From a virus (lineage: Duplodnaviria > Caudoviricetes), in the IMG/VR virus record IMGVR_UViG_3300030330_002704, positions 1 to 40,059 of that record: a DNA stretch of 40,059 nucleotides; one strand, 5' to 3'. This document shows positions 1-40,059 of the stretch, one piece after another. Every line of letters begins with the position of its first letter. The stretch's first letter is position 1. A program made the position numbers and the translations under genes. A model generated the notes under the pieces. That model did not search any database, was not told the DNA's origin, and was given only the letters and a program-made list of their open reading frames with translations.

Positions 1-99
1 CACCTGGCGTACTACCAATATGGACCCGTTCTCTATGTCTACAACCATCTTTAGAACTCAGGCTGGCATCCTTGCTGCTTTGATTTCTAGGCCGGAAGG
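1..99. repeat. Terminal direct repeat, left copy (circular-assembly overlap)
   Basis: 2-99 identical to 39962-40059; base 1 is C versus T at 39961; a reading frame runs through the junction. Confidence 0.97.
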
Positions 100-844
100 A
101 TTGCTTACACGAGATGAGGTCTCTAAGCTGAGCACTCGTGACCAGTTTTACCAGAAGCTAAAGAAGGCACATCTGGGTGGTTACATGTTAAACCAGCGTG
201 AGGTAGCAAACCTCCTCTTCCTTGGTGGTTCTCCTGCTGGGCAGATCGGCATGGCTCTAATCTACGGTAAGCCCGCTCAACGGCCTGGGCCCGTTGAGGC
301 GGGCGATGTTATTAAGCCGCTGGGTGAAATGATTGTTGGTCCTGCGTTATTCCGTATGCTTGGGGATACTGCGACTGCATTGTTTGATCCAATGGCTGAG
401 CGTGGGAACCCTTTTACAAAGGTTCTTTCTCAGGTTGCTCCTGGTCGTCGTCGCTTTATTGAGCAAGAGAAACGCATTGGTGCGATGCCGTTTGAGTACG
501 GTGAGTCTTATAACCCTGAAGAAAAGCTTGCCGAGGTTTACGACTGGTGGCTTGAAAGCATCTTCTACCTTGGCTCTCGTCGTCGGGACTACCCAATCCT
601 AGTTCAACAGTTACTAAAGAAAGAGCGCTCTCGATTGGGTGCAAGTATCATGACTCCGTTTAGACAACGAATGAAAGATGCTTCTTCTATTGAGGAACGG
701 CAAAAGATCTCTGAAGCAATGAATACCTCTGTTAGAGTATTCAATGAAGTAATTGATAAGAAGCTTATTCAAACGGACAAGATGTTTCAGGGGTTAATCT
801 CTAGGGACAAGCAGTCCTACCTTGCCAGAGAGGGCAAACGATGA
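2..844 (+). CDS. C-terminal ~280 aa of the giant virion protein that starts at 32303 (not an independent gene)
   Basis: ...GVVSTWRTTNMDPFSMS... reads in frame across the terminal repeat; stop TGA at 842-844 overlaps next ATG (ATGA). Confidence 0.9.
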   Translation, partial: TWRTTNMDPFSMSTTIFRTQAGILAALISRPEGLLTRDEVSKLSTRDQFYQKLKKAHLGGYMLNQREVANLLFLGGSPAGQIGMALIYGKPAQRPGPVEAGDVIKPLGEMIVGPALFRMLGDTATALFDPMAERGNPFTKVLSQVAPGRRRFIEQEKRIGAMPFEYGESYNPEEKLAEVYDWWLESIFYLGSRRRDYPILVQQLLKKERSRLGASIMTPFRQRMKDASSIEERQKISEAMNTSVRVFNEVIDKKLIQTDKMFQGLISRDKQSYLAREGKR

Positions 845-1227
845 ACGACGGCTATCCCCGCAACTTTAGACCTAACGAGTTTTACTGCAAGTGCGGGAAG
901 TGCTTAGGTTTTCCTCCGAACAAGGCTGTTACCCGTCACCTGGCTTGGGTGCTTCAACAAATTAGGGACCTTGTTAATGTCCCTATTAAGATTACTTCTG
1001 CTTACCGTTGTGAGGAGCACAATAAGAATGTGGGTGGTTCTACTCATTCTCAACACAAGCTGGGATCTGCGGCTGACTTGCAAGCTAAGGGCATGAAGCC
1101 ACAACAACTCCACGCAGCCATTTTGGATTTAGTTGACTCTAAACGGATTCCTGAAGGCGGACTTGGATTATACAGCACATTCGTGCATTATGACATCCGT
1201 CCCAAGAAGGCTCGTTGGAATGGGTAA
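841..1227 (+). CDS. Peptidase M15A-family (Zn D-Ala-D-Ala-type) endolysin
   Basis: EFYCKCG, SAYRCEEHNKNVGGSTHSQHKLGSAAD and FVHYDIR motifs typical of Peptidase_M15_3. Confidence 0.9.
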   Translation: MNDGYPRNFRPNEFYCKCGKCLGFPPNKAVTRHLAWVLQQIRDLVNVPIKITSAYRCEEHNKNVGGSTHSQHKLGSAADLQAKGMKPQQLHAAILDLVDSKRIPEGGLGLYSTFVHYDIRPKKARWNG

Positions 1228-1960
1228 ACCACACAAAAAGAAACTGACGCCGACTTATAACGGTATCGTTGCTGCATATGAGTATGAAGGCATTACTCCT
1301 GGCATGATGTGGTTTGACTCCTCTGTTGGTACAAGGCCCAACGGAATAGCTTCTGGTGCTCCCTTCCCAAACTGGACTGGCTTGCCCGTCAGTCTGACCC
1401 CCCCTCCTTCTACCGTTCCTCCTTTCTTTGATGGTGTAGATGACGCTTGCGGTACTGGTCAGACTTACAATCCTGCTAGAAACACGGGCTTGGAGTACCT
1501 TTATCAGGAGCGCTCGTTGTCACTCGCTCCTGAAATGGAGCTCCCAACAACAGGAACTGTTGAGGTATGGTTTAAGCCTGCTGCTAATACAGGAAGCAGA
1601 AGCGTTGTCGCTTATCACTACCTGCTTAGAATGGGCACTAGCGGCGCAAATCACATGCTTTATATACAGGGATATGGGGTTCTTACAGGTCCATCAATGA
1701 GCGTTGGCACATGGTACCATTCGCTTCTTACTTTTACCTATGGTGGAACTTGTGACTGGTGGATTAATGGTACAAAGGTTTTAGCTGCTCAGACATTTAT
1801 GGCGACGCATACAAATAAGCGTGCATGGTATTTTGGAAATCATGAATCTGGTTCTTGGCCCTTCTCTGGCCAACTAGATACAGCTCGCTTTTACAACCGA
1901 GTGCTTACTGATGCCGAGATTGCTCGTAACTACCAGTCCGGTTTAAGGCTCCACCAATGA
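1220..1960 (+). CDS. LamG/concanavalin-A-like domain virion protein (receptor-binding/decoration)
   Basis: TVEVWFK...WYHSLLTF...WWING...FSGQLDTARFYNRVLTDAEIARNY LamG signature; ATG 1220 overlaps endolysin end and is preferred to the track's start at 1133. Confidence 0.8.
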   Translation: MGKPHKKKLTPTYNGIVAAYEYEGITPGMMWFDSSVGTRPNGIASGAPFPNWTGLPVSLTPPPSTVPPFFDGVDDACGTGQTYNPARNTGLEYLYQERSLSLAPEMELPTTGTVEVWFKPAANTGSRSVVAYHYLLRMGTSGANHMLYIQGYGVLTGPSMSVGTWYHSLLTFTYGGTCDWWINGTKVLAAQTFMATHTNKRAWYFGNHESGSWPFSGQLDTARFYNRVLTDAEIARNYQSGLRLHQ

Positions 1961-2178
1961 CTGTTTATTATCGCGGCCCTATTAGTAGCCTTGAAACAAT
2001 GCCTATTAATGTGATTGAGGGGTCGTATGTAATTAGGCGGAACCTTGAAGGGAACGAAGGCATTGCTGCTACTAGAGAACTTCAAGATCCGCTTCCCGAT
2101 AAAGTGTCTGTTCTGACGCACGAGGAAGCGCAAGAGCTTGTCCGCACACCCGAGTATTCACCCCCTGATAAGGAATAG
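1957..2178 (+). CDS. Small hypothetical protein, possible partner/chaperone of the LamG protein
   Basis: ATGA-coupled to LamG gene; 73 aa. Confidence 0.7.
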   Translation: MTVYYRGPISSLETMPINVIEGSYVIRRNLEGNEGIAATRELQDPLPDKVSVLTHEEAQELVRTPEYSPPDKE

Positions 2179-2180
2179 AA

Positions 2181-2465
2181 ATGGTTGCCCTGAATTCTAA
2201 GTTTAATAGCAACAACCCTGTATGGAGTGGACTAACCACTACAACTACGGCTGCTGCTTCATCTACAAGTAACCATGTTGCTATTACGCAGTATGCAATT
2301 ATTGATAACCAGTCTGGGGGGAATATTCAGATTCGTCCTAGTGGTGGATCTAATGGTATTTCTCTAGCACCGGGTGAGTCGTTCTCTGTGGCGTTCGAGA
2401 TTGGTACTAAGTTTGATATTGTTAATTCTGGAGCAGCGGATGCTGTTCTTCTTTGGCTTGAATAG
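2181..2465 (+). CDS. Hypothetical beta-rich virion protein
   Basis: RBS AAGGA; S/T/G/N-rich 94 aa with IIDNQSGGNIQI...ISLAPGESFSV beta-sandwich-like pattern. Confidence 0.7.
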   Translation: MVALNSKFNSNNPVWSGLTTTTTAAASSTSNHVAITQYAIIDNQSGGNIQIRPSGGSNGISLAPGESFSVAFEIGTKFDIVNSGAADAVLLWLE

Positions 2466-2474
2466 GAGGCCGTC

Positions 2475-2690
2475 ATGGCATTTAAGTTAACTGTTTACCC
2501 TGGTGGCCCTGATGTCTCTGGCATTAAGGGGAAGAAGAGCACTCCTGATGACTCAGGTGTCTTTGAGCTTGTCTGTGATGACGATCAACTCGAAGCATTT
2601 AAAGAGCTGGGATACCCACCCGGACTGAGTTTTATGGCTATTGCAGAAGAGACTAAGAAGAAGGCCACGAAGAAGAAAGCGAAGAAGTAA
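2475..2690 (+). CDS. Hypothetical protein with Lys-rich tail
   Basis: RBS AGGAGG; ends KKKATKKKAKK. Confidence 0.75.
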   Translation: MAFKLTVYPGGPDVSGIKGKKSTPDDSGVFELVCDDDQLEAFKELGYPPGLSFMAIAEETKKKATKKKAKK

Positions 2691-2800
2691 TGCCTGGTTA
2701 TCATTCCCCCAAGCCTATGAAGTCTTATACTAGTAAGCGATCTAAAGCTGCTGCCAAGTTAGCGACTAAGAAACCTAAACCAATGAAGAGTGCGTACTAA
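2690..2800 (+). CDS. 36-aa basic peptide (below the ORF-track cutoff)
   Basis: MPGYHSPKPMKSYTSKRSKAAAKLATKKPKPMKSAY; TAATG-coupled at both ends, fills the gap exactly. Confidence 0.7.
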   Translation: MPGYHSPKPMKSYTSKRSKAAAKLATKKPKPMKSAY

Positions 2801-3021
2801 TGTCTGATAAAATGAAATCTCGTAAGCTGTGGCTGTCTATTTTGGCAGCAGTGCTGCCTATCTTAGCCAAGCATTTCTTTCCGACGCTTCCGACTGAAGC
2901 CATCATTGCTTCTTCGCTGGGTGCAGTAGCTGGTGTCATGGGTATCAGTATGGAAGATGTTGCTAAGCAGAAGCGTGCTGCTGTTGAGGCTGCTTCCGCA
3001 AACCCCGAGAAGGGGGACTGA
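2800..3021 (+). CDS. Holin-like two-TM membrane protein (0-frame product)
   Basis: N-terminal KSRKLW followed by two hydrophobic segments and a charged tail; near the endolysin. Confidence 0.7.
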   Translation: MSDKMKSRKLWLSILAAVLPILAKHFFPTLPTEAIIASSLGAVAGVMGISMEDVAKQKRAAVEAASANPEKGD

Positions 3022-3045
3022 CCGCTCTTCGGCGGTCAGCCCCCT
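2986..3045 (+). promoter_or_regulatory. Candidate -1 programmed ribosomal frameshift signal
   Basis: GAGG at 2986-2989, 10 nt upstream of in-register heptamer A_AAC_CCC (3000-3006); 14-bp hairpin AGGGGG-A-CTGACCGC/TCTTCG/GCGGTCAG-CCCCCT at 3011-3045. Confidence 0.55.
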
Positions 3046-3242
3046 CCCTGTTTCTAAAGGATCATGAGTCAGGTGGACTGGATCTTCTCGCAAGAGCTAA
3101 TGTGGATCGGTGGGATACTTCTCTTGTCGCTCGTCACCGTGTTAGGGACAGAGTGGATGCGATCGCTTCCCTGGAAGCGGGTTCAGAGTGGGGCAAACCA
3201 GTGGGATGGGCCGCAACGGCCGGATTAAAGATGAGGTGGTAA
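3000..3242 (+). CDS. -1-frame extension of the holin-like gene (beta-strand domain ending ...GWAATAGLKMRW)
   Basis: Frame open from TGA 2985-2987 to TAA 3240-3242, abutting the next ATG at 3243; only ATG is 3 codons from the end. Confidence 0.55.
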   Translation, partial: KPREGGLTALRRSAPSLFLKDHESGGLDLLARANVDRWDTSLVARHRVRDRVDAIASLEAGSEWGKPVGWAATAGLKMRW

Positions 3243-4346
3243 ATGGCTTCTAGGCAGAAAAAGAAAGAATCTAAAGCATCTAAGCGAGCAGCTAAGAGGG
3301 CTGCTGCTGCTAGAGTCAAGGCACAGAAGACTCAGCGCCCTGGTCCTGGAGGTGGTTTTGAGTACAAGCCTCCGAAGTTGAAGCCTATTGTTTCTAAGGC
3401 TGAACTGGACAATCGCCTTGCTAGGGCGCGAAGGAGGGCTGACCCAGGTACTACAGGCAAGATCTTTCGAGCTGGTGAAATGGCTACACCGGGGCCAACC
3501 AAGCTTCGCTTAAGAGATATAGGAGACCGGTTTTATGAAAGCGATTTCGGCCTGTCGAGGGCACAGGATCTTGATAAGGGTCCAAAAGAAGGTGTGAGCG
3601 AAGCTCGCAGAGTGGGCCGAGCGAAGGAGCTGGAGCGAATTACTCAGCAGCAGAGGCTTGATGATTTAAAGAAGAGCAGGAAGGATAGTCAAACCAGAAG
3701 CAGGAAGATCCGAAGACTGGCTGCAAAAAGATCTGTAGAGCGAAAGGTCAGAGAACGAGCAAAAGAAAAAGCAACGGGCAAGTCAAAGAAGCAAGTGCTT
3801 GGGCCTCACCATGACGTAGTTAGACCTCCTGTTCAGGGTGCCCGAAAGCCGCCGATTCATGGCCCTGACAAGCCTCCTCGCCTGGGACCAGATAAGATGG
3901 TTCAAGGCGCTGATCTCCCAAGCAAGTACGACAAAGGGTTCCTCGGTCCTATGAAGAAGATGGACTACAAGGCGCCAACGAAGAAGGTTCCGAAGGGCGC
4001 TGTTAAGAAAGCTCCTCGTAAGATTAAAGGTCGTGGTGTTATTGGGGCTATTGGAAGTGTAGCGATTCCTTATCTTGTGGGTAGAGCCACGAAGAGCCGC
4101 AGGAACTTAGAGATGGCTAAGAAGCGTAGGGCGGCTGAGGAAGAGAACCCAAAGGTTAAACCCGTTAAATTTAGAACTCGTATTATTCCAGAGCCTAAAG
4201 CCATTCCCCGTAAGCCCCGTAAGCCTAAAGGCAAAGGCAAGTTTCCGGGTTTAAAAATCTTTAGCAAAGAAGAGAGCCGCAAAAGGGCTAAAGAGCGGGA
4301 AGAGCGCGATCGCCAGGTAATGCGTTTTCCCTCCAAGGAAAAGTAA
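3243..4346 (+). CDS. Very basic Lys/Arg-rich, probably disordered protein (putative DNA-condensing internal protein)
   Basis: RBS GAGGTG; 367 aa dominated by K/R/P/G; TAATG coupling to next gene. Confidence 0.75.
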   Translation: MASRQKKKESKASKRAAKRAAAARVKAQKTQRPGPGGGFEYKPPKLKPIVSKAELDNRLARARRRADPGTTGKIFRAGEMATPGPTKLRLRDIGDRFYESDFGLSRAQDLDKGPKEGVSEARRVGRAKELERITQQQRLDDLKKSRKDSQTRSRKIRRLAAKRSVERKVRERAKEKATGKSKKQVLGPHHDVVRPPVQGARKPPIHGPDKPPRLGPDKMVQGADLPSKYDKGFLGPMKKMDYKAPTKKVPKGAVKKAPRKIKGRGVIGAIGSVAIPYLVGRATKSRRNLEMAKKRRAAEEENPKVKPVKFRTRIIPEPKAIPRKPRKPKGKGKFPGLKIFSKEESRKRAKEREERDRQVMRFPSKEK

Positions 4347-4720
4347 TGGCTATTCCTGACGGAGGTTCTGCTGGCAGGCGAGCCGCAATGCTTATGGCCA
4401 AGAAGAGGAAGAAGGGGCGTTCTCCAGATGCGCCTCCTGTTGGTGACGCAGGAAAGCGGCTTGCTGATTTAGCTAGGTCGTCTTCGTCTGCGCGAATGAA
4501 GAATCCCGTAACAAATCCTCTTATGGCTTTTACTGATACTGACAACTTTCGTTCTATCGTTGATGATTATGTTGTGGATACGAGGAGTCCAGAAGGTGCT
4601 ATTACCGATGTTCTTATGACCATCCTTGGTACCAAGGGGCTGTCGTTGGCTGGTAAGGGTATCAAGAAAGGTTACTCTGCTATTCGTTCTAAGGCAGCAA
4701 AGAAGATGCGGTCTAATTAA
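4346..4720 (+). CDS. Basic hypothetical protein
   Basis: TAATG-coupled at both ends; 124 aa. Confidence 0.75.
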   Translation: MAIPDGGSAGRRAAMLMAKKRKKGRSPDAPPVGDAGKRLADLARSSSSARMKNPVTNPLMAFTDTDNFRSIVDDYVVDTRSPEGAITDVLMTILGTKGLSLAGKGIKKGYSAIRSKAAKKMRSN

Positions 4721-4950
4721 TGGCACGGGATTACCGTAGAGAATATGATACGTTCCATGCTCGGCCTGCTGAGATCCGTAAGCGTGCCGCACGTAATAAG
4801 GCACGTTCAATGATGGCGAAAGAAGGCAAGGTAAGAAAGCATGATAGTAAAGACGTTGACCATGTTCTGCCCTTGAAGAATGGCGGCGGTAACGGCAGGG
4901 CTAACTTGCGTGTTTCTTCTATTACTAAGAACCGTAGTCGAAAGACTTGA
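4720..4950 (+). CDS. Small HNH endonuclease-like protein
   Basis: RDYRREY...KRAARNKAR...KDVDHVLPLKNGGGNGRANLRV...NRS: minimal HNH family common in environmental podoviruses. Confidence 0.85.
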   Translation: MARDYRREYDTFHARPAEIRKRAARNKARSMMAKEGKVRKHDSKDVDHVLPLKNGGGNGRANLRVSSITKNRSRKT

Positions 4951-4962
4951 TTAGGAATTGTT

Positions 4963-5703
4963 ATGGCTGAGCGTAAGTTAACTGAAGCGGAAATGGCTAA
5001 GATACGTGAGCGGGTTGAAAGGGATGGCGCTGTAAAGGCCTTTTATCACTACCGTGATAACCTTGACAGCTTTGGGGGCAGGGGGGATTTGGTCCTGGCT
5101 TACGCTTCAGAACTTTCTAAAGATGAGGCGGCAAAGAAAGTTGGTCCTTCTAAAAAAGGCAAGCGTCGTCCTCCGACTGAGGCTGAAATAAAGTCACTTA
5201 AAAGCGGCAAGGCTGTTGTTAGGAACAAGCCTGTTGATCTTGATGATCCAAGGTTTGACTATGCTGATGCTGAGGCCCGAGGCCGCAGGGTTCAAAGGCG
5301 TGAGGCGTTAGCTGCTGCTGCAGCGGGCAGGGAGCTAACTCCCGAACAAGAAGCTGCTTTTGTGAGCGATACTGGTCCTGGCATTAGTGACTACCTTGTT
5401 GGTGGTTACCTTACCAGCAAGGGAGCCCAGCACCTGTTTAGGCCAGAAGGTACGCTTAGGAATTTGGATAAAGCGGAAGGGTTTCTACCTAAAGGTCTCA
5501 GGGCTGTAGTTAAGGGTGTTAAGGCTGGTGCCAGGGCTATGGGTAATGTCCGTGTAACAACGAAGACTCGGCAGGAAGCAGCTAAGAAGTTGGCAGAAAG
5601 TAAGGGCATTCGTACTGGTAAACGAAAGGCTTTAGAACAGGCTTCTAGAGAGAGAAAGATAGAGGCTAAAAGAAAAGAGTTACGTAAGGCTAAGGCTAAG
5701 TAA
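4963..5703 (+). CDS. Basic hypothetical protein, last gene of the plus-strand arm
   Basis: RBS AGGA; 246 aa; 3' end overlaps the helicase 3' end by 8 nt. Confidence 0.75.
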   Translation: MAERKLTEAEMAKIRERVERDGAVKAFYHYRDNLDSFGGRGDLVLAYASELSKDEAAKKVGPSKKGKRRPPTEAEIKSLKSGKAVVRNKPVDLDDPRFDYADAEARGRRVQRREALAAAAAGRELTPEQEAAFVSDTGPGISDYLVGGYLTSKGAQHLFRPEGTLRNLDKAEGFLPKGLRAVVKGVKAGARAMGNVRVTTKTRQEAAKKLAESKGIRTGKRKALEQASRERKIEAKRKELRKAKAK

Positions 5704-6988
5704 TAATAAGCTGAAATCTATGGAACTGTAGTTCTGGCTCTAGCTTATAGTCTCTTGGGATACCGAATCTGTTCTTCTCTACAGCTAGCGTAGTGTGGCG
5801 TTCATCCTCATCTACTGGCTTGCTTAACAGCATTACAATATCTGCGTCCTGTTCGATCTCTCCAGAGTCTCTGAGGTCTTTCATAGTGGGCCGGCGATTG
5901 ACCGCCGTCCCACGATTCAGTTGAGAGCATGCAAGTACTGGTACTTCTAGTTCTCTAGCCAATGCTTTGAGCCGCTTAGATACTGATCCGATTGCTTCTG
6001 ACTTGGTTGCAAAGCTGTCTTCCATCGGCTGCATGCTGGATAAAAAGTCACAGACAATCATCTTGATCTTATGCTTCTTGGAGATCTGATGAGCATGGTT
6101 AACAAGTTGCTCCAGCTTGGTAGTGTAAACTACATGCAGCCTAGACATCTCGGCAGAGTGATGACCGGCTCTCCATAAGATACTCTTAATCTCTTCAGCA
6201 TTACCCTCTTGGAAGGGAGTGACACAGTTAGTGCCAGTTACCATGCTCAGTGCTTTTAGTCCGATTTCTGACGGGTCCATTTCTACACTACAGTAAAGAA
6301 CATGGGCTTCGGGATCCATCTTAAGAACCTGCATAGATAGCTGAGTGGACAGTGTAGTCTTGCCTACTCCTGGTCGTGCGCCGAGTACAATAAGTCTGCC
6401 TGGGGACAGGCGCACACATTTGTCAAAGCTACTCCAGCCAGTGCGTACAGCGGGCATAAAGGTTTGCTTGGCTCCGTTAACAACTCCGTCAAGAGCAGTA
6501 GCTATGTTGGTGGATCCCTTCCTGCGTTTCTCTAGAAGACTAAGCAGTTCCCGTGTCTCTGCCTCTGCTGCCTCAAGTTCTGCCTCACCACTAAATGCAG
6601 CCTTTAGCGCCCTGTTAGCAGTCTCACCAATGCAGCGCATCTTATGCCGTTTGACGATGGTGTTTCTAGCTTGAGTGATGTCAACAAACCCTGTGCCGCA
6701 CTGCTCAATAACTTCATAGATATACTCTTCGCCTCCTGCTGTTTGGATAGCAGACTTATCTCGCAGGAACTCAACAGTCCCTCCCGGTGTAGCAGACCCA
6801 TTGTCTTTGATCTGTGCCTGAATAGCATGGAAGATAAGCTGGTGGCTTTGAGACAGAAAGTTATTGCGTCCAATGTTCTCAATCCACTCGTGGGGAGGCT
6901 CTATTGAGAGCATCAGGTTGCCAAGATAAGACTGCTCAGTTGCCAGTGTGGACTTAACTAAGGGGGTTGGCTCCGAAGAATCGTGCAT
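5696..6988 (-). CDS. dnaB: Replicative DnaB-family helicase
   Basis: N-terminal EQSYLG...HQLIFHAI domain; Walker A GARPGVGKT; SVEM; CDFL; SQLNR; LRDSGEIEQDAD; KNRFG. Confidence 0.95.
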   Translation of the reverse strand: MHDSSEPTPLVKSTLATEQSYLGNLMLSIEPPHEWIENIGRNNFLSQSHQLIFHAIQAQIKDNGSATPGGTVEFLRDKSAIQTAGGEEYIYEVIEQCGTGFVDITQARNTIVKRHKMRCIGETANRALKAAFSGEAELEAAEAETRELLSLLEKRRKGSTNIATALDGVVNGAKQTFMPAVRTGWSSFDKCVRLSPGRLIVLGARPGVGKTTLSTQLSMQVLKMDPEAHVLYCSVEMDPSEIGLKALSMVTGTNCVTPFQEGNAEEIKSILWRAGHHSAEMSRLHVVYTTKLEQLVNHAHQISKKHKIKMIVCDFLSSMQPMEDSFATKSEAIGSVSKRLKALARELEVPVLACSQLNRGTAVNRRPTMKDLRDSGEIEQDADIVMLLSKPVDEDERHTTLAVEKNRFGIPRDYKLEPELQFHRFQLIIT

Positions 6989-7505
6989 ATTGACTTTGCC
7001 TCAAGCAATAAAGAGCACAAGCTGCTGCATCTGCTGCATGCTCTCGTTGGGTTTTGGGTAACAGGACAAGGTGTGGTTTAAGTTCTGGGTGCAGTTTGCA
7101 TACCGCTGCCTCTACAGATTTCTTGCTTGCTGATCCAGAGCCACAGAATTCTTTCTTAATATCTTTAGGGCTATACTGATCTATTGCCCCTCCAACATTA
7201 AATGCTGCTGAATAAACAGCTCCCCGTGCCATTCCGACTAGCTTGTCACTTGGCATGCGAGTCCAGCTTTCAGCTTCAATAGCCCAAATGGTTCGTGGTC
7301 TAGGCTCAGGTATGTCAGCCATCAAGGCTCCAAAGATCTGGGCTGTACGCTCTGCGTTGTCTACCCACTTAGGTACCTTGCGTCCTGACTTTGCTGTTCT
7401 AATGGTGGTTGCCTTGGTGAAGCGGTAGGACCCGCCCTCCCTTTGCAGGAGGGCGAGTCCCATGCTTGCAAATCCTGGGTCAATCCCAATGATCAGAGGT
7501 TCCAT
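6954..7505 (-). CDS. ruvC: RuvC-like Holliday junction resolvase
   Basis: IIGIDPG, catalytic E in AIEA, YSPKDIKK...GSGSASKKSV, HAADAAACA. Confidence 0.9.
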   Translation of the reverse strand: MEPLIIGIDPGFASMGLALLQREGGSYRFTKATTIRTAKSGRKVPKWVDNAERTAQIFGALMADIPEPRPRTIWAIEAESWTRMPSDKLVGMARGAVYSAAFNVGGAIDQYSPKDIKKEFCGSGSASKKSVEAAVCKLHPELKPHLVLLPKTQREHAADAAACALYCLRQSQYARFFGANPLS

Positions 7506-7921
7506 TAGAAAGGAATCTCATCAACCTGCTGGTCTCCGAGCGGAGTAACAGATTTTACATTGATGTAAACTTTCTCACCATTGCTACGTTGAACAGTCTC
7601 AACAGTGTAGTTACGACCCTGGCATCCAGCTACAGCCTTAGCCCATTCGTCAAAGTTACTGGGCGTACCCTGGAGTCCAAAGGACTTGTAGATACGTGCT
7701 GCCTTCCAGGCAACAGTGTCGATGTGCTTGACCGTATCCCAGATACGACGAGTCTTGTTCTCACCGCTGGTGATTTCATACTCCATTGTGGTCTGCATTT
7801 GCTGGTCAAAAGGATTGGCATCAGTAGTCACATCCTTTAGCTTAGCCTCGTAAGAGCCTTCGGGAAGGGGCTCGAACTCAGTGTTTTCGGTAGGGGCGAA
7901 GGCATCTGCGAAAGTACTCAT
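7505..7921 (-). CDS. Single-stranded DNA-binding protein (DUF669-like)
   Basis: FEPLPEGSYEAKL N-terminus, OB-fold-like core, acidic DEIPF C-terminus. Confidence 0.85.
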   Translation of the reverse strand: MSTFADAFAPTENTEFEPLPEGSYEAKLKDVTTDANPFDQQMQTTMEYEITSGENKTRRIWDTVKHIDTVAWKAARIYKSFGLQGTPSNFDEWAKAVAGCQGRNYTVETVQRSNGEKVYINVKSVTPLGDQQVDEIPF

Positions 7922-7932
7922 TGTATTGTCTC

Positions 7933-8700
7933 CTAGTTGAGTACGTTATAAAAATCCTGAACGTCTTTCATGTTACGTACAGGAAGGAAGTTAGCGCCGG
8001 GCAGCTCGTAGAGCGCCTCCCCGGCAGCTAAATCTTCCATAAAGCGGCACTTAGTTACCTGTTGTGGATCCTTTGTAAGATCCATGAGGTGGTCTCCCTT
8101 GTCGATGGGTCCGGCCTCTTTGGTGGCAACCTTCATGCGTCCTACAAAATCAAACTGACCAACAATATCTGCTCGGTCATTCTTCGGACACTCTGGTGCA
8201 TAATATCCGGGCAGCCCTTCTACTTCCCCAATCGTTTCGTGGGTAAGTACGAGGACATGTTTGCCAGTCTTTGTAAGATTTCTTAACTCAAGTAAAACTT
8301 CTTTAAGTTGTCTTTTCCTTTCTCCATACATTGGAAGGGTTGCTTGTTTCAGTCCGCAGATACTTCTTAGGAAAGACCAACACATCTCGCTAAGTGTATC
8401 GACAACAACGAGTGCAACATCCTTGTCGTCTCTAATCTCACGTATAGCTTTGGCTAGTGATTGCCCCATCCCAGTAACAGGGTCAGACAAATCATACAGG
8501 TCTACCGTGTTGCATTTGGACTGAGACAATGCGTTGCGAATGCCAACTTCAAAGTCAAAGATCACAGTCTTCTTCTTATCAACTGTCTCTGCAACCTTGG
8601 CCATACGTGCAGCAAAGGTGCTCTTTCCAGCTCCGGGTGGTCCGTAGACCAAGAGCATGTTTCCCTTCTTTGAGTTCTTCCAATCAACAGGCTTAAGCAT
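7933..8700 (-). CDS. Sak4-like AAA_24 ATPase (single-strand annealing recombinase)
   Basis: LLVYGPPGAGKST Walker A, VVVDTLSE Walker B, VLTHE, FDFVGRM; sits between nuclease and SSB; ATG 8700 has RBS GAGGAG. Confidence 0.85.
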   Translation of the reverse strand: MLKPVDWKNSKKGNMLLVYGPPGAGKSTFAARMAKVAETVDKKKTVIFDFEVGIRNALSQSKCNTVDLYDLSDPVTGMGQSLAKAIREIRDDKDVALVVVDTLSEMCWSFLRSICGLKQATLPMYGERKRQLKEVLLELRNLTKTGKHVLVLTHETIGEVEGLPGYYAPECPKNDRADIVGQFDFVGRMKVATKEAGPIDKGDHLMDLTKDPQQVTKCRFMEDLAAGEALYELPGANFLPVRNMKDVQDFYNVLN

Positions 8701-9790
8701 TGTCACTCTCCTCTAGTAAGAAGCCTTTATCTAAGGCGTTAAGATAGAAATACGGTTGAGGTTTATGTCTAAACTTCTCAGCCGCTTTGTTAAGGTACTG
8801 AGTATTGGTTGTCTTATAGTCAGTAATGTAGATGTTCTCGTGCTTATCCATGGTCACAATGTCTGGCTTGCATGTCATCCATGTCTTTGTGCCAGGGAAG
8901 AGAAAGGCCATGCGATCTTCGACAAAGAGGATCTTATCCATGTCGTTGACAGCGAGCCTAAACATCTCAGCTCCAATGTACCAACCCAACCAAATATCAT
9001 TTGCTATGTTCGAGACATCTTCCTTGGGGAAATTGTGCTCTCCTACAATCCTGTCAGCTTCTTCGGAGTAGCGACTACGCAATGCTGATGATGATGTAAG
9101 TTCATGCCAGTAGTCAGAAGGTACTGTCTGAGCTGCAAGTCCTATAGTCTCTGCTGCTAGATGGCAGAATATGCCCTTCATTCTAGAGCTATAGCTTTTG
9201 TAAGACTTAACTACCTTCTTCTTCTCGGCATACTCGAACCACCATTTCCTTTGGCACCGAAGATAGGTTTGAAGTTCTGATGATGTAATAACCCCTCCGG
9301 GCTTGTCTCTCTTCAGTTTCTTCTTTGGTGCTCTGCGATCTGGTCTGTCGATCAGACTGTATGGTCTCAGTCCATCGTAATCGGAGTCAGTAACGCCCCA
9401 CCACGACCCAATGTCGCCTTCGGGATTGGCATGGCACAGATCCAACCAGTCACAGTCTGGATTCCTACATGCGTAGGGATTCCGTCCTGGAACATCATTG
9501 TGTTTTCGCATTGATCGAGTTGCCCAAGCCAGCTCACTGGCAATTGCTTCAGCATCGAGCTTGTGTACGGGAAAGTCCATCCTATACGTCCAAGCATGCT
9601 GGTCTCGTAATCTAAAGTGTTCAAGTGTTCCCTCGTCAGGCTCCTGTTCCTTCTCAGAGCAGGCTTCTAGGTATGCAGCAGCAGTTATATCCTGCCTCTT
9701 GTCAGAGCTAACCACATCTTTGTTAGCACCTACAAGTTTAGGACTCTTTGGCATTACCGGTCGTGCTAATACATATCTAATATAGTACAT
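8693..9790 (-). CDS. PD-(D/E)XK RecB/AddB/Cas4-like nuclease, apparently circularly permuted
   Basis: TSSELQTYLRCQRKWW, GIFCH, VEDR, KPDIV, TDYKT, QPYFY; three-Cys motif RNPYACRNPDCDWLDLC near the N-terminus; ATG 9790 with RBS AAGGAGG. Confidence 0.85.
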   Translation of the reverse strand: MYYIRYVLARPVMPKSPKLVGANKDVVSSDKRQDITAAAYLEACSEKEQEPDEGTLEHFRLRDQHAWTYRMDFPVHKLDAEAIASELAWATRSMRKHNDVPGRNPYACRNPDCDWLDLCHANPEGDIGSWWGVTDSDYDGLRPYSLIDRPDRRAPKKKLKRDKPGGVITSSELQTYLRCQRKWWFEYAEKKKVVKSYKSYSSRMKGIFCHLAAETIGLAAQTVPSDYWHELTSSSALRSRYSEEADRIVGEHNFPKEDVSNIANDIWLGWYIGAEMFRLAVNDMDKILFVEDRMAFLFPGTKTWMTCKPDIVTMDKHENIYITDYKTTNTQYLNKAAEKFRHKPQPYFYLNALDKGFLLEESDNA

Positions 9791-9854
9791 GAACCCCTCC
9801 TTTCTTCCGGCCTGCATACATACCATGTTGTTTTTCTGAGAAAAGTATAAAAGT

Positions 9855-9885
9855 AAAAAGCCAGGCCTTTTCAAGGGCCTGGCTT
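9855..9885 (-). terminator. Intrinsic terminator
   Basis: Minus strand GCCAGGCC-CTTGAAAA-GGCCTGGC followed by TTTTT. Confidence 0.8.
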
Positions 9886-9919
9886 GTTGCGTTGGTTTCT
9901 GTATAAATCCTGCCTAGTA

Positions 9920-10675
9920 TTATGTTAGCCAATCCTTCTGATCCATGAACCAGTCATGGGCGTTACAGTATCGTTGGATAGCGAGAGAAGGGGATCCTTT
10001 CTTAAGTCCCCAGGTTGCTGCGTTATAGAGAGACCAAGCGGTACGTGGTTTGAACACATCGTAGATAGGTTCTCTCCAGTCCGCTGTGGCCGACGACATC
10101 TGTACGGGAGTCAGCAGTTTGTGCCCAAACATGCGTCCGAGGAACTCATAGCCTTGTTCATGTTCAATCTCTACATCGCACAGTTCGGCTTTGGCTTCCT
10201 TCATAGTAACGAACTGCCCTTGCAGTTCAGGCAAGTTTGTCCACAACATGTAGTCAAACTCCCGTAAGACATTCTTAGTATGACGCTTCATGAACTTCAC
10301 AGCGTCAGAGGTCATCATCATATTGTCGCAGATAAAGACCTTAGCTCCTCCCACAATACCGACAGACATGCTCTTGTCGTAGCTATTGCGAAAGCCAATG
10401 CTAAGATCGATGTCATCCTCAACAATCTCAGCGTCAATAACATCACAGCTATGCTTCTTCAGGGTCATTAGTCCAAAGAGCTGCTGTCCTTCACGGGCCA
10501 AGCCATACTGCTTATCAGCTATGTAGTACTGAGGCAGGTGGTGCTTTAGCTGCTGATCGATTGTGTCAATCAAATCACCATGAGGCATTGGGGTATAGGA
10601 CCTGGTTGTTTCAGGCACTGGCACCATTCTTACATCCATCTCAGTGGATGGATTCTTCGTACATAAGATTCCCAT
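9920..10675 (-). CDS. DUF932/DUF945-family protein
   Basis: TRSYTPMPHGDLI, GFRNSYDKS, VFICDNMM, RHT, TAWSLYNAATW pattern. Confidence 0.8.
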   Translation of the reverse strand: MGILCTKNPSTEMDVRMVPVPETTRSYTPMPHGDLIDTIDQQLKHHLPQYYIADKQYGLAREGQQLFGLMTLKKHSCDVIDAEIVEDDIDLSIGFRNSYDKSMSVGIVGGAKVFICDNMMMTSDAVKFMKRHTKNVLREFDYMLWTNLPELQGQFVTMKEAKAELCDVEIEHEQGYEFLGRMFGHKLLTPVQMSSATADWREPIYDVFKPRTAWSLYNAATWGLKKGSPSLAIQRYCNAHDWFMDQKDWLT

Positions 10676-10941
10676 TAGTATGCCCCTCCTTCTGGCATTG
10701 TGGCTGGCCGGTCATCTGGCTCTACAATGTAATCGATGTCTTCATGTTCAGTTTCGACTTCCATAATAGTAACTGAGTCTCGTCCCGCTTCGTGTGACTC
10801 AAAGTCGATTCGTGCTGAGCTGATCAAGTTGTTCGTTGTTTCAGGGTCAAGAAGGTCGGGTACATCGTATTCGCATACGTCTACATTTCTGTAGTGGACA
10901 AGTACCGTGTACTTTACTGTTACGTTTGCTTTGTTAGCCAA
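10675..10941 (-). CDS. Hypothetical acidic early protein
   Basis: TTG start with RBS GGAGG; TAATG-coupled to DUF932 gene. Confidence 0.7.
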   Translation of the reverse strand: MANKANVTVKYTVLVHYRNVDVCEYDVPDLLDPETTNNLISSARIDFESHEAGRDSVTIMEVETEHEDIDYIVEPDDRPATMPEGGAY

Positions 10942-11233
10942 GATAACTTTCCTCCATAGCTGCGGTTACATTCTTTTTTATATTGCTAAGGGCTCGTCTT
11001 AATTCATTGCGGTCATCTAATACATCTTCGTACTTCTCCTGCATTCTTCGTTCTGCTTTACGGAGAGCTGCAACACTGGCTCGCAATCTCTTTACGGTAT
11101 CTTCTAAGTCACCGATCTTATGAATCCTGTGTGCTGCCTTCTTTTGTAGCTTCTTGTGATTAGACTGAAGCGCTTTGAGTGCTGCCTCAGTTTCTTTTCG
11201 CTTACGACATTCAGTGCACGGTATACGACTCAT
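10934..11233 (-). CDS. Hypothetical coiled-coil protein with N-terminal CxxC
   Basis: CTEC followed by heptad-like K/E/R/L sequence; overlaps both neighbours. Confidence 0.7.
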   Translation of the reverse strand: MSRIPCTECRKRKETEAALKALQSNHKKLQKKAAHRIHKIGDLEDTVKRLRASVAALRKAERRMQEKYEDVLDDRNELRRALSNIKKNVTAAMEESYLG

Positions 11234-11486
11234 CGTTGGCCGGCCTTCCTACTTTATCCATTGCCATCTCAAGGCTCCTGAGAAACTCAAGACCTAACGT
11301 GGCAGACATTTCTTTAACCTGAGTCTCAACATAAGGAACATTATGCTTGCTTAGTTCGTCCTTGATAATGTCTTCAACCATACTCATCACTGTTGCTGGG
11401 TCGGTTTGGTTAACCATTCCCTGGAAGAAGACATCCAGTGTTCTGTCAGACATGCTATTGATAAGTTCGATAGGCGGTATCATCAT
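11211..11486 (-). CDS. Hypothetical protein
   Basis: ATG 11486 with RBS GAGGA preferred over GTG 11516. Confidence 0.65.
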   Translation of the reverse strand: MMIPPIELINSMSDRTLDVFFQGMVNQTDPATVMSMVEDIIKDELSKHNVPYVETQVKEMSATLGLEFLRSLEMAMDKVGRPANDESYTVH

Positions 11487-11488
11487 GA

Positions 11489-11725
11489 TTAAGTCCTCGT
11501 CCCTGTAAGCATACACCCGGCTCCGACAATTCGAGCCGTTAGTTCATCTACACGCTTTTCAAGCGCATCGATTCTTTTGTTAATATGAATGTGCTCGCTT
11601 GGAGTTGTGTTTTCTATTAGCTCATTGAACTCTTCGCTGAGCACTTCTGAGATCTCAGTGCGTAGCTGGTGCATATCTAGGGACACGTCGATAGATGCTG
11701 TGTCTACTTGTGCGGTGATACTCAT
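11489..11725 (-). CDS. Hypothetical protein with short coiled coil
   Basis: RBS GAGGAG; ATGA coupling. Confidence 0.7.
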   Translation of the reverse strand: MSITAQVDTASIDVSLDMHQLRTEISEVLSEEFNELIENTTPSEHIHINKRIDALEKRVDELTARIVGAGCMLTGTRT

Positions 11726-12078
11726 GATGCTTTCTCCTCTTTCTTTCTGTGCTTGATGAATTCCAGAAGTTTATCCGAGATCATCTGTGCCTCCTCGGTG
11801 CTCAGGTAAAGATGTACAGTATTCTCTGTAATGCTAAATGATGGCGGCCTCTGGCCGTAACCATACCCAGATACTTTAAGTACCGTTGCACGGCATTCTC
11901 GTGCGTGTATGGACGACTTCTCAAGCCCGAAGACACGTATGTCTGATGGTGGTTCTGCGTGATTCATTCTGAAGTACTCCTCTTCTTGTTCTTGGTGAGC
12001 CATTGCGAGTGCAGCTTGATCCCAGTCATGCTCTTCTCCCGTGTAAACCATTCTGAAAATCTCATCTTCTCTAGTCAT
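11722..12078 (-). CDS. Hypothetical protein (MTREDEIFR...)
   Basis: ATG 12078 with RBS GGAG; the upstream extension in the track crosses a terminator. Confidence 0.7.
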   Translation of the reverse strand: MTREDEIFRMVYTGEEHDWDQAALAMAHQEQEEEYFRMNHAEPPSDIRVFGLEKSSIHARECRATVLKVSGYGYGQRPPSFSITENTVHLYLSTEEAQMISDKLLEFIKHRKKEEKAS

Positions 12079-12085
12079 TGCTTTA

Positions 12086-12240
12086 GCTCCATGGCGTGAG
12101 GGCGAAGCCCGAGCCACGCCAAGGAGCCACAGGGCTACTGTGTTACGTGAACGTTCAACAGCAAGCTGTTGCATGTGACATGTGAGAGGTAAGTCATGAT
12201 AGTGACGCAGGACTCGTAACGGATACGGGACTCTTTGTTC
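12086..12240 (+). ncRNA. Candidate structured antisense RNA or ssDNA hairpin element
   Basis: Five or more adjacent stems in a non-coding gap; G-U pairs in three stems form only on the plus strand. Confidence 0.4.
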
Positions 12241-12246
12241 CGGGCT

Positions 12247-12279
12247 AAAAAATAAAGCAACCGGGACGAGCCCGGTTAC
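12247..12279 (-). terminator. Intrinsic terminator
   Basis: Minus strand GTAACCGGG-CTCGT-CCCGGTTGC followed by TTTATTTTTT. Confidence 0.75.
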
Positions 12280-12292
12280 TGTAGTAACTGTC

Positions 12293-12334
12293 CCAGTTAC
12301 CTTTAACCCCTCACCGGGGTTAAAGGTTAACTGG
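12293..12334. repeat. Long inverted repeat
   Basis: CCAGTT-ACCTTTAACCCC-TCACC-GGGGTTAAAGGT-T-AACTGG (12-bp perfect core plus 6 bp after a bulge). Confidence 0.85.
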
Positions 12335-12544
12335 TTACTTGTCAACTGTACTCTGTGAGAAGGTAGGTGATACGATCTCATACTGTATAACTCTCTGTTG
12401 TACCTTGTATGGTGTGTCGATCGGATAGTCTTTGAGATTGTCATTGATCATACCTTCTACGTCAGATGCTTTGGTTGTTACGTCTACTTGTAACCATCCA
12501 GCTTCGGTCTTAACGAGTAATGCTATTTCTCTTCTGTTCTTCAA
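12335..12544 (-). CDS. Hypothetical protein
   Basis: TTG start overlapping upstream TGA; RBS AAGGGAG. Confidence 0.65.
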   Translation of the reverse strand: MKNRREIALLVKTEAGWLQVDVTTKASDVEGMINDNLKDYPIDTPYKVQQRVIQYEIVSPTFSQSTVDK

Positions 12545-12741
12545 TTCATACTCCCTTCTTTCAGGATCTTGGTTATCTGTGCCCTTGCATTGAGTTCAGC
12601 CATGAACAGTGAGATCTTCACGTCAGGGTCTTTGGTCCTTTGACGCCTGTTCTTTAACGATCTTTCGGCAGCATCTAGAATGATAAGCATAGTATCTGTT
12701 GGAATGTCCTGAATTTCTGCGACTCTTATCTTGTTATCCAT
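12541..12741 (-). CDS. Hypothetical protein
   Basis: RBS AAGGA; 66 aa. Confidence 0.7.
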   Translation of the reverse strand: MDNKIRVAEIQDIPTDTMLIILDAAERSLKNRRQRTKDPDVKISLFMAELNARAQITKILKEGSMN

Positions 12742-12751
12742 GTTCTTATCC

Positions 12752-13198
12752 TTAGTTAGAGAGTACCTGTAGGTACCCAGTGATGATGTTCTCGGGAGTT
12801 ACTCCGTGGTTAACCATGTCTTCGATCTTCGCCATTTCTTCACTAATGACTCGTGAGTGCATCTGTCTGGCCTTTTCATAGTCAGCCTCCAGCTCCCCAG
12901 GTAACTCGTCCTTGTGTAAACGGCACCATACTTCGATGTGTGGGCTATCGTAACCATCTTCATCGTATCCGTTAGGAACCATTAGAGCAGTCTCGTATAT
13001 GGCGTCATGGATACCGATAGCACGTTGCTTGTGTCTGATTCGCCAGTCACCGAAGGTTGAGACTCTCAGTACTTCTTTACCTTTAGCGTAGATAATAGCT
13101 TGTACTCTTAGTCCGTCATAGAATCCTTCCTTACGTGCTTGGATGTCATCTTCGTGACTAGCTTCGAACTCGATATGCTTTACTGTTACGTTACTCAT
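12752..13198 (-). CDS. Hypothetical protein
   Basis: ATG 13198 with RBS AGGAG preferred over 13219. Confidence 0.7.
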   Translation of the reverse strand: MSNVTVKHIEFEASHEDDIQARKEGFYDGLRVQAIIYAKGKEVLRVSTFGDWRIRHKQRAIGIHDAIYETALMVPNGYDEDGYDSPHIEVWCRLHKDELPGELEADYEKARQMHSRVISEEMAKIEDMVNHGVTPENIITGYLQVLSN

Positions 13199-13200
13199 TG

Positions 13201-13761
13201 TCACACTCCTGTCTTCCATGTGCGGTTATAAATATGAATCCACATTCCAGTCATTGGGATGTAGCTGTAGATTGGTTCTGCATGCCTGACCTTACTGATG
13301 TTACTGTAACCATCCCGAATCATGTCTAAGTGAATAAGCATGTTGTGCACCTGCTTATCCTTCTCCGATGCCGTACGTTCGTGCCATCGATCAAAGCGCC
13401 GCATAACGCAGTCTCGACACGCTGGTACGTGTTCTTCTGTGACCATGTAGAGGTTAGGCCATCTGCCCTCTACCCAGTGAGTTACTTCCGGTATGATGTG
13501 ACCGTCAGCAGCTAACTGTTCGTACTTCTCTAGTGACTTACGAGTCAGTCGTTCCTTGACCTGTTTGTAGTAGCCAGGCTCCGTGTCAGGATCGATAGGA
13601 ACTGAGCAGTGTTGGCATGTGTCAGGTGTGCCAAGGTCATGGTTGCTTAGCTCGTCCGAGTGTCGCTGATCCATGATGCGCTGTACATGTACAGATTCTG
13701 CATATTCATGTTCTAGAATAGAAGTTTGAGATTGAGAGATGAATTCCGATAGTCCTAGCAT
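13201..13761 (-). CDS. Hypothetical protein with two CxxC pairs (possible Zn site)
   Basis: CQHC ... CRDC; RBS AAAGGA. Confidence 0.7.
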   Translation of the reverse strand: MLGLSEFISQSQTSILEHEYAESVHVQRIMDQRHSDELSNHDLGTPDTCQHCSVPIDPDTEPGYYKQVKERLTRKSLEKYEQLAADGHIIPEVTHWVEGRWPNLYMVTEEHVPACRDCVMRRFDRWHERTASEKDKQVHNMLIHLDMIRDGYSNISKVRHAEPIYSYIPMTGMWIHIYNRTWKTGV

Positions 13762-13815
13762 TGCGTTGTCCTTTCGTCGCAGGGCTGCTGTGTGACCGTG
13801 ATACGTGATAGTAAT

Positions 13816-13856
13816 AAAAGAAAAGAATCCAGGACCCCCGAAGGGGTCCCGAATCC
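13816..13856 (-). terminator. Intrinsic terminator with cUUCGg tetraloop
   Basis: Minus strand GGATTC-GGGACCCC-TTCG-GGGGTCCT-GGATTC (14 bp including G-U) then TTTTCTTTT. Confidence 0.9.
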
Positions 13857-13863
13857 TTAATCC

Positions 13864-14235
13864 TTAAGATCGAGTTGCGATCATCTGGAAGTACTTCTTA
13901 CCAGTGACCTTGCCTCGCCTGACTCGGATCCGAAGGTGCACGCCTTCCGGTACCACCGACGTGTCGGTGATAGTGTATTGGTCCTCCGAGATGTACGCAG
14001 TACCGTACTCCTGACTGCCTTCGAACTCCGTTACGAAGTTAATGCGAATGCCGTATGCACTGCGCCAGCAGATGTGATTATCGCCTGCCATGATAGATTC
14101 AGCGTCGAAGGTATAACCTTCCTTCATGCGCTCGATCAGTTCCTTTTTTCTGAACTGAGAGAAGAAGGAGTTAGACATAGATCTAACTTCTGCTTCGATA
14201 ACTTCTTTGACTTCCTGGTCTGTGACTTTAGCCAT
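13864..14235 (-). CDS. Hypothetical protein, first gene of the minus arm
   Basis: ATG 14235 (MAKVTDQEV) with RBS AAAGG; followed by its own terminator. Confidence 0.7.
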   Translation of the reverse strand: MAKVTDQEVKEVIEAEVRSMSNSFFSQFRKKELIERMKEGYTFDAESIMAGDNHICWRSAYGIRINFVTEFEGSQEYGTAYISEDQYTITDTSVVPEGVHLRIRVRRGKVTGKKYFQMIATRS

Positions 14236-14431
14236 GATAGTGGCCTTTCTGTGCAACTGCACAATAGAGATTGAATCCCCAAGGGGGACACCCCAGCACC
14301 CCCAGGGGATCTACTCCCTCCAAAAGACTGTCGACTCCCCGCTACTATCAGCGGCCCTCCTGTTGCTCTTGCGGGAAACCCCTAATGAGTGTAATTTTCT
14401 GCGGCACAAAAAAACGCCTAAAGGACACCTG
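14236..14431. promoter_or_regulatory. Divergent control region; candidate packaging-initiation/genome-end region
   Basis: Only divergent strand switch; C/G runs and short inverted repeats; upstream of TerS. Confidence 0.5.
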
Positions 14432-15139
14432 ATGAGTAAGAAGTACTCCGACACTGAGAATCACAAGCCCGTACTGGGAGCCTTCCTACTGGAGGGCTTG
14501 TTTGCTGAACTGATGGTTCAGGTGAAGAGTTCTCTGGACTGCTGTGTCGAGCCGCTACTCTCTGCGACTGAGTTAACGCTGGAGCAGAACATCGTAGTCG
14601 TTGCTAACGTTGCTAAGGGCGAGGTTGCCCAGGTTGTAGACATTCTCCAGAACCACAGCGAGGCGAGCCTGAACAAGAAGCACCGCTACTTCGTTCGGCG
14701 CCTCCGACAGTTCCACAGCGACATCAAGGATCTAAACGTCACTATAGAGCACCACAACAGCCTGAAGCTGTTCTTGAAGTTAGTTACGATGTGGTTGCAG
14801 GACAGCCATATTATTATGGACGAAGAAACATCTAAGCCGGTTAGGGAATATGTCGGCTCTAAGGGTAATTTTTATGACAAAACGGCGAAAGAACATTCTC
14901 TCTACATCATCCCAGGCGGAAGAGGAGATGGTGAAGAAGGAGGCTCCGAGGGGAATGGTGTCACTGGGGGAAAGGTTGCCGAGGGGGCCGAGGGGGACAG
15001 CAAGCCCGGAGCTGATGGCAGTAGTAAGAGCGGAGTGGGAAAGCGGGTCAACGGTCGGAAGCCTGGCCGAAAAGCACAACTTAAGCTCGCGAACGATTCA
15101 TCGTTGGAAGACGAAAGAGAAGTGGAAGAAGGATCCTGA
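14432..15139 (+). CDS. Hypothetical protein, first gene of the plus arm
   Basis: ATG 14432 with RBS AAAGGA; helical core plus Gly-rich tail overlapping TerS. Confidence 0.7.
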   Translation: MSKKYSDTENHKPVLGAFLLEGLFAELMVQVKSSLDCCVEPLLSATELTLEQNIVVVANVAKGEVAQVVDILQNHSEASLNKKHRYFVRRLRQFHSDIKDLNVTIEHHNSLKLFLKLVTMWLQDSHIIMDEETSKPVREYVGSKGNFYDKTAKEHSLYIIPGGRGDGEEGGSEGNGVTGGKVAEGAEGDSKPGADGSSKSGVGKRVNGRKPGRKAQLKLANDSSLEDEREVEEGS

Positions 15140-15515
15140 ACAGCTTAAGGATTACGTCCTGGAGAAAGCGAGGGCGGTTGTACAGGCTAAAGTCGCTGAA
15201 GCGTCTGAGGAGGCGGAGGCGGCGATTGAGTTAGTCGTAGCCCGTCAGAAAGCCACAAGCGCCACCCTGGCCGAAATGCTCCAAGAAGCTATGTGCAAGG
15301 CCCTTGCGTACCCTCATGAGGACTCTTTCCGTCAGTTGTTAATTATCAAGGTTGCGACCGAGGTAGCTAGAAATATTCAGATGATGGATAGAAAAACGTG
15401 GGGCTTAGATGATAAGAGCAACACGAAGACTACTGCTCTCTATGAGGTTTTGAACAACATGGAAGAGACTGTAGAGCGCAAGGCTATTAAGGTCGAAGAG
15501 ACTTACGGAGAGTAA
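14928..15515 (+). CDS. Terminase small subunit (start uncertain, 14928 or 14955)
   Basis: HTH VRAEWESGSTVGSLAEKHNLSSRTIHRWKTKEKW followed by helical region and RKTWGLD; upstream of TerL. Confidence 0.7.
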   Translation: MVKKEAPRGMVSLGERLPRGPRGTASPELMAVVRAEWESGSTVGSLAEKHNLSSRTIHRWKTKEKWKKDPEQLKDYVLEKARAVVQAKVAEASEEAEAAIELVVARQKATSATLAEMLQEAMCKALAYPHEDSFRQLLIIKVATEVARNIQMMDRKTWGLDDKSNTKTTALYEVLNNMEETVERKAIKVEETYGE

Positions 15516-15877
15516 TGGATACGCAGCTTCTCAACGTACTAAGTGACTTTGGTGCGCTGGGATTAGCGTCCGGCGCTATCTTCTGGCTGTATGTGAAAGC
15601 TGCCAAGCGCCAGGAGGAGATGGTCGAGAAGTTCCAGGTGCAGCTACGTGAGCAGGCTGACGAGTGCAATAAACGTGAAGCTGACGTGCGTGACCGTTAC
15701 GACGCTGTGGTGCGTAAGTATGATGAAGAAAGGCTACAGACCTTGCAGCAATTAAGCACAAAGCTTGATTCGTTGGAGAAAGAAGTTAAAGATATGGAAG
15801 CTGCGGTTAAGCAAGGGTTGAGTGAAATGCGTGATCATTACTCTAGTTTAAGTGCTGTGCTAGGCAAGAAAGTATGA
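15515..15877 (+). CDS. N-terminal TM plus coiled-coil protein (BhlA/UviB-like holin or i-spanin-like)
   Basis: FGALGLASGAIFWLYV TM followed by ~85-aa coiled coil. Confidence 0.6.
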   Translation: MDTQLLNVLSDFGALGLASGAIFWLYVKAAKRQEEMVEKFQVQLREQADECNKREADVRDRYDAVVRKYDEERLQTLQQLSTKLDSLEKEVKDMEAAVKQGLSEMRDHYSSLSAVLGKKV

Positions 15878-16275
15878 GTATAGCCAAGAAGACGAATCCT
15901 GCGCTCTGGGAGCGATCTGTAGCCAAGGCAAGGGCTAAAATGGGCGGTCATTCTGGCCGTGCTATGCAGCTAGCTACTAAATATTACAAAAGTGCTGGCG
16001 GAAAATACTCAGGAAAGAAGCCCACTGCTAAAAATAACTCAATGAAAAAGTGGACCAAAGAGGACTGGAAATGGTCAAAAAAGGATAAACCCGGACCTGG
16101 CGGGTCCGGTGTTTATCTACCAAGCAAAAAGATAAGCGGGATGAAGTCAACCGAAAGGGGCAGGGCAAAGCTCAGGGAGGCTGCGGCAAAGAAAGCTGCT
16201 GCCACTCGCAGTGGGCGCCAGTACTCCCGCCATGGTCTTGCGGCTGGCACATCTCTCAAGAGGAAGAAGTCATGA
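15874..16275 (+). CDS. Basic protein, DUF5872-like
   Basis: NPALWE...HSGRAMQLATKYYKSAGGKY...KKWTKEDW...YLP pattern recalled for this family. Confidence 0.7.
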   Translation: MSIAKKTNPALWERSVAKARAKMGGHSGRAMQLATKYYKSAGGKYSGKKPTAKNNSMKKWTKEDWKWSKKDKPGPGGSGVYLPSKKISGMKSTERGRAKLREAAAKKAAATRSGRQYSRHGLAAGTSLKRKKS

Positions 16276-16565
16276 GTTATACTGCTACCCGTCAAAGAGC
16301 TGCTAAGAAGAAAAGTAAGCCGTTTCACGGTTACAACCCAAAGATCCACAGCCGCTCAGGCGGATTAAACGCTGCTGGTCGTGCAAAGTTTAAACGTGAA
16401 GAGGGTGCAAACTTAAAGCCCCCAGTTACTGAAAGCAATCCCAAGGGCAAGCGAGCTGGAAGGAAGAGATCCTTTTGCGCTCGCATGGGAGGAGTTAAGG
16501 GGCCAACGAGCAAGGGCGGTAAGCTGACACCAAAGGGAGCCGCTCTAAAGCGTTGGAAGTGTTAG
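16272..16565 (+). CDS. Basic protein, DUF6321-like
   Basis: GGLNAAGRAKF...NLKPPV...RKRSFCARMGG...ALKRWKC. Confidence 0.75.
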   Translation: MSYTATRQRAAKKKSKPFHGYNPKIHSRSGGLNAAGRAKFKREEGANLKPPVTESNPKGKRAGRKRSFCARMGGVKGPTSKGGKLTPKGAALKRWKC

Positions 16566-16736
16566 ATGCAAACTGTAGAGACCGAAATAGTGCGAGCGCA
16601 TACACGCCTTGACGGCGTGGATGCTCGCCTGAAGCGTATGGAGCGTAAGCTGGATTTCCATACGACGGTGATTATTTCTGTTGTAGCTGTCGCATCTGTT
16701 CTCGGTCCTGCGGCCGCTGCTGTATTGGGGATCTAA
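16566..16736 (+). CDS. 56-aa coiled-coil plus C-terminal TM protein (XhlA-like), below track cutoff
   Basis: MQTVETEIVRAHTRLDGVDARLKRMERKLDFHTTVIISVVAVASVLGPAAAAVLGI; fills gap exactly, TAATG-coupled. Confidence 0.75.
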   Translation: MQTVETEIVRAHTRLDGVDARLKRMERKLDFHTTVIISVVAVASVLGPAAAAVLGI

Positions 16737-17131
16737 TGGCTAAGAGGCGACCTCTTCCAAGAAGGACAAAGACCGATAAGATCCTTCGGCATCTTATAAA
16801 AGACAAAGCCATCCATGAGTTAGAGTCCCCTCTCCACAGAAGGGAAAACCCTTCATTTGCGGGAAGGGCCTATGCTGCAAGCATGCTGGGTGATCAGCAC
16901 CCATTAGCGGAAGAAGGTGACGACCCAGCTAAGATTGAAGTAAGAATGCGTATTGCTGACAAGTTAAAGCGCAAGGCCGTAAACAAGCATAAGATAAAAC
17001 AAAAAGAGTTTGAAGAAATGCAGCAGAAGGAAGAGGCGCTTAAGCATAAGCATGGATGGACTGGTCCTAACTTTGGAGACTCCAAGATGATGGAGAGGCT
17101 CCACAAAAAGAAGTTTGGTAATACCATCTAA
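16736..17131 (+). CDS. Basic hypothetical protein
   Basis: TAATG-coupled at both ends. Confidence 0.75.
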   Translation: MAKRRPLPRRTKTDKILRHLIKDKAIHELESPLHRRENPSFAGRAYAASMLGDQHPLAEEGDDPAKIEVRMRIADKLKRKAVNKHKIKQKEFEEMQQKEEALKHKHGWTGPNFGDSKMMERLHKKKFGNTI

Positions 17132-18720
17132 TGGATCCCCGCAACGAGATCCTGCGCTGCAAAGAGGACTTTGACTACTTTGCCAGGCGCTACTTAAAGA
17201 TCGTTACCAAGGACGCAAAGCTAAAACCTTTTAAGATGAACGCTGCCCAGCGTGATATTATAGGTTCCTTCGCTGAAAACCCGCACCTAATGCTGCTAAA
17301 GGCAAGACAGCTCGGCAGTACGACTGGTATAGCAGCCTACTTTTTTTGGGACGCTTTGTTCACTCCGCACATGAGTGTTGCAGTTGTTGCCCACACCGAC
17401 GAGGCAGTTAAACGGATATTTGAGATTTACCGTAGATTCTACGAAAACCTCCCTGAGTTTTTAAAGTTGGAAACCGTTCGTTCTCGTGAAAACGAGATTA
17501 AGTTTATAACGGGCAGCGGGATTAAGGTTGGATCTGCATCAACTCAAAGCTTTCGTGGCGGAACGTACCAGCGAATCCACGCATCAGAGTATGCCTTTTG
17601 GGGTAACATGCAGGTGGCCATTGCTTCTCTCTTCGGCACTGCTACTGACGACGCCCTTATTGTGCTTGAGTCTACTGCTAATGGAATGAACGAAGCCTAC
17701 GATATGTGGAGCCAGGAGAACGGCTTCCTGAAGATCTTCATGAGTTGGAAGATGGACAGGAACTATGTTCTGGATAAGCCACACTTCGATGATCCCAGCG
17801 AGGAAGAGCTAGAGTACAGTTACGAGCACAAGTTGTCCGAGAAACAGTTCAACTGGATGGTTAGGACACTGCGTACAAAGTGCGGAAATAACTGGAATAT
17901 CTTTAACCAGGAGTACCCGGCAGAGCCAGAGATGGCGTTCATTACTACGGGTACGCGTTTCTTCCCGAATGCCTATAGTGTCAACCATTACAAGGAGGGC
18001 TACCAGGAGTTTGAGCCCCCTCGTAAGATGGGCATCTACATCATGGGTGTGGACACGGCCTCTGGTTCCCCCGGCGGTGACTACAGTTCTTTTATGATTA
18101 TTGATGCGACCCGACGTGAGTTTAAAGACATGCGTATGGTTGCTAGTTACTACGAGCGGATTCCGCCCAGCCTGTTTAGCAAGATTGTTTACGAGAAAGC
18201 TCGTCGCTACAAAGCCTTAATTGTTATTGAAACAAACAGTTATGGTCTTAGTGTTGTAGAGTCTGTTCGGAACAGGGGTTATCCAAACCTCTATAGGAAC
18301 ACATCTTTCGACAAAATTACAAATCGCTGGGTGAATAAGGTTGGATTTACTACGACTGCCCAGAGCAGGCCGCTGTTAATTAATAGGCTTTATGAGAACG
18401 TTACTCGTAACTGGCTAACGGTTAAATGCGACCGCTTTAAGTGCGAGGCAAATCGACTTCAGTACAACACTCGTGGCAAGGTTGAGGCAATGCCTGGCTA
18501 CCACGACGATATGATTATAGCTACAGGATTGGCTTTAATGGGACTTGATCAAGTCAATGATTTAGAGGAAGAGATCTTGAAACAATACAAGCCAAGTAGT
18601 ATTTCAGATATGTTAAAGTGGGAAATGGCGACTGGCAAACGCTGGAAAGACCATGACCCAACCGAGTTCGCCAGCGATAGTGGCGAGACAATTGAGGCCA
18701 TTCTTGGCGAAGCTCTATAA
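17131..18720 (+). CDS. terL: Terminase large subunit
   Basis: Walker A LKARQLGSTT, Walker B IHASE, coupling motif ESTANG, nuclease GVDTASG, IETNSYG, HDDMIIA. Confidence 0.95.
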   Translation: MDPRNEILRCKEDFDYFARRYLKIVTKDAKLKPFKMNAAQRDIIGSFAENPHLMLLKARQLGSTTGIAAYFFWDALFTPHMSVAVVAHTDEAVKRIFEIYRRFYENLPEFLKLETVRSRENEIKFITGSGIKVGSASTQSFRGGTYQRIHASEYAFWGNMQVAIASLFGTATDDALIVLESTANGMNEAYDMWSQENGFLKIFMSWKMDRNYVLDKPHFDDPSEEELEYSYEHKLSEKQFNWMVRTLRTKCGNNWNIFNQEYPAEPEMAFITTGTRFFPNAYSVNHYKEGYQEFEPPRKMGIYIMGVDTASGSPGGDYSSFMIIDATRREFKDMRMVASYYERIPPSLFSKIVYEKARRYKALIVIETNSYGLSVVESVRNRGYPNLYRNTSFDKITNRWVNKVGFTTTAQSRPLLINRLYENVTRNWLTVKCDRFKCEANRLQYNTRGKVEAMPGYHDDMIIATGLALMGLDQVNDLEEEILKQYKPSSISDMLKWEMATGKRWKDHDPTEFASDSGETIEAILGEAL

Positions 18721-18755
18721 CGGTCCTGGCCCGATAGCCTTGTAGGAGAAGTGAG

Positions 18756-19484
18756 ATGGCAATTCTTAGTGAGGAAGATCAGCAAAAGTTTATGGATGCA
18801 GTAGGAGGTGAAGAACCAGAGCAACCTGAACAGCAACTAGAAGAAACTGAATACCCGGAATCAGACCCCGGAGTTGCTGACGATAGCGGAGATGACCTTC
18901 ATCATGTTCCTTATGGCCGATTCAAATCTGTAATCGACACACGGAACGAGCTTCGTGACCAAGTTCAGCAAATGGAAGAAGAGTTACTCTACTTCCGTGA
19001 GCAAGCTGAAATGGCTGAGCGCGCACGCCAGTACGCACCCAGGCAGCGTCAAGAGGCTAGAAGTGAGGAAGACCCGTGGGGATACTTAGAAGACCAGGAG
19101 GAAGATAACAGTAACTACCCTTCAGGCGTTGATGACAACCGTATTAGTCATCTAGAAGCACGTTTAGAACAGGCCGAAGAAGGCTTTGTAATGCGTGAAC
19201 TAGAACTTGAGGTTGGAGAAGCCTCGCAACGTCACGGTGTTCCCGCAGAAATGATTTATAACGCTATTGCTACAGATGGTTCTTTAAGTGCCGACGATAT
19301 TGCAAGAACTTATAATGAGTTCGTCCATGAAGTAGAAGAAGCTGCTCTGAATCGCTATAAGAACGAAGCCGCTCCTCGTGTGCGTACATCCTCTGGGCCT
19401 ACGGTCTCAGGGGGCACTGATGGGCATTCTGGTGATTCGATGGAGGATGCACGGAGCAAACTCCTCGCTTTTCTTAAGGACTAA
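18756..19484 (+). CDS. Capsid scaffolding protein
   Basis: Acidic coiled coil, VPYGRFKSV motif, C-terminal helix, directly upstream of capsid gene; RBS AGGAG. Confidence 0.75.
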   Translation: MAILSEEDQQKFMDAVGGEEPEQPEQQLEETEYPESDPGVADDSGDDLHHVPYGRFKSVIDTRNELRDQVQQMEEELLYFREQAEMAERARQYAPRQRQEARSEEDPWGYLEDQEEDNSNYPSGVDDNRISHLEARLEQAEEGFVMRELELEVGEASQRHGVPAEMIYNAIATDGSLSADDIARTYNEFVHEVEEAALNRYKNEAAPRVRTSSGPTVSGGTDGHSGDSMEDARSKLLAFLKD

Positions 19485-19490
19485 AAATCA

Positions 19491-21014
19491 ATGGCTAATC
19501 CAGTCAAGATTTCCGATCTAGACCCTATTCTGAAGGAATTTTATCAGGGTCCGATCATCGACGCGCTGAACTCTCAGTTAGAGATGGTTCAGCTTTTTAC
19601 TAAAACTACGCTCGACTGGTCGGGACGCCGTGTGGTGATCCCCGTTCACTTGAGCCGTAACACTGGTACGCAGTTCCAGATTGAAGGCGGGGATCTTCCC
19701 ACTGCCGGACAACAGGACTACGTAAATCTTCACGTCACTGCTAAGTACCTCTATGGTCGCTTTAAGCTGACCGGCCAGGCGATTGCTTCCGCAAAGACCA
19801 CGGCCAACAGCTTTGCCACCTACGTTCAGAGCGAAATGGACCGTCTCGTCACCGACGTTAAGGTTCGTGCCAACCAGGCAATGTTCACCGGCCAAGGCTA
19901 CGTGGGCTTCATCTGGGATCGCGTTAATGTTCTGAATCAGGCTGGTCCGGTTACGTACAACTTTAGTGGTAACAAGGATCATCTTCGTGCATTGCAAACG
20001 CGTGCCCGGACTCCCGGAATCGGCGCTGCTGGCGACGTGCTTTCTGTCGACCTTATTCGCCTCGATGTGTACGCATCTGCTAGGGAAATTACTGCCGGAA
20101 ACGGTGGCCATATTGTTGTCCCTGACGCTGCTGCCGGAAGTGATGCTGAGTTGATTGTCAGCATGGCTCGCGAAGGTGTGGGTAACACTGGTAACATCCG
20201 CCTTGCTGGTGGTGGTGCTGCGTTCCCGCACAACGCCATTCCTCGGGCAAACGTTCCTTGCGTTGTTAAGGTCGTGAACTCTGGCGCCTTTGTGGCTGCT
20301 CCTAATCTTGAGTTTACTCCGAATGCTGGTGGCGCCTTTGCTGCTGAACTCGGTGCAGAGCAGATGGGCCTTTACGGCAACCTGTGCTCGCAGATTCACT
20401 GGGGCATCGACCGGAACCTGGTTTCGACGACTGCTTCCGGTGCTGCTGGTACTGCTCAGAGCAGCGTTGCTAAGCCTGACGAGGGCGGTAACCACGAGCT
20501 GCGTGCAGCTGCTGTTGAAACCAACAATGCTGTTCCGGCTGCTGCTGGTGCTGTTGCTCCTGCTGCAATCGACTTTGAACGCATGCAGGCGATGCTTGAT
20601 GACATTATGGTTGCAGGTGGGGACAATCCTAACTGCATCTATATGCACCCCATCATGCGTCAGAAGTACGCTGCGGCATTGCTGTGGACCGCCAATGCGG
20701 CCTCCGGTACGCTTAATAAGGACGTTAACGCACGTCCTGGTCAGGGCGACCCCGGGTTCTCTGGCTACGCCTTCTCCGGTATTCCGGTTAAGGTTTCCCG
20801 CCACTGCGGCAAGGGTTTGGCAATCTTCCTGAACACTCGTGTTTGGACGATTACCGAGCTTCAGTCGTTTGGCATGGCTGATCTGGATGGCAGCATCCTT
20901 AGTCGTGTCACGAACAAGGACGAGTACGAGGGATACATTCGCTGGTACTACGAGCTTGTTTGCAAAGAGCCGAATCGTAACGCCATTCTTTGTGGCATTA
21001 CCTTCGCTGCTTAA
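19491..21014 (+). CDS. Major capsid protein (HK97-fold)
   Basis: Position after scaffold; EGGDLP, YLYGRFKLTG, LDGSILSRV...YEGYIRWYYELVCKEPNRNAIL; strong codon bias. Confidence 0.85.
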   Translation: MANPVKISDLDPILKEFYQGPIIDALNSQLEMVQLFTKTTLDWSGRRVVIPVHLSRNTGTQFQIEGGDLPTAGQQDYVNLHVTAKYLYGRFKLTGQAIASAKTTANSFATYVQSEMDRLVTDVKVRANQAMFTGQGYVGFIWDRVNVLNQAGPVTYNFSGNKDHLRALQTRARTPGIGAAGDVLSVDLIRLDVYASAREITAGNGGHIVVPDAAAGSDAELIVSMAREGVGNTGNIRLAGGGAAFPHNAIPRANVPCVVKVVNSGAFVAAPNLEFTPNAGGAFAAELGAEQMGLYGNLCSQIHWGIDRNLVSTTASGAAGTAQSSVAKPDEGGNHELRAAAVETNNAVPAAAGAVAPAAIDFERMQAMLDDIMVAGGDNPNCIYMHPIMRQKYAAALLWTANAASGTLNKDVNARPGQGDPGFSGYAFSGIPVKVSRHCGKGLAIFLNTRVWTITELQSFGMADLDGSILSRVTNKDEYEGYIRWYYELVCKEPNRNAILCGITFAA

Positions 21015-21021
21015 TGCACTT

Positions 21022-21058
21022 GAGGACTGGCCCCCCTTTAGGGGGGGGCCAGGACCTC
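21022..21058 (+). promoter_or_regulatory. GC-rich stem-loop after capsid stop (attenuator or mRNA-stabilising)
   Basis: CTGGCCCCCC...GGGGGGCCAG 10-bp stem extended by GAGG/CCTC; no immediate U tract. Confidence 0.6.
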
Positions 21059-21068
21059 TGGGGGTTTT

Positions 21069-21314
21069 ATGCACCGTGATTCTGACAGATCTGGTTCTGG
21101 CCTGAGACGCTCTGGTTTCTACCAGGGCTCTCCTAATCCTGGTCCTGACATCGGCGCTCTTATGGGAGCAGCCGGTAAGTTTATGAAAAGCTACGAGGGT
21201 GATAAGAAAGAAGAATCCCCCGAAGCTAAAGCTAAAGACAAGGGATCGGGTCTTAAAGACATTGGCTCGCTTGCTCTTAAATACGGACCAATGGTTCTCA
21301 AGATGCTTGGCTAG
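21069..21314 (+). CDS. Small hypothetical protein with C-terminal amphipathic helix
   Basis: 81 aa between capsid and portal; ends GLKDIGSLALKYGPMVLKMLG. Confidence 0.65.
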   Translation: MHRDSDRSGSGLRRSGFYQGSPNPGPDIGALMGAAGKFMKSYEGDKKEESPEAKAKDKGSGLKDIGSLALKYGPMVLKMLG

Positions 21315-21322
21315 GAGTTCTC

Positions 21323-23278
21323 GTGGAAGAAGCTGAAACAATCGTTGTCATCGGCAAAGGGTTCCCGATGAAGGGCTCTGAGCTAAGAGACGCTATTGAC
21401 AGCTCTCGCCGCCTAAAGTCTCGCTACATTCGTATTTGGGACATGTGCAACCTGTTCTTACAGGGCAAGCAACATCTAAAATACGACTCATATAATAAGA
21501 GTTTTGCCGGTGAGCGCCGACGCCCTGGTCGCCAACGTGTCACCATTAATATGATTCTAAACATTTACCGTAACATGCTGGCTCGATTGGCAATGGCTTA
21601 CCCCAGTATTACGGTACTTCCTTCCTCTGATTCCGTTGAGGACATCGTAAAGGCTCAGTCATGTGAGACTGCTCTTAAGTGGTACTGGCATAGCGAGGCT
21701 ATGAACGAAACGCTTGGCGACCTCGTTAGCCACTTGCTTGTTACGGGTAACGCTGGGGTTCATACGTATTACGACTCAGAGGTTGAGAAGATCCGCACAA
21801 AGATCATTAACCCTTACGACATGTTCTTTGAGCCCGGTGCTAATAGCTTCGAGGAGTCTCGGTTTATTGCGATTAGACACCTTGTTCACAAGAAGGACCT
21901 AGCTCGTAGCTACCCCGAGTACGCTGAGTTTATTATGAAGCAGCCTGACGCTGATCTGTCTGCTCATAACAGCATGTATGCAACAGTTACGGGAACTCAA
22001 AACTATTCACTTAAAGAGCGCATTGAGTTGTTCGAGGTGTACCACGTTGACGGAATGGTGTGTCAGCTTGTTGGAACCAAGAAGCTCTATACTGGAACTT
22101 GGCCAGGAAAGATTCTTCCCGTGCAGTTTGTAAACTACACAAAGATGCCTAATCGTCTTTGGGGCACCGGAATGATCGAGCCTCTGCTTGAGTTGCAGAG
22201 TCTTTACAACCGGGGGCGTGCTCAAATCGTAGAGAATGCCGAGTTAATGGGTAATCCCAAGTGGCTTATTCCTAAGGGTGCCGGTCTTAGTAAGAACGCT
22301 CTTTCCTCCTCTCGCCCAGGCGAGAAGGTTATGTACAACGCTAATACGGGACCTGCTCCAACCCAAATCTCTGCGGCTCCTATTCCTGCTTATGTCGTAG
22401 ACAACATTAAGCAGATTAACGCAGAGATGATGGACATTGCTGGTGTGCACAGCACATCGTTGGGTAAGCGTGCTATTGGTATTGAGTCTGGCGCTGCTAT
22501 TGAGGCGTTGTCCTCTAAAGATGCACAGCAGCTTCAGGTTACTCAGGACAACATCGAGCGGGGCGTAAAAGATCTTGCAGAGGTTGTTCTTACCTACATG
22601 CGTAAGTTCTACCCTGAAGAAAAGATGATGCGGATTATGGATGAAACAGGCCGCATTGTTTTTCATCAGCTACGCCAAACAGATATTAACGAAGGCGCAG
22701 ATGTTTACCTAGAAGCAGGGTCTTTGTTCCGTGACGAGAAGCAAGATCGGGACAAGCGAATTATGGAGCTGCTGCAAGCAGGCTTAATCGAAAAGGATCA
22801 GGCCCTTCAGGAGTTGCACTTCAAGACAGGCAACGCCTTTATCACGAAGAAGATGCGTGCTCTGTCCCATGCTCAAGATATGCTTGAGGCTGTTCTCCGT
22901 GGGGCCTTTATTGAGATCATGCCGACTGATGACCTCAAGGCATTCGAGAAGACCTTTGGCGACTTTATGCAAACTCGGACGTTCTATGATCTTGAGCCCG
23001 AGCGTCAGGAATATGTCCGGGATGTTCTTATTGCCGTCACCACATTTGGCATGGAGCAGCAGGAGCAAGCTGAGCAAATGATGAAGCGGACTGTGTTCCC
23101 GCAACAGGCTCCGCAAGAACAAGAAGCTAAGCAGCTTGTGGCATCTGCTGGTTCTCCAAATACTCAGCAGCAGATTGCGTCTGCCCATGATGATATTATT
23201 GCCCGGAAGAGGATTGCTGATGGCGAACCTAACCCCGAGGCAGGATTAACTCGCATTAGGCAAGGAGGCACGGGATGA
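21323..23278 (+). CDS. Portal protein (P22-like size)
   Basis: GTG with RBS AGGAG; INPYDMFFEPGA, LWGTGMIEPLLELQSLYNR, NPKWLIPKG, SGAAIEAL; Gln-rich C-terminus. Confidence 0.85.
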   Translation: MEEAETIVVIGKGFPMKGSELRDAIDSSRRLKSRYIRIWDMCNLFLQGKQHLKYDSYNKSFAGERRRPGRQRVTINMILNIYRNMLARLAMAYPSITVLPSSDSVEDIVKAQSCETALKWYWHSEAMNETLGDLVSHLLVTGNAGVHTYYDSEVEKIRTKIINPYDMFFEPGANSFEESRFIAIRHLVHKKDLARSYPEYAEFIMKQPDADLSAHNSMYATVTGTQNYSLKERIELFEVYHVDGMVCQLVGTKKLYTGTWPGKILPVQFVNYTKMPNRLWGTGMIEPLLELQSLYNRGRAQIVENAELMGNPKWLIPKGAGLSKNALSSSRPGEKVMYNANTGPAPTQISAAPIPAYVVDNIKQINAEMMDIAGVHSTSLGKRAIGIESGAAIEALSSKDAQQLQVTQDNIERGVKDLAEVVLTYMRKFYPEEKMMRIMDETGRIVFHQLRQTDINEGADVYLEAGSLFRDEKQDRDKRIMELLQAGLIEKDQALQELHFKTGNAFITKKMRALSHAQDMLEAVLRGAFIEIMPTDDLKAFEKTFGDFMQTRTFYDLEPERQEYVRDVLIAVTTFGMEQQEQAEQMMKRTVFPQQAPQEQEAKQLVASAGSPNTQQQIASAHDDIIARKRIADGEPNPEAGLTRIRQGGTG

Positions 23279-23937
23279 CCGGCGGAGAAGTATTTGCACT
23301 CTTCCGTAGCCTAACAGATGAATCAGACAGTACTTTTCTTACCGACGCTAACGTAAAGACTTATCTGGATCAGGGCTTTCGTGAGTATCGATCCCTTATA
23401 ATGGGGATCGATCCTAACCTGTTTGTAACGCAACATCTGTTCACTCTTAACAGTCAGAACACTTACGACCTAGCAGCCAATAACCTTATGGGACCAACAG
23501 CCGTAGCTGGCCAGAAAGTCGAAAGAATCCTGCGCCTGGCACGTATCAACGATACAACCAGAAACGAGGTTATGGAGTACTTAGCAGGCGCTCCCAGCGA
23601 AATGGCTATTGGTGATTTCGGTTACGCACTAGCTAATACGACAATTAGATTCTCCGATAGACAGAGTGGATCTTTCCGCCTGGAGTACGTAGCCGAGCCC
23701 GACTTAGCAACAATGTTTACCAGTGGAAGCGCTGCGTACATCGATGACCTTAGTGCTTTTCATGCTTTGATTGCGCTAATGGGAATGCGTTACTATGCGA
23801 TTCGGGACGGCGGAACATCCTTAGAGGTAGAGCGCCAACTAGCTCAGCTAAAGACCGACCTTAACCGTTTTCTTTCCGAGGGTAAGAACCAGGATCAAAG
23901 ATATGTTCTAGTCGGAGACTGGAACTACGATGGCTAA
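23275..23937 (+). CDS. Head-tail adaptor (tail tubular A-like)
   Basis: ~220 aa after portal; LTDE...FLTDANVKTYLDQG N-terminal helices; RLEY...FHALI. Confidence 0.6.
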   Translation: MTGGEVFALFRSLTDESDSTFLTDANVKTYLDQGFREYRSLIMGIDPNLFVTQHLFTLNSQNTYDLAANNLMGPTAVAGQKVERILRLARINDTTRNEVMEYLAGAPSEMAIGDFGYALANTTIRFSDRQSGSFRLEYVAEPDLATMFTSGSAAYIDDLSAFHALIALMGMRYYAIRDGGTSLEVERQLAQLKTDLNRFLSEGKNQDQRYVLVGDWNYDG

Positions 23938-26686
23938 CATCTTCAATCAGGTTGAACTTCTTAAGTCTGGCGACTCAACAGAAGTTCAGGATCTTGTACG
24001 TGGCGAGTGGCTTCAGAACCTTTGGGTTACAAGCGACTCTGTTCGTGTGCGTCCTGGTTGGGGTGTTGTAGCCGAACTAGATACAACGTTAGGTCTTAAT
24101 CTTTCTACAGCGGCATTTGGTTATGAGAAACATCTTGGCAGCTTTCCAATCCTTACAACATTCGGGCACCGTCAAGTGGTGTCTATTTTTACCGGTAAAA
24201 CTTCTCCCTCATCGATGGGAGGAGAAGAAACCCAAGCCAAGTGGGCCCAGTTAACTTTTGTTCGTATCTATGACCTAGAAACAGATAAGCATTACGAAGA
24301 AGTTCTTTACAGTCAAACATCGGACAATATTGGCAGCAGTTCCTTAGAGATGTCTGAATGGTATGGTCACTATGAAACCAACAAGACCTACAATAACTCT
24401 AGCTTTATTTCTTCTACTGACGACCCTTTCTTCTTTGAGTACTTTGATGGTTATCTTTACTTTGGCAGCAAAGCTGTTGGCGTCTATGTCTACCGCCCCG
24501 CTGATTTTAGGAGCCTTCGTCGTCAGCAACTAGAAGATGCAGACACAGCAGAATACTTTTCGGGCTACGCAGAAAGCAGTCTTATTTGCAGTATGTCATT
24601 AGTTGATGGCCAGTTTGCAGATAACTTTCGTTATCTCCGCAACTCAGAGATTGGCTCTATTGTTGACATTACTCAGATTGCTGGTCGTTTAGTTTATGTA
24701 ACAGAGAAGAATATTTATTTCTCTGATCCCTATAGGCCCAATGCGATTATCGCTCTAAACAATGTGACGATCCCTACTGGATCGTCGCTTACAACTTGCG
24801 TTGCTCTTCGTGAGAACATTGTAATTTACAGTGACTCCGAGATGTTTCTGTTTACACCTAGTGTCGGCAGCCTCCCATCCAAAGGCCGTCTTATTCAGGT
24901 GTCTGAGCATGTTGGCTGCCTTGGGACTAGTTCAATTACAAAGGCCGAAAACACACTGTTCTGGGTTTCTAAAACAGGCATCTACACAACTCAGGATGGT
25001 ATCGCTTCCCGTGAGTTAAGCTCTGATATTCGGAACTTTTTTACTGGTCTTGACGATGTAACGAATCCTCTTACCTCTTACTTCGAGACGCTTCAGACTG
25101 CTGGCTCTGAGGGGTTTGCATCGCTTTCTACTGACCACCCAAGGACTCTTATTAAGTTTGATTCTAAAGACGTTTCTATTGCTTATTCGGTAGAAGAAAA
25201 GACGCTGCTTGTTTGTTTTGGTTCTATTAATCATATCTGGTGCTTTAAGCGGGGCTGGTCTCTCTGGCCTTTAGAGTCAATGGTGTCTGTAACTGGTGGC
25301 AATGTTCCGCAGGTAGGATCCGTTAAGAACCTTACAAACGCATTTGTTACTGAGTGCCTTGGTGATTTTTATCTAACAACTGGCCTCGACAGCATTGAAA
25401 TTACTGATTCTGGAACAACTCAGTTTGAGAAGCAAGGCGCTACTGGTGTTGCAGTTAATCCAACAACTCGTTCGTATACGTTAAGCAAGCTAGGCCGTGG
25501 TGGTGCATTAGATCGTTCCTCTAAGCATGAAGACTACCGAAACCTTGCTCAGAAATACGTAGGGACTTTGCTTGGCGGAACTGATCCTTCTGGTGATGCT
25601 CGCATGGACGAAGGGATTCTTTATATCCGTCCAGCTCGCAAGGTGGTCTTTGCTAGTGGGATAGAAGGTTTCTATATCCCTGTTGAGTTTGTGCCCCGTG
25701 CCGTTGCTACAGGTCCTTCGTATAATGCTTATGATATTATTCTTAAGTATGACCGGACAAACTTTATTTCTTCAGTCAACCCGTTAAACCCAGCAGCTAC
25801 TGTTAGCTCTACACTGTTTCCCCCTGAGCGCCGAGATACTGCTCCCAGGGTAACTGTTACTAATACAAACGCTGCTGGTGTAGCTGATCCCTCAGGTGAG
25901 TATTTAAGATTCCAATTTGCTATTGGTGCCGGTGGAGCCCTTAAACTAAACTACAAGCAATCTAATCCTCTCTTTGAATTTTTACTTCTTAGGAACAGTG
26001 CTAACAGCACAAGTAGCTTTGGTATTCAGACAGCAACTGCGTTGCCATCATTTACAGACACTGGTGCTACATCCAGAAGCGTTCAGAACATCTTTACCTT
26101 TGCTCCTGTTACAGCCGATGACTCTGTTCGGATGATTAACAACGCAAAAGCTCAGCCTGTTGACTGGGCTTTTAAGTCAAAGAAAGTAGATGCCCCCGGA
26201 ATGCTTGTGCGCGCACGAGGGCTTTTTGCTCGTCTTAGCTCTCAGGGAGCAACGGCTAGTACTGACGGACAGCTTAGTTCTGGTTGGTTATGGGGTGTAT
26301 ACAACATTCTGTTGGGATCAGATCGTAAGGGATACACTACCCAGATTATTGATACCAACCAGAACCAGGAAGTGCCTAACATTACGTTTGTATCAAACAA
26401 GCAAACTGTTAGGTCTAGATTTCAAAACTCTGCAAGCAATCTTGTTGCTCGTATTTTTGCAAGTGCTAATGGTCCCAAGTATGGATTGCAGGCTAACCCC
26501 GCTGCTGGTGATTACCTTATAGATGATAAAGAGTTTGACGAGATTGCCACTAGTGACTCTGTAAAAGGAGAAGAGCTAGCATATATGATCTTTGGGTTTA
26601 TGCGTGGCCGTGCTGATTCTTTGATCTTTGATACACTCAAAGCAAATGTACAACAGCTAGGAAAACGTCGGAGGACTGGTCGATGA
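23930..26686 (+). CDS. Tail nozzle (tubular B / P22 gp10-like beta-propeller)
   Basis: 918 aa; NLWV...VRVRPGW start; GRLVYV, IYFSD, VGCLGTSSI, LFWVSKTGIY repeats. Confidence 0.7.
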   Translation: MANIFNQVELLKSGDSTEVQDLVRGEWLQNLWVTSDSVRVRPGWGVVAELDTTLGLNLSTAAFGYEKHLGSFPILTTFGHRQVVSIFTGKTSPSSMGGEETQAKWAQLTFVRIYDLETDKHYEEVLYSQTSDNIGSSSLEMSEWYGHYETNKTYNNSSFISSTDDPFFFEYFDGYLYFGSKAVGVYVYRPADFRSLRRQQLEDADTAEYFSGYAESSLICSMSLVDGQFADNFRYLRNSEIGSIVDITQIAGRLVYVTEKNIYFSDPYRPNAIIALNNVTIPTGSSLTTCVALRENIVIYSDSEMFLFTPSVGSLPSKGRLIQVSEHVGCLGTSSITKAENTLFWVSKTGIYTTQDGIASRELSSDIRNFFTGLDDVTNPLTSYFETLQTAGSEGFASLSTDHPRTLIKFDSKDVSIAYSVEEKTLLVCFGSINHIWCFKRGWSLWPLESMVSVTGGNVPQVGSVKNLTNAFVTECLGDFYLTTGLDSIEITDSGTTQFEKQGATGVAVNPTTRSYTLSKLGRGGALDRSSKHEDYRNLAQKYVGTLLGGTDPSGDARMDEGILYIRPARKVVFASGIEGFYIPVEFVPRAVATGPSYNAYDIILKYDRTNFISSVNPLNPAATVSSTLFPPERRDTAPRVTVTNTNAAGVADPSGEYLRFQFAIGAGGALKLNYKQSNPLFEFLLLRNSANSTSSFGIQTATALPSFTDTGATSRSVQNIFTFAPVTADDSVRMINNAKAQPVDWAFKSKKVDAPGMLVRARGLFARLSSQGATASTDGQLSSGWLWGVYNILLGSDRKGYTTQIIDTNQNQEVPNITFVSNKQTVRSRFQNSASNLVARIFASANGPKYGLQANPAAGDYLIDDKEFDEIATSDSVKGEELAYMIFGFMRGRADSLIFDTLKANVQQLGKRRRTGR

Positions 26687-27309
26687 CGTTAAATATTCCT
26701 GAGTCTACATCAGAAAGAAAAGAGTTAGATCAAAGCAAGCGAGACGAAAATACTCGTAGCTCTGCTGGGAGAGGGCAACAGCTAGTTTCCGCCGGCTCCC
26801 CAATAGAGGAGCCACAGGAGTCACAGAATGGCATTCTTCTTCTTTCGGGCAACCATGGCGGGTTCCGGCTTAAAAAGCCGGGGACCCGCCTTACAGGCGT
26901 ACCAGGAGCGCTGGTAACAAACGTTGGGATTATTGAGTCAAATTGCATCTTAGATGGTTTGCATTTTGGGAGAAAGCCAGAGTCGGACAATGACAAGTTT
27001 CTTCTTCGCATTGCTTCTAGCGCAAAGGTTTTAATTAAGAACTGTACGTTTGAGCGCCTCTCAAGTGACGCTTCGTCTACAGGAGCAACAAATGAAGAAA
27101 GCTTTATCCTTGTCGAGTCAGGCGCTAAAGCCATTATCTTGCAGAATACATTTCGATCCAGCGCTAAGTCCGGTGCAATGGATACTGCATCTGGTCATGT
27201 CGTTAAGCATATTGGTGGTGCTGCTGCTAACGTTTGGGTTGGCCTCGGGTTTAACCTAACAGGTCAAACGCATTCTAATGTAACTCCTATTGCGCCGGAG
27301 TTAACATGA
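26683..27309 (+). CDS. Short right-handed beta-helix-like tail protein
   Basis: CILDGLHF, VLIKNCTF, AIILQNTF periodicity. Confidence 0.55.
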   Translation: MTLNIPESTSERKELDQSKRDENTRSSAGRGQQLVSAGSPIEEPQESQNGILLLSGNHGGFRLKKPGTRLTGVPGALVTNVGIIESNCILDGLHFGRKPESDNDKFLLRIASSAKVLIKNCTFERLSSDASSTGATNEESFILVESGAKAIILQNTFRSSAKSGAMDTASGHVVKHIGGAAANVWVGLGFNLTGQTHSNVTPIAPELT

Positions 27310-28250
27310 GTATTCGCAGGATTAGTAAAGAGCAGTTTGCTACTGGAACTACTATTGATGGGGATCGCATTGAAAGCGTTCTCCAAGATATTGAAAAGCT
27401 AATCAACGACATTCCTTCAGGGGATCTTCTTAATCGCTGGGTACCTCAACACTTTCATGTTGGATACCTACCCCTGACTGCTGGAGCTGATGCAAACATA
27501 CAGACTCAACTAACAGCAATTGCAGCTCCAAAGGGCCCCTGGCTGCCAGTCTCAAATAAGGTTGTTACCCCTGGAGTTTCTCCAACTCCCGTTGGAGCAG
27601 AGCCAACAAACGACTTTAGAGTTAAAGGCAACAGGCTTCCTTATTATCCTCCAGCATCTCAAAACCCTACGTTTAAAAGCACTGTTAGTTCAGGGCTGGG
27701 TGCCGAACAAATTGCCTGGGAAATTAGCTTTGCGTTATCCTCTCCGTCTGTTTTGCACTCAGTAAACGCATACTTTCTTACTGATGACGATGAGTACACC
27801 AACACGTTTAAGTATACAGGAATTGCTCCAACAGGAAGAACTGCAAGCACCTTCGTTAAAGATGTGCAGTTTCACATTTCAATAGATAATCCGTTTACCC
27901 CTGAAGACCGTAGAACTTTAAACAAGGTGTTTCATGTTAGAGAGTTTGATGTCAGCGGGAGCATGATGTCTAATGCCGCTGCTGTTCCAACAAACGACAT
28001 GCTTCCTGCTTTAAGCAGTATTACCAATCATACTACTTCTGGCCCTGTTAGTTTTGCTCCTGATCAGAGCCTTGCATTTGAATCTTCTGACTTAAAGATT
28101 CCGCTGCCTATTGATACACGCATTAGGATTACCTGCATTCTTCCTATTAGAACTACATCTACCGGAGCTGTAGATGGTCCTTGGTATCAACGGCCATTTA
28201 GCTTCGTGCCTTCGTTTTCGATAACTCTACTGGAGCCACTCCTTGATTAG
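27306..28250 (+). CDS. Tail fibre/collar-like structural protein
   Basis: N-terminal FATGTTIDGDRIESVLQDIEKLIN attachment-like motif; T/S/P-rich beta sequence. Confidence 0.55.
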   Translation: MSIRRISKEQFATGTTIDGDRIESVLQDIEKLINDIPSGDLLNRWVPQHFHVGYLPLTAGADANIQTQLTAIAAPKGPWLPVSNKVVTPGVSPTPVGAEPTNDFRVKGNRLPYYPPASQNPTFKSTVSSGLGAEQIAWEISFALSSPSVLHSVNAYFLTDDDEYTNTFKYTGIAPTGRTASTFVKDVQFHISIDNPFTPEDRRTLNKVFHVREFDVSGSMMSNAAAVPTNDMLPALSSITNHTTSGPVSFAPDQSLAFESSDLKIPLPIDTRIRITCILPIRTTSTGAVDGPWYQRPFSFVPSFSITLLEPLLD

Positions 28251-29949
28251 CTTCAAAAGATTAAGACGGGGCGTCAAGCTGCTTGCTGAGCATATTTACG
28301 ATCCTATTCATGCAACGCTGCAACTCCTAACAGCATCTGGAGTTACTCATGACCATTTGGATACTCCAAGCGGTAGCTTCCGTGTTAATCTTTACATTCC
28401 AGTTTATACCACGATGTCTGGCGGAACTGCTGCGGTTCTTGGCGGATTTGGTGATACAAACCCCCAGTCTATCCCGTTCTTTATACCGCCGCTTCAAGAG
28501 TACACCCGTGATGCTTTAGGGTTTAATACAAGCGGAAGGCCCGATGTCTTTTTGCGTGAGGTATCTCTAAGTACTGATACTCGTGCTGAGCCTATTGCTT
28601 TGCAGGATTACTGGACAGATGTTGATACAGGTGCTGCAAATCATCAGTCCGCAGAGGGCGACATGCGAAGCAATGCCGCTGAGGATATGGGTTACGAACT
28701 GATTATCTACTCAAAGGATATTAGTTCCTCAAGGCCAACTCGATTTGAGAATGTTATCTACAGGATGGAAGTTCCGGCGGCTGCGCTTAACCAGTCAGTA
28801 TTAAGACTTAACCCTTATGTTCAATCAGGGCTTAAGGTTGAGATTGACCCAGAAAAAGCATACCTTGCTCAGTTTACAGCCAAGAAGGAGGCAGTTCCTA
28901 AGCCACAGTTTTCTGTAGCTATCTCAATGAAGTTTTCTCATCGCTTAGTCGGAAGAGATACATCGGCCAACATCCAGAATATCCCCTCTCACAACGGAGC
29001 ATTTGCACCTGTTACAGAGTCTTTTGTTAAGTCTGTTGCTGATGATCCTATTGTAGCAACTGGTGCTAAAGGGATTAACACTGGCTTTGAAAAGATTGAT
29101 GATCTGTTCACCGGAAAACTGCGTGGCGGGTATAACAAGTTTTCCCAGCGGCATGAGCCAGGTACAGACTTAAAAGCGGAAAACGTTCTTGAGTGTGCTG
29201 GCTATGATGTCCTTGCTGTAAACTTATTTAGTGGTTTCTGGGCTGTTAAGGGCGGAACAGGCGGGACCGTAGCTGACGGTTATATGAGAGCCCAGGACCT
29301 TCCTTATCTTAACGCATCTGCTAACACGTTTACTCTTGATCGCCGCATTATTCCTTTGCCGTTTCCAATGACGATTCACCACGTCTTTGCAGCTATTAAC
29401 TTTTCTGGAACCAAAGGTGCGAGCAGTCGCTTGCCTTCAACAAACAATCTTAAACATAGGATCGGTGTCGGCCTTATGACCGGCATCCGAGCCGATAAGT
29501 ACACCTATGACCAGGTTGCCTACCTTGAGTGGGACAATACTTTTGCAGCTACTATTGACCGTGCTGCTGAGTGGCTAGATGAAACTGTTGTTGCCCCTGC
29601 TGAAAAGTCTCAGGGGTATTTCTTTCACACTGTTCCTGTACCTTTGGTTGGTAGTGGTGGTAATACGTTTGATCCGATTGGTGGCATTTCCTATACTCAA
29701 GGCCGACCGGTATTTGCGGGCCAAGGGGTATACTCCGCTTCGGCTTCTTTTTCTCCTACTCATACCAGGAGCAATATTAATACCGGTGCTCCAAACTGTC
29801 AGGGCGCTGAACAAGCGTTAGAAATAAGATGGTCATTTGGAGACACAACAAACGGAGTAGTTCACACTGGTACGTATCCAAATCAAGAAATGGTTTCTGG
29901 TTTAGGTGGTCATTGGGTCTTTATTTACGGTAAGAAACACTTAGTCTGA
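28243..29949 (+). CDS. Tail fibre/collar-like structural protein
   Basis: TTG start with RBS GGAG; 568 aa, beta-rich. Confidence 0.55.
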   Translation: MISFKRLRRGVKLLAEHIYDPIHATLQLLTASGVTHDHLDTPSGSFRVNLYIPVYTTMSGGTAAVLGGFGDTNPQSIPFFIPPLQEYTRDALGFNTSGRPDVFLREVSLSTDTRAEPIALQDYWTDVDTGAANHQSAEGDMRSNAAEDMGYELIIYSKDISSSRPTRFENVIYRMEVPAAALNQSVLRLNPYVQSGLKVEIDPEKAYLAQFTAKKEAVPKPQFSVAISMKFSHRLVGRDTSANIQNIPSHNGAFAPVTESFVKSVADDPIVATGAKGINTGFEKIDDLFTGKLRGGYNKFSQRHEPGTDLKAENVLECAGYDVLAVNLFSGFWAVKGGTGGTVADGYMRAQDLPYLNASANTFTLDRRIIPLPFPMTIHHVFAAINFSGTKGASSRLPSTNNLKHRIGVGLMTGIRADKYTYDQVAYLEWDNTFAATIDRAAEWLDETVVAPAEKSQGYFFHTVPVPLVGSGGNTFDPIGGISYTQGRPVFAGQGVYSASASFSPTHTRSNINTGAPNCQGAEQALEIRWSFGDTTNGVVHTGTYPNQEMVSGLGGHWVFIYGKKHLV

Positions 29950-29956
29950 GGTAGTT

Positions 29957-30760
29957 ATGGCAAATCCTAGAAATTTAATGGGCAGCATTGGAAGAGGGGT
30001 TGGTGCTGTTAATAGAGCATCTGCAAGAGTAGCTCCATCTGTGGCTGGACTTATTCTTGGTGGCCCTATGGGGTTTGCGGCTGCTGAGGGCACCCGTGCT
30101 ATTTTGGATCAAGGGGCCCCTGGCGACTTTAGTGCACGGGGAAGTGCTCGGCAGAGAGCGGCGGCTTCTGTTGCTCAGCGACAGCGTGACGAACTAAGGC
30201 AACGTGGCATTAGTGAGTACGGAGATCTTGTAGGTGCATACGAGGGCGCAGAGCAGCGTGCCCAGGAAATGCTTGGTGAGCGACAACGTTTAGCCGAATC
30301 AACAATAGCAGGTATGGGAGCCCAAGCCTTGGGGGGCTTGGGCGGTATGCGTGGCGGTGGTGGCGCTGCAACAATGGCCGGTGTTGGTGAGCAAGCAACA
30401 CGAGAAGCCATGCGGCAAAAGCTTGCTGGGGAACAGCTTCTTACTGATCGTCAGATTGGTGCTCGTGAGGCAGCGGTTCAGAGGACTGCATTTGAGCAAG
30501 AGGCTGGTAGTATTGAGCGTGAATACAGCCAAGCTCTTAACGAAGGCGATGCAGATATTCAGCAGGCTATTGATGATTCTCAAGGCGAGTTCTGGGATGA
30601 CACAGATGGCATGACTCGCAAGATTCGTTCGGTCATTAGTCGTGTGCGTCAGACCAATCCGCAGGCTGCTGCTGAACTTGAGCGCCAATACCTTACGACT
30701 GATGGCAAGCTAAACAAGAGGGGTGTTGGCAGCACTCGGGGGAGTTGGTTCGGTGGCTAG
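29957..30760 (+). CDS. Ejection/pilot-type internal virion protein
   Basis: G/A/Q/R-rich; N-terminal VAGLILGGPMGFAAA hydrophobic segment; RBS GAGGT. Confidence 0.6.
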   Translation: MANPRNLMGSIGRGVGAVNRASARVAPSVAGLILGGPMGFAAAEGTRAILDQGAPGDFSARGSARQRAAASVAQRQRDELRQRGISEYGDLVGAYEGAEQRAQEMLGERQRLAESTIAGMGAQALGGLGGMRGGGGAATMAGVGEQATREAMRQKLAGEQLLTDRQIGAREAAVQRTAFEQEAGSIEREYSQALNEGDADIQQAIDDSQGEFWDDTDGMTRKIRSVISRVRQTNPQAAAELERQYLTTDGKLNKRGVGSTRGSWFGG

Positions 30761-32309
30761 AATCTTACCCTCATTAGGCCGAGTCTTTGCGGCAACTTAC
30801 AAAGGCCCGGATCATCTGGGTAAGCCGACTCGTTCATCTAAAATTATTAGCGATGCTTCTCCTCAATACAAGCTAGCACTAGCTGGATTAGCTGCTTCTG
30901 GGACAACCAATCTAATGAAGAAGATTGGTGCGGAGGTTGCTGTTCGTGCTTTGCAGAACACAAAGGACAGCCAGATTCCTAACTTTGGCCAGCTTGCTGC
31001 TGGCTCTAAAGAGCATGAAGTTTCTGCTGGTGATACGCTAGGCAAGATTGCTGCACGTAACAAAACAAGTGTGTCGGAACTTGCTAAGCTAAACAATATT
31101 TCTGATCCTAACATGATCAAGGTTGGTCAAAGGATTCGTCTTCCTGGTAATGAGGCATTAACCCCTGAGTATGTTCGTGCTGCTAAAGAACTGAATAGTT
31201 CTCAGTACGGCGGCCGCCCCCCAAGGGCGGCACGCGCTGCGTTCTTAGAAGAAGCTGCACGGGTTCTTAATAATCCAAACATCGACGAAGAAACCCGACA
31301 GCAAGTTACTGCGGCAGCAAATCAAGTCCGCACCGGTCGTCCTGGTGGCTATCTCGAACTAGCCAAGGACATGATTATGGGGCCGTCTGCGGCTGAGCGA
31401 AGAGACCTTGGGGCTTTGAGTCGTGAGGAAGTTGCAAGCCAGTTCTCTTCTGCTGACAGTATGGCCAAGCGTGCTGCTGCGTTCAGAGCATTGCAGCTTG
31501 CTCGTGACCTTAACCCAAGCGACTTTGCACAAGAAACATCATTGCCTGGTCTGCTTTCAGGAGAGCAGTCACGAGCTGAAAGTAAGCACTTTGAGGATAT
31601 GTTCCCGCCGATACCCAAGCCACCACGCCGCTTAGGAGGAGGGCAGCCTCAGAAGTTTACGGTTAAAGAGCCCAAAGAGTTAACAAGGAGGCTTAGAGCC
31701 CTTCGTAGAAATACTCAGCATTTACACGGCATAGCTCTTGGTAAACCAGCCGCTATAATTAAAATACCTGAAAGCGTTTTTAACCTTACAAAAATATCAG
31801 ACTATACTGCCGAAGACGGCATGGTAGAAATTGGCATTCCTTTTGAACTTCTTAACGGCCAGATAAAAGACGGCGATCAGGTGCTAAGTGCTAAGATGTT
31901 TGAGAGTATGGCCTCCAGTGATCAAAGTGGCATGAACAAGCCTTCTTATATTGCTCTTATAAGAAGGGGTCATGAGCTTAAGAAGGAAGCTCAAAAGAAC
32001 AAGGCAATTCTTGGCGAGCGTGTTCAGGCTATTAGAGATATGGGTATGATTGATATTTCTGAACCATTTGGCGCAGCTACTGACCAAAAGATTCGGGAGA
32101 TCAACGAGCAGCGCAGACTGTTAAGCGGATTACTCGATCAGTATTCTGGAAACAGATACGGATATTATGACCGAAAAAAGAACACGTTTGTTACACCAGG
32201 GACGTTTGGTGTTCCCGATAGGAAGCCTAGTAGTAAGGGTAAGAATAAAGGTAAGGGTAAAGGCGGGCCCGAAAGCAAGGGCGAAAATGTAGGACCAGGG
32301 GCATGGTAA
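30753..32309 (+). CDS. LysM-domain internal virion protein
   Basis: HEVSAGDTLGKIAARNKTSVSELAKLNNISDPNMIKVGQRIRLP is a canonical LysM; GTG 30753 with RBS GGGGAG. Confidence 0.8.
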   Translation: MARILPSLGRVFAATYKGPDHLGKPTRSSKIISDASPQYKLALAGLAASGTTNLMKKIGAEVAVRALQNTKDSQIPNFGQLAAGSKEHEVSAGDTLGKIAARNKTSVSELAKLNNISDPNMIKVGQRIRLPGNEALTPEYVRAAKELNSSQYGGRPPRAARAAFLEEAARVLNNPNIDEETRQQVTAAANQVRTGRPGGYLELAKDMIMGPSAAERRDLGALSREEVASQFSSADSMAKRAAAFRALQLARDLNPSDFAQETSLPGLLSGEQSRAESKHFEDMFPPIPKPPRRLGGGQPQKFTVKEPKELTRRLRALRRNTQHLHGIALGKPAAIIKIPESVFNLTKISDYTAEDGMVEIGIPFELLNGQIKDGDQVLSAKMFESMASSDQSGMNKPSYIALIRRGHELKKEAQKNKAILGERVQAIRDMGMIDISEPFGAATDQKIREINEQRRLLSGLLDQYSGNRYGYYDRKKNTFVTPGTFGVPDRKPSSKGKNKGKGKGGPESKGENVGPGAW

Positions 32310-35300
32310 CCGAGCCATTTGCTGATACATCTCAATCTATTCGTGGCTTTTATGAAGCTCAGCGCAGAATGGGGCAAGATCCTTCAACTATTGATGCTCT
32401 TGCAGAAGAACGTTTTGGCGCAACATTAAGGGGCGCTTACGAGCGTGGTATTGATATTGATCAGCCGATGCCATCTCAGTTTGCTCAGACTGGGATGGAT
32501 GTAGCGTCGCAGCTTCCACCAGAACAACCTGCACAATCAGTTCAACCCGGCGCAATGGGTCGTCCTGACGAGGGCATTGAGCTTGCTGATATTACCGATG
32601 TTCCCGCAAGTGTTGGTGGTGGCTTAGCAGGGTTTGCTTACGGTCTTGGTGTTGATGTTCCGAAGGCTCTGGCCCGTGGCATGGGCATTAACTTGTTTAA
32701 CCAGGCTGATGCCCGTGTTGTATCTGCTGCTCAGGACGAATGGGATACCAATGTTCGGATGCCATTAGTAAGGCTTGCTATTGAAGCAGGTCAATCTCCA
32801 GAGCTTGTTCACAAGTTAGCCCAGAACGATGCTAACTGGTGGGATGGTAGCCGTGGTTCTGTAAACAGGAAGTTTGTTAACTTTGGCTTGCTGTCTCCCG
32901 AAGACCAGCAAGGAGACTTTCAACTTAGAAAGTCTCCTATTCTGGTTGGTATTAGAAACATAATGAATGCTTCAGGGCAGGAAGGGTTTAACGCGTTAGA
33001 CCTTCTTACTCCTGACCAGCAGGTTGCAGCAATCCGGTCCTTTGAGGAAGCAGCTAGAGCTAAGGGCCGTATTATTGATGAGCGGCTTGAGAACGACCCT
33101 GTTACTCAACAGATTTACGATTTAGAGTCTATGGTTCATCAGCTAGACCAAGAAGATAAAACGTTTCTTCAAGATGCTGAGACTGATTTCAAACAACTTC
33201 GTGATGACACTTTTTATCTTATTGCTGAGGCTCTTGGTGCCACTGAAATACAGGCTGATTACCAACAACTAGCCAGCCAAGGGTACTTTGGTCGTACTGC
33301 TGCTCGTGCTAGCCAAGCGTTCCAGACAGGCCGTGGAATGTCTGCCGGCATGGTTAGCCTTCCGGTTGTTGCTTGGAATAACCCTAGCCTTGTAAGGCGC
33401 AAGCCTGTGCTTTCGGGAATGATGATTCTGCCGTTCCTCAAACGTGGCAAGGGGTTAACAAATAAGGTCAAAGAAGTTCTTCAGCGCCAAGCTGCTGCTG
33501 GGGATACCGCTGCTGCTGCTATTCTTGCTAAGGCTGAGGCTATTGGCGGGACACAGATTCCTGGCTTGCGTGTTCGAGACACAGAGGTTGCTGGATCTCC
33601 CGGTGTTCGTCCGACACCTGCTGTTCGTCCCATGCAAGTTAGTGATCTAGGCGCAATACCCACAGGCGCTATGGCTACACTTCCCTTTGGGGTGCCTGAG
33701 ATTGGTGCTGCTTATGGTGCCACTGGTGCTTTAGCCCGTGGTGCTATGGGTCGATTTGCTCCTCGGTTTGGTCAGGATGCAGCTAGGGAATCCGCTAGAG
33801 GCATGGCCGGAGAAGTTTCTAGCGTCTTTGATAAGTTGCAAGAAGCCATTGTCCGGCAAGAGGAAATGGACCAAGCAGGCGTCCGTGAGCAGCGTGTAAC
33901 GCTTGATGAGCCTGGCTATCCTGTTCAGGTGGGCGAGGCCCCCATTGAGGGGGCCCTCGGCCAGACCCAAGCTGCGATTGGCCAGCCACGTATTAGGCAG
34001 GCTCCTGCAAGGATGGACTTCCAGTCAAGTAGCCCGTTTGACAATGCCTCTCAGAACCTTCGCATGAACAACATTGCGAATATGGTTACGTCTTTGCGGG
34101 AACGTTTAAACCTTGATCCTAATGAGTTTATTGGCAGCGGTATTTACCGTGACGGTAAGTATGTAGAGTACTTTCCATTTAAGGACTTTAAGCCTCTTAA
34201 GGTACTTGCTGATGATTCTCCTGAACTTAATGCGCGTCAGGTTAGGTTTGTTAAGCGGCAACGAGACATTGTTGCGGCTATGATCGCAGAGCGCTTAGAA
34301 AATGATTACAGGTATTTTAGGGAAACCAACCCAAGTATTAATCGTGAAACTATTCTTCTGGATTATGCGTCGCAGTTAGGACTCCTGGACACTGAGCGAC
34401 CAGTAAGTACTTATAAAACAACATTTAATGTTGAGGGCGACTTAAAATCTTTTACTCCTAAAGATTTAGATCCTGGTACTTTTAGAGAGCTGGGTTTCCT
34501 ACCTGAAACTATTAATGAGTTCTTTGAGAACCTTGGTAACGAAAGAGTTCTAGGCGAGACTGGATTTAGAAACTCTATTGATCTGTTTGACAACGTTGTC
34601 GATGGATACATGGCAACTCTTGAAGCAGATGGTCTTGCTAACGGTGACTTTGTATTTATCCCGGACAAAGCAAAGACTGGGATTATGTTTCATGATTCTG
34701 CCCGTGGACCTAAGTATCAAACTGCTCAGTGGGTAGAACAATCAGTTAGTCCCGAGGTTCTTCGTCAGTTTGGCCTTACTGATACTGGCATTAAAGAAAG
34801 CATTCGTTTCGACGGTTCTATTAGAGCTAACACACCTCTTGCTAGAGCAGTTGAAGCAAGCGGAAATCCAAAGCCAAGATTCTACGAAATGCCCTACAAG
34901 GATGGGGCAAAGTACGTTCCAGATACTAAGGATCTTGGCTACGAAAGAAGCGTTGATCCTTTCCGTGTAACAGAAGAGATGGCTCAGAACCCAGAGCGCT
35001 ATGGTGCTGTTGGGGCTAGTGTAGATAGCCAGGGAAGACCAACTCTTCTTTACCCACAGGAGGTTGTGCCAGAAGGCAAGACGCAAGCTGTTCCCAGGAT
35101 GAGAGAGGACAGGCGTGTCATAGATCCTGAAACAGGCGAGCCAGCACTAAGGCAGACAACCTTTGCATCACGCACTGTTCGTGGGACAACAAGGCCAGAC
35201 TCAGAAGCCTTAATGGTAGAGGTTGGAGAAACAAGGCCAAGTACTGGATATGCTCTTGCTGAGTCAGGTAGGGGCAAGGTCCGTAGGGAAACAACTCTTC

Positions 35301-38300
35301 AAGATGTTTTGCCTGGAGAAACAGAGGCTGCTGCTCGTTTCCGTCAGCAGTTTATTGCAAAGAGCAAAGACAAGAGGAGTCGTGGGTCTGAGTTAACTGA
35401 TGCAGAAAAAGCACAAGACTCACCTCTTGTTCGAAGCATTGAAAGCCGGGTTGGCAGAAAGCTTTCTAGAAGCAAAACAGCAGAGGTTGATCCCGGTGTT
35501 CCAGGTCGAAGCATTTCTACCTCTCGTGAGGTAGGGCAAAGCATGCCTCTTGCTGGAAAAAGGTTGGCAAGAGAGCAGCGCCTGTTTGAGGCTGGGAAGA
35601 AAACTCAAAGACCAGGAACCAAGAAGGTCGTTGAAAGAGACCCTGAACTGCTTGAGGCTTTTAGTGACATTGAACAGCACAGAAGGCTCCGGGCAAACGA
35701 ATTTGCAGCAAAGGAATTTTACCAGCCGTTTAGCCCTGAATCCTTGCCCAACAAGCAACTTAACTGGCTAGAAGGAAATCCGTTTAAAGCAACTAAGGAT
35801 GACTTCCAGGTGTTGCGTGGCGAAAACTTTACGCCTCGAACAAGGGCTCTTGAGCTAGATAAATTTAATAGGCTTAAAATTGTAGAGGTTGAACAAGGAT
35901 CTTTGGTTTCTGTTCCGTTTGCAAAGGGCCCGCACGGCAAAACAAAAACTGAAACAGGAAAGTCAATTCCTCTTTCTAAAAGGCGGGGAACGGATCCTGT
36001 ATTGGACCCAGGATTTTACGCTTGGGATCCAAAGACCAAAAGCCTCATTAATGTAGATGGCTATAAGCCATTTAGAAGTCCTGACCAGTTAGTAGCTAGG
36101 ACTATGGAGTTGGCTACTGCTGATCCGCAAATGACAGGAGTTGGTTCTGCTCCTGCTGCTTATCGTGCGTCTTTTGTTAAGAAAGACCCAAAGACAGGAA
36201 AGAGACTTCCTAAGTCGGACCAAGAACGAATCGTAGAGCTAAGCGATATTCAGTCAGAGCGCCCACTAACAGGTGCACAAGTTAAAGAGCTAGAGGGGCT
36301 ACGTGATGCAGAATTACGTGCTGCCGGTGTTAAGAAGACAAAGGGCACTAAGTTCTTAAGTGAAGACCAGCTAGATGCTAAGAAGAAGAAGATTCTCCGG
36401 GTACTAGACAGAGCAAAGAAACAAAAGCAGGCTCAGGTTTACAGCGCTGTTGGTGGACTGCTTGTAACTGGATCCCGCAGCGATGCGCCACGGGTGTTTA
36501 AAGGAAAGAAGGATTGGGCTGCCAAGAGGCGCAAGCAAGGGGCTACAATCCAAGATGCTCCTGCTTATAATACTGGTGCGTCTATGGCCAACTGGCTTAT
36601 TCTTAGTAGTGGCAGAACTGATAAACTTACCCGTAAAGCAACACGTCTTAGGACTTCTAAGTGGATTACAGCAGGCAACCAAGCCCGTGTAACTGTAAGC
36701 AACTCATCTGTTCGTAGCCTTAAGAACTCTATTGGTGATGACCTTCAGGCTATTAACCGTGCAATCTACAATGATGGTCAGTTCCTAGAGGCTGTTCAGG
36801 CTATTGATGAGATGCGTTACGGATCCAGAGAAACAGGCTTCTCTGGTGTTAAAGGGGCTATTGAGGAGTCTGTTTACAGTGGTGGCCAAGGTATTGATGT
36901 TGGGATTGGCAAAAGAGGAAGAAGGGATCTCTATAAAGAAACAGACTTTGTAATGCCTGAAAACAGAATGGCTTCGCATCTTACGCTTACTGATTTAGTT
37001 GGCTTAGATGATGCACTTGCTGTTCTAAGAAAGACTGCAATACAACGGGCTATTCGTGGTACTGCTGTTGATCCTATAACTCTAAGAAGCGCTATTAAGA
37101 ACAATCCATACCGTGAAGCATTTACCAGGCTGACCGAGCAGTCATGGGTTAAGAAACTGGATAACCTCTCTGCTTTGCAGCTCGATAAATTAAAGTCTGA
37201 TATTGCAAACTTTCAAACTAAAGACATTTACAAGGGCAAAGCTAAGCAACCTGTTAATCTGCCAGACAATGTTAAGAAGGTATTAGATGACTTTACTCAG
37301 GTAGAGTACGACGCTCTCTATGCTGTCATTGACCGAGCTAAATCCTCAGAGATGAGCAAGCAGCTTACAAAACAGGAAAACCTGTTTGATTCCCTTGCTA
37401 GGAACTCAGAAAAGCGCAGAGCTGAAGGGGATGTATATAAGGCCGCTGACCTTACAATGGAAAGGCCTGAGCAGATTGCTGTGCTGAGGCAAACAGTAGA
37501 GGCTCAAGGTAAAGAGTATGTTGCCCCGCTAGATGTTATTGCAGGTCTGGATCAACGTCCTCTTAACGACCAGATCCTTAAGTCTTTCGATGCCCGTCCG
37601 GGCAAACCCTTAAAGGTTGGCCCGGATACCGAGGTTGTGAGGCCAGATAACCGAATCTCTGTTGATCCGTTTATTAATACGCTGATTGATCGTCAGTCAC
37701 GCCGCCTTACACAACTTACGGATATTCCTGCTCGCAATATTAAGATTGCACTTACAAGGTTAACCCGTGAAGTGTTTGAGCGTGGTGTGGGTATGCTTGC
37801 CTCTTCTGATCTGCAAGGTGCTGTTAAGCAGTTAGCACTACGCAAAATGAAACAAGAGGCTAAGACTAAACATAACATTATTATGGATCAAGGCCTTGTG
37901 GATCAAGCATCTACTGCGCTTGACCAAATCCTTGCTCGTTTTGATCGCCCCTTTAGACTTGTAGACCCTAATGAGGTTGTAACGTTACAGTCCCTGGGTC
38001 TTACCGATGTAGTTCAAAATGTCGGGATAAAGGGTGGTAACGACGTCAAGGTAACGATCCCTCTTGAGCCGTTGTTTAACGAAGCGCTTCAGACTGTTCG
38101 GCAATCCAAAAAGATTAGCGAGTCTGAGATTGCTATGCAGGCTGCCATGAAGATTAGTAAGATGCTTAGCGACGAAGCACGTCAGGCAGCATTCTTTAAG
38201 TCCCTTAGAAACGATTCTCAGCGCCTTAATATTGTTCCTGAGCGTATGGCAGAGATAAACAGCCTGCTTGCTCGTGAGAACCTGTCTCCTAGCGACCGTG

Positions 38301-40059
38301 CTTATATTAATCAGACACTGCTTGATACTGGCTCCGAGATGGTTGCCTCTGTGTTTGGTCGAAATGAGAATGCCATTGGCGGTCTAAATATCAGCAAGGC
38401 AACTCGCAATCAGTTGCAACGGGTTATTCGATCTAACCCCGAGCAAATCATCAAAGCTATCGAGGGGCAGAGAGGGAAGAAGCTAAGCAAGGCTGAGCGG
38501 AAAGATCTTATCGGTGAGGGTGGTAACGTTATTCAAACAAACAGCCGTGTCGGTGAGTACCTTGCATGGCTAGATACCTGGTCCGAGATTGGCAATGTAG
38601 AGGTTCGCTCTGTCTTTAGTAACAGGCGTCAGGCTCTCAGTGACTCCGACCTGGCTGCTATTCGCAATCAGATCTTCCCGAAAGACTCTATGCTTAACCA
38701 GAGTCTTGAAGCTACATTTAAGGATTCTGATTACCTTGTTAGCCCAGAGTGGAATCAAGCTCAGGGCTTTGAACTTGTTGGCCGTATGGAGCTAGATAAC
38801 TTATCTGCTCTTCTTTCACGCAACCAACAGGGTATTAATAAGTACCTGCTCGCTTTCCATCGTCACACTAAGGGTGCACTGACTACTCTTAATCCTGTTA
38901 CTCATGTCGGAAACTTTATGAGTAACGTTGCTGCTATATCAATGCTTACAGGCAAGAACCCCTTATGGGTTATTAAAGACACAGTAACTCACGGGTACCT
39001 GTTTAATAAGCTAAATAAGTTAAAGCGGTCTGGGCGCAAGGGTGACATTAAGAAGTTCCAAGAGAAGTATCCTGATGTTTATAGTGACTTTGAACTTCTT
39101 CGCCGTCTGGGTGTTCGCTTAGATCAGTTGTCTCGGTATGAGCTTGCTGGCCTTACAGAGATGCTTGGGGATACTTCTCTCACCAAGAAGATGAATCGTG
39201 AGTTCGGTAAACTAGGCAGGGCTCCTGTTGAGGCTGGCAACTTTGGCAAATTTGTTACTGGCTTTGCTGAAGCTGGCAACAGGGCACAAAAGGCCGCTCG
39301 TCGTCAGGCAGTTAAAGCATATAACCTTGGTGATGTTTCGTTCCGTGTTGCTGAGTTTAGGCGTGAGCTGGGTGAGATGCGTAGTGCTCTTAGCAGGCTG
39401 GATGTTGGGGATAAGGCCAATCCTAGATACATTGATCTCCGTACTGGCCCCAACAGTTACACTCGTATTTACAAAGAGGGCATGCCCGGTGCCCCCATCT
39501 ATAAGATGTGGGCCAAGGGCAAGTGGCGTGAGGTTAGCCCTGGTGAGATGCAGACACGCCTAGGCAAAGCTGCTCTCCGTAAAGTTAATCAGGTTATCTT
39601 TGATTATGGTGATATTCCGAACTTTATTCGGTTTATTCGAGACATGCCTTTGTCCCCAATCTTTAGCCCCTTTGTTACCTGGGCCTATAAAGCTTCGGAT
39701 ATTGCGGGTGCTAAGCGTGGCCTGATTGCTAACACTTTGTTTGAGAATCCTGGTTACCTTTCTAACGACGGTGCCGTTATGGCAATGCAACAGCGCCAGA
39801 TGATGATGCGAGATTTGCGTCGATCTGGTTTAGTTGCCGGCCTTACTTCTGTGCGTGATACTCAGGATGAGATCTCGTCCAAGCTAGGGTCGTACTTAAA
39901 TGAGCGCACTGGAATGGACACAGGGCTGGTTATGTCAACCATGCGTCCTGGTGTTGTTAGTACCTGGCGTACTACCAATATGGACCCGTTCTCTATGTCT
40001 ACAACCATCTTTAGAACTCAGGCTGGCATCCTTGCTGCTTTGATTTCTAGGCCGGAAGG
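32303..40059 (+). CDS. Giant (~2,833 aa) internal virion/ejectosome protein, continuing through the circular junction to 844
   Basis: ATG 32303 (MVTEPFADTS...) overlaps previous stop; no in-frame stop found by eye, and the track reports no ORF in this frame, consistent with running off the edge. Confidence 0.85.
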   Translation, partial: MVTEPFADTSQSIRGFYEAQRRMGQDPSTIDALAEERFGATLRGAYERGIDIDQPMPSQFAQTGMDVASQLPPEQPAQSVQPGAMGRPDEGIELADITDVPASVGGGLAGFAYGLGVDVPKALARGMGINLFNQADARVVSAAQDEWDTNVRMPLVRLAIEAGQSPELVHKLAQNDANWWDGSRGSVNRKFVNFGLLSPEDQQGDFQLRKSPILVGIRNIMNASGQEGFNALDLLTPDQQVAAIRSFEEAARAKGRIIDERLENDPVTQQIYDLESMVHQLDQEDKTFLQDAETDFKQLRDDTFYLIAEALGATEIQADYQQLASQGYFGRTAARASQAFQTGRGMSAGMVSLPVVAWNNPSLVRRKPVLSGMMILPFLKRGKGLTNKVKEVLQRQAAAGDTAAAAILAKAEAIGGTQIPGLRVRDTEVAGSPGVRPTPAVRPMQVSDLGAIPTGAMATLPFGVPEIGAAYGATGALARGAMGRFAPRFGQDAARESARGMAGEVSSVFDKLQEAIVRQEEMDQAGVREQRVTLDEPGYPVQVGEAPIEGALGQTQAAIGQPRIRQAPARMDFQSSSPFDNASQNLRMNNIANMVTSLRERLNLDPNEFIGSGIYRDGKYVEYFPFKDFKPLKVLADDSPELNARQVRFVKRQRDIVAAMIAERLENDYRYFRETNPSINRETILLDYASQLGLLDTERPVSTYKTTFNVEGDLKSFTPKDLDPGTFRELGFLPETINEFFENLGNERVLGETGFRNSIDLFDNVVDGYMATLEADGLANGDFVFIPDKAKTGIMFHDSARGPKYQTAQWVEQSVSPEVLRQFGLTDTGIKESIRFDGSIRANTPLARAVEASGNPKPRFYEMPYKDGAKYVPDTKDLGYERSVDPFRVTEEMAQNPERYGAVGASVDSQGRPTLLYPQEVVPEGKTQAVPRMREDRRVIDPETGEPALRQTTFASRTVRGTTRPDSEALMVEVGETRPSTGYALAESGRGKVRRETTLQDVLPGETEAAARFRQQFIAKSKDKRSRGSELTDAEKAQDSPLVRSIESRVGRKLSRSKTAEVDPGVPGRSISTSREVGQSMPLAGKRLAREQRLFEAGKKTQRPGTKKVVERDPELLEAFSDIEQHRRLRANEFAAKEFYQPFSPESLPNKQLNWLEGNPFKATKDDFQVLRGENFTPRTRALELDKFNRLKIVEVEQGSLVSVPFAKGPHGKTKTETGKSIPLSKRRGTDPVLDPGFYAWDPKTKSLINVDGYKPFRSPDQLVARTMELATADPQMTGVGSAPAAYRASFVKKDPKTGKRLPKSDQERIVELSDIQSERPLTGAQVKELEGLRDAELRAAGVKKTKGTKFLSEDQLDAKKKKILRVLDRAKKQKQAQVYSAVGGLLVTGSRSDAPRVFKGKKDWAAKRRKQGATIQDAPAYNTGASMANWLILSSGRTDKLTRKATRLRTSKWITAGNQARVTVSNSSVRSLKNSIGDDLQAINRAIYNDGQFLEAVQAIDEMRYGSRETGFSGVKGAIEESVYSGGQGIDVGIGKRGRRDLYKETDFVMPENRMASHLTLTDLVGLDDALAVLRKTAIQRAIRGTAVDPITLRSAIKNNPYREAFTRLTEQSWVKKLDNLSALQLDKLKSDIANFQTKDIYKGKAKQPVNLPDNVKKVLDDFTQVEYDALYAVIDRAKSSEMSKQLTKQENLFDSLARNSEKRRAEGDVYKAADLTMERPEQIAVLRQTVEAQGKEYVAPLDVIAGLDQRPLNDQILKSFDARPGKPLKVGPDTEVVRPDNRISVDPFINTLIDRQSRRLTQLTDIPARNIKIALTRLTREVFERGVGMLASSDLQGAVKQLALRKMKQEAKTKHNIIMDQGLVDQASTALDQILARFDRPFRLVDPNEVVTLQSLGLTDVVQNVGIKGGNDVKVTIPLEPLFNEALQTVRQSKKISESEIAMQAAMKISKMLSDEARQAAFFKSLRNDSQRLNIVPERMAEINSLLARENLSPSDRAYINQTLLDTGSEMVASVFGRNENAIGGLNISKATRNQLQRVIRSNPEQIIKAIEGQRGKKLSKAERKDLIGEGGNVIQTNSRVGEYLAWLDTWSEIGNVEVRSVFSNRRQALSDSDLAAIRNQIFPKDSMLNQSLEATFKDSDYLVSPEWNQAQGFELVGRMELDNLSALLSRNQQGINKYLLAFHRHTKGALTTLNPVTHVGNFMSNVAAISMLTGKNPLWVIKDTVTHGYLFNKLNKLKRSGRKGDIKKFQEKYPDVYSDFELLRRLGVRLDQLSRYELAGLTEMLGDTSLTKKMNREFGKLGRAPVEAGNFGKFVTGFAEAGNRAQKAARRQAVKAYNLGDVSFRVAEFRRELGEMRSALSRLDVGDKANPRYIDLRTGPNSYTRIYKEGMPGAPIYKMWAKGKWREVSPGEMQTRLGKAALRKVNQVIFDYGDIPNFIRFIRDMPLSPIFSPFVTWAYKASDIAGAKRGLIANTLFENPGYLSNDGAVMAMQQRQMMMRDLRRSGLVAGLTSVRDTQDEISSKLGSYLNERTGMDTGLVMSTMRPGVVSTWRTTNMDPFSMSTTIFRTQAGILAALISRPE
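39961..40059. repeat. Terminal direct repeat, right copy
   Basis: 98/99 identity to 1-99. Confidence 0.97.

Follow-up and report, generated by a model that had tools for sequence, protein, structure and literature searches.

A holin-like gene of a marine phage probably extended by programmed -1 frameshifting into a predicted beta-strand module: a candidate outer-membrane lysis cassette

The window, meaning the whole 40,059-base stretch analysed here, is a virus record that is estimated to be complete and whose ends (1-99 and 39961-40059) match each other at 98 of 99 overlapping bases. Its genes include those for a terminase, a P22-like portal protein, a capsid protein and an M15 endolysin, a combination that indicates a podovirus-like phage. 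The sequencing runs that hold at least half of the stretch searched are marine metagenomes, with no RNA run listed among them. At 1.6 kb downstream of the endolysin gene (841-1227), a cassette of approximately 440 bases holds three overlapping reading frames, the third of which is a probable nested gene (Table 1). The -1 frame of the holin-like gene is bounded by TGA at 2985-2987 and TAA at 3240-3242, and the next ATG follows at 3243. A slip at A_AAC_CCC is computed to yield a product of 69 plus 78 residues, 147 aa in total. The ORF, heptamer, GAGG, hairpin, -1 frame bounds and 147-aa fusion all lie where the preliminary description had placed them. Elsewhere in the record, an open ORF of 2585 aa at its end probably runs on into 20-844, forming one giant virion protein.

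Table 1. Features of the cassette and of related genes in the window
Feature	Position	Strand	Evidence or remark
Two-helix holin-like gene, 73 aa, predicted major product	2800..3021	+	phrog_9987 match; pN/pS
Internal Shine-Dalgarno-like GAGG, likely stimulator	2986..2989	+	10 nt before heptamer
Slippery heptamer A_AAC_CCC	3000..3006	+	in codon register
Stem-loop containing the holin stop, likely stimulator	3011..3045	+	predicted fold
-1 frame ORF, 78 codons added after the slip, no conserved start	2988..3242	+	selection; stops
Four predicted amphipathic beta-strands	3066..3239	+	AlphaFold2; alternating faces; profile comparison
Positions of the four strands (approximate)	3066-3098, 3108-3143, 3153-3188, 3204-3239	+	
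Nested third ORF, probable gene, holin frame, 54 aa	3064..3228	+	hydrophobic segment and polar tail
Peptidase M15 endolysin, without signal sequence	841..1227	+	phrog_894, E 3e-34; PF08291, E 8e-21
Candidate BhlA-like holin or i-spanin-like protein, N-terminal helix and coiled coil	15515..15877	+	weak PHROG matches

The 30 plus-strand genes of the window have 33 heptamers in register; of these, the site at 3000 combines the longest open -1 frame (80 codons, against 44 for the next) with the most stable downstream fold. Loci related to the cassette were retrieved in several ways, the heptamer never being used as a query. A search with the holin alone, unselected on the tail, returned 41 viral loci, of which the truncated L035 was set aside; in each of the 40 analysed, the beta ORF occupies the -1 frame (the sequence of L025 runs out within it) and a heptamer lies 16-40 nt ahead of the holin stop. 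Extended searches returned 146 sequences, of which 139 contain both genes, always in the -1 relation, and of the other seven, four are truncated contigs and three belong to a second clade; the 139 loci reduce to 71 distinct junctions (clade A). The second clade (B), with a holin barely related to that of clade A (HH probability 15%), comprises 30 loci, six of them truncated and excluded; the remaining 24 (21 distinct) are all in the -1 relation, with G_GGA_AAG or A_AAA_AAG. A scan for the last-strand motif gave 82 loci, 57 already known and 25 new, and the same layout was found in all 21 of the new loci with enough upstream DNA (20 distinct; four are truncated), one group of which carries a third kind of holin. 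Thus all 112 distinct junctions from marine phages place the beta ORF in the -1 frame relative to a two-helix holin-like gene, and in each of them (71/71 in clade A, 21/21 in clade B, 20/20 in the motif-scan loci) an in-register X_XXY_YYZ heptamer precedes the holin stop, compared to 29 of 437 control ORFs over the same span.

The loci share ancestry and the junction counts are not independent, so the turnover of heptamer words carries more weight than the raw total. With overlapping heptamers resolved by a fixed priority, the 71 clade-A junctions use G_GGA_AAG (28), A_AAA_AAG (20), C_CCT_TTG (11), G_GGA_AAC (7), A_AAC_CCC (3), A_AAC_CCT (1) and C_CCT_TTA (1), and a tree of 90 rows and 57 columns, of low resolution, implies approximately 15 changes among seven words. 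Conservation of the heptamer, proposed earlier as a check, therefore takes the form of a site that is kept at every distinct junction while its letters change. In the available portion of a survey of E. coli motifs (PMC4066793), V_VVA_AAG is ranked highest, C_CCU_UUG and C_CCU_UUA are given as shift-prone, and G_GGA_AAC is weak yet used by IS elements; A_AAC_CCC is not among the most efficient motifs there, and is absent from the three that stay inactive despite a strong stimulator.

The likely stimulators vary with the word. Of 71 clade-A loci, 68 use GAG for the Glu codon upstream of the heptamer, compared to 47 of 142 other Glu codons of the holin and 256 of 575 in the background, and the resulting Shine-Dalgarno (SD)-like site is spaced 7-16 nt from the heptamer across loci. 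The hairpin of the window, with 15 predicted pairs, one bulge and a UUCG loop, begins 4 nt past the heptamer and has a fold z of -2.66 (91 nt). For the 60 nt downstream, z is -4.5 to -7.2 in three A_AAC_CCC loci; hairpin z averages -2.7 in G_GGA_AAC loci, is near zero in clade-A A_AAA_AAG loci and in G_GGA_AAG loci, and is -2.7 in clade-B A_AAA_AAG loci, seven of eight of which have no SD-like site. Weak words or a missing SD-like site thus tend to be paired with strong stems. The covariation that had been suggested as a further check of the hairpin did not emerge at a significant level: two of the 15 pairs changed on both sides among four sequences, a result equalled in 51 of 500 shuffles. 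Another site put forward earlier, G_GGG_GAC at 3012-3018, is not an X_XXY_YYZ heptamer, lies inside the stem and is confined to the clade of the window.

Selection changes frame across the junction. In the holin region, pN/pS is 0.13 in frame 0 and the -1 frame contains stops in 62 of 63 loci. The beta core of clade A gives a pN/pS of 0.31 for the -1 frame, in which none of 68 loci has a stop, as against 0.88 and 1.47 for the other two frames; in that of clade B the values are 0.27, 0.95 and 1.70, again with no stops in the -1 frame. A pN/pS of approximately 0.3 and the absence of stops indicate purifying selection on the -1 frame, and the frame has no conserved start of its own, so the earlier call to look for selection, stops and an independent start came out in favour of recoding. 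The layout, its conservation and the selection on the -1 frame set the arrangement far from chance. A programmed -1 ribosomal frameshift at the heptamer, aided by the upstream SD-like site or by the hairpin, is strongly supported by the 112 junctions and by the frame switch, and on this comparative evidence is very probable; the share of ribosomes that slip is probably small.

Other origins of the tail are far less probable. Gene callers annotate the beta ORF as a separate gene of 62-71 aa, and the database proteins have ATG, GTG or TTG starts; GTG or ATG lies 67 codons before the stop in 13 of 20 clade-B loci, but in the other seven the codon called as the start is GTT, ATT, CTG or GTC, and in clade A a -1 frame start giving at least 52 aa exists in only 19 of 70 loci, with an SD in two of 70. 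A separate beta product would moreover be without an export signal and would leave the heptamers unexplained, all of which makes two independent genes very improbable. Transcriptional rather than ribosomal slippage could be accommodated in the few relatives with runs of eight or nine A (A_AAA_AAC or A_AAA_AAA in L272, L303, L305 and L339), but most words (G_GGA_AAG, C_CCT_TTG, A_AAC_CCC) contain no long run, the site is always in codon register, and the SD-like codon is preferred; this alternative is rated slightly lower still. An assembly artefact or a decayed single gene is the least credible of the three. Four database proteins (P0003, P0008, P0015, P0062) are in-frame deletion chimeras, as an artefact could produce, but the -1 relation holds in 112 of 112 distinct junctions, a full-length in-frame fusion was not seen, and the junction was without indel across the two ORFs in contigs of four runs (one possibly the source sample), three contigs bridging it, which rules out a sequencing error at this point. 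The search for a full-length fusion gave none among candidates of 141-2000 aa (a weak search), none in 12 representative matches and none among the matches listed, 120 of 197 holin homologues. In the four chimeras, internal deletions fuse the beta frame to the holin frame or to the nested one; three of them are found on single short contigs, and they may be natural variants or assembly chimeras. Readthrough of the holin stop into the nested ORF was also considered and rejected: the stop is TAG in 43, TAA in 22 and TGA in 5 of 70 loci, and a second stop follows within 11 codons in 11 of 70.

Recoding signals of this kind are known. As described in part of PMC4066793, the IS911/IS3 and dnaX signals likewise combine an X_XXY_YYZ heptamer with an upstream SD-like site and a downstream structure, and the A_AAA_AAG and G_GGA_AAG used by relatives of the cassette are among the best E. 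coli motifs. The G/GT-type frameshift of lambda and other tailed phages similarly makes a short and an extended product from one gene (PMC5009743, in part). Known phage frameshifts in the portion of the literature covered extend tail chaperones and capsid or tail proteins, often with Ig-like domains, whereas the product extended here is holin-like; 'holin', 'spanin' and 'outer membrane' have no occurrence in 300,000 of the 449,034 characters of PMC5009743. Titles and abstract openings, with few subscription journals and no supplements, gave no holin frameshift or barrel-anchored spanin. A frameshift in a lysis-type gene was thus not found described, and more than 100 loci offer natural swaps of words and stimulators. 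A_AAA_AAG also occurs in register at 16077 and 32174, in other genes of the window; the 16077 site has an SD-like site, a fold of -24 kcal/mol and only three open -1 codons, and could shorten its product.

The preliminary description had spoken of a one-gene system, overlooking the nested ORF at 3064-3228. In the window this ORF may start at ATG 3064 or at GTG 3073, which lies 11 nt after AAAGGA (3056-3061). Within the tail, every one of the 70 clade-A loci has an open stretch of 53-65 codons in the holin frame; over the core this frame is free of stops in 64 of 70 clade-A loci, compared to 4.3 expected from synonymous resampling, and in 11 of 20 clade-B loci, compared to 0.9 expected. It is far more hydrophobic than in simulation, a hydrophobic nested ORF being present in 106 of 110 loci where about 36 are expected, and synonymous change in the -1 frame is 0.37 over the nested ORF compared to 0.59 in the holin. 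Outside clade A, ATG or GTG precedes the helix in 40 of 40 loci, mostly one codon after the holin stop, with an SD-like site in 31 of 40; clade A is weaker in this respect, with ATG or GTG in 32 of 70 loci, 26 of them with an SD-like site. Six examples of the protein searched against databases matched no named family. By these reading-frame statistics, a nested single-helix protein of 36-65 aa across loci is probably the product of a third gene, so the cassette would not be a one-gene system. Automated gene calling overlooks or shortens the fusion and the nested gene alike.

The 73-aa gene is assigned a holin function by a weak match to phrog_9987 (E 0.0077) and by the nearest Pfam clusters in the ESM Atlas, which are all holins (scores 0.82-0.83, a lead only), a Pfam search with the protein having given no match. 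The second helix carries an invariant S-xx-G-xxx-G-xx-G pattern. Two helices, an N-in/C-in orientation by charge counts and a nearby endolysin gene correspond to a class II holin layout. The mean number of Lys plus Arg in 70 loci is 4.0 at the N-terminus, 0.6 in the loop and 3.0 after helix 2, which predicts a cytoplasmic C-terminus and counts against an outer-membrane route; the caveat raised earlier, that two helices would put the tail in the cytoplasm, stands. The window contains two other membrane-protein genes that the preliminary description missed. The 120-aa product of 15515-15877 has weak BhlA/UviB-like, holin and Rz-like PHROG matches (E 0.0035-0.03), and genes like it immediately precede the clade-B holin in five loci (L149, L151, L153, L168, L173) and follow shortly downstream in one (L010). 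The 56-aa product of 16566-16736, encoded in a tightly packed position before the terminase region, has a coiled coil, a C-terminal helix and an XhlA-like match (E 0.12). From these weak matches, the plain holin function could lie elsewhere than in the cassette.

From 38 sequences, AlphaFold2 predicts a tail with four strands, each 10-12 residues long and modelled at a pLDDT of 87-97, and the faces of the strands alternate in tail sequences as in amphipathic strands. Between the helices and the strands lies a linker of 33-42 residues in 70 loci, roughly 38, although the heptamer moves. The tail ends with the last strand, with no residues after it, and G-x-x-hydrophobic-x-aromatic is found at the end of 90 of 90 complete clade-A and clade-B tails, the aromatic residue being Trp in the window. 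Later searches used this terminal motif, so that only the holin-retrieved set is unbiased for the tail end; 39 of 39 complete tails in that set end in Arg-Trp. The terminal strand resembles what we take to be the BAM beta-signal. This signal is discussed in PMC8292188, the available portion of which does not print its consensus.

Profile comparisons with alignments built from fetched genes place the tail near several barrel families. A profile of 40 diverse sequences scores 25.7 against trimeric anchors, 24.8 against OMP ends and 29.5 against autotransporter C-termini, compared to 7.8-12.2 against eight soluble phage proteins and at most 14.8 against column-shuffled alignments, and it aligns end-to-end with autotransporter C-terminal strands at a probability of 77%. 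The clade-A profile scores 27.6 against 18 trimeric anchors (probability 65%) and the clade-B profile 11.5; the combined A and B profile reaches only 18.6 against autotransporter anchors, and profiles of small sub-clades score 10-21 against barrel families. The trimeric anchors themselves score 28.2 against ordinary OMP ends. The similar scores against three barrel families make the tail generally like an outer-membrane barrel rather than specifically like a trimeric-autotransporter anchor; of the earlier structural proposal, the four strands and, with moderate support, an outer-membrane module stand, and the trimeric-autotransporter identity is not singled out by these scores. Like the YadA/Hia anchor (PF03895) and other outer-membrane barrels, the tail has a helix or linker, four strands and a terminal aromatic residue, but it has no Pfam match, signal peptide or passenger, its clade-B profile does not match, and the C-termini of monomeric autotransporters and OMP_b-brl proteins match it as well as the YadA/Hia anchors do. 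Other findings count against a barrel: the clade-B model has a pLDDT of 60 with the last two segments helical, and some lumen-side positions in clade B are hydrophobic. Foldseek gave no match at E 0.001, Hia ranking third (E 0.037), and VIA ranked gasdermin B best (Z 8.0), with Hia at Z 6.5 (rmsd 2.8, 55 aligned), Z of 8 or below being a common level by the tool's own note. Searches of Pfam, PHROGs, PDB sequences and cultured phages with the beta domain gave no match, and neither did an Rfam search. On balance, the modelled strands are more likely than not part of an outer-membrane barrel, inserted through the beta-signal-like terminal strand and made from several copies because four strands cannot close a barrel alone.

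The cassette lies in a lysis context. Of 14 loci picked across clades, 12 have an endolysin gene no more than about 3 kb away, and the endolysins that accompany the cassette come from at least three unrelated families (phrog_894, phrog_435, phrog_33083; L038:463-1050, L153:4540-5112, L173:2728-3312). L046 has its cassette between the genes for the capsid and portal proteins and lacks an endolysin within 3 kb. Cysteine is absent from the 73-aa product, which therefore has no lipobox. A regex scan, weaker than LipoP, of the window and nine related genomes (88-100% complete) gave no credible lipoprotein spanin: it returned 14 lipobox-like ORFs, none of them in the window, as had been said of this genome before. 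Two of the 14 have an SD, one lipobox-like pair recurs in two genomes without an SD, and none was judged gene-like. The absence of lipoprotein spanins fits the proposed spanin-replacing role. Relatives of the endolysin occur in Nonlabens and Vibrio phages at less than 48% identity. Host assignment from bins was abandoned, since a Parvibaculum title (8.7-kb contig) disagrees with an Alteromonas macleodii bin label; both matches are probably binned phage contigs.

In the mechanism proposed here, most ribosomes would make the 73-aa protein and a minority would slip to make the 147-aa protein of two helices, linker and four strands, the frameshift rate setting the ratio of plain holin to barrel-bearing holin. 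The two-helix topology would initially keep the tail in the cytoplasm, inactive; a holin lesion, or departure of the glycine-rich helix 2 from the membrane, would let the tail reach the periplasm, where several copies would assemble into a closed outer-membrane barrel; with the wall degraded by the endolysin, the fusion would then join the inner and outer membranes. The favoured reading, held tentatively and at somewhat less than an even chance, is that during lysis the fusion does the work of spanins by tethering or breaching the outer membrane. A linker of 38 residues is short for an intact periplasm, which speaks against tethering.

Because the crossing of the inner membrane is left unexplained, two other readings each keep a minor share of the probability. 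If ribosomes do shift frame but the tail remains at the cytoplasmic face, the fusion may form a beta-pore in the inner membrane or set holin/antiholin timing, with the nested helix as co-factor; the positive-inside topology agrees with this and no change of topology would be needed, and the top VIA matches are pore strands of gasdermin and MAC (Z 7.4-8.0), gasdermin-like pores having four strands per copy. Such Z values are commonplace, however, and both the invariant terminal G-x-x-hydrophobic-x-aromatic strand with nothing after it and the 77% end-to-end alignment with autotransporter C-terminal strands count against an inner-membrane location, which is unlikely on this evidence. Marginally less likely, the fusion serves in the outer membrane for something other than lysis, such as superinfection exclusion, envelope remodelling or a virion-membrane part, exported by helix 1 and wrongly labelled a holin. 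The weak holin match, the presence of a second holin-like gene, a short first helix after a basic N-terminus and an ESM Atlas lead to the cyanophage OMP PF24653 (score 0.94, 148 shared features) are consistent with such a protein, but the adjacent endolysin in 12 of 14 loci, the lack of a conserved small residue at the signal-peptidase site (judged by eye) and the lack of any other spanin candidate argue against it.

If the fusion does act on the outer membrane during lysis, it could constitute a fourth route beside two-component spanins, u-spanins and disruptins, in which holin triggering frees a barrel tail that then connects and fuses the inner and outer membranes, with the nested helix as a partner, a proposal that is more tentative again. 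Judged from sequence, the protein architecture would not be that of a spanin and appears to fit no named family. In the portion of PMC6139136 available, the T1 gp11 u-spanin is, as proposed here, one beta-rich polypeptide with inner and outer anchors. However, T1 gp11 is anchored by a lipoprotein moiety at its N-terminus and by a helix at its C-terminus, whereas the cassette has the reverse order and no lipobox, and its outer anchor is a predicted piece of a barrel made by a putative frameshift. As in the embedded Rz/Rz1 of lambda, a second membrane protein lies inside the first in another frame, but the cassette has no lipoprotein, and its nested protein is a single helix of 36-65 aa without a long coiled coil. 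By published descriptions, the nested ORF resembles in size, and in clade B also in its basic N-terminus, the disruptin phiKT gp28, a 56-aa cationic peptide of a spanin-less phage (10.1101/515445), and Lcc6 of LambdaSo, a membrane protein of 65 aa that works at the holin stage (10.1101/2024.01.23.576932); a frameshift product or a beta module features in neither abstract. Approximately 13% of surveyed genomes of phages with Gram-negative hosts are without an identifiable spanin (PMC6139136, in part), and for the crossing of the outer membrane by such phages the cassette is a small and directly testable candidate, which, if the proposal is true, would contain a complete outer-membrane route in approximately 440 bases and be widespread in marine podoviruses. 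Many small ORFs very rich in Lys and Arg lie around the cassette (2690-2800, 3243-5703, 15874-16565), as they do in its relatives, and could encode DNA-binding or disruptin-like cationic proteins.
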